Origin: Camelus ferus
Taxonomy: Eukaryota
Assembly (NCBI RefSeq): GCF_009834535.1
Contig: NC_045696.1
Span: forward strand, 2,296,001-2,360,000
Reading direction: 5' to 3'
Length of the DNA stretch: 64,000 bases
Positions 1 through 64,000 of this stretch are shown here, one piece after another. The first letter of the stretch is position 1. Every line of letters starts with the position of its first letter. Under the pieces are notes generated by a model. That model ran no database searches. It saw only the letters and a program-made list of their open reading frames with translations, and was not told where the DNA came from. Both the position numbers and the translations under genes were made by a program.

Positions 1-157
1 CAAGCCCACAGCCGGCACACCCAGGCCCCCCCGCCCCCCGGCCGTGCAGCCTCAGCCGGGGCCACACCTCCGAGGGGTGGCCCCCAGACTTCCAAAGGGC
101 CGCTTCTCACACCCACACGAAGCTCTGCGTGGACACCGACCGAGGCTGACGCCTTAC

Positions 158-212
158 CTGTGTGGTTTGAAAACTGGACAGAGTTCACCGCATCTACCTC
201 AAACCCCAAAAC
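158..212 (-). CDS. PDXK: Pyridoxal kinase, coding exon 2 (55 nt)
   Basis: Translates VLGFEVDAVNSVQFSNHT(G), in frame with exon 1; CAG acceptor at 213-215 and GTAAG donor at 153-157; gene continues off the left end. Confidence 0.96.
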
Positions 213-930
213 CTGCAAAATGGACAGAGAAGGACCAGGCTTAAGAGAGCAGGCCGGGCTGCCACTGACCCACAGAGGGTGCCCAACAATGGCCTGGGCA
301 GGCTGGAGGGTCCCCAGTCGGCCTCGGCCCCCACAATCCCTGTATCTAATAGGGAATGTGTTGGGGAGCAACCAGCCCAAAGGGCCCAGGTTGGGAGGCC
401 GAGGCCCACCTCCTGCAACTCAATGGCTCACTTCCAGAAATCCCCCCAAATGTGTCATCTGTTCGGACACCCAGAGGGCAGTGAGGCCGTCTCAGTTCTG
501 GCCCCGTCCAGTGAGAGGCAAGGCCAAGGGCGCCACCCACACCCCCCGGGAGCCCAGCCTGTTGCCCCTCCATCACCACGCGTCCACCGGGAGAAAGGCA
601 CCCAGCCCAGAGCCAAAGGCCCCCAGAACAATCACAGCGACAGACCCGTACGCCTTCAGGGAGGGACCACCCCACACCCCAGCCTCACGCCAGCCCCTCA
701 TCTGGGCCTCCAGCCTCTATGGAGGCGCCAGTTAAGGGAGGGGAGGGGGTGGCACTGGTGCCAAGGGAGCTCCCACCCAGCCCCAAGAAAGCTCATCCAC
801 AGCAGACGAAGCAAGTGACGGGGGAAAGCTAAAGCCAGCACTGAGATAGCAGCTAAGCTTATAAAAACTAGGAGCTCCCTTTTTAATAAAAGGGCAGAAA
901 GCTGGTGTCTACAATGGCCGGGGTGGGGCG

Positions 931-1030
931 GGGGAGGGTGTAGCTCAGTAGAAAGGTGCGTGCTGAGTGCGCACGAGGTCCTGGGCTCTATCCTCAGTAC
1001 CTCCATTAAAAACGTAAAAAATAAATAAAA
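931..1030 (+). mobile_element. tRNA-Ala-derived SINE (vic-1-like)
   Basis: TAGCTCAGT A-box, GAGGTCCTGGG B-box region, A-rich tail; homologous to the other copies in the window. Confidence 0.8.
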
Positions 1031-1113
1031 CAGAATGGCCTGAGGACCACACAGCCAAGGCTGACAACCGCGCACTCACGACACGGCGAGTCCCGGGGCG
1101 GTTCTTCCTTCTG

Positions 1114-1421
1114 CTTGTGTTCACTCTCCTGTTTTTCCACATTTAATAGGCGCTGGAAATCTCGAACTCCCCATCCATCCCTTCCCACCTGCTTCCCCCC
1201 CCCCCCCCGCCCCGTAACCATGCGTTTGTTTTCTACGGCTGTGAGTCTGTCTCTGTTTTGTAATAAGTTCATCGTGCAGCACGGGAAACTGTATTCAGTA
1301 CCTTGTAGTGACCAGCAATGGAAACTATGGAGGGTGTTGTGCGTGTACGTCTGACTAAAACATGGCGCTGCACACCAGAAACTGACACATAAGCTGACTA
1401 CACTTCAATTTAAAAAAAAAA
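1114..1421. mobile_element. 5'-inverted L1 3'-end fragment
   Basis: About 1114-1275 is L1 3'UTR on the minus strand; 1275-1421 is the next L1 3'UTR segment on the plus strand ending in poly(A); both match the L1 3'UTR at 53600-53920. Confidence 0.7.
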
Positions 1422-3173
1422 TGTATTGGTTCCCTCAGGGGAATCGAGGTACAGGACACTGCAGATCCTCCTGGGGGGGTCGGGGTGGGGGATGAACCAC
1501 ACTCCCTGTGAGGCCCCCCCGTGCCCCTCAGCCGTCAGAGGTGCTGGGCGTCAGGATCCAGGACCCCCCGGCCCGCCTCCCAGCCTTGGTGTCCTGCCCT
1601 GACCCTGCGTCCCCATCAGGCCCCACCAGCATCTTCCACCTGCCTCTTCCAGGCTGGTCCCCCACCCCCGGCATCACTGCAGGCAGCCCTGGGACAATGG
1701 CCCTGCTGTGTAGTCCCCTCCCCACCCCCCGAGGGTATCCGGTGCGTCCCTCTGCAGGGCTGGCCGTCCCAGCTGCCCAAGGAACACTGCCCAACAGGGC
1801 AGGAAGGCCTCTGGTGCAGGGCCGGGTGCTCAGGGGCACAGCCGTGAACCCCCACCCACCCCGAAGGAGCGATCTCACAAGCTGGAGTAGCAGAAAAGAC
1901 AGCGCACAGCACGGTTATCTGAGAATCTCAGTACCTGCGGACGGGACGCAGATGAGAGTGGGCCCTGCACCTGCAGAGCCTCCCAGAGACAAAAGGGCGA
2001 GAGAGAATGAGACAGAAACTGAGTGTGCAAGAGAGACAGAGAGTGTGTGTGAGTGAGTGAGAGGGAGGGGGAGGCTGGAGGCCCAGAGAGAGCCTGGCCC
2101 CGGGGCCCCATCCCCCCTCCACCACTTTGCTCTGGCCCTGTCCTTGCCTTGCTGGGCCCCAGTAACTTCCAAACCCTCTCCCCCTCTTCACCTGAACACC
2201 AACCAGCTTCAGGTCTCATCCAAAACAGGCAGAGCTCTCTGGCGACCAGGAGCGTGGCTGCTCTGGGCAGTAGGGGTAGTGGCTGGGGTGGGGGTTCTGG
2301 GTGCAGACATGGATGACACCCCAGCTCTTCATGGGGTGGGGGTTCCCCGGACATGCTCCCTCTGTGGGTTCCTTGAGTTACACACTTGAGATTTGTATTT
2401 AAGACGTCTTTCTAAACAAATTTAAGCCAGTATTACGAGGACTTCAAGCAGTGAAAGAAAAATCAAGTCTTCTCAAACAAGAAAGTTAAACTGGCACTCT
2501 GCAAACTCACTGGCCTGATTTCGCAGCCTCTGAGACACAGAGAGAGCTTGCAGTATCTCAGATCCGGAGAATTCCCTATCAACTCTGCAGAAACAGACCT
2601 GAAGCAGGGATGACACAAATCCTGAAAATCCTGCCGGAACGCCCTGCTCCACGGCCCCTGGAAGTGCAGACCATCAGCCCTTCGGAGCTGGCACGTCTGC
2701 TATTTTTGTGCTCTTCAATGACAGCGCTAAGCCCCTGGGCTTCAAACACCAGCAGCTTATTAATTCGTACCCCGTGCTGGTGTCGGGCACCTACCACACG
2801 GCACGTGCAGGGCTGAGGGGCCCAGCTCCAAGAGGGAGCCCTGGGACCCCAGGGACAGGGGGCTTCTGTTGTAAAAGCCCAGTCTTCAGCTCAAGTGCCC
2901 GTCCCCTTTCGTGCTTGTTTCTGGGATCTGGCCTGCAACCCTGGGCATCGCGCCCCAGCTCGGCTAGCAGCTCCCACCTGGGCACTGGGTGGGGAGAGCC
3001 GGGAGACGGGAGGGTCCTGCCCCGGCGGGTCACCTTTCCCTGGCAGCGCTCTGTACCCACAAAGGCGGGGCCCCCAGGAGCAGCTGAACCCTACTCTGCG
3101 GTCTTCCCGTCTCTTGCAGGCACAGTCCTACACATCACCCCTTTTCCCAGCTCTAAGTCCTAACGACCCCAAC

Positions 3174-3419
3174 TGTAAGCAGACAGGGCAGTGTGCCTCG
3201 AGAGAAAGAGCTAGGCGTGGCCTTCCTGACACAAGGGAAGCCATTTTTGGCCTAAGCCATTTGTGAGCTGAGCCTGGGCACAGTGCTCGTCCTGCGAACA
3301 GGTCTCAGTAATTCATGATCTCAAGGAGACTAAAGAATGCAGAAACAAGGACTGTCTCAGGCAAGAGAAGGAACAACAGCAGATAATACATCAGTTGTAA
3401 AGCGTCCCAGATCTGTTTC
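3174..3419 (+). mobile_element. Truncated ERV1-type LTR (5' part)
   Basis: Begins TGTAAGCAGACAGG and aligns with 17518-17765. Confidence 0.75.
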
Positions 3420-3519
3420 CCCTCGCTCACCCCTGCAAAACCCCACTGAGTGCAGGGGGAACCGCCAGGTGAGTCCGATCTACTTACACGAACCCTTTAG
3501 AAGCAGTGTTCTCTCTCCT

Positions 3520-4583
3520 CAAGGCAAAAGAGAAAAAAACCCAAAATAAACAAATGGGATCTAATCAAACTTAAAAGCCCTTGCACAGAAGAGGTAAGCA
3601 TCAACAAAACAGAAGGACAACCTAGGAACGGGATTAAATATTTGCAAACGATGCCAGGGCTTAATTTCCAAAATATGCAAACAGCTCATACACCTCAGTA
3701 TCAAAAGAGACAGACAACCCAATCAAAAAATGGGCAGAAGAGCTAAACAGACGTTTCTCCAGAGAAGACATACAGATGGCCAAGAGGCACTTGAAAAGAT
3801 GCTCAGTTCTGCTGGTTATCAGAGAAATGAAATCAAAACCACAATGAAGTATTACCTCACAGTGGTCAGAAGGACCATCGTTAAAAAGTCCACAAATGAT
3901 AAATGCTGGAGAGGGTATGGAGAGAAGGGAGCCCTCCTACACTCTTGGTGGGAATGTAAACTGGTGCAGCCACTATGGGGGACAGTATGGAGGTTCCTTA
4001 AAAAACTAAAAATAGATTCACCCCACTTCTGAGCACACATCCAGGGAAAACTATAATATGAACAGACACCTGCACCCCATGCTCACAGCAACACTGCTCA
4101 CAGCAGCCAAGACGTGGAGGCAACCTCAGTGTCCGCTGACAGGTGACGGGCTAAAGCTGTGGTAACATTTATACAGTGGAATACTATTCAGCCATAAAAA
4201 AGAATAAAATAATGCCATTTGCAGCAACGTGGATGGGCCTGGAGATTATCACACTGAGTGAAGTTAGACAGAAAAACAAATATTTTATGATACCACTTAC
4301 ACGTGGAATCTAAAAAATAATACAAGTGTATCTATTTACAAAACAAACAGACTCACAGACACAGAAAACAAACTTCTAAACAGGAACGGGTAGGGGAGAC
4401 ACACTAGGAGCATGAGCTTAACAGATACAAATTGTTACACGCGAAGCTGATCTCCTGTACAGTATCAACGCCTTGTAACAAGCCGTGACGGGAAAAGTCT
4501 AAAACCTCTCGATGTACACTCTGCTGTGCGCCTCAAACTAACACCGCACTGTACCCAACTGCACTTCAATTAAAAATTAAAAA
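3520..4583 (+). mobile_element. LINE-1 3' fragment (ORF2 C-terminus plus 3'UTR)
   Basis: Degenerate ORF2 peptide [38 protein letters not shown]-rich end. Confidence 0.92.
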
Positions 4584-7500
4584 AGCGGTGTTTTCTGGCC
4601 GGGGCCAGAAGAGGAAATCAGCGTTCCAGGTGTTCTGAGTGGGAGGAGGACCCTGCGCACTTCCGAACACGGAGGCCACGCGAGCAGCAGCGCAGCTGTG
4701 TGGCCGGCGTCCCACGCAGCGTTACCAGCTGTGAACCACAAAGCCACACAGACAGAAGTTACACTAAAAAGCAAGTAGGATCAATGTCCTAACCAGTTCA
4801 CTGCGCTTCTCCGCCGGCGAGGCCCGTCTGCGGGGCGGCTGCGCGGGGCCCCGGGCTCCCCGGCAGGACCCTAGGCAGAGCCACCGAGCCTCTCGTCCCG
4901 CGCAGGCCAGCAGTTCAGGGTCTGCAGGTGGAAGTGCTCACAGCCACGGAAACTGGCCCTACCGGTTTTTTCACCATTTACCAAAAACAAGACTCAATTT
5001 AAGGAAAAAAGAGGAAGACCTGACTAGTTCAGTGCAGGGAGGGGAGGAGAAAGGGAAGCGGGGGAGAGGTCTTGCGAGATGAGGGGGAACACCACCACCT
5101 CCAGCTTCCCCCGACAGATGCCCCTCCGGCTGGGTCCCCTCCTCCCGAGGGCCCCTCCCCCAGCCCAGTGTAGCCAGGAACAGGTGCTCCTGGTTCTTCC
5201 CAGGAGCCTCTGTGCCACCATTCTCCTCACTCCTGACCCCCAGATGCGCCTGAGGAACCCCGGCCTTCAAGGGCACGCCGCTGCCCGTGAGACAAAGCCG
5301 AGACCCCCAGGCTACACATGCCACCGTTCTGTGATTTCCACCCCTCCTGCAAAGCCGCCTGCCGGCTGCTCTCTGAACCCTCCAGGCCTCTGTGAGCCTC
5401 TCACCTTGAGCCAGAACATCGTCCCTTGGGCCCAAGCCCCAGTTTGAGACCTTGCCTTCTCAGCCTCCACCGGCAAACAGAGTCCCAATTCAGAAAGAAC
5501 TAGAGACCCAGCGAGGAGCCCCAGGACGAGCCAGTGCCCGCTGCCTCTGGGGACGAAGCCCGGCTCACAGTGACCACGTGCGCACAGCTGATGCTGGGGA
5601 CCCAGGGTCTCAGATCCGAGAGCGCCGTCGAGGAGCACAGCCAAAAACCGCCCTCAGGCGGGGTCCTGGCGTCCGCCTGCCATGAGAGGCCAGTGCAGAG
5701 GTGCGCCTGGGGTCCTGCCAGGACAGGCTGCTGCCTCAACCCCGGGTCCCTCCCAGGCCGGGGTGACGGCTTGGAAAGGGCTCCAGCTTCCACCCACCCC
5801 CAGGGCAGGGGAGAGCCCAGCAACCAGGGCACACGTGCACCCGGGAGAGCACGTTCAGACGCTCCAGAGGCGCGGTCACAAAGAGCAGCAAGAGCTGCAC
5901 AAGGACGAGTCCCCGCCCCCCCCCAGCCCCACGCAGACCCCGGGCCACCTCTGCCGGCAGAGCACCCTTGTCGAGGGCGGCCACACACGTCAGGGGATCC
6001 CTCAGCCTAGGGGTGACGCGCCCTCCCAGCCGCCACCGGCCCACCTGGCTGCAGCATCACTGTCCCCCTGCTGACGGCCAGGCAGACACAGGGACACATC
6101 GTTAGCTTAGCGGTCACCCTGCCTGGAAGTCAGAGTGCTCAGACCGCAGGTGGGGGAAGCTCTGGAATATTCCAGAGCAGCCCCCCACCCACCCAGACCA
6201 CCCTGGTTCCTCTAGGGGAGGGGTTCATGCTGAGGCTTGTTCTGTAAGACCTCCAGCCCCTCTCCTAGGAAGTCAGAACTGGGGAAGGGGGGACGTAAGA
6301 GCCACGTGACTGTGGTCGGCTTGGTCTGCCTCGGGGCCTGTGTCCCTTCCACCGCCTGCTACCGGTCAGCGCCACAATTCAGCCCAACCCACGACCAGCG
6401 GCCTCTCATCTCCAATGGGAACTTCGACTGGAAACAACCCTGTGTCCCCTGAAGCAGCCTCCCTAGCTCACCTTAAGTCCCAGGGCCACCTTCGCCCGCT
6501 GTGCACCCTTGTCTCAGTGTCACAGCCCTGGACCGCATCACCGTGACCCAGCCCGGCTTCCGGCAAAGGTGCGCCGGTGCTCACTGCGGGGACCAAGGCA
6601 CCTACCAGGCCCTGCCGGGGCCCCGCATGCCACTGGCTGGGCACTCTGGGTGCTGGGTGTGCTGCAAAACCCTAATAGAAGGGGTCTCACCCCAAGTTCG
6701 CGGTGGCACTGGAGCAGGGTGGGGGCCACTGCCCTCCTGGGCCCACGTCCTCAAGCCCCCTTCCTTTCTCCTCGAGAAACTCTATTTCTTCTTCTCAGTG
6801 TCACTCTTTCAGATCACTGAGTAATCTTATTTCAGAGCTCCGTGTGGGGGAGCAGCAGGGGACAACCATGCCCACGGCCACACGCGTCATGGAAGCCACC
6901 TGCTTGCAAACACACCAGCCCCTTCCAGGGAGGGCAGTGCTGCCCCAGGTCCCTGTGAACAGAAGACAGGACACCACACAGCACAAAGTAGTGCTGCACA
7001 ACACTCACCACACGTACACACCTTCATACCCACACCTGAGCACGCACACGCATGCACCACACACCCACATAGCACGTGACCCACAGACACGGAGAGGAAA
7101 AGATGACAAGGACCACTGGGCTCTGGCTCTTCTCCACGACGGGCAAAGAGGGGTAACAGAAACCTCAGTCCAGAATGAAGCAATTCTGGAACTTCTGGGA
7201 GAAACATAGAAGCAAGGGAGGAGAAAAAATGAAGCAACACTTAGGTTCCAGGATTGGGACACATCGTGGGCCAGATGGGGACTTCCAGAGGCCGAGGGAA
7301 GCCGCAGGGGGACAGGCAGACTCGCGTGGCCGCAGAGCACAGGAATATTCCAGAGGACACTCACAAGTGTCCCAGCCCCAGCGCATCCCCTCCAGGAAGT
7401 GAAGACGACGGCCAGCGGGGCAGGAGGGAGGCGCGCTTCCTGGCATCCGCTCCCACACACCATTTGTCAATGAGTGTGTCACCACGAGACAGCATGAACG

Positions 7501-8710
7501 CAGAACCTCTGTCTTATAAAGGGCAGATGACATTCTTCCAGCAGCTTCCAAATGCAGTTCTGCTGGAAAAGGTCCTTTTTGTCCTAGGAAAATATGTAAA
7601 GCTGTTCCAAAGGACTACGTGTTTTAAGCATTCATCAAGAGGCCTTCTGAGGCTCAGGGGGATCCTAAAGGTGAGAGGTTGGAAATAAACCCCTTGTGGC
7701 CTGAAGTGACCCCCTGGGGACCCAGTATTGAGTTTCCAGGAGACCCTGGGGTGAGTCACCCACATGTGCACATGTGCTACTGAACCCCAGGGTCTGCAGC
7801 CCGATGGCTTCTGCTCTGCTCCAGAGCGGGCAGGGGGCTGGGGGCGGTGGCAGGCGTCCACGGACCCTCAACCTCTGTTCAGCTCCGGTAGCCTCGTCAC
7901 TCGGCAGGCAGGGGTCCCAACCCAGGCTTCCAGACAAGGGGTCTCTCAGCACACCTCGCTGCCCGCCAGCCTGCCACTTCCTGCGGGGTGGCCAGGCCAC
8001 AGTCCGCTGGCCAAGAGGCCTGGCTTTGAGGCCCCTGCACAAAGAAACAGAATCTCCACCCGAACCCTCTTTCCCTCAAGATGCCTTGGGTCCACTTCTG
8101 CACCCAGGGGCCAAGAGATTCCAAGAATGAGGCTGGCTTCTGCAGGTCCTAAACTGAGCTGTCCCCAAAATCATCTTCCAGGGCCCCCTGGGTGGTCTCC
8201 CCTTCCCATCTCGGCAACATGGTATTTAAGTGGGTTTTAAGCTAAGGCCCCAAGTCAGATTCTCAAGGCCACTGGGATTCAGTACTTTACTGTCTCTCCC
8301 TGCACCATGGCCTTTCAGGGCAGCACCTGTCCTGCACCGTGAGCCTCCAGTGACCCCCCAGCACAGAGGTCACACGTGTTCGAGTCAGCAGTTCCAAACC
8401 CCAGACACAGGCTTGGAAGGAAGTGCCCGCACACAGTTGGCGTGGGCCAGCTGCCTGTCCCCGGACACCTCCAGGAGGGCTGGTCTGGCCAGCAGAGCAG
8501 CTGCTGGCACTGGAGGTGCTGGCTGCCCTCCCCAGAGAAGCACCCGGCGGCTGGGCTGGGAGTGAGACCAGGAGCTGCGGGTGAATGGGTCCTGACTCTC
8601 ATTTCCAAAAAGGGTGGCTTTTGGATTTTGTGCCATCAACTTCAGGCCTTACATTAATTCTCTAACTTGTGCCACTTTTAAATTTCTCTGAACAGGCTCC
8701 TTCTAACCCG

Positions 8711-9082
8711 CAGTGGACTGAATGTGGCCCCTAAAATACTTGCTGACTGGGGGAACTCATGCATACGACCGTGTGTGGAGAGAGGGCCTGGGTTATCTCC
8801 ATGGACCCTGCATCCGATAACACATGTCCTTATAAGAGACACACAGGGGAGAAGGACACGTGACACAGGAGGCAGAGATTGGAGGGAGGAGGCCACAAGC
8901 CAAGGGACGCCAGGAGCTGGAAGAGGCAGGACGGAGCCTCCCCTCCAGCCCCCGGAGGGACTGCAGCCCTGCCAGTGTCTTGACTTCAGACTTTCGGCCC
9001 CTAGAACTGTGGGAGGATAAATCTCTGCAGTTTTAAGCCCCAGTTTGTGGCACTTTGCTACGGCCACCCCAGGAAATTCATA
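8711..9082 (+). mobile_element. MaLR (MLT1-like) solo LTR
   Basis: Typical MLT1 motifs GCCACAAGCCAAGG, GACTTC...AGAACTGT...ATAAAT, TTTAAGCC...TTTGTGG. Confidence 0.8.
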
Positions 9083-10932
9083 GTAACCCTAAGCTCTGTG
9101 TGCCTGCTGTTTTTTCACCAAAATGGGAAGCAACAGGGCAGAGGCAGGTGCGGGGCGGCTGGAGGACCCCAGGACCTCCACGCTGGGTGGGTGGGGCCTA
9201 CGGAGGCCCGGCGGCCCCGGCAGGCTCTCTACACACACGGCAGGGGGGGGTGTGCTCAGCGGAGGTTTTCTCCTTCTGAGAGGACACAAGGCCCGCGGCG
9301 CCCGGTGTGGGAGGGGCTGCACTCGCTCTATCCACTCTCGTTCTTCCCCGCTGAACCAAGGCCAGAGCAGCGGGAGGTCCCCCACCCTGTGTGGGGTGGT
9401 GACCCCAGATGCGTTACGTGGCCCGACGCCCTTGACTTGGCAGCCCCTCTCCTCGGACGGGGCCACAAGGGCCTCGAGCGCCACGAGCCCGCCCTCCCTC
9501 TTGGCAAACACAGACCAACCTGCCTGACGTCTGCCTCCTGTGTCCCCGGTCACAGTAGCACAGTCCCCTTGGCCACTAAAATGGACTTTGGACCCGAGCC
9601 CAGAAACAAATCCAAAACCAGGGTCAAGGTTCTGGTCCTTTCTCTTTTGTATAATGTTATTCTCTGCCCATGGGCTGCCCACCTGAGACCACAACCAGTG
9701 TGCTGTGGGCACCTGGCGAGAAGCAATTTGGACTCGCTGGTGTCCAGCGGGGACAACTTTGTGTCCGGGCGTGCCCTGGGAGCCTGGCACCATCTGAATG
9801 CCAAGACAGCTGTTCTCACTGTGCCAGTGAGGCTTAGAAAGACTCGGGAGGGATGGCCAGTCCCTGAGCCGGGTCTCCAAGACCAGGGACACAGGCTCAG
9901 CCCCCACAGGCAGCCTCTCCATCCCGCCACAAGCACATCCTGTCTCTCCAAGTTCGTGGGGCCCAGCCAGAGCCCACCTTCTCCTGCCATTTCTAAGTTC
10001 TCTTCCCCTACTCACTCTGTGGATAACCATGCCTTTGGAGCCCCCAGCTGTATGCACTGACCAAACTGCAGAACATACTCCCCGCTGAGCACAGCTCCGG
10101 GTGTTAGGGGAGGGCCGGCACACTGGGGCTAAGGCTGTGTGAGCCCCACCCACCTCCTGCCTCCCTGCTCCCGCAGGGCCCACACGTGGGGTCAGGGAGC
10201 AAAGTGCCCGCACGGGACCCTGTGGCGCATCCTCAGGAGCGCGGCAGCCTGGGGCAAAGCCAGCATGCGCAGACTCCTGAGGAGTCTAGACTTTGGCCAA
10301 GGAAGCACCAGGTGGCTAAGTGGAGAAAGTGTCCCGTGAACTCAGCAGTCTCTGGAAACGGTTCCTGTTATGGGCTGAACCAGGGCTGAACCGCGTCCCC
10401 CAAGCTGGACCTCAAACAAGGACCGTGTCAGCGTGCTCAGGGGTCTGAAACAAAGTTTACTCTCTCACAGCTCTGGAGCCTGAACCCCCATCAGGTGGGC
10501 ATGGTCCGGTGGAGCACGTTTTGAGGACCACCATCTCCGACTTTCTCCCCCTCCTCTCTATCTGTCAAAGACTATGTCTTCTGTAATTAGGAGGAGGAGG
10601 TAATTAGGCCAAAGAACAGGGGTAAGGAGGTGAGGACCCAACCCTCATCCAGTCCTGATGGGGGTCCTGGCCTCCCCAAGATGTCCTAGGCACCAGGCAC
10701 GCGTGGCTGCCACCCGGCCCTACTACCTTCCTGTCTGGTCTTTCCGCCCAGTGAGGGGTCAAAAAAGCACCCCTGGGCACTGGGGCCACTGCACTCTGCA
10801 GCCAACACCTCTAAGGCACCTCGGAGAGGTACCCACACCCTCCACATTCCTTGGTCTGAACACGTGAGGCAGGAATGGTGCCCATTCTACAGATGAGGCA
10901 ACTGAGCAATGTGGAAGGTGGCCGCTTCAAGG

Positions 10933-11430
10933 TGAGGACCTAATGAACTACCCCTCCTCCTGGACAAGCCTCCAGGGGAGAAAGACAAAGAAAAACAAAG
11001 ATCCTGGCTCCCCTCCACAAGGTTAAGCAGAACCCACTTCAGTCACCCCCTGGGGAATTCAGGGTATTGAAAAAAAAAACAGGAGGCAGCTCTAGGCGCT
11101 TGAGGTAAACAGGCCTTGAAGAGTTAGATGCATACCTCAGACAGAATTTCAGTGACCTCAGATTCCTGCATCTTCCCATACACAGTGAAGTACTAAAACC
11201 ATTAACTTGAGGTAGTTGTCCTTTGCGATCAGCGGTAATCCCTTACCCAGATATATGCTTGACTGCGTGTACTCCCCAGCCAAAAAAGTCGTATGTGAAC
11301 TGGCTTCTCCCTGACCTCTTTGGATTAGTCCCCTCAGCGCCACTGTCTCCTGGGCTGCCATCCTCAGTAAGTCCCCAAATAAAACTTAAACTCACAACTC
11401 TCGCGTTGTGCATTTTTCTTTAAGTAGCCT
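10933..11430 (+). mobile_element. ERV1-type solo LTR in PDXK intron 1
   Basis: TG start; LTR-like 3' end AAGTCCCCAAATAAAACTTAAACTCACAACTCTC; subfamily not determined. Confidence 0.6.
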
Positions 11431-12458
11431 GGAGGAAGTGCAGGGATGGACTAAGTCAGAGGCAGAGGCCCTGGCCCCACCCCAGGGATGACAGGAGGGA
11501 GGAGGTGACACCCCCCATCTATGTCCCTCAAGCACACGGGTAAGGATGCTGGGCACTGGGGAGACCCCAAGTGAGAACTGAGATTCTGTCCCTAAGAGGT
11601 GTTCCCCAGGTGGGTGGTTCAGAGGACTCTCCTCCCCACCCCCAAGTAACTGGAAAAGGAAGTTGAGGGTTAAGTGCCTGGAAATTCAGGAATAAGGCCC
11701 AGCGTGGGCAGAGGAAGTCTGCCCAGTGGAAAGAGAAAGCAGAGAGTGGCTGCAGGTGGCCGGGGAGGAGGGAGAGGCCGGCACATTTCTGCCAAGGGCG
11801 ACTCCCAAGGCTCCCTCCAAGGCGGGGTGGGACTGAGACCACTATCTGGTGGGGAGCCGCAGCTGTCCTCAGCGCCCTACCTGGTCCCACCTCCCCTAGC
11901 CGCCCCTGCTTCAGGGACCTTGCACCTTACCCCAGTATAGTCCCACCCCAGTGGCCCTGCCCAAGCCATCAGTGGCCAACAGCTGGGGCCTCAGGACAAG
12001 CCCAGGTGCGCACCCTGAACGCCCCCTGGTCTGCCCCCTACTGGTCGGAACCACCAAAGACCAGGTGGCCAGAGCGAAGCGCCACTCACATCTCCACAGG
12101 TGCACACAGATCAGGGGCAGCTGTCAGGTCACTCTGGACTTGAACCTTTGTACCTCTCCACCTTCAGGTCTCTGCTCCACTATTTCCTCCTCGGGCGACG
12201 GGCCTGCCAGCCTCAGGCCAGCCCTCAAGCCTTACTGAGGCAGTTCTGACCACCCTACAGGCCATTGACTGGGTGGCCCTCTATGTCTTCAAGGGCCCAG
12301 CACAGGGACCTAGCACACACAGCACACCTGCTCCTGGATCCGGGATGGGGCCTAGGGACAGTGGGCGAAAGATGAGTGGTCCAGAAAGCCACCACCCTGC
12401 CTGGACGGCCAGCCTCCTGCTGAGCCCACAAGGCAAGGAAGGCCTGTTACCCCAACGC

Positions 12459-12497
12459 TGACACCCCCGCATGACACCCCCGCATGACACCCCGCCC
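12459..12497 (+). repeat. 13-bp tandem repeat (TGACACCCCCGCA) x about 3
   Basis: Seen directly. Confidence 0.8.
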
Positions 12498-12991
12498 CAC
12501 GCTGGCCTCCTCTTGCTCCTCCAAGGGCCGCTCAACCGTAACCGCGGGGCTGCAACAGGAAGCAGTGGGCGCCGGCTCCAGCCGCAGGGAGACGGTGTGA
12601 GCCCCTCCCCGAGGGCAGGCGGGGGAGGCCGGGGGGAGCCCGTGGGGACCCCGGTAAGGAAAGGCTTAACACGTAAAACGCTAAGCCCTGCACGGGCCTG
12701 AGCCGGCGTCTGGGGTTTTCTTCTCCCGAGCCTACGGCGGCAGGCGGGCCTCCGCCCCCGCCCCCTCCCTGCGGCCACCTCCCGGAATGGTCAGCCGCAG
12801 GCTGGAGCCCACTCCCCCCGCCCCAGGCCTCCCTGCCAGATTGCCGCTGCTCCTTCCTCCTCCTTTTCCTCCTCCCCCTCCTTCTCCCTCCCTCGGGGCA
12901 TCCTGACCCACAGGGACAGGGACTAAACCGGGAGCCCGCCAGGTGAGCAGCGCAAACACCTGCCTACCCAGCGCCCTCCTTCGCAGGGTCA

Positions 12992-13432
<441 letters not shown>

Positions 13433-14682
13433 TCAGCGTCTCCACCGCGCGCTGGGGCTCCGCTCCGGCGGCGCTCGGGATCCGCTCCGCTCCGGAGAGG
13501 TCCCGCTCGGCGCAGGCGCCCCTCTCGGACGACAGACCGCCTCCCTCTGACCTCAGCGCGGCTGGGAACCCGCGGGTCCCGCGCTGCGCGGGGGCGGGCC
13601 GGGGGCGGGGCCGGGCGGGGCATCGGCACAGGCTCCGCCCTCTCCGCCCCCACCCCGCCCCCGGGGGGATAGGGCAAGGGCAGATCTCAACCCCGCGCCA
13701 GGCGAACCAGTCGCGTCACTCTGCGCTCCTGGCACGTGGTGGCCACCCTCCATTCGCCGGGTTGCACTTTCGGTTTTACCCGGGAGGGCACTGCGGCGTC
13801 GGCATCCTGCATTCGATTCATTGAGATGTTCGTTCACTCCACGGAGGTCCGCCGCCCAGGCCTTGCGCCCCGCCTCTAACACTCCCCGGCGCTGCGGGAC
13901 CACGAGCGGGTCCAACAAGGATCCTCAAAGAGGAAACGTGGGGGCGCGGCGCCACGGGAGTGGGCGAGGGCAAGGGTGCCAGCGGAGGGGCAGCCGGTTT
14001 GGGAGTTGCCGAAACTGCCCTCCCCAGGGCCCAGCGGCGCCCAGTGCCCAGTCCCCACTCCAGGGCCTGCAGAGCTCGGAACCCAAGTGCAGTCCCCTGC
14101 CCCTGCGGCCACCGCGCGAACGGAGCTAGGACGCAGGAGCCCCGCGCCCGCCCCACAGGACGAAAGATCCATGCCTCACTTGCTCAGGGGGGCACCCCTG
14201 CCTAGGGTATGCGGGGCCACGAGGCCAGCGGGGACTCGACCTACCCCCGCAGAGGCCTGGGGAGTGGACACTTCCGCAGAGCCCGGAAACTCTTGGGGCC
14301 TCCAGGCGCCCAGTTCCCCAACCCCTACACTTGTCAGGCCTCAGGGTGTTCCAGGCCAGCCCGTGGCCGGGTGCCACCACCCCCCGCCCAGGGTCCTTGT
14401 TCAGAACCTGCGGCAAGGACAAACCCAATCGGGTGGCGCCCAGCCTTGCGGTCACCACCCTGCGCTTCACCTCCCACTCTCACCCCGCTGCCCACAGGAT
14501 TTCCTCCCTGCAGACATGGTGACTTCCGTCTCTCTGGTGGCCCAGGGGAGCTTGTTTAAATCTCTCTAGCCTGGTGAGAAGGCGGATACAGTGCCTGGGA
14601 CAGTGAGGAAGAGGACAGGGCCTACTGTCCAGATTTTAAAGAGGAAGTGCCGGGGTCAATAATAATCAACTGTTGGTTAGTA

Positions 14683-14860
14683 ACAGCTAACACTTAGGTG
14701 CTTGCTGTGTGCTGAGCATATTTCCCGAGTTAACACACGTAATCTTCATGACTACCCTGCACGTGCAGATTCATCCTGTTTCACAGGTGAGGAAACTGAG
14801 GGAGAGAAACCAGAGGTTACAGAGTCAGTGACGGCGTTGCCGGGTGAGAGCCCCTGGAAT
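14683..14860 (-). mobile_element. MIR remnant
   Basis: MIR core-like ACAGGTGAGGAAACTGAGG with flanking similarity. Confidence 0.6.
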
Positions 14861-15660
14861 CCACAGCGGCCAGCAGCACTAGCCACTGTCCTTACTGCCC
14901 TGTTCTTCCTGCTCTGTGAGGTCAGCTGCCCTTGGCTCCTAGGGGGGCCTGAGGAATCCTTTCTCTGCAGCCAACCTCACCCCTCCTCTGATCCGTCATC
15001 TACAGTTCCTCCCTCTCCCTGAATACTTTGTCCACCCAAAATCCACGTGTTGGAGCCCGAGCCCTCAAAGTGATGACATTTGGAGGCAGGGCCTTTAGGA
15101 GGTAACTAAGGTTAAATGAGGTTCTAAGGGTGGGGTTCTGATTTGATAGGATTAGCGTTATCTGAAAACTGGATACACCTCTTGGTGTACGTCAAGCCAA
15201 AAGCAGCCAAGCCAAAGACCGAGAGAAGGAAGGATTTATTATTACTTGCAGCAAGTAGGGAGAACACTGGTTTTTCCTTCACCAGTGTGTAGAGGAAAAA
15301 TTAATCAGTCAACCTTATAAAGAAACGGAAAATTTTATTCGAGCCAAATTTGAGGGTTATAAACCGGGAAGAGCATCTCAGAAACCTCTGAGAACTGTTC
15401 TGCCCTTTAGAAATCAAGGCACAATGATACTAGTTTTTTGAGACAGAAGGTTGGACACACATGACATGTTATTGACAGTTTACATAATACAGAGCTCAGC
15501 GGCATCCTGGTGGGTCTTGTGACCCCTTACGAGATGGAGAAGGAATGTTATCTCTTAAGGAGTTTCTTGTTGGTGCTGGGAGAATGTTGCCCTTCATGGT
15601 TGAGCAGATATTCCCACCAGTGGGGGAGGTTTGGCTGATGCACAATGCAGACGCGCAGTG

Positions 15661-16130
15661 TGTACCTGAGCAGGACCCTGTAGGGCCTTCCTGGAGCAGA
15701 ACCCCCCCCCCCCATCCTCTGCTGTAGGGCCGCTCTGAAGTATCCAGATAAAGTATCTCATGTATATTTCCTGAGTTTTTCAGATGCTAAAGCCGCCGTC
15801 AAATGCGAGAAGTTAACTACTTGATGACCATGAGCATGCGGCCCCCAGACCTCCTGGTGCCTAAGGCCTGATAATGTTAATCACCCTGCAGCATCAGCCT
15901 ATCAGAGGTTGTGCATGAGCTGATACCACACCCTGGGGTGCACCCCCTCACGTGGCCTTTAAAAATGCTTCAGTGAGACCCTTGGCGTTCAGGGGGCTTT
16001 TGGGGTGGGGGGCACAAGCCACCATTCTCCTTGCTTGGCCCCGCAATAAACCTTTTTCTGCTCCAAACTGTAACCTTTCAGTTTGTTGGGCCTCACTGTG
16101 CATCGGACACAGGAACACAAGTTCCGTAAC
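15661..16130 (+). mobile_element. Solo LTR 'C'
   Basis: TG...CA termini (TGTACC...TAACA), TTTAAAA TATA-like box near 15958, AATAAA at 16045. Confidence 0.75.
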
Positions 16131-16196
16131 AAATCCACATGTGGGGAGAGAGGAGGCCAAAGGGCAGAGAAGAACTTGTGTTTACGTTCTTGTCTT

Positions 16197-16335
16197 GGGG
16201 GAGGGCATGCTCAGGGGTAGAGCGCGTGCTTAGCATGCACAAGGTCCTGGGTTCAATCCCCAGTACTGCTATTAAAAAAATAAAACAAGTAAATAAACCT
16301 AACTACCTCCCCCCCAAAAAAATAATAAAGTAAAA
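16197..16335 (+). mobile_element. tRNA-derived SINE (vic-1-like)
   Basis: GCTTAGCATGCACAAGGTCCTGGGTTCAATCCCCAG head plus AAATAAACCTAACTACCTCCCC tail. Confidence 0.85.
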
Positions 16336-17517
16336 ACAATATTTTTAATAAAGTAAGAGAAGAATCATGAAAAGTGAGGCTGGGGAGCCCCTGCAGGAAT
16401 TAGGACAGGAGCACAGCTCTGCCTGGGGAGGCTCCCCAGGCATAACAGGGAAAGAAAGACGTGAGACACACAGACACACATGTATGTTATATAAGCACAT
16501 ATACACGCATGCAAGGGGATATTAGTCATAAAAAAGAATTAAAAAATCAAATTTTCTTGTCTTGCCATGAAATATGAATTTTATTTGACGAGTATCTCCC
16601 CGAATGGCAAAACTGGGAAAATTTTAAGCTAAGGGTCCCTGCATATTCATGAAGGGGCCCAGGCAGCAGACAGAGTGAAGTCATGCGCGTCAGCACCATC
16701 ATTCTCCTCGGAACGGTGAGTGGGGCCTTGGTTCCCACAGACTCAAGGACATTTGTCAGATGTTACGTACATCCCTGGAGGAGCTAGGACCCAGTTTTGC
16801 CACTGAACTACTGTTTCTTGACTGCTTCTCCTTTGTTCCCGCACCCCCCCACTCCCCCTAAGATCATGAATTACTGAGACCTGTTCCAGGAAGAGTAATG
16901 TGACCAGGCTCAGGTCACAAATGACTTAGGCCAAAAATGGCTTCTCTTGTGTCAGGAAAGCCATGCCTGGTTCTCCTTCTCTGGGGACCCTGACCCCATC
17001 CGCTTACATTAGTGTCCTGAGGAGAAAAAACCCAGAGAGCTCACTCTCTCTGTGTGTGCAAGCACTGAGGACAGGCCACGTGACGACACAGTGAGCAGGT
17101 GGCTGTCTGCAAGGCAGGAAGAGGGCCCTCACCAGGAACCGAGCCAGTGGCACCTTGAGTCCCACTTCCAGCCTCCAGAACTGGGAGAAGATGTATCTGT
17201 GACACTGCCCAGCATGTGGTCTTCTGTGACAACAGCCCCAGCAGACTGAGAACATCCCTTTGCCTTATGGGCTATGCATGCCTTCAAAGCCCTGTCATGA
17301 TTTTCAGACCACACTACCTATTGAACTATAACACATTCCACAAGGCCACTTCCTGCCCTGCTGGTGGCTGGTCTTGTTTGGCTGAGACGTTTAGCTAAGT
17401 GTTTAAAAATTCAGCTTGTATTATTATTCAGATATGGTGAGGTCAACAAACAGATCAGGAGATGCCTGCCAGTAAAGACAGCTTGTCACTCACAGTTCCT
17501 AAGAGGTGGGGGCATGC

Positions 17518-18073
17518 TGTAAGCAGACAGGATGGGCGTCCCGACAAAGAGAACCAGGCGAGCTCTTCCTGACACAAGAGAAGCCGTTTTTAGCCTAAGC
17601 CGTTTGTGATCTGAGCCTGGTCACGGTGCTCGTTCTGGAACAGGTCTCAGTAATTCACGATCTTAAGGGGACAAAAGAATGCAGAAACAAGGACTGTTGT
17701 CAGGCAAGAGAAGGAACAACAGCAAAGATGACACATCAGTTGTAAAGAGTCCCAGATCTGTTTCAGTGGGTCCAGGTTAGCCTGAAGCTCAACCACCAGA
17801 TCAGCTGGAACCCAAGGGATGAAGATGTTGACCTTTCCTGACCCTTGACTTCAATCCACTAAAGCTTGGACTCTGTCAACTGCCCTACATGAATATGCAT
17901 GTGCCCTTAGCTTAAACTTCCCCAGTTTTGCTGTTGGGGAGACCCCGCTTTGGGAAAGATCCCCAGTGTTCTTACTTGGTGCAAGTAATACATCCTTCCT
18001 CCTCCCACTCTTTGGCTTCGCTGTGTCTTTTGGCTCGACACCCATCAAGAGGCAAACAGCGTTTCAGGTGACA
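17518..18073 (+). mobile_element. ERV1-type solo LTR 'D'
   Basis: TGTAAG...TGACA termini, TSD ATGC/GTGC, homologous to 3174-3419 and to LTR A. Confidence 0.8.
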
Positions 18074-18152
18074 GTGCCACGCCAGCAGGGCCACGCCGGG
18101 AATCACTGGGTTGGGTCAGGAGGCAGAAGGAGCGAGGGGAAGGCATGGGCAC

Positions 18153-18650
18153 TGTCGATGAAAATAATCAATAAACAATCAATAATAAGAATAGAAAAGA
18201 GTTTTATTTGAGCCAAACTGAGGACCAGCCTGGAAGCCCGCTTCCCAGCCTCCTCCGAGAAACCGCTCCGGAGAAGCAGGGCTCCCAGCAGAGTTTTGCG
18301 TCTTGTCAGAACAAAGAGCATTCAGCAAGTCAGGATTGCATTTTCTCAAGGTTTCTAAATAAAAACAGACCAGCACAGACACAGCGAGTCAGCGTGGCCT
18401 CAGCACTTGGGAGGGGCCTGATCATCAAAGGAGGACCAGCACCGGCGCCCCGGGAAGACGGGCGGTTGGTCTTTTTTGTTTTTCAAGATGGACCTTCTTT
18501 ACTCCTGGTCAATGTGCCCTTTTCCATAATAATTAAAGCAGATGCACGATGCATGTTCGATGGGCCACACACAGGCTGTTTTAGTCAGCATCAAATTCAA
18601 GTGAACTCACGTGTTATATATATCTCAATATGTGAACACGTCTTTTACCA
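18153..18650 (-). mobile_element. Solo LTR 'E'
   Basis: TG...CA termini, TSD GCAC/GCAG, minus-strand AATAAA near 18203; end resembles LTR B. Confidence 0.7.
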
Positions 18651-19392
18651 GCAGGAATCTTTACCGCTGCATCAACGAGAAAGGCAGGGCAGGTGCCAGG
18701 CCGCATGCGACTGGCTAGAACGGTCCGCAGGCTCCAGGGTGCAGGGCTGTCTCCAGCTGTGTGGTCCCCGCCCCTGGGGCAGTCATGGCTGAGGGACGGT
18801 GCCTCCCAGAGTGTAAGCTGGGCAGAGGAGTGGTTTGGAGCGGGGGCTCGGGGGTTTGGTGAGTTTGCCTGTGAAAGTCAGGTTTTCCATCTCAAGGCTG
18901 GGACTGGCGCTGGGAGGGGCGGGAACCAGAGGAGGGAAGTAATCCCAGTATCATGTCCAAGTGATGTTAGGGGCATTCAGCAGACAGACTCAGCGCCTAG
19001 CATGATGGAGCATTCAGTGAGAGTTCCCTCTTCAGTGCTTAGCCAAGATTCCCCTGGCCCTGCTGAACAGAAGCTGGTGGAAAATTCTGCATTCTCTCAT
19101 GACTAAGGGACTCCAGGCGCCATTTTTATGGAATGAAGACTCTAGTTTGAAATCCTTCCATGTTTAAGAAATTGCTCCATCCTTTTGGGAGCAGACTTCT
19201 GGTCATTTCCCAGTTAGAATGTCTTTCTTAACAGGCAACAGTGGAACCTCAAGGCTGAGTTACAAGTTTAAACAAAAATTAGAATAGATAAAAAAATAAG
19301 AAATTAAAAAAATTTTAATTAGAAGTTATTATTATTATTTTGCTTAATCTTGGGACTAGACAAGATTTTTTGAACCTTTAAAACACTTTGAA

Positions 19393-19515
19393 GGGGAAAG
19401 TGTAGCTCAGTGGTAGAGCACATGCTTAGCATGCACGAGGTCATGGGTTCAGTCCCCAGTCCCTCCATTAAATAAATAATAATAATAAATAAACCTAACT
19501 ACCTCCGCGCCCCAC
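19393..19515 (+). mobile_element. tRNA-derived SINE (vic-1-like)
   Basis: TAGCTCAGTGGTAGAGC...GGTTCAGTCCCCAG head and family tail. Confidence 0.85.
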
Positions 19516-19714
19516 CCACCCACACTTTGGGCCAGTGTCTTTTCAAAATTCTAGAAAATACCCTGGATTCTTTCCTGGGCTGTCCGGTGTAGTTTGACTT
19601 TTTAATCCTCAAGCACGCTTGTCTGGTGTGAAGCTCAGCTTGCTGTCTTCGGGTCACTAGCGGGCCCCTGTGACAGCCTCCCAGGCTCCCCGGGGTCCCC
19701 AGGCTGCACCCTGA

Positions 19715-19839
19715 GCAGCTCCAGGCTCCACCCCGTGCAGCTCCAGGCTCCACCCCGAGAAGCTCCAGGCTCCACCCCAGCAGCTCCAGGCTCCACCCCG
19801 AGAAGCTCTAGGCTCCACCCCTAGCAGCCCCAGGCCACC
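19715..19839 (+). repeat. Minisatellite, 21-22-bp unit G(C/A)AGCTCCAGGCTCCACCCC(NN), about 5.5 copies
   Basis: Seen directly. Confidence 0.9.
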
Positions 19840-20562
19840 TGGACAGTTTTCTCGCGAGATCGGGGGAGCGTGTGTTGAGTTGAAGGGGAGCCCGCGAGGG
19901 GCGTTCGCTGCTCAGAGTCCCCGCCTGCAGAGGTATCGTCACGCCTTGCGCTCTGTCCTGGCCAGCCTTCCCTGAAGCGTTTCCTCTCCCCCCGCCCCCC
20001 TCCCACAGTGACACTCTAACAAGAAAAGATTCAGAATCTGGGCCAACAGCCAAGAATTTTAGACCCTCAAGGGGCCTGCTGGGGTAAATTGTTCACCAAG
20101 AAAGACAAGAGAGAAAGCGAGGAAATCCTCCCTTTCGCTGTGAGTTCGCCTTCCCCGGGCGCTGGGTCTTCCTCCCGTCTCCCTGGAGGCAGCCTCGCTG
20201 CCTTGGCGGGCTTGGGTTAGCTTTGCCGCAGGGGTTCCTTTCCTTTCTACGTACCGCACGCCACGGCGATTCTCAAACGTCACTCACGGCTGCTCTGGTT
20301 GTAAGAGGACTCGTGTTGCAGAAAGCGCGGCAAGACTAGAAACACTGCGGAGAAACAAGCTCCTCAGCCCCTGCGCCTGAGGGGGCGCAGCCTGCTGGTC
20401 TCCTTTCTAAGCGCACCTGCTTTCACAGGGTGCACGGCAGGTGTGTGACGCATGGTGAGTGCTCAAGAAGCGTACTGACGTCAGATTTTTTAAACACTGG
20501 GATGGTAATGTATTATGTATATACATTATAATATATATATATTTAACTTTGGGGTGTCCTTG

Positions 20563-20668
20563 ATTTTTTATTTATTTTATTTTTATTTTTAATGGAGGTA
20601 CTGGGGATTGAACTCACTTCCTCGTGATGTTAAGCACACACTCTACCGCCGAGCTCTACCCTCCCCCC
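20563..20668 (-). mobile_element. tRNA-derived SINE (vic-1-like)
   Basis: Reverse complement of the family head with T-rich tail. Confidence 0.8.
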
Positions 20669-21079
20669 TGTAGTATATTTTTATACTTTCAACATGTCCT
20701 CCACTATTTCTCCACGGTCTTTTTAAAACTTTTATTTTTTCTTTGCTTTCTAATTTATTTTTTATATTATTTTTTTTCTCCGCGGTCTTCAACGGCTTCA
20801 TTATCTCCATCATGTGGAGCTACAAGAATTCCTTTAATCCTCTGTTACTTGATAGGCTGTCTCCAGCTCTTCAGTGTTACAACTATTTCATCGGACTTAC
20901 TTGCAAGTAAATCTTTCTGTACATTTCTAGTTACTTTCTTAGTATGGATTCCTTGAAGCGGAATCTTCAGATCCTTAAATCCATATTGCCAAACTGTATT
21001 CTAAGAAAGTGTGTAATTGACACTCCTGTGAGCAGCTGAAGAAAATTTTAACACAGACACATCAGGTATCTGTATTTTT

Positions 21080-21231
21080 TTGTTTTTGTTTTAATTGGTG
21101 TGTAGTCAGTTTACAATGTTGTGTCAATCTCTGGTGCACAGCGCAATGTTTCAGTCATGCACATACATGCATACACTCTTTTTCATATTCTTTTTCATTA
21201 TAGGTGATTACAAGATAGTGACTGTAGTTCC
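21080..21231 (-). mobile_element. Short L1 3' end with TSD
   Basis: Reverse L1 3'UTR terminus flanked by CAGG(T/C)ATCTGTATT at 21063 and 21232. Confidence 0.8.
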
Positions 21232-21419
21232 CAGGCATCTGTATTCTTAAAGAATTCTTGAAAATTGGGAAATAAAAAACACAGGAGACATTTTTAGAGA
21301 AGAACTTGTGTAACGTCTCCCTATAGTTTTATAGAAATTATATATGCAAATAAAAGGGACTGATCTAATTGTAGGAGCTGGATTTTTAGAGTGTTAACCA
21401 AGAATTCCAAGAATGGAGA

Positions 21420-21855
21420 CGTGGTTGAAATAAAGAGGCATTTTTGTTTTTGGAGTTTGTTAGGACTGTAGCCCTGCAGACACATTTAAGAAGCACTTGA
21501 ATTGTGTTCTGCCAGACTACAGAAAGGGGGAGGCTGATAGAGGCAAAAAAGACACAAAGTTATGAAATTGTTTGCCAAGAATTAGGACTGGAGCTGGAAG
21601 AAGTTAAGGGTGCTTGTTAAGCAAGGATTGGCTAGGGTTGGAAATGATTACATAGTTGAGAAGCCTGTGTCCAGGGGGTACTTTGAAACTACAAGCTTGC
21701 AGCTGGCAGCTGGCAGGGGCCAACATACTGTTTAGGGAAAGGTTTGTGTATCCTTGATTTTGATACAGTTCAGAAAATTCAAGTTCTTGATGCAGGAATA
21801 TTTTGAAACCACATCCACAATGGCCACCCATCTCCATTTTGGATGCCTGAACCAC
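21420..21855. mobile_element. Probable ERV LTR remnant
   Basis: LTR-like composition ending ...GAACCACA; family not identified. Confidence 0.4.
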
Positions 21856-22175
21856 AGTTACTCCGTTTAGAGTTTTAAATGATCTTAAATATGTCATCAG
21901 GAGGTATAGGGTCTTCTGTTGGCCTCTGCTATCACGCCAAACAGGCCAGCCTCTCCTCAGCCCAGGGCTGACCCAGACCTGATCGCACAGCGTCAGAGCC
22001 TGTGAGAGTCCCTGGCTCGCCCACCTGTGGTCCTTACTAAGGACTGTGCAAGCCCGAGGTGAACCCTCAGCTCACCTCTGCCTAATCTGGAAAACGGGGC
22101 GATAACAGCATCGCTGGCTCAGATTTCCTGTGGGAATCACATCAGATGATACACACAACACATGCTTATGGGTTC

Positions 22176-23056
22176 TGTCCGTCATGGGTTTTGTCCAGCA
22201 AAAATCCCACTGCGGAAGGATGAGATTACTCAAGACTGTATCAGGTCAAGAGAGTGAGAGGGAGCCGGAGACCAGCCCCTCCAGAGCTCCGGTATTTATT
22301 GAGAAGAGTCAGACAAAGAGCCAAAGTGAAATGCGCCGTAGGAATGAGTAAAGGGGACGGTGCACGTGCAGGGACGCAGGCCAGCGGTTTCAGTTAGTGA
22401 GAAACAGAAACATTGTGATCTTAATTTATACTCGAGAGAAGGTTACAATATTGACCGTACAAACGGTTATTTTAAGCCTCAAACAATCATGAGCGAGGTT
22501 ACAGTGTTCCCAACAATTGATAATGAAAACCCAGACCACCGCAGAGTCGCCGCACAACGATCAGAAGTCGTCTGAGCGCGCGAAGCAGCCCCGCTGTCCC
22601 CAGCCGAGGGCTCGGGCACTGTCTTCTGCGAGCAGGAGAGGCCCACGCTGTCCACCTGCGCCTGATGAGCGAAGCGTGTCCTGCCGGTCAGGGCGGGGGA
22701 TGAGCTGTGGCTTTCCATGAGCGCAAGCAGCCCTGAGCCTAGGACCTCGAGCTCAGCAAAGCGAGCAGAGCGTGTCTCTGCTTTTTACGGAGAGGAGACA
22801 GTTTGTAGCAGGTCCCGCTGGCAAAGCGGCTCCGAGGCAGCTGAGCGAAGTTCTGCAGATGAGGAGGGGACTGGTATCGAGAGTTCAGCCTTTGTGCTGT
22901 GGGACACTTTGCTTTGAAGCAGCAGCACAGTGACAAGCACAGAAAGCGTGGGCTTTGGTTATACATGTCTTATGTGCCTACATAAAGGAGAGAATACGAT
23001 TTGGTAAAGCGATCATTACAATATCGAAATCTGTTAACCCGAGCGTGTGCTCCCAC
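22176..23056 (-). mobile_element. Long (about 880 bp) LTR-like element inserted in a MIR remnant
   Basis: TG...CA termini, minus-strand AATAAA near 22295, MIR-like flanks; no clear TSD. Confidence 0.5.
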
Positions 23057-23384
23057 ATGTGCTGGTGATTAATAAAACCAGCTTCCCACCAGGCTAACTC
23101 CTTCAGGGCAGGGACCAGTGCTGGCTGGGGTGGAAGCTTCCAGAAGCAGTAACTGCAGGAACAGTGAAAATCATGCTTGACAAATGGCTGGAGGCTGAGT
23201 GTGGACTAACTTGAGAGTTAAAAACCCTTGGGGAGGGGACACATTGAGGCGGGAGGGTGTTGCCTCCAGGAGCACTTCCAGGGCCCAGCTGTAAAGATGG
23301 AGAGAAACGCCAGCCCTCCAGCTTGCTGTCCCAGGTGACCAGAGAAAGATGACTCAGAAATGCTTCTGAGCACACACCCAGGGA

Positions 23385-23990
23385 ACTTCTCTTTACATTT
23401 CTCACAAGGCAGGTCTGCTGGCAACAAATGCCCCAGGTTTTGTTTGTCAGAGAGTCTTTCTCCCTCCTCCACTTTTGAAGGAAGGTGTCACTGGGTACGG
23501 AGTGCACGCTGGTTCTTGTCCTTTGAACACGCCAACTATCTCACTGCACCTCCTCCTGCCCGCGTGGTTTCTGGGGACACGTCAGAGGTAATCCTCACCC
23601 TTGTGCCTCCACAGGCCAGCTGGTTTTTTCCTTCAACCTCTTTTAAGTTTCCCTCTGTCTTTGGTTTCCTGCAGTTTGCATATGACATGCCTGGGTGCAG
23701 TCTTTTCGGCATTTATCCCACTTGGTGTTCTCTTAGCTTCCTGGGTCTGTGCTTTGGTGTCTGCCACTGGTTTTAGACAATCATCAGCCATCGTTCCCTC
23801 AAATGTTTCTTCTGTTCCTTTCTCTCCTTTGTCTCCTTCTGGGGTTCCAGCTGCGCGTGGGCTACGCCTTTTGTAATTGTCCCATAGTTCCTGGATCTTC
23901 TGTTCAATGTCTTTCTCTGCTTTTGAGCTGGTTTCTACTGATGGGTCTTCAAGCTCCTCAAGTCTTTCCTTGGTCATGTCAGTCTGCTGA
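23385..23990 (-). mobile_element. Old LINE-1 ORF1 fragment
   Basis: ERLEELED...IQELWDNYKR...GTPEG...PRHVICKLQETKDR resembles the L1 ORF1p coiled-coil/RRM region. Confidence 0.85.
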
Positions 23991-24104
23991 TACCCCCAGG
24001 TGCAGCCTTGATGTGGCCCTGCGTGGCAGCCTTCTCTCATTTGGAGCTCTAGGTAACAGAGTTCAGCCTCCTATCTGTCTGTGAGTCGCTGTGTTGTGTT
24101 CCAC

Positions 24105-25160
24105 CATCAGAGAATGCAAAGAATATACAAAACATACAAAAATATACAAAAGATGTCCAAAATATACAAAGAATTCTTAAAACCTGATAATAAGAAAACA
24201 AACACCCCAATTAAAAATGGGCAAAAGACCTGAACAGACCCCTCACCAAAGAAAATACGCACGTAACAAGCATGTAAAGCTTTGCCAGCGTTATATGTCA
24301 CCGGGGAAGCGCAAACTAACGCAGCTATGGGGGATCATTTATCAGGATGGCTCAAGTTCAGAGCCCTGACAACACCAGATGCTGACGAGGGCGTGGAGCC
24401 ACAGGGACTCCCATTCACTGCTGGCGGGAACACAACATGGCACCTCCACTTTGGAACAGTCTGGCTGCTTTTAAAATAAAGCTACACGTAGTTTTGCCAT
24501 AGAGTTACATTCCTTGATATTTACCTAGTTGAAAACTTACGTCCACACAAAAACCTGCACATGGACATTTATAGCAGCTTTATTCACAACTGCCAAGGGT
24601 GAAAGCAACCAAGATGCCCCTCAGTAGTTGAATGGATGAGCAAACCGAGTGGAATGTTATTCTGAAGTTAAACAAATGAGCTATCAAAGCACAAATGACC
24701 TGGAGGAAACAGTGTGTATTGCTGAGTGGGAGAAGCCAGTCCGAAAAGGCTACAGGTGATTCTGACTGTGTGACACTTTGGAAAGGGTCAAACTACAGAG
24801 GTTGTAAGAGAAAATCGGTGGTTGCCGGGGGTAAGGGGGAGAGAGGGGTGAACAGGCGGAGCACACAGCATTTTTAGGGCAGTGAAACTGCTCTGTGTGA
24901 GACGTTAATGGTAGACACGTGTCATTACACATTTGTCAAAATCCATCGGATGTACACCACCAAGAGCGAACGCTGTGCAAACTGCAGGCTTTAGTTACTC
25001 ATAATGTTATAACGCCGTCTCACTGATTGTAACAAATGTACTACACTAATTCCAGGGGTTAACAACAGGGGACACCATGTGTGTGGGAGGGGTATATGGA
25101 CATTTTCTTTACTACGTCCTTAAGTTTTCTATAAATGTAGAACTATTCTAAAAACTGAGA
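24105..25160 (+). mobile_element. Old LINE-1 (L1M-type) 3' fragment
   Basis: AAAATGGGCAAAAGACCTGAACAGAC, GCAACCAAGATGCCCCTCAGTAG and L1M 3'UTR motifs. Confidence 0.85.
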
Positions 25161-25355
25161 TCTATGAATTAAAATAATACATGTTTATAAATAAAAATTG
25201 TGTGTAATTCTATGACCCATTGGTAGTATTTTGATGTAAACCTAGAATTTTTATGTTTCTTTTTAAGAGTAAAATAGATCTGTCACATTATTTTAGAACC
25301 TACCATTTTCATTAACATACGGTGGTATGCGTCTTCCCATGTCAAGGATAATTCT

Positions 25356-25479
25356 GGGGGGAGGGGAGGTAATCAGGTCTATTCATTCGTTTGTTCCAAA
25401 TGGACGTACCGGGGAGGCGGCCCGGGCCCCGCGCAGCGGCGCACGCGCTCGGCCGCTGAGCCGCGCCCCCCTCCCCCCC
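25356..25479 (-). mobile_element. tRNA-derived SINE copy with extreme GC enrichment
   Basis: Colinear with the reverse complement of the other SINE copies (GGAGGTAAT..AGGT..., AATGGA.GTAC.GGGGA, GCACGCGCTC..CC.CTGAGC). Confidence 0.8.
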
Positions 25480-26299
25480 GCCCCGCGCTCACTTCACGCC
25501 GCTGGTTTTCGTGGCAGTTGGACTCGGACACGTGGACGTTCTTATTTTTCTTCAGCAAATCCTGGTCCCAGTTAATGGATGTTTAGGTTGTCACTACGTT
25601 TTCACTCGAGTCTCACTTAACCTGCGTGAATTCAACTCCAGGCTCTGTTCTGGCCGCCCGAACTGACCAACAAACAGAGATATTTTTGTGTGGCATTAAT
25701 ATAATTCTCTAGGAGTGCATACGCCACACAAATTGACAGAAGATTGCGCTTCGCTTTGTTCTGATCTTCACCTAGCTCTGCTCATCATTTCATAAAACCG
25801 GGTTTCCAATGGCAACCCCTGATGGGATCTGAGTGGTCCATTCAGTGCGTCTCCGCCTGCATCTCTGGCTTCTGTCATTGCTCATTGTGGTGCTCAGCAC
25901 GTCAGCCCAAGCACAGTCCTCACCCAGCCACTCACGTGTCGAAAGCAGGTGTTCTAGTTACAAACGTGTTTCCCTTTATATTACAAAGCAGGGAAGCGTA
26001 GCAGGCTCATTTCAGGGAGGAGGTGTTCAGGGTTTGCTATAGGGGGACCTTGGGTCAGACAGGAGGAAGTATTTTGTTCAGGGATCACATCCTCCCCGCC
26101 AGACACAGGACCCTAAGAAGCTCGTCTCCTGACTGTGACCCCACCCCCGAAGCCGTCCCGCTCGCTTTGACACATCTCCCCACACATTCCTGTTGAGGGA
26201 ATGCGGACTGCCGGCTCTGTCACCGCTGGGGTTCAAAACCAGCCCCGCTGCTTCCTGCCTTACGCCACCTTTCTGTGCCTCGGCGCTCATTTGTGAAGA

Positions 26300-26737
26300 T
26301 GGGGCTTTGAGGGCTGCTGTGACAGAGTACTGCAACCGAGCGGCTCAAACAACAGAGAGGTGTTCCCTCTCAACTCTGGGGGCTGGAAGTCGAGACCGAG
26401 GCGTGGGCAGGGTCGGTTCCTTCTTGGACTTGGAGGGAGACTCCGCTCCAGGCTCTCCGTAGTTTCTGGCGACGTGCTGGCCATCTCTGGGGTTCCTCAG
26501 ACTCGAGAAGCATGGCCCCGATCTCCGCCTTCGTCTTCATGTGGTGTCCCCCTGTGCGCCTCTGTCTGAATCTTCCCTTCTCACAAGAACGCAGTCTAAT
26601 TAGGATGAGGGCCCACCCTGATGACCTCGTCTTAGCTTGACTGTCTGCAAAGACCTTTTTCCAAATAAGGTCACAAGCACAGGTACTGGGGGTTTGGGCT
26701 ACTGCTGCATTTTGGGGCCACAGTTCAATGCCCAACA
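26300..26737 (-). mobile_element. MaLR (MLT1-like) solo LTR
   Basis: GGGCCCACCCT..TGACCTC, TCTGCAAAGACC..TTTCCAAATAAGGTCACA motifs. Confidence 0.8.
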
Positions 26738-27224
26738 TGGGGTTAGGAATAGGGGGGACGACATGGAATGATGTGAGGGCTGGATGCTCTCCCAGGGTAG
26801 CACCATGGACTCATAGCACCTATTCCAACAGTTCACCGACTCCAAAGCCTGGGCAGGGTCCACAGTCAGCCAGGAGGGGTCCACTGAGGGCTCAGTGCAT
26901 TCCCAAACTCACTGAGCAGCTCCTACGGGGCCCTGGGATTCAGAACTGGCTGGGAAGGGTGGGGGGGCCTTCCAGCCAAGGGATCCCCACGAACCAGAGG
27001 GCTTGCGGAGGAGGTGGTGAGCCGTGCGGTCAGAATGGGGCAGGGGAGGGGAGGGAGGCTCACGGTTCTGAAGGCAAACAAGGGGGACTCTGTCCAGCAC
27101 CTTGGGACCAGATTGTGGCAAAGCATGCCTGCGTCCCCTCCAGCCTCATGCTCACCTTTGCAGCATTTTCATGGGCAGACTTCCGCACGTATTCATGCAT
27201 CCATCATTTAAGATAAAGTTGCCG

Positions 27225-27783
27225 ATCTAAAAAGAAGGACACAAAAGAACTAATTTACAAACCAGAAACAGACTCACAGACATGAAGAACAAATGTATTT
27301 ACCAGCGGGGAAAGGGGGTGAGAAAGGAAAAATTGGGAGTTCGAGATTTGCAGATACTAACTACTATATATAAAATAGATAAACAGCAAGGTCCTACTGT
27401 GCAGCACAGGGAACTAGACTCAATACCTTGTAGTGGCCTATGATGAAAGAGAATATGAAAAGGATTCAGAATTGTAGAGCAGATAAACAAGATTATACTG
27501 TATAGCACAGGGAAATGTACACAAGATCTTATGGTGGCCCACAGAGAAAAAAATGTGAATATATATATGTTCATGTATAACTGAAAAATTGTGCTCTACA
27601 CTGGAATTTGACACAACATTGTAAAATGATTATAAATCAATAAAAAATGTTAAAAGAAAATATAAAATTAAAAAAAAGCATATGAAAAGGAATACACACA
27701 TATATAACTGAATCATTATGCTGCGCACCAGAAATTAACACATTGTAAATCAATTATACCTGACTTAAAAAAAAAAGAATAAA
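27225..27783 (+). mobile_element. L1 3'UTR containing a nested second L1 3' end (about 27465-27675)
   Basis: Outer element matches 53600-53920; inner element has its own A tail and is flanked by duplicated ATATGAAAAGGA. Confidence 0.8.
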
Positions 27784-28526
27784 GTGACCAGCTCAGCTGT
27801 GTTAAAAATAAATAGCGTTGCCAGAATGGCTCCTGGGGAGGAAAGGGCGGTGACATCTCCTCTTACTACCAGAAAGTCAGTGATTGGGGGAAATTCTGGG
27901 CGTGGAACCTGCTGCCTTTTCAGAGTCATCATGGTCAGTGTGACCCTCAGGCCAGGACGTGGGCGCAGGGGGAGCAGCCATGGCGCTCGGGAGGAAGTGC
28001 CTGTGAAATGGGACTCACACCCCGGAGCTGCCACTTGAGTATATTGTCGACGTTTGTTGTTAAAAACCTCGGTCGAGAAGTAATTATAGGATTTAAAGAC
28101 TGACAGGCTACAGCCTTAGTCAGCAGGCTGTGACTCATGCCGGCAGGAATTGCAGGGGTTCAGGCATCTGACAAACACGAGGCTGAACTGAGTCAAAATG
28201 CAGGTGGCCCGGCCCCTGTCTCATCGGCTTAAGAACTCAGTGTGATCTGCGTCTCCAAAGGGAAACGTAGCGTCATAGCCCACAAGGGGGGACAGCTGCC
28301 TCCTCTGGGGTGGTTCCGGAGCCGCCAAGAGCCCCCACCGTTAGGACCAGAACAAGGGCCTCCCGGGGGACCTGGCCCCACCCTTGCTGGCCCCCTGCCC
28401 ACGTGGGGCACCTCTTTGGGTGGATGTTCCCAGAGAAAGGTCAGAGGGCACAGTGGTGTATGAACCCGCTGGCCCTGAAGGGGACCCCACTCTGGAAGCC
28501 CCTCACCTGTCACTTCCCCTCAAACC

Positions 28527-29122
28527 TGTCAATGAAAAATTAATCCATCAATCTAAAAAAGAAATGGAAAACTTCATTCAAGCTAAATCTGAGGATTATA
28601 ACCTGAGAACAGCATCTCAGAGAACTTAGAACTGTTCCACCCCTTAGAAATAAAGGCACGGCAGGTGTGGGGGGCAGGGAGAGGGTGGAGCTCAGTGGCA
28701 GAGCGTGTGCTTAGCATGCACGAGGTCCTGGGTTCAACCCCCAGTACCTCCATTAAAAAAGTAAATAAAAAGCCCAATTACTCCCCTGCCAAATAAAGGC
28801 ATATTTGTAGAAGTTTATGAGACAAAGGGCCACACATCAAATGATGTTCTCTTGACAGTTTATGCACAACCCAGATATAAGCGTCACCGTGGCTCCTAGC
28901 AAGACCAGGAAGGAATGTTAAGGAGCTGCCCTGCTGGTGCTGGGAGAATGCTGCGCCCTGAGGTTGAACAGGAGTTTCTGCCGACGGTGGGGGGTGTGTG
29001 GTGGGCGCATTAACGCAGACACACGGTGCACAGTGAGAGGGGAGAGGAGGCCGAAGGGCAGAGAGAGTGCTTCACGGTTACATTTTTCTTGTCTTGCCAT
29101 AAACTCTGAATTTTATTTCACA
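28527..29122 (-). mobile_element. ERV1-type solo LTR (family B) with nested SINE
   Basis: TG...CA termini, TSD AACC/AGCC, homologous to 15288-16590. Confidence 0.8.
28675..28790 (+). mobile_element. tRNA-derived SINE inside the LTR
   Basis: Family head and tail; AAATAAAGGCA duplicated at 28648-28658 and 28791-28801. Confidence 0.85.
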
Positions 29123-32100
29123 AGCCCCACAGCGAGTGGCCTTGGGCCTCCTCCTTGCCAGGCTGGGGGTGACGGTGCCTGGTCCAAAGGCCAGTCTGTT
29201 TTGTAAATGAACTGAAGACCAGGTCTGCCTGACACCCAGGTCCCGGTTTTCCTCAGAAAGGAGGCACGGGCTGGCCTCCGCCTTTGCCAGCCTCCGCGGG
29301 CTCCTTCCTTCACTGAGCGTTCGCGGGGTGGGAGCTCTAGGTCTGCCCGCAGCTGCGCCACATGGGCAGGTGGCACGGGGTGGGGGGCTGGGCGTCCCCA
29401 CCTCCCAGTCCCCCAGCGGCATCACCGCAGGACGCTCAGGCCGGCGTCGGACTCGGTTCCAGGAGGCGCTGCAGGCTCAGGAAGCAGCGCCAGCCCTGCC
29501 GCCGTCCTGCGTTCATGCTGTGCTTTTAAACAAAACTTGGACTTGGCTTAAGTTTCATTTATAGAAAAGTGAGATTTAGTTGGGGGAGGGTTGGTGAAAT
29601 AATAGTTTATCCCAGAGTTTTGGCGACTTCTTAGGCAATCCAGCCACATATGTGTCTGCTGCCCGTGCGCTAATTCCAGAGTTTACGGACCCCTGAGGTC
29701 CCAAGTAGATCCGCAGCTTGGAGGCAAAGGCAGACGATGATTTGTGCTGGAGGAGGGGCACTTCTGGGGGACGGCGCCCTGTTGGGGCCGGCCGGAGTGT
29801 CTGGGATAGAACGCCATGCCGTCCATCATTTTCCCTGAGAGGGTTCAGCTGAGAGGAATCTAAGCCAACCCTTGGCCGGCGTCGGTGTCAGCTCGCTCTG
29901 GACGGTGTGTCTCCGGAATCGGCGGGGCTGTTTGCTCTGCTCACATGTAGCTCAGAAACATCAAGGCCACGGGGAGTGCTGAAGCTGAGGGCCCTGGCAG
30001 GATTCCTCCAGCCTGGACCTGGTGGATGCAGAGCGAAGGAACCCCTTTGCTCTTGTAGGTTTGCAACTGGGTTGATTCAGTTCAGCAAGTATTGGCTGAG
30101 GAAGCTTCTATGTCCAGGGACCCAGGCTAACGCTGGTCTCTGCACCAGCGCATCTCCCACTGTGTGTGTCTGAAGCCTGGGGTTCTGGGGGCCCTAACCC
30201 TTAGCTACATGGCGGGACCAGGGCCTGGTGGCGTTGGGGTGGGGGGGACCTGGGCTCCGCAGATGGGGGAGCTGGGATCAGCCACGTGTGAGCTGTGAGG
30301 TCTAGGCCAGAGCCCGACGTCTCCAAGCCTCCTTTCCCGTCTGTGACCGTGGACTCATCCTGGAACTTACCCTCCAGGAAGCAGTGAGGACTAGATGCAA
30401 TGGCTTCTGTAAAGCAGAGCCTGGCAGGAGGGGGTCCCCCTGGGAGAAGCCCCCACATCTCCCTGGGGCTGCAGAGACACAGGCTTTTGCTCCAAGTGGC
30501 AGGGTCCCCCTCTGTCTGCATTTCAGAAGGCGCGCCCTCACAGCGCCTAGGCAGCCCTCACCCGCCTCCGGCCCTGCCTGTGTTCCGGGGCGGCTGTGGA
30601 AGCGGTGAAGTTACTCATCAGCTGCTGGGTCTACAAGGCCACGTGGAAAGGCTCCTGCACCCCAGGGAGGCCGGGGGGGAGGGGGCCCCAGTGCCAACCC
30701 ACTGAAGCCGGCTCTGCAAGGCGGGGCTCTGGGTGCAGCCCCTCGCTTGACTGACACAGCCTCCTCTGTTCGCCGCGTCTGCAGATGTTACTGAGTAAAT
30801 GCTTCTCAATTTGAGCTGAGCCCTTTGCTGTCTTTTGGGACTCTGGATGACTGCCAGTTTTGAGCAGCACGCCAGGCCTCTCCTGGGAGAGGTTTCCCTG
30901 AGCCCGTCAGGTGGCCATTCTCCAGGCCCCACCTCTGCTCGCTGCTCTTTGAACTCGCTGCACACGCCCCTGCCCCAGGGTCTTTGTACGTGCTGTGTCT
31001 TCTGCTTTCGATACTTGCTCTATATACGTCCGTGGCTCATTTTTCAATCTTTTGATCTCTGTTCAAATGTTACCTTCTTGTAAATAGTCCTTGCCCCGCA
31101 GTCAGGTAAAAAAGACAAAATTAAGTTTCAATTTAATATTCTTCCCAACACTTTATAAAACTAGCAACTGCTTCCAGATTGTCTTTATGTTTCTTTGTGC
31201 TTTAAGTTCATTAGAAACTGAGAAGGGCAACACGTTTGTGAAGTCTGACACCAATCTTACAAAACTGGCCAGACCTGCGGGTGGGGGCTTATCACTCACA
31301 AGACAGCACTTGGCCCTGATGCACTCCTGGCCTTCTCCCCGCTTTGTTTTCTCCCATTTGGGGCTCTTGTCCCCAGCTGACATAGCTTGCGGGGTCACCT
31401 GCTGTCCCCAGTGGGTCAGCTTCGTCGGGGTACTGCTTTTGTCTGCGCTGTTGCGGCCGCGGCAGGGAGCACAGAACAGGGCCTGCACACGGCAGGCGCT
31501 CAGCACTTGCAGACTGAGTGATGGAGAGAGAGGATACATTGTCAGTGTTCTGTGGTGCCTTCTAAGGAGGGTGGCTCCAGCCACAGGCGAGGCTGTTGTC
31601 TGCAGTGTAGGAAGCGGGGTCCCTCCTCGCTGAGCGCGCGGGGAGGGGCTGCTGGGTGGAGCTGAACTGTATCAAGACCGTGGGTGGGAGCATGGGCACT
31701 GGCCCACCCCAGGCTCAGAGCCAGAGGCATGGAAATGGTGTGACATCCCCAGAAACCCCACTCCGAAAAATGACGTGTTTCCAGCGTGACTTTAGATTGT
31801 TGGGGGTGACCGGGCCCTGCCCCTAACCCTAAACCTTCAGGAACAGTTCTGTTCCCGATGCCTGCAGTGTCTTGGGGCAGGGGGGCAGGACGAGGCCTCG
31901 TGCCCCACATCGGGGGAAGGAACGGGGAACAAGAACCGGGCAAAGGCGAACAGCGGAGCCCGGGTGTCCCCGAGAACAGACCCTGCTGGGAACCTGCATG
32001 CACCTCAGGGAGCTGCAGACTGGACTCCTCAGCTGACACCTGAGCTCTGCCTAGAACAGCAAGAGACTGACCTGGAAGTGCGCCCCTTGCTGCAGGGAGG

Positions 32101-32353
32101 GGTGAGCAAAGGCAGTGTCACGTGACCAAAGCCTCGGGGTCCTGCAGCTGGGACTGGGGTGAGGGCAGGACACGTGCAGGGGGCGCCTTCCTGGATTCTA
32201 GGTATTACTTTATGAGTTAAGTGACCCTGTGTGGGATCCAAAGCACAACAGGGTTTGCTCAGGGAACATCAAAGCGAAGGGCACAAAGGCTGTGTTCTGC
32301 CTGCCCCACGGCCGGCCGGGCGGGCCAGGCTGGGTAACAGGAGGGGGTCCATT

Positions 32354-33126
32354 TGCCCCCACCTTTTTAATACTCTGTGCTCACGGTGCAGTAAAAGTTA
32401 GAAAGGACAGTACATTTGTAAAGTGTGGTACAAATTGTACAAAACCGATCAGTCCAATGGGGCACAGGGGGAGACGGCCATCTTACAAAGTACTGTGAGA
32501 TCACCAGCAGGAGGGGGTCCCCAGTGGGGAACACTTCTCTGGGGTGGAGCCCGGGGCCCCCGCCCATCCTCAAAGACATGGAGAAGCGGGAGCATCCGTG
32601 AGCAGCCGCAGAGGAAGATGTGCCCAGCACCCCCGTCACCGGCTCTGGCAGTGGCCGCACAACAGGGCAGGTGCCCCAGACTCCGGCTCTCAAACACTAA
32701 CCACCGACCTGACACCCTCACCTGCTGCTTCATAGCAGTTCCCAGGGAGGCAGGTTATGCGCATCCCGACGGTCAGAATCAAACACAGATCTGAGGGCAA
32801 GGATGGATTTATTACTGGACTTGGCTTTGACACATGCTGATGAACCCTGCAGACATGAACATGAGTTGATTGTGGACAGACAGCCCTTGTCAGAGTCAGG
32901 AAAATTCAGAGAACACACACACACAAGTCAAACAACGGATTCGATTTCATCTTCTCTCCGACACCGGGACTGCCCCCGCCTTTTTTGTACTCTGTGCTCA
33001 CGGTGCAGTAAAATTTAGAAAGGACAGTACATTTGTAAAGTGTGGTACAAATTGTACAAAACCGATCGGTCCGATGGGGCACAGGGGGAGACGGCCATCT
33101 TAAAAAATACTGTGAGATCACCAGCA
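32354..33126 (+). repeat. 156-bp local duplication (32354-32509 and 32971-33126)
   Basis: Ungapped alignment with about 8 mismatches counted by eye. Confidence 0.92.
32808..32813 (-). terminator. RRP1B: Candidate RRP1B polyadenylation signal AATAAA
   Basis: TTTATT on the plus strand, about 2.6 kb beyond the stop codon, with TGTA elements upstream on the minus strand; usage is inferred. Confidence 0.5.
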
Positions 33127-35407
33127 TTAATTTAAATATTTAAATTATTTCCTTTTTTGGGAAACTGCCAAGTCCCTCTGGCGATTTCATTTAGGAAAAT
33201 AACATGCATCAAATAGAAAACCAGTCGTCTAAATACATTCTGCTCATGTGACGCTCTGGTGAGTACACGGAGTAAGAATTTTAAAAAATTGTTTTTGTTT
33301 TCCCTTCTCTTGTTGCCAAAATGTAGGCATTAAAAATGAACCACAGTAAACCTACTGTTCTCACCCACAAAATGGGGTAAGTTAGGACAGATTTAGAGGG
33401 CAGATGGAGTCCAAGGCACACTGCCACGCCGAGGCCCCGGCCCACAGGCAGGGCGCTCCCCTGGTGCCTCAGCCAGAGCGAAGGCGCTCCTGCACGAACC
33501 TGAACAGACACGCCTCTTTTGCCTTTGGGTGTCCTGCTAGGACATCTTAACATCACTGGATTACGTGGCCCATTTGGCTAGAGGACCCTCTTTAAAGCTG
33601 AAATAAAAAGTATTAGAAAAATAATTTGACCAAGGATAATGACGCTTTCTTCTTTAAACAGAAAGTTAAAAATATATGACTTTCCAAATCTCACCTTTCA
33701 CACCGTCAGTGTCGGTTTCGATGTGATTTAAAGCATTACGTCAAGCGCAGCGCGCCGAAAACCACGCAGCCACCCCAGCAAGGCTGGCGTGCGCAAGACA
33801 GGGCCGCTCAGGCACAGCAGCTAACAGCAGTGTTGGCTCTTTTCATGGCCTAATTACAACAAAACTTAATTATAGAGCAGGCAAAGAGCAAAGTTCACAC
33901 TTCCTCCTTCCCACCAGGGCCCCCGGAAGGCCAGCCCATCTGACCCACAAAGTTATCAACAACAGTCTTTGCAGAGGGAGGGCTCCACCCTGGTCACGTG
34001 ACGAAGGAAACCAAAGCCAAATCAACGCAGCCCTGCGACTCCAGTGGGCCTCCCCGTCTCCCCCAGTTGTGGCTAGGACGACCGAGGCAATGCTGGGGTC
34101 CTTTACTGGGGAAGCGAAGGCGACTGGCCCGGCGTTTTGGCGAGAAAGCGGGGTTCCTGCGTGGGGAGGTGGGTGGGAGGCAGCTGTCACTTCCTGGAGG
34201 CCCGAGATTCCCCGGGATCCCCTGAGCCAAGAGAAGCCACGTCCTCCCCCGAAGATGCCGCCCCTGCCCCCTCCCAGGCTGCAACCTGTCAGCCTGTAAA
34301 CTCAAGACGGAGGCAGGGAGGCGGCGTGCCCGGGGGGCAGGGCGGGGCTGGGGCTGCGGCTCCTCGCGCACCGCGTGCTCCATGCCGCGCCTCTGCTCCT
34401 CCAACTGACGTCTGGGCCTTTCCCACCCCCAATTCTATTAATTAACTAAAATTATAACTCTATAAAAATCTGTAAGTACAAGTGTCAATGTTCGAAAAAA
34501 TGGTAGCTATGAACAAAGAAATAAGCGCAGACAGCTCTCGGCGGCCGCTGCTGTCTCCCGCTTCCGGCGGGCATGCAGGTGTCAGGCAGCACTGCCCTGC
34601 CTCCGCAGCCAGAGTCCGGGTCAGGGGTGGGAAAGCTGCTCCTGGGGCCGCCAGCCACTCCGGTTGGGGCTCAGACACTTTTTACAAGAGTAACCGAGCA
34701 CAAGGGCCTGGAAGCGGGCGTGCCGGCCAGGCTGAGAGCGAGGGGGTGCCGGCTGTCACCGCTGAGGGCGCCCTGGGCTGGCCCAAGGGAGGAGGCCGGG
34801 GCAGGAGACCGGGCCGAGGTGGAGGGAGGAGGCGCCCCCAGGGCAGAGGTGTGTCTCTCCTGCCCCCTCACAGGGTCACCCCCACTGAGTGCACACAGAG
34901 AAAGTGCGGCACTGCTGATGTGGTGACCAGACTCATCTTGTAAGATGCCAAATACCCACAGGCGTGGGAACGAGGCCCTGCGCACCTTTTAAAAGGAGAA
35001 AGACCATTAGACTAAAACCACCCAGAAAACTAGCCCAGCAGGGCAGCCCGGGCCCAGCCCAGCAGCGCTGCACACGCCGGCGGCTGGCGGGGAAGCCCGG
35101 ATGCTGGGAGCCAACGGTGCGACCCCGTCTGAGCGCCCAGCCACCACACCAGTGGGGGCACTGGAGGGACCCACCGCCGTGGACCCCCAGGGGCTCCGGC
35201 ACGGACGACGTGGGCAGCAAAGGCTTCACCCAATGCCCGCAGCCCCTGCTGGAAGGGCCAGGGCCACAGAAGTGCCAGAGCTCACACTCAGAGCCACATG
35301 GACAATTCATGGGAATTTACAAAACAATAAAAAGGCCCCATCTTTTAAACGTTACAATTTATAGAACATCCTGTGCAAACGCAGTCTTTAAAAGGACTCT
35401 GCTACTA

Positions 35408-35601
35408 TCAGATGAAGTCCACAGCCGTCGGCCTTCTCTTTGGCGTGGCAGTCAGTGGCTTCTTGGTCCCCAGGGGGGTGCTGGCTGGCGAGCTCGTGGG
35501 GGTCTTCAGGACCCCGTGGAGGGGCCTCTGCTCGGGGTTGAAGGCCACCCGGGAGGGGCCTGTGGGGCTGACCAGGATACTCTTGTCTGTCTTCTTGAAT
35601 T
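35408..35601 (-). CDS. RRP1B: RRP1B exon 16, coding part with stop
   Basis: (E)FKKTDKSILVSPTGPSRVAFNPEQRPLHGVLKTPTSSPASTPLGTKKPLTATPKRRPTAVDFI*; TGA at 35408-35410. Confidence 0.96.
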
Positions 35602-36176
35602 CTGCCCCAGGTGAAAGCAAGGCACACATCAACAGGGTGCGATGCCTCTGTCCTGCCACCAGTCCCGCTCCCGCAGGCCCTGAGGGCCAGGACGCTCCCT
35701 CCCAGCAGGGCAGGACCCTGCACCAGGCCCCGCAGAGAGCGCCTGAGAGCTTTGGGAGAAAATGGAACTCACTAGCAAGGCTACTTCCCCCCACAGACAC
35801 CAGCGGGTCAGGTCCCGAGGAGGCACTCTTAGGGGTGGGGGTAGTGATGAAACACATGCCCAGTGAACCCCGTGTTTGGGTCTCGGATGAACCCTAGGTT
35901 TAAACCGTTGCAGGAGGAGCCTTTCCTTCCTGGCAGATCTGTTCCTCCCATTTTCTCCAGCTCTAAAGACAAGAGCTTCTCAGGTCCTCCCAGAGGGCCC
36001 TGGCCCACCGCACACACACAGGCACACACACACACAGACACGTTTCCTTTTGGTCCCTAAAATGAGCCAGTCCTAAACTCATTACGTACTTCTAGAAAGT
36101 TTGGTTTCCTTTCAAAAAACAAAACAAAACAAGTGAATTGCAACAGTATTAAAAGCAGTAAGATAGAGTGTCCTAG

Positions 36177-36276
36177 GTGGGGGGCACAGCTCAGTGGCAG
36201 AGCGAGTGCTCGGCATGCATGAGGTCCTGGGTTCCATCCCCGGTGCCACCATCAAGGGGGAAAAAAAAAAGAAAAA
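36177..36276 (+). mobile_element. tRNA-derived SINE in RRP1B intron 15 (antisense)
   Basis: CAGCTCAGTGGCAGAGC...GAGGTCCTGGGTTCCATCCC plus A tail. Confidence 0.8.
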
Positions 36277-36544
36277 GAGCGTCCCCCTTTCCCTTCTCTT
36301 GGCCAGGGAGGCTGCAAATCTCAGCGGAGGCAGCTGCAGCTGACAGACCCTTAGTCCCAAGCCAACACGGCTTTGGAATCCGGGCCAGCAGCCTGGAAGG
36401 CGGCGTCTCTTGGCGTCCTCTACCAGAGCCCTCCTTCCAGAAAACCGCCGCCTCCTGCCCGCTGCACCCCCGCTCCCACCAGACAGCCCAGGCCCTCTTC
36501 CACAGAGTGGACCCCACTGCCTCGAGGAGCAGACCTGCACTCAC

Positions 36545-36608
36545 CCGCAGTCATGTTCCTGCTCAACCCAAAGGTCACCTTCTTGGAGCTGGATGGTGTT
36601 CTGCTCGC
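36545..36608 (-). CDS. RRP1B: RRP1B exon 15 (64 nt; PP1-binding RVxF motif KVTF)
   Basis: ASRTPSSSKKVTFGLSRNMTA; CAG/GTGAGT flanks. Confidence 0.95.
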
Positions 36609-37646
36609 CTGCAGAAGAGAAACAACAGAAGGACTAAAGTGACAGCCGAGGTGTCCCCAAGGACGCCTGGTGCCGCCAGCCTGTGTAGCAGCTCCGCCAG
36701 GCCTGGCAGGAAGCTGCCTCGCCTGGGACGAAAGCAGAGCAAACTGATGGGGTCTGAAACAGGACACAGCCCACCGCCGGAGCACGAGAGGCTCCCACCT
36801 GGTGAGCACAGTGGACCAAAACCCGGTACCGGAGCCCGACTCCCTCCTGTGGGCAGTGGACAAGCACTTCCAACTTTTTGTGCACAAGGACTCAAAACTG
36901 ACTTGCATATTCCAACAACTCATCAAAAATTAAGTAACTGTTCCCATTTAGCAGATTCCTGGAAGTGGACCCACTCTGCACGATGAAGAACTTTATCAAA
37001 TTCCTTCTTCGAATCTCAAGTTTCTGCGGGAACCCCACAGTTCTACCTGGTATTGCTTTTTGCTTTAACATCAACACTTCACGAGAGGAATGTGACCTGT
37101 GCAAGCCCTGAGTCATTTAACAAATCTCCCTAAATGTCTTCAGGCCACTTACACGCCCACTTGCTGTGGGCGTCCCTGCAGGGCCAGCCCAGGCACGCCC
37201 GCCACCACAGCAGGCGTCTGCCCCGTGCGGCTCCACCAGGACCTCGGTCTCCCAGAGGCAAACGGGATGCACATCCCATGGCCCGGCCTGCACCTGCACC
37301 ACCTCCCAGCATGCCTGGCAGAGCCAACCTCCCTTCCTGGACCCTGCGCGATCCCCCGGGCACGGTGACAGCCCTCTCCCACCACTGCACCTGGCTCTCT
37401 GACTGCTCGCCTCGTGAATTCGAGGACGCGGCACCCCAGTCCTCCTGACGCAGAATGGTGTTATGGACCGTACCTCAGAGCTGACCCCGCTCCCGGAACA
37501 GGGACCCGCATGCCGTGGACAGTAGCAGAGTTGAAAAGACGGCTGCAAGCGGGGTGGGTCAGGAGGGCAGCAGAGCCCACCATCTGGGCGTGGGGCAGCT
37601 GCGGAGGGACGGCAAGCAGAGGGACAGCTGGTGGCCAGGTGGGTAC

Positions 37647-37796
37647 CTGCAGGGGGGCGCCCGGCGAGGTGGTGGCAGTGCTGCCCTTGGCCTTCCTGAA
37701 GAACAGGGGCTTTGGGCAGAAGGAGGCGTCGAACTTCACGAAGTCCTTCTCTGTTCTCAGCTTCTTCTTCAAAGGGCTGAGCGCCCCACTGCTCCC
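37647..37796 (-). CDS. RRP1B: RRP1B exon 14 (150 nt)
   Basis: GSSGALSPLKKKLRTEKDFVKFDASFCPKPLFFRKAKGSTATTSPGAPLQ; CAG/GTACC flanks. Confidence 0.93.
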
Positions 37797-39355
37797 CTGG
37801 GAGGAGGGGCGAGAGGGTGGGGCCACTTGCACACAGAAGCTGACAGCACAGGGGTGGGAGACAGGACTTGGAGCATCTCAGACCCCTCCCCCTTCTCTTG
37901 TACCAGGTGGGTGCACACTGTGTGCAGACCTTGCGCACAAACCCCACTCTGCACACTGGCACCCTGCCGAGGGCTGGAAGTCTCCCGGCTGCTCAGCCAC
38001 AAGAACCCATTTTCACTCATCTACGGACTTACACCCATGTTCTGAAAATTTCTGCCTTTCAAAGGCCACCTATTAAGTAATGACTCACTTTCTCATTTCT
38101 GATCAAAGACAACACTGTCCATGGAAAGCCTGGCAGGAAGAGCCAGCATGATGCTATCAGTTCTGCAGGCCCGTGATGGGCGGATGAAGGACGTTCGCTG
38201 GGGGTTTTACAGCGGACCACCACCCACAGCAGACCTCGTGCCAGTCCTGGGGCCTCAGGGCCCTGGGAGCCCCGTGAAGCGGCGGCCCCTGCAGACCCCA
38301 CGGTGCCACAGACACGGAACGCCCTGCCGCCCCTTCGCAAGGAAAACCTCCCTCAACCCTGTGACTCACTTAGCAGCCTCTCCAACCCTCCCCAGGAGGC
38401 TTGAGGAATGAGACATGGAGGAGGAAACATCTCCATGCTCTTGCTGAAGAAAGTGTCAAGTGAACAGCGATTGAAGGGCAGAGGCTGCAGAGCCGAGGAC
38501 GGTGACACAGGGCATGCGGAGGGCAGGGAGGGCCGCAGATGAGGCTCCCTGAGCCCCCACGGAGGCTTGCATCCCCAGACGGACCTTCTACTGACCATCA
38601 GTGACTCGCCTCCCCACCCAGGGCTCCTGCACCATGAGGCCCGGACCAGCGTTTCACCAGGTCCCCACGAGCTCTGTAAACAAAGGCCTCTGCGTCGTAA
38701 CCACTGCCAAGCAGGGGACGCAGACGCGTGGGCAGGGTCAGGGCCATGCCGTGGGGGGGGCCAGGGAGCAGACGCCCAGCTCTGCAGAACCCCCTACTCA
38801 ACTCTGCCAGGAGGGGCAGAAGCAGCCATGGAGAGCCAGGGAAACTGTGTCTGCCCCCCACCCGCACAAACGCACAGCCTGTCCAGAGGGGACACTCAGA
38901 AATGCAGATTCAGAGTCCAGTTCCTGGTTTACATCTGGCTCTAGAGATCCAAGTGGAAAAAAACTTTTTGTTAAAAAGGTAAGTGAGGTAAGAGAATCTG
39001 GGGCTGCTGCTTCTGCCAGGGGGGGCCCAGGATGGCGATGAGTCGGAGAGGAAAGACAAGACCAGCGTTTGATGGAGACACACATCTGGCTGTGTGGCCA
39101 TGGGGACACCTCTCCCAGCTCGATGCTGGCCCTTCCTTCCTTCCTTCTGCAGCGCGAGTAGCCCGGTGTGGGGGGAGGGGAGGGGAGGTGGGGGGAGGAG
39201 GAAGCAGAGGGGAGCAAGCTGCTGAGATGGGCCACTGTGTAACCGCTGATGCAGGGTGTTACGAGCACTGCTGGCTCCCCGGCCCAGGGGTCTGACTGCG
39301 CCCCGGCCCGCCCCATCCAGGGCCCTGCACCCCTGCCCCGGCCTGGCCGCCTCAC

Positions 39356-40047
39356 CAGAGCCTGGATGAGCCTGGCTCCTCTGTGCTCCAAGTTCGACAT
39401 CTCTTTCATCTTCTTCCTCTTTTTCAGGATGGTGGTTTTCTGTGTGGACGGGTTGCAGCATTCAAGTCTGCTAGGCACCCCCTTCTTTTTCTTCGGTTTC
39501 CCGCCCTGGGGTGGGGCGGCAGGGCAGTCCTCTCCATCTGCTGGGCTGGCTGGAGGTCCCTCCCTCCGGGGCAGGGGCCAGGCTAGCGTGGGGGGGACAG
39601 TGCCGTTGACCAGGGGAGCCCCGAGCGTCCGCTTCCTCTTCAGGACTGGGGCGCCACTGGCCAGGGAGGCTCTGGGGGCTGGTCCCTGAACAGGACCGCC
39701 TGGAGGCAAGCCCTCCTCAGGAGACGCTGCCGACCTGGCGCTCTCCACCTGGACCCCCAGCCTCCTCTTCCTTGGTCGTTTCCTCCTGCTGTGTACGGAG
39801 AGCTGCTCTGAGCCACTGCGCTCCTGGGCGCCAGGTGCGGCCACTGCCCCCAGCTCTGCCAGGCTCATCTTCTGGGCGCTTCCCGGCCGGGCCCCTGGCT
39901 CACCACTCCCATTCTGCTCTGGGCACGTGGCCTCACCACCGGCCCCTAAGTGTTCAGGCCGCAGGTGGTTCTTCTTCTTCTTTTTCCTCTTTCTCTTCGG
40001 AATCCCACCTTCACTCTCCTCTTCCTCAGCAGGAAAGAACCTGGCTC
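39356..40047 (-). CDS. RRP1B: RRP1B exon 13 (692 nt; low-complexity region with basic NLS/NoLS-like tracts)
   Basis: ARFFPAEEEESEGGIPKRKRKKKKKNHL...LKKRKKMKEMSNLEHRGARLIQAL within ORF 38798-40222; TAG/GTGAG flanks. Confidence 0.93.
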
Positions 40048-40582
40048 CTAGGAAAACATGTAAACCCATCAACATGCACCCCAGCGCCAAGGCAGCAGGC
40101 CGGGCCTGGCCGGGAACTCTGGGGCAGCGTGAGGGCAGACGCAGCCTCTGCCTCCTGCCGGGAGGCTCTGACCCTCCTCCGCGCACTGGAACCCTACAGG
40201 CTCCCTCATCTGGCCCCCCCACTGTGACTGGAAACCTTCCTAAAGCCTATTTTGATATAAAAGGACCTGAAATAGTCTTCAGATTCCTAGTAATTTCCAG
40301 GCTCAGATCCAGGGCAGTAATAAAACAAATGTCCCGAAGGGCAGTGTTTTTCCAGCACCCTGCACGTCCTCACCCACTGCCCCCAAAGATGCCACCAGGA
40401 GTGAAAAAATGTTTTCAGGTTAGGAAGGCTGGAATGTGGGTCCACAGAAAGTAGCCAACCCCTGGCAAGCCTCATCACGTCTCAGCAGCTCAGAGCGGAG
40501 GCTTCTGCTCCTTGATGATCCGGGAAGATGAGAAGAGACGCCCGCCCCCTGACTGGCTCCCCACACGGACACAGAGGCTCAC

Positions 40583-40714
40583 CTCCCTCTCCTTCCACGC
40601 CCGCTTTCTCCACAGGTTTCTTTCCTTTTTTCTTACACCTTCCTTGACTAAGGGCCTGGTCATCTTTGTCAGCAGATGTGTCCTCAGCAAAACTGAGTTG
40701 AGAGATACTGCCTG
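40583..40714 (-). CDS. RRP1B: RRP1B exon 12 (132 nt; 129 nt if the distal NAGNAG acceptor is used)
   Basis: (A)GSISQLSFAEDTSADKDDQALSQGRCKKKGKKPVEKAGVEGEG; CAGCAG acceptor, GTGAG donor. Confidence 0.92.
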
Positions 40715-41512
40715 CTGGACACCAAAGCATGTGGTCAGCTCTCAGGCCCTTCACAGCTGTGTCCGGGATCACAAGCCCGCCCCCTGCATGCAGGCAGGTT
40801 TTAGCGCTGACTTCCACCACATTGCTGGGCCTCATGGCTTCTCCAACCCAATCCTGAAGGCTGCTGAACAGGAACTATGGACCTAAAGGCCAGTGGCTTC
40901 CTCGTCCGAGGTGGGGACAGACATGCAGACCTTGGGTGGCACCTCTACAGCTCACCCCGGGGGCTCGGCCACGCCATTCCCACCGTCCAGTGAGGTCTGG
41001 GTGCTCTCCGCATTTCAAGCACCCCAGGAGCACAAGGGAGGGTGGGGGAGCAGTGGATTCACCTACTCGGTCACATGTAACCAAGCTTATGGGCAGCAGC
41101 TCCCCAGGGGGACAACTGATCCCAACAGCAAGTGAAAGGGACTCTGAGACATCAACCCTCCTTCTTTGTGAAGGATCACAACGGATCCTTCCCAGGGTGG
41201 AAGGAATCCTCCTGTCAACTCCCTGTCCCCGGAGTTTATCCCCGTCTTGGCACTGGCGGGGAGAGGCCCCGTCTGGCTCAGCCTTGGTCCCGGGGGCAGG
41301 GCGGGGGTGGGTGGCCTGGAGAAGGTGGGACCCCATGTTCTTGCGAGGCTCCCGCTCAGCTGAGCAGCTGGTGGTGGGACTGATGGGCTTTCACTATTTC
41401 TAATGCTTTCAATGAACGTCTTCCAATCCTGTTTGTCAATATTTGGCATAAATGCCCTCAGTGGGGTCCATGCTCACGTAACATCACCAGTTACAGTCCT
41501 GATTTTCCTCAC

Positions 41513-41532
41513 CTTCAGACAGATCTTGGAAT
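41513..41532 (-). CDS. RRP1B: RRP1B exon 11 (20-nt microexon)
   Basis: (K)FQDLSE; strong polypyrimidine tract plus CAG, GTGAG donor; needed to keep the frame between exons 10 and 12. Confidence 0.9.
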
Positions 41533-42619
41533 CTGAAAAAGAGAACAAAGGTGTCCTAAAGAAACCACGTCTTTCTGTCTCCTACAAACACGTGCACTGA
41601 ACTTTTAAAATGCAAGCTGGTATTGGGAGTTTGTTAGTTCACGTTCCTTTCTTCTCGAAGAGCAGGCTGAAGAGGTGGTGTGATGCGAAGGCCACAAATG
41701 AAGGACAAACCCACCCTCAAGTGGCACAGCATCCCTGACGACGTGGTGACGTAGAGTCCGTCTCGGCGCACCCGAATACAACCGAAGAAGCCGAAATTTC
41801 TTTTTATTCCTCAGACTGAAGGAGCTCAGGCCTCTACTTACATTCAGGTCTCCGCTCGCCAAGTGGAGACAAGCCCAGAGTGTCCTGCGCCATACACTGT
41901 GGGATGTCGGAACAAGGGGGGTGCAGGCGGTCTGCGTGGGGAGGTGCGGGGCCCGCAGGGCAGGACGGGGGAGCACACGGGCCTGAGTGCTGCTCCGTGT
42001 CCGGAAGCCGCAACCCCAGGCAGCCCGTTACATTCCCTGTGCGCCACGTGACCCATTTGTAAAATGGAGAAATTACAGACATGAAATAATTCATGTCAAG
42101 TGCTCAGGACGGTGCCTGCTCAGACTGCGGTCAAACTGAGCTGCTACGTGTCACCGGGCACAGCGAGCCCAGGGCTCTGCGGTGAACTGCCCGTCGGTCG
42201 GGATGGCGTGAAGGCCCGCACTTGGGGTGGACACACTGGGGACAGGGGGTAGGACCGAAGGGCTGTCTATGTCAACCCCGTGCCAAGAGACAGCACCGAA
42301 CAGCATGGCCACGCCGCAGCGCCTCAGGTCTGTGGACTGGAGACTGTTGCCCACAGACGCCCTTCCCCCGCCTCACGGACAGCGGAGCCTGCGACTTGAG
42401 CGGCACCTGCAGAGCGGAGCTCGAGGGGCAGGGCCTCGAGGGGCCGTTCGCACGGACTCTTGCAGGTTGCCTGGCGTGAGTCCCGAGACTGTGGGCAGGA
42501 AACACTGAAAGACCAAGAAGACAGGTCCGCACGGCGACAGCCTGTCTCATGCTGAGGGAAGCAGGGGGCTGGCCCTGAACGCGGACCACGACCAGGTGCA
42601 GCCTCCTCCCCGCACTTAC

Positions 42620-42717
42620 TTCCTGATGAGTCTGCAGAGGCGCTTCCTGTTGAAGGGAGGGATGTGCTTCCTGGTGGTGATTCCCAGGAGTCGCTCAGCA
42701 ACGGCCTTGTAGTCAAA
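42620..42717 (-). CDS. RRP1B: RRP1B exon 10 (98 nt)
   Basis: FDYKAVAERLLGITTRKHIPPFNRKRLCRLIR(K); CAG/GTAAGT flanks. Confidence 0.95.
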
Positions 42718-43320
42718 CTGTGCGAGGAGAGAAACCAAAGGCCGGCCCCAGCATGGCGCCACTGCCGGACCTGGGACTTCACACGCCCTGGCGACAGACA
42801 CCCCGCAGCACGGGGTCCTGGACGCCCTCAGCTACAGGCTGGTCTAGCCCGCACGCGCCGAGGCTTGCCAACCCAGGGCCTGAGCGATAGCTTTGGAAAA
42901 GTCCTTCTATTTATTCTTGGGAGAAGCTAGTCTCTATTTGCTCTATTTATTCTTCCCTAAGAGAGAGCTGCGGTAAACGCACCACATAAACTGTACCTGG
43001 GTGTGCTTTTCTGTCAGTTTGCACCTGGTAACACAGTAAACGTTCTTTATTTGAAAACCACCAGCGAGCTGGCTTCGCTGGAGGGACAGGGCAGATCTTA
43101 GCAACTCACGCCAGTAAGGACTGATACCTTTCAAAGCTTCATTCTATTTAAATTTGTCTCCAATAAGCGCATTATAGGAAGTGACATCAGTGACCAAAGG
43201 GATTTAAAAAGAACCTCACACATTAGACCTGGGCCTTACTTAGCTCTGACCCCAGTTCCCAAGTAGCCAGGCGGCCCCACAGCAAACCCGCATCTATGAA
43301 AGGTAACAAGAGCCACCAAC

Positions 43321-43415
43321 CTGGAGGGGCAGCCCGCCGTCCTCCCCGCTTCCTCCACCGGCCGCGGCACCCTCATCGCTGGCTCCCTCTTTTTTGGGGT
43401 GATATTTGCACGGGG
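43321..43415 (-). CDS. RRP1B: RRP1B exon 9 (95 nt)
   Basis: (A)PCKYHPKKEGASDEGAAAGGGSGEDGGLPLQ; TAG acceptor, GTTGGT donor; bridges phase 1 to phase 0 as exons 8 and 10 require. Confidence 0.87.
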
Positions 43416-44863
43416 CTATCAAAACAGCCACAGACACAATTCTTCAAATACACAGCAATGGCTACTCTCAAACGAGCTACTGTCCAATTAAGTGTCTCAG
43501 GGAAAAAAAGAGCATCCGTTTACAGAGAAAACCCTGCAAATACATTTAGAATTTCCCAAAGATGTTTTGGTTTTTCAGCCTCTAGACATTAAAAAAAAAA
43601 ACCTGAGAGAAATTGCACATGTTGCCTCTTGATTACCCCAGACCAAACCCCTGCCGTGGAGTGCAGCAGAGGTGGTCGGGGGAACTCCCGGGTTAGGGGC
43701 TCGGCCAGTGGTTTCAGTGGGTCTGGGCCGCGGTGAGCGCTGTGCAGCAGTGCACTGACACCGCGTGGCCGCCTCGGGAAACACAACAAGCTGATTTTAA
43801 CATGAAAATAATTCAAACATTAAAACACAGCCACTAATGAAATCTCTCAGCTTCTTCAAGGTGTACTGTTTCTGGAATCTATCAGCCCCTCAGCAGTGTG
43901 GCCTCAGGGCAGGGCGTGGAGGAGACAGAGGGCCCCCTGCGAGCACCTGGCAGACGACACCAGGAGAGGGTCTCCAGAGGCGCCCGTGGAAAGTGGGGAT
44001 GCCTCCAGCTTAGACAGAGACAACGCAGAATCTGCTCAGGGCCAGTTAGTTAATTCTGTCCCCACGTTGAATTTAAAATTAGAACATTTCTTCTTTTCTT
44101 TTTTAAAGGTTTGTTTTTTTCCTGACTAAAAATATATGATCATTGTAGAAAACTTAGAAAAGTACAAAGATAATAGAAACCACCCACAGTTTTGCCACAC
44201 GGGGCTCACCATCACCATCTTGGTACACATCCTTCCAGACACATACACACCATGTCTAAACATAAATGTTTAAAACAAATCAGGCACCTTCTACAGAGAT
44301 TTGTGTCCTGCTTTAAAAATTTTTTAAAAATTAAATTTTCGCTGGCTGTTACTTTGTGAAAACTAATGCAAGCCCCACACAATCCCCGTGGGTGTGAAAG
44401 GGTGCTGAGAACGTCTGTCCGCAGCGGGAGTTACACACCCACAGGAAAGAAAAAGAGCCCCAGGAACTCGGGGATCAGAAAGGAGAGCTCCGGAAGCACG
44501 TGAGCGCTCCCCACCGGAACTGTAAATCGGCTCTCCGGCACGGGCCCTCTTACAGACACGAGTCCACATCGCACCAGCAAAGCTGAAACAGAGAAACCAC
44601 AAAAACCCCAGAGCAACGACAACGGAAGTAAAACCCTCAAAGAAAGTGCTGCGACACTGGGAGATACAGAAATGTGCGCGGGCCCTGGTTGGGACCAGGC
44701 CTTGAGCAACCACTCCCCTGCTTCCTCTCTCGGGTGGGGCCCAGGCAGAGCCACCTCTGATGGATTCTAGGGTGTGGCCAGTGAGACCCCAACACATGCA
44801 TTAAAAAGGGTCGGTTTGACAAGAACTTCACCTAAAAAAGACCACTCAAGGAACTCCTCTCAC

Positions 44864-45045
44864 CTCTTCTCTTTTTACTGATGGGTTTTCTCCACGTCGC
44901 CTCATTTTCAGGTATCTCTTCCTCAGAGAGGCCACCATCACTGCCTTTAGGTTTCTGGCCCTCCACTGCCTCTCCAGGCACAGGAGGAGACTGCTCTACG
45001 ATGACGTGGAGAACAGCCCGGGCTATGGTCTGCGCCAGCGCGCGG
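44864..45045 (-). CDS. RRP1B: RRP1B exon 8 (182 nt)
   Basis: RALAQTIARAVLHVIVEQSPPVPGEAVEGQKPKGSDGGLSEEEIPENEATWRKPISKKRR; CAG/GTGAG flanks; phase consistent. Confidence 0.92.
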
Positions 45046-45384
45046 CTGGGGGCGGGAGCACAGCGTGCGCGTGGTCAGACAGCCAGCCTGGGCTCCGACC
45101 CCCACAGGACCGGAGGGTGAGAAGCTGGGGGGGGGGGCCCTGCACGGCCAGTCTCAGCCCACCCAATGCCGAAGTGATCAGCGTACTCCCCACCAACCGA
45201 CTGCAGCCACGAGGAGCCAGCTGACTACCTGTGATGCAGCGGGGGGAGGGATGGCAGACCGAGCTCTGGGCGTGGGGGTCGGGTTGTGACTCCCGGAATG
45301 ACTGGGGCCAACCCGCTAGGGAAGTCAAACTCTTGGTTCTTCAAATGCCTTGCTGATGGGAATTAGGAATTCAGTTGTTTTTTT

Positions 45385-45473
45385 GGGGTGTGGGTACAGC
45401 TCAGTGGTAGAGTGCATGCTTAGCATGCATGAGGTCCTGGGTTCAACTTCCAGTACCACCATTAAAAAAAAAG
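45385..45473 (+). mobile_element. tRNA-derived SINE in RRP1B intron 7 (antisense)
   Basis: CAGCTCAGTGGTAGAG...GAGGTCCTGGGTTCAA plus A tail. Confidence 0.85.
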
Positions 45474-45584
45474 AGCTGTTCTTAGCTTTGGGTAATACTA
45501 GGTACCTTGCATCATGTCCTACCTATAATCTCACCCAATTAAGTGCCAAACGAAGCAGTAAAAACAAACACGTGCATCACTTAC

Positions 45585-45649
45585 TCCTTAGTCTTGGCGG
45601 CGATTTTGCAGAATGGATCAATAAACTTGAGATTTTGATCTGCCAAGAG
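45585..45649 (-). CDS. RRP1B: RRP1B exon 7 (65 nt)
   Basis: LLADQNLKFIDPFCKIAAKTK(D); CAG/GTAAGT flanks. Confidence 0.95.
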
Positions 45650-46277
45650 CTGTAATTTAGAAACAGGAAAGAAAAATATGGGGGCGGGGGAAGAGAGCAG
45701 TTTCTCCTTTCTGATGTGCCCTTGCAAAGGGAACCACCTGCTGTTTTCACAAAAGCTATCAGACCAACACCACTGCACTGCAGCCTGGAGCTAAAGGTCC
45801 TCCACCCACTCAGCGCAGGGGCCAGACGACACTGCACAGCCCAGCCCACACCGCTCTGCTCCATGACCCCGCACATGGCCCTCCTCTGTGGGGCAGATCT
45901 ATATGGATGCTACAGAAACTAAGAGGAAGGAATTAAAAGAATGACATTGCACTTAAATTAAAAACATACACGTTCATTGCAGAGCACCTGTAAGACGCAT
46001 TGTAACTGACTATCCTTCAATTAAAAAAAAAAACTTATGAAAGAAAAAAGTAAACATTGCTTCCAATCCCAAACTCAGATAACCACCCGCAGGCTAAAAA
46101 ACGCGTTTCCTTTCCAGCCTTCGTCTGTTCACACAGGAACATGTGCTTTAAGAAAAGTCACACTATTCCCCAGCTTTGCCTACTGCCTTTTTTCCTTCTG
46201 CTTTTTACAAACTCAGCATCACAAGCAGTTCCTCACGTTACCGAATTCTCTGTGCAGGGCATCTGACCACTTCTTAC

Positions 46278-46407
46278 CTCCTTCCCTCCCACTTTGGATA
46301 GTTCATCCACATAAATGTCAATGAAGTGGAACTTCACTCCGTTAGGAGACTGACTCTCGGGACGCAGGATCTCCTTCATCAAGACGTCCAGAAAAAGCTT
46401 GATTCGG
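46278..46407 (-). CDS. RRP1B: RRP1B exon 6 (130 nt)
   Basis: RIKLFLDVLMKEILRPESQSPNGVKFHFIDIYVDELSKVGGKE; TAG/GTAAG flanks. Confidence 0.96.
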
Positions 46408-46721
46408 CTAAAGGAAACAAGACACATGGTGCCAGTCACTACAGCACCCCCCACAGAAAACAGCAACATTCAGACTCCTTAACAGGCAAGGCGAGGCTGG
46501 AACAGTTCGACAAGGAGAAAGGCAATCCCTGAAACCAGTGTAAAATGCCGACTGCTGGATTCTAAGTTCTTTACGTGGAAGGATGCTCTGCCCTCAATAC
46601 CCAGAGTGGAAAGCACAGATCAGGCAATTCAAACTTGCTGATTAACTGAAAGACTTGGAAAACACACTATCACCTTAAAGGTTTTAGGGCCGCCGACACC
46701 TAACCCAAATAGTTCACCAAC

Positions 46722-46783
46722 CTTTCTTCCCAGCCGTTTCGCTTCAGAACTTCAAAGGACTGCCTCAGAACCAGACGGATCAG
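46722..46783 (-). CDS. RRP1B: RRP1B exon 5 (62 nt)
   Basis: LIRLVLRQSFEVLKRNGWEE(S); TAG acceptor, GTTGGT donor. Confidence 0.94.
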
Positions 46784-47130
46784 CTAGAGACAGACAGCAT
46801 TTGTTACACAGGGGAAAGTGAGAAACACGGCTCAGCTCAGCAGAGTGGGGAGACCAGGGAAGCTCACAGAGCCTGGATCCCAAAAGTGAAAAAATTTCCA
46901 CAATAATCACATTTAACTTCTAAATCAAAAAATGTTAACTAAGGAGGCCGAAACTCATATACCTTTGAGCACATACTCAAATGCGATCTGATGATCACAT
47001 AATAGGTGTCACACCAAGCCTGGAACTTGCTTTGCTTCAAAAATAAGCCTTTCCATTGTTTTTAAGACGCTCAACACTCTTTCCTGCCCCGAGCTCTGAG
47101 GCGAGCTGGGGGCAGGCCCCCGGGGCTCAC

Positions 47131-47216
47131 CATGTAGAACTTGTCCAGGCGCAGCTGGTCAATGCCCTTCCACTCTCGGTTCATGGTTTGCCAAAAGGTC
47201 TGAATGAACAGGTGCT
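47131..47216 (-). CDS. RRP1B: RRP1B exon 4 (86 nt)
   Basis: (Q)[28 protein letters not shown], containing the Nop52-family REW..ID..RLDKF motif; CAG/GTGAG flanks. Confidence 0.96.
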
Positions 47217-48380
47217 CTGCAGTGAACAAAGGGCTCTGAATGCTGGGGTTCAGGTTAACACGTCACCACATAGCAAGAAAGTCAGGAAGAGGAACAAACC
47301 AGGATTATTTATTTACTGTTCTCAAGAGTTCTTGGTCAATAATTAAGTACGCTCAGTAATTTCTGTTCCACTTAAATAAAAGCACATTATCACGACAGGG
47401 AGGCTGGTCATGTTCCACTGCTCGCCTAGAACGCTCCCCGGAGCCTTCTGATTTATCTGTTGCAAAGTCATGTTTCTATCAAAATCAAAAGATTCCCTGA
47501 GCCGCAGCTGCTGGCCCCTTCCCCCCGTCTCTCCTAACAGTCAGCCCAAGGCCGTCAACCCCGATGAACACCTGGGTGACCCACACTCAGCGTCAGCTGG
47601 GGGGCGCTAACAAAACAGTCTGTTTTTCTCTTCTGAGCCATGAAATTAGCACTTTTTCATCCAAAAATAGTTTGTTTTTCTGCTCTATTTCTTCTTGCAT
47701 AACTTTCTTGATATAGGAAAAGCTATTGTAAATTCCACGTGTAGAATTTTGTCCCTTACTAGTCAGCGGGGACCCTGCTAAAATCTAGAGAACCACTGAG
47801 GGTTGATAAGGTCATTAGGATGGTTTTGTTCTGAGAAGTGCTAAGCAAAATAGATGCTTTTTCTTCGTTTGTAAATAGTCAAAGCTTGAAGGAGCTGGAG
47901 ACAATCAGCCTCTCCCTGTTTATTCTTTTTGGTAAATGGGGTCACTTTACAGTTACTACCAGCGACGCCCTCAGACAGCTCTGGTCTTCAGAAGGGTAAC
48001 CTGGCACCTAGAGGCTGCTGCAAACACTGGCATATTCGCACACAGCCTCCAAGAATGTCATGTTAACTCAGAATCTGAGAACTCTGGAGAACTGTTACTT
48101 CTCAAAATGTTTCTTTGAAGACGTCACGTGTGACATTCCACCAGACACCCCCTCCATTCACCTCTCACAGAGGCAGCACCTACATGTAACAGCTTTCCCC
48201 AAAGGACGGGTCTGTCGCCCGACATCACACATGAGCAGCCCAGGCTCACGTGACGCTAGCCCACTGGGAACGGAAACTCTGAAGGAAGGAGAAGCAGCAA
48301 CACTGACTAAATCTCTCAGGCAAGTTACCAAATCTGACGAGCAGGGAGGTTGTGAAAGCCAGGAGAACACCAGGACTTAC

Positions 48381-48438
48381 GGGCCTCTGAGTTGTTAACA
48401 ACATGGATGAGCTGGGAAATAGTGTTCGCTAGCTCCTC
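48381..48438 (-). CDS. RRP1B: RRP1B exon 3 (58 nt)
   Basis: EELANTISQLIHVVNNSEA; CAG acceptor, GTAAGT donor. Confidence 0.95.
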
Positions 48439-49961
48439 CTGCAAAGGCGGGGTTGGGGAGAAACACGGGGGTTATTACGTGATACCAGCAGGGGGAAACA
48501 GCATCACGGCCTGCGCCTCTCCCCACGGGCCGGGGGGTGGGCGTGGGGGTCCTGCACCATCAGTTTTCAATGTCACTTCCTCTAAGAAGTGTGTGCTTGA
48601 GTATCTGGATTTTATCAAGTGTGAAATTCTCAATTTCACTGGACTATCGTGTCAAGTTAAAATGCTTTTGAGACTTGCTCAAGCTGCATGTTTACATAAG
48701 TATCTCTAGTTATGAGTTCAAATGACCTACAGAAGAAATACATTAGCTGTCAACACTTCTTGGCTTTCAGAATATATTCTAACAAATTGAGATTCCATCC
48801 GAATCCCCCAAATAATGGGAACACAGATGCCAGCGAGGGGGAGTCGCCAGAGGGCAGACAGTGGGGACTATCACAGCGTTAAGGCTCCGGGTGTGGACCA
48901 GGACGTCCTGTCCTCGGCTGGCTCAGAGACACACTGCAAAGGCAGGGCGGCAGGACGCAAAGGTTAAGGGCACCCTACTTGCACGCGAAGAGCCCGGCCT
49001 GCTGAGATGCACCGGCCCGCCTGCGGGGAGAACTCCGAGCTGCGGGTCTGTGAAGAAACCTGCCTTGGGGAGGGTCAGCAGAAGAACTCTGCTGGTGACT
49101 CACGTAAGAACTTGGCCTTTACCTAGACTCAGTCTTTCTCACCCATCTTACATGAACTCCCAGACTTGAAAGTGTTCCTGTACATCTGTTTTCTTCCTCC
49201 ACTAAAGCTGTTGGTTGTTACTTTGAATGTAATTTAAAAATATTTTGCTCTGCTATCCTACTCAAAACATGTTCAGTGGAGTAAAGGCAGTTAATCAAAG
49301 CAAGCTATTACATGGCTTAGGGGGAAGGGGTAAAGTTGCACATTAGAACCCAGACAAGTAAAACAGGCTTACCCCTTACTCCTGCAAAGGCAGGCTGGCT
49401 TCTACACACCAGAACAAAGCTCTGTAAAGAGTCTAAAACATTATCCTAACTAGTGTTGGTGGTGGGGCTCACGTACACCTGTGCCAAGCTTCCACTGACC
49501 TGAAGGGTGAGGCCATCAGATCTGGGGCCACTGCTCACCCTGCAGAGTGTAGACCCCAGCAAGGTGGCTGCCCAGCTTCCTGGGCACCCGCAGAAGAGGG
49601 GGCCTGGAGCCCGGGGAGTGCACAGGATCTTAGAATAGAGATATGCTATTTTTGACCACAGATAATAAAAGATGAAACAGAAACATTAAAATAAGTCACG
49701 TAAAACCTACCATGGAAACTATGAAACTGTGACAGAGAAATAATACATCTGATTTACGAGCCTTTTTTGAAAAGACAATTATGCACAGCACTGGGCACAC
49801 TGCGCCTTTCCATTTGGATGAGGGTAAGAAAGTGAATCCTTGAAGCAATGACTTTCAATTTGTTTATGTGCGTCAGGGAGGGATACAGCATAACACAGGC
49901 AAGTCTTGTTCATCCAGTTGTGCCCCCAATCCAGTAAAGTGACAAAGGGAGCTGGTGTTAC

Positions 49962-50044
49962 CTGCAGAAGGGGTTCGTCCTGCACCCACATGCAGTAGAA
50001 GAGCCCTTTCCATATTTTCAGAAGTTCTTCTTGGCTGAAACCCC
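49962..50044 (-). CDS. RRP1B: RRP1B exon 2 (83 nt)
   Basis: GFSQEELLKIWKGLFYCMWVQDEPLLQ; AG/GT flanks; phase consistent. Confidence 0.96.
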
Positions 50045-52687
50045 CTAGAAAGCAAAACAGCACAAAGACCGCATTTTAGTCTCCACGTTCCCTAAGCTTA
50101 GAACTGCCACACAAGCAGCGAAAGGGACACCACATACATTTTCCTTCACAAATGTCTTTTTTTTTTTTTAATTCGAAGCATTCGTTTTGTTGTCACCAAA
50201 TAAACACGTATAAGTTAAGCGGTTTATCAGCTGTGGGGCGGGGGTGGTGGTGGCATGTCCTCATCTGTGTAATGCATGGAAACAAATGCCACCACGACAA
50301 AAATGTTAACCGACAGAGTGGTCACTTATAAAACAAGTTCCCCTCCCTACTTAAAACTAGCACCTCACCCTGCACACCAACATCTCTATTGGTCTTGCAA
50401 AGTAAAATTGCAAATCCACGGAAGACGAAGGACTTGCTCAGGTCCCACACAACTGGCCCCAGGGGAAGTGGAAAGCTTTGGGATCTTTTTTTTGTTGTTG
50501 TTGCAAAGATGACCCTTTTAAGGATCCTGCTATGAGGTCAAACATGGCTGTACCCCGACCTCTCTCTCTGCCGGTCACGGTTTTCATCTACTGGGCAAGC
50601 ACAGTCTTGTTTTAAGTGGCATCACTTTGGTCAGTCTTACTCCCACTCACTATTCGAGCCCTTTACCACCTAACCACAAGCTGCACACAGACTCTTGCCT
50701 CCTGGGTCGACCCCAGGTGTCTTGCAACAATTGCGGAGTAACATAAGAAATCACAAAATCAGGTAAGTGCACACTCTTGGGAGTTTCCAAGCCTATGGAG
50801 AACAAACAGAATCCTCAAGCCCTGATGGATGATACAAATGGTCTTCATGAAGATTTCACTCAGAAGGTACTAGGAAAAGTCTTCTGGTGTAGCCAAGGAT
50901 AACTTAGGTGAGTGTAAACAAGCCGGTATTTGGAAACAATGTGATTTCAATAGTCCAAAAGATAATTAAATTAAAAAGTGACAAATGGACCCCTTTTGAC
51001 AGAATGAAGTTTACTTAGTGCACTTGCCATAAGCGTTAGAGCATTATACTGACTTCCAAGTTACTAAAGACCCTTCTGCCAACGGTGTCATTATGGTGCG
51101 TTTTGATTCTTTGTGATAGTCTCTAACTTAAAACCAACACACCATAAACTACAGTGTAATTAGTTTATTAAAGTGCATTTCCTTTAGGGGTTGGGCAAAC
51201 AATACTCCCACTGGATTCCCTCCCCAGTTGTTACAAAGAAGCCACACTGGGATCTTCCCGCAGACACACAACTATGCTGTGAGTCATCGGTCCCACCAGA
51301 GCCGAGCCAATTGCTGTTGCAAGGGCAGTAACTTGGTCATGGTGACCTGGGTTCATATTCAGCCCTGTTAAGACTAATGAATTCGTGGATCTGGGCAAGG
51401 ATGGTCAATGTCTGCTAAAACATCAGATGAAAAAACATGGAGGAACTTTGAAATGGATACATCAGGCTCACAACACCAAACCCACTGATCCATGTTAACT
51501 CGCGCAGGCAACAACTATGCATTACATGCCACAAGTGATGGGACAGGAGGAACACGGCACCACCTGCTGACTATTCCTACAGAAACAGACAAGCTAAGCG
51601 ACACCGCTGCAAATTCAACTTCTAACATCAGTCTGCAGGGAGCACAGGGGACAGAAGGACATGTCAAATGAGGCCGTGGACGCCGTCAGCAAAACCCCCA
51701 ATGTCGGAAACTACAGGACAGACACCTTGCAAAGAAAAAGAAGCTGGGTGAGAACTGTCAGAATTTAAGAGTCTTAGCAGTCATACCAACCAAATGTAAT
51801 GGGTAGGTCTCATCTGATTCTGATTTCATGAATAATTTATGAGATGATGGGAAAAACTCAATAGATTGGAAAAAAATTTAAAAGATGTGACAACAGTCCT
51901 GTGGTTATGTTGAAAACAGCCTGTATCTTTTCAGGATACATCCTGAGGCCTCGGGAGATGACATGAGATGCCACGGATTTGCTTCCCAAAAATCTAGGAG
52001 AAGCAGAAAGGGGCCAACCGATGTGTGAGTGCACTCTTTGTGTATTTGAAATATTCCTTAACACAAAGAAGAAAAAAGGACTGCATGAGACTACGAAAAT
52101 TTTATCATGGGTTGCTTTCTTCTTTTTATTGTTCAGAAAATTTTTAATAATGAAACCGGAAAAGCACGAACACTGATGAACTTGGAAGCAAACAGGATTT
52201 AAAAGACACTAGTTCCTGCAGGAGGCCCGGTCCTGGGCGTTCCGTGTTTGCCAAGCAGCTACACTGCTGTCCCCTCCAGGGCTGACACCTTCAAGGCCGG
52301 GCCTGGGAGGGAGGCAGTGGGCTGGGAGGGCTCACTTACATGGAGGGAAGCAGCCAGCCGCGCTCACACCAGAGCAGCATGGGTCACCCCACTGCAGGTC
52401 AGATCCTCCTCCTCAGGCCTTAGGAAGGACCCAAGATCTCTCCCAGGAGACTTGGAGAGAAGACACAGCCTGCACCTGTGCTCAGTCACCCTGTTAAGTG
52501 CTGGGCAGCCTGACAGCAAACGGAACCAATCTGGGGGAGCAGAGTGTGCTATGGAGAAAAGCTAGGGTCCGGTGCCATTGGTGGAGCTCCTGCATTTGTT
52601 TTTTTTTTCCCTGAAAACTAGTGTGGCTTGGATGTTCTGTCAAGTTCCAACTGCAAAAGAGTCCCAACCAATAAGAATATATTTTTA

Positions 52688-53925
52688 TGGCTTAAAGACT
52701 TAAACGTAAGACAAGACACTATAAACCTCTGAGAAGAAAACATAGGCAAAACATTCTCTGACATAAATCTTAGCAATGTTCTCCTAGGGTAGTCTACCCA
52801 GGTAATAGAAATGAAGCAAAAATTAACAAATGGGACTTAGTTAAACTTACAAGCTTCTGCACAGCAAAGGAAACTAGAAGCAAAACAAAGACAACCTACA
52901 GAATGGGAGAAAATATTTGCAAAAGATGAGACTGACAAGGGCTTAATTTCCAGAACATATGAACAGCTCATACAATTTAATAAGAAAAAAACAACCCAAT
53001 CCCAATCCGAAAATGGGCAGAAGACCTAAACAAGCAATTCTCCAGTGAAGACATATGAACGACCAATAGGCATATGAAAAAACGCTCAATGTCGCTAATT
53101 ATCAGAGAAGTGCAGGCATCACCTCGTATCTGTCAGAATGGCCGTCATTAAAGAGTCCACAGACAAGAAACGCTGGAGAGGGTGTGGAGGACAGGGAGCC
53201 CTCCCACACTGCTGGTGGGGATGTAGTTTGGTGCAGCCACTGTGGAAAACAGTATGGAGATTCCTCAAAAAACTAAAAACAGACTTACCCTGTGAGCCAG
53301 CAATCCCACTCCTGGGCATATATCTGGAGGGAACTCTTAATTCAAAAAAGATAACACGAACCTCAGTGTTCATAGCAGCACTACTTACAATGGTCAATAA
53401 ACAACCTAAATGTCCATCAACAGATGACTGGATAAAGAAGACATAGTATATTTATATAATGGAACACTACTCAGCCATAAAAAGGAACGAAATAATGCCA
53501 TTTGCAGCAACATGGATGGACCTAGAGATCATCATTCTAAGTGAAGTAAGCCAGAAAGAGAAAGAAAAATACCATATATCCCTTATATATGACATCTAAA
53601 AAAAGACACAAATGAACTTATTTACAAAACAGAGACTCACAGACACAGAAAATAAACTCATGGTTACCAGAGGGGAGAGGGGGTGGGAATGGGTTAAGTT
53701 GGGAGTTGGAGATTTGCAGATACTAACTAGTACATATAAAAGAGATAAATGACAAGTTTCCACCATGTAGCACAGGGACCTATATTCAGTATCTTGCAGT
53801 AACCCGCAATGAAGAAGAATCTGAAAAGGAACATATATATGTATACGTATGACTGAAACGTGCTGCTGCGCACCAGAAACCAACAGAACACTGTGAACTA
53901 TACTTCAGTTAAAAAAAGAAAATAA
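52688..53925 (+). mobile_element. LINE-1 3' fragment in RRP1B intron 1 (antisense)
   Basis: ORF2 C-terminal peptide [39 protein letters not shown], 3'UTR and A tail. Confidence 0.93.
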
Positions 53926-56900
53926 AGATGTAATAAAAACCATGCAATTCACATACTGTATCAGAGGGTACAACGGAGAGCGCCTTATTCACCACCCCAA
54001 ACCCCAGTCCCCCCACCAGAACCACTGCTCCCGCCTGGTGTGCACCTTTCCAGCGCGTGTCCGCAACACTCACACGTGATATAGAAACGCGCAGTGGTGT
54101 GTGCACAGCCTCAGTACACTGCATTCTGACATATTCTGTATTCTGACCTTTTCACTTAAAAAGAGCACAGTGAATATTCATCTGCAGATGTTCCTGCAAG
54201 TGCGGCAGCACGTCAAGCGATACCGCGAGCTACCCACGTGCCTCGGGAGAGCCCACGCCTGTGACGGGCAAGGGCACGGTGTGACGCGCTGCAGGGGCCT
54301 TTGCGAGAGAAAACAAGTCGATTTTGACAAAGTAACAGGGGGAGAGCAGATCCTGGACAGCGGGCCAGAAGGGAGCTGGACATGGAAATACTTTGTTTCA
54401 CCCTATGTGAAACAAAAAAGCAGAGTGGAAACAAAGTGCTGGTTAGGCCCCAGTCTGCTGTCACCAGCTGTGCACTACTAGAGGTCCGCCAACTACCCCT
54501 TGAGCCTCAGTCTCCTCACCTGTGACGCACGCAGGGTCCACAGTTAAGGTCCAAAGTACGAGCAGGGGTGAGACGCGCTTTGTAAGCGCAAAGCGCTGCT
54601 CAGCTGGCGGCTATGGTGCGATCACCTCCTGTTCCCTCCCCAAGATCAGGGAAGCTCTTTTCTCTTTAAAAACAGCTATTTTCAATATATGTATAAAAAC
54701 CACTTGTTTTCACCCACGAATTTAGCTGGTAAAATCTAGGTACCCATCGTTGAAGCGTTTAAAGCAAAACAGAGAAATGCACATTTTCTGGTTTCTTTCC
54801 GAACCCTGAAGGTGAAGACCTCTAGAGCCGAGGCAGTCCTGTTCCATGACTGCCTTTTATCTTTTCTTCTTGAGGTTGAGTTTCTTAAACTCAACACAAC
54901 CAAGTTTCTACAGCAATATAGATTCAGTTATTTCAAAACAAATGAGGTTACCATGAAGGTGAGATGTGGAAACAGTAAATACTAACAAACCATGAGATGA
55001 GAAAAGTCCAATAGCCTCTCTCATCACAAAACAGCCCAGGAGCCGTTTTAGGTGAGACGTAAAGTGTTAGACCCAACCCACACCTGTGACGAAACAGCAA
55101 CAGCTCCCAGTTATTCCAACTACTGGGTCGAGACCCCAAACCCTGTCTGTATGAAGAAACTCGCTTCCTCCCTCGCATCATTGAATCTACGACACCATCA
55201 GCTATGTGACTGTTTATTTCACGTGCCACCAGAAGAAAGCAAGAGTGCAAACAAAAGTCACAAGGATGATTTAAAAATTTACCCCAATTTTAGCAGATGT
55301 TAAATGTTTAAGGTTGCAGAATGGACAAAACAGGCAGAGACTTTTGTATGTTTTGCTCACTGCTCTGTTCCCAATCCCAAGAGTGGCGTGCAAAATCCCA
55401 GCACACAGTAGGTGCTCCGCGTGTGTGCTCAGCACACGAGTGAATGAACAGGGACAAGTGGGCCCTTCCGAGTAAACCCACGGTTTTATTCTACGAAGGT
55501 AAAGGATCAACACGAACACTCAAAGCAGCAGAGCAACATTTAGTTGCTTTTAGTTCTACAAAGTTTTCAATTTGCTTTTAAAATCACACTATCTACATTG
55601 CTATCGGACAGTGAGTACAATTTCAGCCTGCCTTTACCATGCCTGAGACAAGTCACACAGACATCTGAGCCTGTCAATGAGATGCCATGGTCAGGCAAGT
55701 TATTCCCCAATCTGTGTTTCTGTTCTGACGAGCACGGCGGGGTAGAAGTCCTGTCTGCACTATGCCATCAGCGCCGTCCGTGACACTCACTCTACACTTG
55801 CTTTTCTGAAGGCCCCTGCACTCCCTGCAAGGCGGACGTGATGGGGAACAAGATGTAGGTGTGGCGGCATGAAGCAGCCAGCACCCTGGGCCCTGGTGCA
55901 ACCCCGTGGGCCCCCTGCCCCTCAGCACTTGACACGCTGCGCCTCTTCCCCCAAGGGCCCCGCACAGCAGGCTCTGTCCGGCCGGCTGAGCCCCGTGCGT
56001 AGTGCGTCTGGTGTTTTCTCTTTCTCGGCGTGCACAGGCCGGCATCGTCCGTCTGGATGTGCTCCCGTTTCCAGCTAAGAGAACAGATGGAAGCTTACAT
56101 TGTTTTGGGTGAAGAATGATACATCAGCTGATAACTAAGAAGCAGTGTAGCTAAGGGCCACAACAGAGACACACTGGGTATTTCAGAATCCTAGAGGAAT
56201 GGGGTGAGACAGGAGGGAAGGCATTTGGGAGCGAGTGATGCTGAAGCGAATACTGGGATTGGATCCAGCTGGGAATCTTTTCAGTAAACAGGGGAAGTGA
56301 AGGCAGAGAGGTGAGAGCTGGCGCACTGTGCACCAGGAACCAGTGTGGAGCTGTCATACCGGGGCTGAGATGGAGAGAGAAAGGCAGGGGGGACAGATCA
56401 CGATCTACAGACCTGGAATTCCAGGAAAACAGTGACCTGATGGAACTGCTTCAGGAAGATGAGCCCAGACTTATTCATGGAGCACAAGTTCAAGGGGGCA
56501 CAAAGGGAGATGAGATCAGTTAGGAAGTAAGCAGGTACAGAAATCTAGAGCAGATGAAGGGTGCCTCTGGTGAGGGCAGAGTAACTCAGGGAAAGAAACA
56601 GGTAGAACCAAAGGATACTGGATGCAGGGCTAGGGGAGAGGATGAGGAGGAGGAGTCCAGGACAACATCATGTGTCCAGCTAGAGTCTGCGGGGTGATGG
56701 GACCTAGCGCCCAAATGAATGAGCACAGGCAGCAGAGCAGCACCAGGACACGAGGTTGTGGGGGGAAGAAAATGAGTCATTTTGGGCATGGAGTCTGAGG
56801 ACATCCAGGTGGAGATGCCAGGTGAGGAGGGCATTATCTAAGCTGAAAGTAGTAAAGGTATGGCTTAGAAAGTTAGGTTCAGGAACCTCTAGCATATAGG

Positions 56901-57924
56901 GGATGAGAGTAAATTAAACCTGTCAGGGTGACGCCTAATAGAATTCAAGTCAGGAAGTTTGGCTTCACTCCTCCTAGCAGACTTCCCACGAAGTTGTACT
57001 TTCTTTTTCCTGTGTAGTCTTTTGTGATTTCTCTTCAAAATAAAACTAAGAGCGTCAGTACAGGGGGAAACATAAATTCTTTCAAGTAGACTCCAGATAT
57101 TAGTACTAGCGAGAAATAAATCAGACTTTATCTTAGTGCAATAAAAAACTCCATTTCACACTGGAGTTCATACCCTCCAGGGTTTACAGATTGTATTTTG
57201 AATCAGGTAAATGGAATCCTTCAACGGCACCCCAATGCAGTCAGAACCCATACTACAAAGCCTTGTGCGACCTGGCCACTGCCTACTTTTCCAACTTCAC
57301 GTCCAACATCGTCGCCCTCTCCCTTACTGATCTTCCAGCTCTTCCCGCCCGCCTGGGTTCAGATCTGCCGAATGCCGCCCTGGAGAGGCCTCCCTGGAAC
57401 AGCCGATGTCGAGCCGCTCCTTCTTTCCTCGGTTTTCATTTCCTTTTAATATTCCTCCCTAGATTTACTGAGACAAGTTCCTCGAGAGTAGCGATTCTAT
57501 CTTCTCTCTTGTAACCCATGCACCTTAAGGTGTTGGTCAGAGGAAGGAGTAACTCAGTGAAGAGAGCACCAGAATAAACCAGGCTAAGCCCAGGGATCCC
57601 ACGTGCAGGCTCGGGGTACGACAGACTGGGCCTATTCTCCGCTTCCCTACTCACCGCGACTTTCAGCACGCCACCTAACACTGCCGGCGGCTGTCTCTCA
57701 ACCGAAGAACCGGACGAGACGCAGCAGGGAGCGGACACGCAGAAGCACACGATAGGGGCGCGAGTCAGTGCCCCACGCTCTCCCCGCCCCGCCCGCGGCT
57801 CCCTTGGGCTGGCCCCCTCCCCACACCCTCTGCCCGGCTCCCCACCCCCGACCCCGCGGTCCCCGCCCACCCTGGGCCCCCCGGGCCCGGCCGCCACGTG
57901 CGCGGCGGACCGCCAGGCGCCCAC

Positions 57925-58054
57925 CTGTCTCCCTTTGCGTCTTCACGCTGATGTACTGGCGCAGCTTCTTCACCGCCCGGTCCCGGATGCCCTTCTCGTG
58001 GGACGCCAGCCGCTGAGCGAACTGGATCTCGGCCGGCTGCATGGCGGGGGCCAT
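57925..58054 (-). CDS. RRP1B: RRP1B exon 1 (130 nt; start of Nop52 domain)
   Basis: MAPAMQPAEIQFAQRLASHEKGIRDRAVKKLRQYISVKTQRET(G); GT donor at 57923-57924. Confidence 0.97.
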
Positions 58055-59235
58055 CGCGCCTGTTGGGGCATCCCCGGCCGCAGCCAGCCGCCGCCAAGCG
58101 CCCGCCGCTGTACAGCCCGGGCCGCGACTGCGCAGAAGGCGGCGGCGCGCCAGCTGATGGCGTCACAAAGGTGCCGCCGCTCGCAGGGCGTTCTGGGAGC
58201 GAGCGCGCCCGGCCCGGCAGTCGGCGGAGCAGCCCAGCCGGCGTTGGCGTCGCGCCTCCCCGCCTGCGCTGTCTCTCGGGCGCCAAAGCTCGGGGCTGTT
58301 GACGGCGAGGTTAGCCAGCGTTGAGTGTTGGCCAAGAAGAGGCGGGCAGCCAGTTTTAAGTGGTCTAGAATCTTTACGCCCACTCCGCAAAATTCCCCTC
58401 TGATCGGCTGCTGTTCCGCCAAATACGCGGAGCTGTCTTCGATCGTGTTGAGCTCCTGAGGCCGCCTGCGCCGGGTGGAAGCTGGGAAGACGGGCCGGCC
58501 TGGGTTTTTTGGCGGGATGCCTCGGGCAGCACCATCGAGGGCCCAGGTCTGGGTCCTGGGCCGGGGCAGGGGCGAGGATTTGGAGCGTGTGCTCCGGAGA
58601 CTCGGGCAGGGGCAGCTTGCGGCCGGTTTCAGACAGACGAAGTCTTACGTGTACGGTAACCCGTACATTTGAACCCACAGGCTGCACCGTAGTTTGCGAG
58701 CTCATTGGGCGTATTGGGGCAAGTGAATGGACCAGGTGGTGTCTCCGAGCTCATGGCGGTCATCTCAGTTCCTTACCAGCGGGCTGGACTAAGGCTCCCA
58801 CTGCACGCAGACCTCCGGAGCAGCCTGTTGTCAGAAAGCTTCGACCTTTGCTGATGGAGCTTGGAGCTGAGCGCGGGAGCGGGCCCCCTCGCTGTCCGTT
58901 CACTAGAATGTGTCGCCCCTTCGTCTAACATACCTCGCCAAACCGGAAAGGGCCGATTCGATTTATTCTACCAGACATTCAAACGTGGGTCTCACTGTCC
59001 TTATACTTTGCAGTTAACAGGTTTACAAACCCGGCTAAGCCAGAAGAGCCAACGCGGGATCCCGCAGACCCACCCCTTGTCCTTGGGGCCAAGAATGCTG
59101 CAAAAAAGCTACGCGGTCTGAGCCTCGCGGCTCTCTGTACCCGAGCCCCGGCGTGGACACTTCCCACGCTTTCTGGCGTGAGGGGTCAGAGGGCGCGCCG
59201 CCGCGCAGGCGCACAGAGCCGAGGCCGCGACGGCC

Positions 59236-59271
59236 ATGGGCGAGGCGGGCGCCCCTGAGGAGGCCTACCGG
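59236..59271 (+). CDS. HSF2BP: HSF2BP (MEILB2) first coding exon (36 nt)
   Basis: GCCATGG Kozak context; MGEAGAPEEAYR resembles recalled human MGEAGAAEEACR; GTCAGT donor. Confidence 0.9.
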
Positions 59272-60082
59272 GTCAGTACGGGGGCCGGGGTCGCCGCCCG
59301 TGGGTCCGAGCTGTCGCCGTCCACTCGCCTGTGCCGTGTCGCACCGCAGCCCGCCTGGGCCTCGCCCAGTGCGCTCGGGAAGGCCTTGGGCCCCGTCCGT
59401 GGACAGCGTGGCCCGGGCCGGCAGTGGGGGGGTGGCGACCCTCGCCTCAGAAACCGCGGGTGCAGGTCCAGGAGGCCGCGCGGTGGCGCGGTGGGCCAGC
59501 TCCTGTGCCACCCTGGGCCCGGGCCGCCCTCGAGGCCCTAACGCTGTTTCGGCATCGCGGTGCCCGGCTGCTGCAGCCGCTGCACGGGATGCTGGAGCAG
59601 GAGCTGGACTTGGGAGCCACACCTGGATTCAGATCCTGGTGTGCCCCTGGTACTGGTGTTACTGTGAGTCTCCTCGCCCCGCTGTGCCCTGGTTCCTGAC
59701 CCGGACAGCCTTGAGGGTCGTGGGGAATACGAAGTCAGGTGGCCCGCAAAGGGCTGGCGCTCCCACTGGGAATCCAGTAAAATTCCTTTTCCTCCTGATT
59801 AGCTTGGCTCTGGAATGTTAAGAAAATATTGCTGGCATTTTCTTTGGCTTTTAGGAATAGGGCCTCGTTTGTACTTAGAAAAAATTGGCTCGCAATTTGA
59901 AGGCTGGAGCTTCAGCTCTCAGGATATAATATGCATAGCAGAGGGCACACGTTTTAGAGACAATTAATGAGCACACACACAAAAAAGAGGCCTTAAAGAA
60001 AAGGAAGCCAGCTGACTTGGGCTGCTAATTTCAGTCATCTGAAGGGAAGTGTAATAATCTTAAGATCTGCTTGTCCTTTTAG

Positions 60083-60233
60083 CACATGGGAACTAAAGAA
60101 GAATTTGTTAAAGTCAGAAAGTACGACCTGGAACGTCTGACAACTGAAGTGATGCAAATCCGGGACTTCTTACCCAGAATACTAAACGGGGAAGTACTGG
60201 AAAGCTTCCAGAAATTAAAGACTGTAGAAAAAA
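60083..60233 (+). CDS. HSF2BP: HSF2BP second coding exon (151 nt)
   Basis: HMGTKEEFVKVRKYDLERLTTEVMQIRDFLPRILNGEVLESFQKLKTVEK; TTTTAG acceptor, GTGAGT donor; gene continues off the right end. Confidence 0.96.
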
Positions 60234-63200
60234 GTGAGTCTTACTTCATCTTTAGCAGTCATTGATGGTGACAGCAATCTGTTTGAGCAGATTTACTTTA
60301 TGTAAATAACCATGAAGTGATTATAAGTAAACTTTAAGATACCATTACAGTCTTTGTAATTACGTTTGGGAGAGTCAGATAAGACATAAGTAAAGGAGAT
60401 GCCCACAGATGAGTAACTTGGATGTGTAAGTTTGTGTTGGAGGAAGGGTTGCCAGCTTTCTGAGTATCTGTTAACCAGCTTTTCTTTCTCCTCCTTTCTT
60501 CCTCGGCAGGAAATTTATAGCTTAAAAGCTCTATTCTAAGAATTAAGCCCTTGTCTGTGTAAGTCAGGGGTCTTGCCACGAGGCAGCCTTGCATGGACTC
60601 CGGTGTTTCTCTGGGCTGAGGAGCGGGCCAGTTTCTAGCGCTGGTTTGATTTCAGGCTCACTAGGGCTTGTCCGTGTGGATGCTGAGATTTGAGCTTGGC
60701 TATGGTGTCAGGTGTCAGCCTGCAGAAGCTCTTGGAGTGGTTTCGGGATTGACACAGCACTTGTCTGATGGAGGGTGCGTTACAGTTACACAGCCTGCAG
60801 TGGTTAAGGTTCACTTCCCACGTTGCTTTTGACTGCTAGCCATCACTGCGTAGCCTCTAGAGGAGATGTATCTTGGGGGGCCGGTTCACGTCTTTAGCAC
60901 TAGACAAGGACGTATCTTGAGTTTCTGGTTTGAGGAGATGTATCCGGTCAAGGCGGCAGCCATATCCAGTTAGAAGGGGGAATGCTCATGGCTACCATGT
61001 GCCCTGCCTGTTTATTCTCTCTTTTGAATCCTCAGATCCACTCTACTCTGACCCGTGGTGTGCGGGGAGGTGGACTGCTGCGGACTGCATGCCTCTTGCT
61101 TCCTTGCTGGCTGCCGGTAGGGCTCACCAGTGGAAGGCATCAGTGGGCAGAAAACGGTTGGGATGTTTCCTCCTGCTATTTCCACTGTGCCTCCTGCTCA
61201 GGGGCCTTCTCTGCAGTCCCAGCTCTCACTGGGCTCCAGCAACCTTTTTCTTCCCTCGTTCTTTCAGCCAGAGGGTGCTGCTAGTCCTGGGTGCCTTTCC
61301 ATCCCTTCTTGGGTTTCTTACCCCTTGCTGTCTCTTCTGTAAGTAGCCCTTCTCATAAAGTGAACATCTAGTTTGCTTTGTTTCCTGTTGGGACCCTGCC
61401 AGATAAGCTCCAGGTCACTGGCTTCTTGATCTCCCTAGTTCTGACCTCTTGCTCCGTCAGCAACTTTCTGAGAGCAGTTAGTCATCCTCTGTGCATTTGT
61501 CTTCAGGGAAGGAAAGTGCCAACCAGCAGCTGAGGATGTCAGCCTGCTGGGTAGTTTATGTTTCTTGTTGCACATTAACTTGGCATTCTGAAAAGTACAT
61601 CAAAGTCTCAAGGGTTGCTTAGCATGAGTCAATTTTTGGAGATTAGTCCTCTGCCAAAATCATACTAGTGCTTATAAAAGGGAGGCCTACAAACACATGC
61701 GTAGTGACTTGATCAAAGTTGAGCTTCAGGAGATCTTGCTCCCCAGTCCTTGGCCTTCCCCAGCCGTGTCGTCACCTCTTTTCCTCCTGGCCTCTCTGGC
61801 TGTTTCTTCTCAGTCTGCTTAGCTAGTTCATCTTTCTTTGCAGCAGCCTTTCAGCTGGTGGAGTTGCTTGAGGCTCAGGCCTAGGCCCCCTCCTGTCCTC
61901 GCTCCATGGCCTCTCTGTGGGCAGTCTGTGCACACACATAGCTTTAGTAGCCATCTTGATGCTGGTGGTTCTTGGATTTATCCTTCCTGACCTCTCCTCC
62001 AGGCTCAGGGCGCTGTATCTGACTCCTCCTTGGCATTTCTTCTCGCATGTTTTACATTCATTACAAATTCTAAATGTTTGTTTTAGCCTGATTGGCCTGC
62101 AACCGTCAGGAAGGACCTGTAGTCTGACAAGGTCAGATTACTGGCTCGTGAAATAAGGGAGACCACACACCAGAGGAAGTGAGCATCTTGCCAACAGAGG
62201 AAAGGGCTAGTTGCTCTAGGATTTGGAGCAGGGTTCAGTTTAGATGAAATACAGATGAAGCTGTGTTTTCATGGGCTCCAAGCAAGGTAGGGCTGTGTGT
62301 GAAGGGGTCAGCATCAGGTCTCACTGCAGTGGACCCAGGTCCTGTTTCCTTGAAAACCACAAAATTTAGATAGCTGGTAGAACGTGGTGTTTAGAAATCC
62401 TCTATTTGAAGCTCTGCAGCTAGCTGGGTATCAAGGCTGCTGCTCTGTGTCACAGTGCCTTCCACCCTGCAGGAGACAGCGGATGCTTCCTCCTTCTTAC
62501 TGATATAATTCCAAACAGCAAAATTTCTGGAAGTCTAGGATTTTATAGAAGGGACTTTCTCTGAACAAGAAATCAGCAGTCACTGAAAGAAGGGGTCATT
62601 ATGACACTTCACTCTTGCAGTATGTCCTTGAGAGAAACTATTTCCCATTAACTTGGTGGCCAGCTTTATGTGTCTTGTATCCCAGCCTAGCAAGTTTCCC
62701 TTCCCCACTCCACTGGACACTGGGCTTTCTCAGCCTCCCCAGGGCACCCCCATCCAGACAGAGACCTGGGATCCTCCTTGTTGCTCACCCTTCCTCTCAC
62801 TATTCACTTCCCTTCCACCCCCAGCCCCTCTGCCAGTAAGTCCTGTGCCATTCCCTTCGTGGCTGCATCCAGAATTTGTCAGCCCGCCTCCATTGCCACT
62901 GCCTTCACCTATGTCCAAGCCCTGCCATTTTGTCTGAATCTCTGCTTCCTCAGAGTGTCCACTCATTGCCCCTTGCCAGTCCATTCTGTATACCACAGCT
63001 TGAAGAATTTTTAACAAGCCAGTCTGCTTAAGTCAGCTTCCATTGCTCTTAGGATAAAGACCAAAAAACTTGAATATGCAGATGCTTTGGGGAAGAGTGG
63101 GGGAGAAAGTGGAGCTCACTCACTTAAGTGTGTTTCCTTCTTCCCTAGGTCTTGGCTCTCAAGGCCTGTGTGACTTGGTAACTCTCAGTTACCTTGAAAC

Positions 63201-63344
63201 AGTTTTTTTGGTTTGTTCAAATTCCACTTTTTGGTTATTCTCTAGGGAAGACTGATCTGCTGTACCACCGTGCTAGCTGGAAGTGGAAGTTCTTCCGCAT
63301 GTGGTATTATGATTTTTAAGTTGTTAAAAATATATTGTTTGAGG

Positions 63345-63815
63345 TCATACAGAAAAGACAGGTTATGGAGATGTTCCAAATTAAAGGGGACTAAAGCTAC
63401 ATGACAGTTAAATGCAATACCTGACCTTAGACTGGATGCTGTACCTTGGGGGGAGAGAGTGCTGCAAAAGGCAATTTTAGGTCATTTGACAAAATTTCTA
63501 ATGTTCGTGGTAGGTTAGATAAATGTATTAATATTAATTTTCCTGGAGTTGACAACTGTATACTGGGTACCTAAGACATTATCCCTATTCTTAGAAAATA
63601 TTCACTGACGTATTTAGAAATAAAGGGCCACGATATATGTAACTTACCCTAAACTGGCTGAAAAAAATGTGTGTGTGTGCAGGTGATGAGCAAATGTGGA
63701 GAAGTGTTGACGGTAGGTAAGTCAGGGTAAAGGGTGTGTGGGTGGTATTTGTAGTATTTTTATTTATACGACATTTTGTAAGCTTGAAATTACTTCCAAA
63801 TAAAATGATTAAAAA
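63345..63815 (+). mobile_element. Old L1M-type 3'UTR fragment in an HSF2BP intron
   Basis: ACATGACAGTTAAATGCAATA...GACTGGAT and TTCCAAATAAAA terminus. Confidence 0.65.
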
Positions 63816-64000
63816 CTTATTGTAAAATGGAAATACTAATTAAAGATTTACAGAACCATGAGCATCCCTGAGGCCTTGGGTTCTTAGCAGTGGGGTTTGA
63901 GAAGCACTGCACTGCATGATTTCTGAAGCAGTTGTAGGGGTTTTGAGATTAATTTCCCAGCAGTTTGATATTAATGAGAAGAGAGTAGACCTCTGTTTCA

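What the first reader, a model, noticed from the sequence alone, without database searches (positions are those of the whole stretch)
25356..25560. SINE rewritten almost only by A/T-to-G/C changes: candidate fossil GC-biased gene conversion hotspot
Seen: aligned by eye to the other SINE copies here (family ACTGGGGATTGAACCCAGGACCTCGTGCATGCTAAGCACGCGCTCTACCACTGAGCTACA versus this copy ACCGGGGAGGCGGCCCGGGCCCCGCGCAGCGGCGCACGCGCTCGGCCGCTGAGCCGCG), the ~70-nt head has roughly 17 weak-to-strong changes, 2 G/C swaps and no strong-to-weak change. The tail also shows several T-to-C changes. Because the changes include T>C, A>G, T>G and A>C, ADAR or APOBEC editing cannot explain them. The result is a new CpG-dense patch in AT-rich flanks. 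Known: this unidirectional pattern is the signature of gBGC at recombination hotspots. Inference: a narrow, intense hotspot, possibly directed by a PRDM9 allele recognising the SINE, once sat here.
Basis: partly seen in the sequence, partly recalled or inferred. Interest (0 to 1): 0.75.

Follow-up and report, generated by a model that had tools for sequence, protein, structure and literature searches.

The report
SINE copy rewritten toward G and C
One old camel-type SINE copy has had about three quarters of its A/T positions turned into G/C, making an isolated 140-base CpG-rich spike that is most simply read as the scar of very local GC-biased gene conversion near a chromosome end.

Summary
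A tRNA-Ala-derived camelid-type SINE lies on the minus strand at 25356-~25476. Against 14 other copies, its head shows 19 A/T-to-G/C changes at 26 aligned A/T sites, 1 G/C swap and 1 alignment-ambiguous reverse change. The other copies show 0-8 and 1-6.

It is not a GC-rich subfamily. The GC-rich part hits only itself in the 2.09-Gb genome. Of 10,459 copies with the same 33-nt backbone, it alone has all 10 test sites converted.

The patch at 25387-25521 is the only stretch of at least 80% GC outside the large CpG islands, between flanks of 31% and 45% GC.

The setting fits GC-biased gene conversion:
- It lies 2.3 Mb from the end of a 122-Mb scaffold.
- The window has 53.5% GC.
- A neighbouring L1 fragment has twice the usual A/T-to-G/C load.

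Editing, general hypermutation and RNA-structure selection are rejected.

The idea that a PRDM9 allele recognises the SINE is not supported, because no other copy is affected and the patch is centred on the SINE/flank junction.

Raw reads, orthologues and polymorphism could not be examined, so assembly error and timing stay open.

The parts
25356..25407 (-). 3' tail of the SINE copy (family-specific A/T-rich tail, read here as its reverse complement)
   Evidence: It aligns to the tails of 14 other copies. Over 47 aligned positions there are 7 W>S, 1 S>W, 1 W>W and 1 S>S. The bias is moderate, close to the regional level.
25408..25476 (-). tRNA-Ala-derived head of the SINE copy, almost saturated with A/T-to-G/C changes
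   Evidence: 19 W>S at 26 aligned W sites, and 39 of 41 S sites unchanged. It is unique in the genome. The Rfam tRNA model scores five other window copies at 29.7-47.4 bits and no longer finds this copy even at E<=10.
25477..25545 (.). CpG-dense unique flank that continues the GC patch beyond the SINE 5' end
   Evidence: The 50-bp bins 25450-25499 and 25500-25549 hold 8 and 5 CpG. 25476-25900 has no other copy in the genome, so its changes cannot be polarised here.
25387..25521 (.). GC spike: union of the 100-bp windows with GC of at least 0.80 (maximum 0.85)
   Evidence: It is the only such segment in the 64 kb that is not inside or beside a large GC-rich block. Its 300-bp flanks have GC 0.31 and 0.45. 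25405-25500 has GC 0.85 and 18 CpG.
25192..25355 (.). A/T-rich spacer between the L1 3' end and the SINE tail
   Evidence: 50-bp bins have GC 0.14-0.42. No repeat alignment covers it, so it is not polarised.
24700..25191 (+). Old L1 3'-end fragment used as an internal yardstick of the regional substitution bias
   Evidence: It has 895 first-look candidates in the genome, and 29 paralogues were aligned. This copy has W>S 62/285 and S>W 29/164, against 582/4914 and 436/2891 pooled for the paralogues. The last bin, 25100-25191, runs the other way (W>S 7/53, S>W 9/19).

Best explanation
This is a dead copy of the camelid tRNA-Ala-derived SINE. The copy and about 70 bases of unique flank (roughly 25400-25545) sat for a long time in a very narrow focus of GC-biased fixation.

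Proposed mechanism (inferred, not shown):
1. Meiotic double-strand breaks recur at or near the SINE/flank junction.
2. They are repaired through short non-crossover heteroduplex tracts.
3. A:T/G:C mismatches in those tracts are repaired preferentially to G:C.
4. New W>S alleles are therefore over-transmitted and fixed, and S>W alleles, including CpG decay, are rejected.

The result is a 140-base spike of about 85% GC with no CpG depletion, set in a region that already shows a milder bias of the same kind.

A likely reinforcing step, also inferred, is that the growing CpG density kept the patch unmethylated. Unmethylated CpG-rich DNA is where PRDM9-independent breaks fall in many mammals, so the spike could have fed its own growth.

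The element has no demonstrated present function. Its Pol III promoter and tRNA-like fold are gone.
For: Direction and spectrum:
- 19 W>S against at most 1 S>W in the head. Both strands are affected (A>G 8, T>C 6) and transversions occur (T>G 4, A>C 1), giving 14 transitions to 5 transversions.
- The ancestral state is secure. The family consensus, not this copy, fits the tRNA model.

Bias rather than a raised mutation rate:
- Other copies show W>S:S>W of 53:52. An unbiased speed-up would have given about as many S>W changes as W>S, and I see at most 1.
- All three ancestral CpGs are kept, and 24 CpG stand in 166 bp with observed/expected 1.25.
- Rate estimate: W>S 1.31 per W site against 0.145 in other copies (9-fold). 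S>W is 0.26-fold. The implied equilibrium GC is 0.98.

Uniqueness:
- The 96-bp GC-rich part has only a self hit at E<=10.
- Among 10,459 copies sharing the 33-nt backbone (reversed-pattern control 0), it is the only one with all 10 W sites as G/C. None has 1-2 mismatches and 7 have 3.

Regional context expected of gBGC:
- The window lies 2.3 Mb from the end of a 122.45-Mb scaffold and has GC 0.535 and CpG observed/expected 0.47.
- The adjacent L1 fragment has W>S 62/285 against 582/4914 in paralogues (odds ratio 2.07, p = 5e-6). Equilibrium GC is 0.65 against 0.44.
- I counted by eye the 99 other copies listed. G/C states at the 10 sites average 2.4 at 0-5 Mb, 1.3 at 5-10 Mb and 0.9 at 10-16 Mb from the scaffold end.
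- The 7 next most converted copies (9-13 W>S, 1-3 S>W) sit in loci with GC 0.41-0.61 and CpG observed/expected 0.37-0.65. Twenty-nine L1-centred control loci average 0.39 and 0.20.

Precedent in print:
- HAR1 has 18 fixed differences, all W>S (PMC2873926, passages read).
- Dog hotspots show sharp GC peaks attributed to gBGC at stably unmethylated CpG islands (PMC4350167, passages read).
- PRDM9-independent hotspots are active in most of 52 mammals (PMC11161765, abstract and section 8 read).
Against: - Nothing here measures recombination. There is no map, no polymorphism and no orthologue, so fixation bias cannot be told from a local W>S mutation bias.
- The patch is far narrower (about 100-150 bp) than the kilobase-scale tracts usually described. 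The bias flips within about 200 bp: the L1 bin 25100-25191 has W>S 7/53 and S>W 9/19.
- A SINE copy 3.2 kb away is ordinary (4 W>S, 2 S>W).
- The degree of conversion is far outside the regional distribution. The maximum is 5 of 10 in the 99 listed copies, and 19/26 has p of about 3e-6 even at the highest rate seen elsewhere. An extra, unexplained local intensifier is therefore needed.
- The reference sequence of the patch was not verified in reads.
- A few W>S states may predate insertion.
Confidence: 0.55

Rival explanations
1. Local W>S mutation bias unrelated to meiotic recombination. Examples would be error-prone repair synthesis or nucleotide-pool effects at a chronically open, unmethylated or G-run/C-run-rich site, with CpG kept because the patch is unmethylated.
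For: - The patch is extremely narrow and sharply bounded, which kilobase-scale gBGC tracts are not.
- G-runs and C-runs flank it on both sides.
- CpG observed/expected of 1.1-1.25 fits lack of germline methylation.
- No data here separate mutation bias from fixation bias.
Against: - I know of no mutational process that gives only W>S of all four types on both strands while S sites stay 39/41 unchanged (the absence of such a process is from my own knowledge).
- The same direction of bias, at lower strength, extends to the L1 fragment and to SINE copies across the first megabases of the scaffold. This is the known footprint of recombination-linked bias.
Confidence: 0.13
2. Positive selection: the SINE head was exapted as a small CpG-island-type regulatory element (promoter, enhancer or insulator), and G/C gains were selected.
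For: - 25301-25650 meets the sequence criteria of a CpG island (350 bp, GC 0.56, observed/expected 1.05).
- It lies in the intergenic space about 10 kb downstream of the RRP1B stop codon.
- A run reading GGGGCGGGG on the minus strand resembles an Sp1-type GC box. I recognised this motif from memory.
Against: - 19 of 26 W sites changed regardless of position. This looks like a compositional drive, not tuning of particular binding sites.
- The RNA fold is no better than shuffled sequence (z +0.4 to +0.8), while ordinary copies give z -1.3 to -3.1.
- No RNA family or Pfam match lies over the patch.
- No expression or chromatin data were available.
Confidence: 0.12
3. Assembly, consensus or polishing artefact: the real locus carries an ordinary SINE head.
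For: - The patch could not be checked in reads.
- An 85% GC stretch is hard to sequence.
- An exact 55-nt search of metagenome contigs found nothing. Little was expected from that search.
Against: - An artefact would have to make about 26 directed base substitutions while leaving 39 of 41 G/C positions, the reading register and both flanks intact. Known long-read errors are mainly indels (my own knowledge).
- 20 of 23 listed runs from 8 studies and two organism labels hold 84-92% of the sampled words of window:22500-28500. The patch is only about 2% of those words, so this does not test it.
Confidence: 0.07
4. The G/C states were acquired in one step. Either the copy came from a rare GC-rich source gene or subfamily, or it was patched by ectopic conversion or templated repair from a GC-rich homologous donor.
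For: - Several of the sites vary among family members. Single other copies share up to 5 of the 10 test states (hand count).
- Copies such as L007 share some states with the target.
Against: - No second copy or donor exists in the assembly. There is only a self hit for the 96-bp core at E<=10.
- It is 1 of 10,459 backbone-matched copies, with no intermediate at 8-9 of 10 sites.
- The tail and the unique flank share the bias or the CpG density. A donor limited to the SINE would not explain that.
Confidence: 0.05
5. RNA or DNA editing of the SINE (ADAR A-to-I or APOBEC C-to-U), before or after insertion.
For: Clustered, directional changes in a retroelement are what editing produces. 14 of the 19 changes are A>G or T>C.
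Against: - A>G (8) and T>C (6) occur on the same strand in similar numbers.
- 5 changes are transversions (T>G 4, A>C 1).
- There is no G>A and only one alignment-ambiguous C>T, which is the APOBEC direction.
Confidence: 0.02

Closest known systems
Biased clustered W>S substitution tracts attributed to gBGC (for example human HAR1 and HAR2, 'gBGC tracts')
   Same: A short stretch holds a dense cluster of changes that are essentially all A/T to G/C, in a GC-rich region near a chromosome end. HAR1 has 18 fixed differences, all W>S (PMC2873926, passages read).
   Different: - Here the substrate is a neutral retroelement, not a conserved element, and the ancestral state comes from the repeat consensus, not from outgroups.
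- Conversion is nearer to saturation (19 of 26 W sites in about 70 nt).
- RNA structure is degraded rather than strengthened.
- The time span is unknown and may be tens of millions of years, not one short branch.
GC peaks at stable, PRDM9-independent recombination hotspots (dog, and many other mammals at unmethylated CpG-rich sites)
   Same: A sharp local GC and CpG peak stands above A/T-richer flanks, CpG is kept and the bias is W>S. The proposed loop is unmethylated CpG-rich DNA, then breaks, then gBGC, then more CpG (PMC4350167 passages; PMC11161765 abstract and section 8).
   Different: - Those peaks are described at CpG islands and promoters, and profiles are drawn over hundreds of bases to kilobases. 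This one is about 140 bp, intergenic and seeded in a SINE.
- Whether this species uses such hotspots was not established. The main text of PMC11161765 has no occurrence of 'camel', 'Camelus' or 'Vicugna', and its supplementary species tables were not seen.
vic-1, the camelid tRNA-Ala-related simple SINE
   Same: The head is homologous to a tRNA-Ala-like sequence. ARAGORN calls three window copies tRNA-Ala and Rfam's tRNA model hits five. The tail is the family-specific A/T-rich one, and there are thousands of copies in this genome. SINEBase lists vic-1 as a simple SINE of camels (PMC3531059, passage read).
   Different: - This copy has lost the tRNA-like fold and the box-B region.
- I did not compare it with the published vic-1 consensus. 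The family name rests on the SINEBase passage and my recollection.
PRDM9-directed hotspots centred on repeat-borne motifs (as known for some human and mouse alleles; recalled)
   Same: A narrow centre, and short non-crossover tracts that could confine the bias to about 100-200 bp.
   Different: A motif carried by the SINE should mark many copies, and PRDM9 hotspots erode their motif and die quickly. Here 1 of 10,459 comparable copies is affected, and the patch centre lies at the SINE/flank junction.

Membership tests
Camelid tRNA-Ala-derived SINE (vic-1 type) | Head homologous to the tRNA-derived head of the family | tested here: met
   39 of 41 G/C positions of the family consensus are identical over 67 aligned positions. 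A random sequence of 85% GC could not give this.
Camelid tRNA-Ala-derived SINE (vic-1 type) | Family-specific A/T-rich tail next to the head | tested here: met
   37 of 47 aligned tail positions are identical to the consensus. Genome hits to this copy's tail reach 83% identity.
Camelid tRNA-Ala-derived SINE (vic-1 type) | Recognisable tRNA-like structure and Pol III boxes | tested here: not met
   The Rfam tRNA model finds five other window copies (29.7-47.4 bits) but not this one at E<=10. The box-B region is rewritten. This is expected of a decayed copy and does not argue against descent from the family.
Camelid tRNA-Ala-derived SINE (vic-1 type) | Target-site duplication flanking the insertion | tested here: inconclusive
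   The best direct repeat between the flanks is no better than in shuffles: 244 of 500 shuffles match it, and 389 of 500 when W>S is allowed as a match.
Camelid tRNA-Ala-derived SINE (vic-1 type) | Match to the published vic-1 consensus | not tested
   No published consensus was at hand. The name comes from a SINEBase passage and my recollection.
gBGC tract / recombination-driven biased substitution cluster | Strong excess of W>S over S>W against a neutral yardstick | tested here: met
   19:1 against 53:52 in 14 other copies, Fisher p = 1.2e-4.
gBGC tract / recombination-driven biased substitution cluster | All W>S types, both strands (not one enzyme's signature) | tested here: met
   A>G 8, T>C 6, T>G 4, A>C 1.
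gBGC tract / recombination-driven biased substitution cluster | Lies in a region of high recombination | tested here: inconclusive
   Only proxies are available:
- It lies 2.3 Mb from the end of a 122-Mb scaffold, with no telomere repeats at that end.
- The window has GC 0.535 and CpG observed/expected 0.47.
- The L1 fragment has equilibrium GC 0.65 against 0.44 in paralogues.
- G/C states in SINE copies rise toward the scaffold end (hand count).
No recombination map was available.
gBGC tract / recombination-driven biased substitution cluster | Fixation bias (derived W>S alleles at higher frequency than S>W) | not testable with these tools
   No population data.
gBGC tract / recombination-driven biased substitution cluster | Changes polarised to a lineage by orthologues | not testable with these tools
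   No other camelid or mammalian genome is held ('no relatives here'). Polarity rests on the repeat consensus and the tRNA model.
gBGC tract / recombination-driven biased substitution cluster | Usual tract scale of about a kilobase | tested here: not met
   The spike is 135 bp at GC of at least 0.8. The CpG-dense part is about 145 bp. The bias reverses within about 200 bp on the left.
CpG island (sequence definition: at least 200 bp, GC at least 0.5, CpG observed/expected at least 0.6; criteria recalled) | Length, GC and CpG observed/expected thresholds | tested here: met
   25301-25650 is 350 bp with GC 0.56 and observed/expected 1.05. The core is only about 140 bp.
CpG island (sequence definition: at least 200 bp, GC at least 0.5, CpG observed/expected at least 0.6; criteria recalled) | Unmethylated in the germline | not testable with these tools
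   No methylation data. The lack of CpG depletion is compatible with it.
   Only 1 of 10,459 backbone-matched copies is fully converted, none is at 8-9 of 10 sites and 7 show 3 mismatches. The seven other window copies are ordinary.
   The SSXRD (PF09514) search of the genome found nothing, but it also rang in none of the 14 control genomes. The test has no power.
ADAR / APOBEC hyper-editing | One change type on one strand (A>G, or C>T/G>A) | tested here: not met
   Four W>S types occur, balanced between strands. There is no G>A and one ambiguous C>T.

The most novel reading that the evidence does not exclude
A self-sustaining micro-hotspot was born at a SINE/flank junction. In this reading a long-lived, PRDM9-independent break site only about 140 bp wide drove its own sequence to an equilibrium GC near 0.98. 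That made a new CpG island out of junk DNA, and the growing CpG density kept the site unmethylated and hot.

If so, it would be the narrowest and most saturated gBGC footprint I know of. It would also show that repeat consensus sequences can be used to date and census such stable hotspots genome-wide in species without recombination maps.
Probability: 0.22. Interest if true: 0.6.

Novelty: new member of a known kind. Interest (0 to 1): 0.42.

Why it matters
Dense all-W>S clusters are central to a long argument over whether 'accelerated' regions reflect adaptation or biased gene conversion. Here the substrate is a dead SINE whose ancestral sequence is known from thousands of sister copies, so selection on an old function can be set aside and the process is seen almost pure.

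Three things make it a useful test locus for gBGC strength and for how long hotspots live in mammals:
- The bias is very strong: 9-fold W>S excess, S>W at a quarter of normal, implied equilibrium GC 0.98.
- It is confined to about 140 bases.
- It occurs once among more than 10,000 comparable copies.

It bears in particular on whether stable PRDM9-independent hotspots can create CpG islands from nothing. It is one locus, unverified in reads and without comparative data, so for now it is a good example and not a discovery.

Tried and rejected
1. Read-level check. One search listed 23 runs. Twenty of them (8 studies, two organism labels) hold 84-92% of the sampled words of window:22500-28500, but the patch is about 2% of that stretch, so this says nothing about it. 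No reads or contigs were seen.
2. Exact 55-nt search of metagenome contigs for the patch: 0 matches.
3. Two open frames across the patch were searched in the 5.8-billion protein collection, in the hope of ORFs called on other camelid assemblies. Neither gave a hit at E<=0.001.
4. Second census pattern for the other half of the head: 130 matches against 126 for the reversed control, so it is non-specific and was discarded.
5. Target-site duplication as an internal way to polarise the right flank: not better than shuffles.
6. The right flank 25476-25900 has no paralogue, so the right-hand limit of the bias could not be polarised.
7. RNA-structure selection: the patch folds no better than shuffles (z +0.41 to +0.83). 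Ordinary copies give z -1.27 to -3.09. Rejected.
8. Rfam at E<=10 over 25250-25650 gave only a chance 9.3-bit lncRNA hit. Pfam on 148 of the window's 405 open frames of at least 70 aa found nothing over the patch. The 148 were all frames within 20-31 kb plus all frames of at least 130 aa elsewhere. The only hits were an L1 ORF1 fragment and the RRP1B first exon.
9. PRDM9 presence via Pfam SSXRD: no hit, and the control also rang nowhere, so the test is uninformative.
10. Earlier notes of this scan: nothing for this place, for relatives or for keywords.
11. GC-rich subfamily: rejected.
12. General hypermutation: rejected, because S>W did not rise.
13. Literature. Searches on biased gene conversion, clustered substitutions, GC peaks, Alu/SINE and CpG islands listed no paper on a single SINE copy converted in this way. 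I read only listings plus the passages cited, so this is weak evidence of absence.
Full report
WHAT IS THERE

The window is G000:C1:2296001-2360000 of a 2.09-Gb genome in 2,043 contigs. C1 is a 122.45-Mb scaffold, so the window lies 2.3 Mb from its end. The first 3 kb of C1 carry no telomere repeats.

RRP1B coding exons run on the minus strand from 58054 to 35411. Those exons are 100% identical to Camelus proteins and 90-96% identical to the alpaca protein. The genome is therefore camel-like, and the finding lies about 10 kb downstream of the RRP1B stop codon, in intergenic DNA.

The window holds at least seven other copies of a tRNA-Ala-like SINE. The copy in the finding lies on the minus strand. 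Its A/T-rich tail is at 25356-25407 and its tRNA-derived head at 25408-~25476. SINEBase lists vic-1 as the simple SINE of camels (PMC3531059, passage read). I did not compare this copy with the published consensus.

THE OBSERVATION

I aligned the copy with 14 others: 7 from the window, and 7 from genome loci that one search had found through the tail.

Head:
- 19 W>S changes at 26 aligned A/T sites (A>G 8, T>C 6, T>G 4, A>C 1).
- One G>C, one C>T in the ambiguous terminal C-run, and two one-base gaps.
- 39 of 41 G/C sites are unchanged, including all three ancestral CpGs.
- The other copies have 0-8 W>S and 1-6 S>W each, pooled 53:52, with 8 W>W.
- Fisher p = 1.2e-4. The chance of 19 or more of 26 is 8e-12 at the family rate and 3e-6 at the highest rate seen in any other copy.

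Tail: 7 W>S (6 of them T>C), 1 S>W, 1 W>W and 1 S>S over 47 positions.

Polarity is secure. The consensus-type copies fit Rfam's tRNA model (29.7-47.4 bits), while the finding's copy is not found even at E<=10.

Composition:
- 25380-25545 holds 24 CpG, with GC 0.69 and CpG observed/expected 1.25.
- 25387-25521 is the only stretch of at least 80% GC in the window outside large GC-rich blocks. Its 300-bp flanks have GC 0.31 and 0.45.

NOT A SUBFAMILY

- The whole 205 bases match other places in the genome only through the tail or at 72-75% identity.
- The 96-bp GC-rich core matches only itself at E<=10.
- I wrote a pattern for a 33-nt indel-free segment of the head, with G/C required at the ten consensus A/T sites. 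It finds 8 places at up to 3 mismatches, and the reversed control finds 0. The finding's copy is the only one at 0 mismatches, none has 1 or 2, and seven have 3.
- The same backbone with any base at those ten sites occurs 10,459 times, again with 0 for the control.
- One search listed 100 places, all on C1 between 0.2 and 16.1 Mb, and left 10,359 unlisted. I counted G/C states by eye in the 99 copies other than the target. The maximum is 5 of 10.
- Some sites vary in the family, so a few of the 19 changes may be inherited.

The seven runners-up have 9-13 W>S and 1-3 S>W. They lie in loci with GC 0.41-0.61 and CpG observed/expected 0.37-0.65. Twenty-nine L1-centred control loci average 0.39 and 0.20.

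REGIONAL CONTEXT

The window as a whole has GC 0.535 and CpG observed/expected 0.47.

The left neighbour, 24700-25191, is an old L1 3' end with 895 first-look candidates in the genome. Against a consensus of 29 paralogues:
- It has W>S 62/285 and S>W 29/164, against 582/4914 and 436/2891 pooled for the paralogues.
- The W>S odds ratio is 2.07, p = 5e-6.
- Equilibrium GC is 0.65 for 24700-25099, against 0.44 genome-wide.
- Its last bin, 25100-25191, runs the other way (W>S 7/53, S>W 9/19, equilibrium GC 0.18), and 25150-25299 is 14-32% GC.

The bias therefore flips within about 200 bp of the spike. A SINE copy 3.2 kb to the right is ordinary (4 W>S, 2 S>W).

In my hand count, G/C states at the ten sites average 2.4 at 0-5 Mb (33 copies), 1.3 at 5-10 Mb (29 copies) and 0.9 at 10-16 Mb (37 copies) from the scaffold end. 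This is a gradient of the kind expected from recombination-linked bias toward chromosome ends.

The right flank, 25476-25900, is unique, so it cannot be polarised. It carries 8 and 5 CpG in its first two 50-bp bins. The CpG-dense patch thus spans about 25400-25545 and is centred near 25470, at the SINE/flank junction.

WHAT IT IS MOST LIKELY

The pattern has four features:
- All four W>S types occur, on both strands, at 14 transitions to 5 transversions.
- S>W is suppressed to about a quarter of normal.
- CpG is fully retained and many new CpGs appear.
- A weaker bias of the same direction runs through the surrounding region.

This is what GC-biased gene conversion predicts and what a plain rise in mutation rate does not. 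Taken over the copy's life, the W>S rate is about 9 times that of sister copies. On the standard fixation formula that equals a population-scaled bias of about 9, and the implied equilibrium GC is 0.98. The formula's use here is my inference.

The width, about 140 bp, is on the scale I recall for mammalian non-crossover tracts. It is much narrower than the kilobase-scale tracts usually reported.

Near-saturation argues for a long-lived site. Published work makes such sites plausible outside canids:
- PRDM9-independent hotspots at unmethylated CpG-rich loci appear active in about three quarters of 52 mammals and are more stable than PRDM9 hotspots (PMC11161765, abstract and section 8).
- Dog hotspots show sharp GC peaks ascribed to gBGC at stably unmethylated islands (PMC4350167, passages).

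A feedback loop is therefore my preferred detail: more CpG, then less methylation, then more breaks, then more W>S. Every step of that loop is inferred.

A PRDM9 allele that recognised the SINE should have marked many copies. Only one of 10,459 comparable copies is converted. The window's other copies are ordinary. The patch is centred on the junction, not on the SINE. I could not establish whether PRDM9 is intact in this genome, because the SSXRD search had no power.

RIVALS

- Editing is excluded by the spectrum.
- Selection for RNA structure is excluded. The patch folds no better than shuffles (z +0.41 to +0.83), while ordinary copies give z -1.27 to -3.09.
- Selection for a regulatory role cannot be excluded. 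The 350 bases 25301-25650 meet CpG-island sequence criteria. However, position-blind conversion of 19 of 26 sites looks compositional.
- A local non-recombinational W>S mutation bias cannot be separated from fixation bias without polymorphism data.
- A one-step origin from a donor lacks any donor.
- Assembly error was not tested. The run listing covers 6 kb, of which the patch is about 2%, so it is no evidence either way. I rate artefact as unlikely, because about 26 directed substitutions with an intact register and intact G/C positions do not resemble any sequencing error I know of.

COMPARISON AND VERDICT

The closest known things are the all-W>S clusters of human accelerated regions and the GC peaks of stable hotspots. 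HAR1 has 18 fixed differences, all W>S (PMC2873926, passage).

This case differs in four ways:
- It sits in a dead SINE.
- It is narrower.
- It is closer to saturation.
- Its structure is degraded rather than strengthened.

It is a new and unusually clean member of a known kind, not a new kind.

My literature searches listed no report of a single SINE copy converted like this. I read only the listings and the cited passages, and the supplements of PMC11161765 were not seen.

The decisive work is read validation, camelid orthologues, allele-frequency spectra and germline methylation or DSB maps. None of it could be done here.

Noticed in passing
window 35411-58054 (minus strand): RRP1B gene. 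tblastn of camelid RRP1B proteins places about 13 coding exons from 58054 (first exon, inside the CpG island 57551-59650) down to the stop at 35411. The exons are 100% identical to Camelus proteins and less so to the alpaca protein.
   Followed up: partly
window 12501-14050: A second large CpG island (1,550 bp, GC 0.73, CpG observed/expected 0.79). No Pfam hit in its long open frames. It is probably the promoter of the next gene, which I did not identify.
   Followed up: no
window, whole: The window is unusually GC- and CpG-rich for a mammal (GC 0.535, CpG observed/expected 0.47). Thirty-four separate 200-bp-scale segments pass GC>=0.55 and observed/expected>=0.65.
   Followed up: partly
G000:C1, first 16 Mb: SINE copies carry more G/C states at consensus A/T sites the closer they lie to the scaffold end. 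By hand count from the listing, the means are 2.4, 1.3 and 0.9 of 10 sites at 0-5, 5-10 and 10-16 Mb. Subfamily age structure was not controlled.
   Followed up: partly
window 36160-36290 (SINE copy, plus-strand sense): This copy, inside the RRP1B gene, is the most W>S-shifted of the other window copies. Its head has 8 W>S against 3 S>W and its tail has 12 W>S. It is a milder case of the same drift.
   Followed up: no
window 23636-24070 (minus strand): Fragment of an L1 ORF1 (Pfam Transposase_22, E = 2.7e-5), in the opposite orientation to the L1 3' end at 24700-25191.
   Followed up: no
window 24117-24170: Short A-rich tandem repeat, period 20 (or 10), 2.7 copies.
   Followed up: no
L042-L048 (seven genome loci): Seven other SINE copies are partly converted (9-13 W>S, 1-3 S>W in the head). 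All lie in loci with raised CpG observed/expected of 0.37-0.65. They are candidates for weaker versions of the same process.
   Followed up: partly
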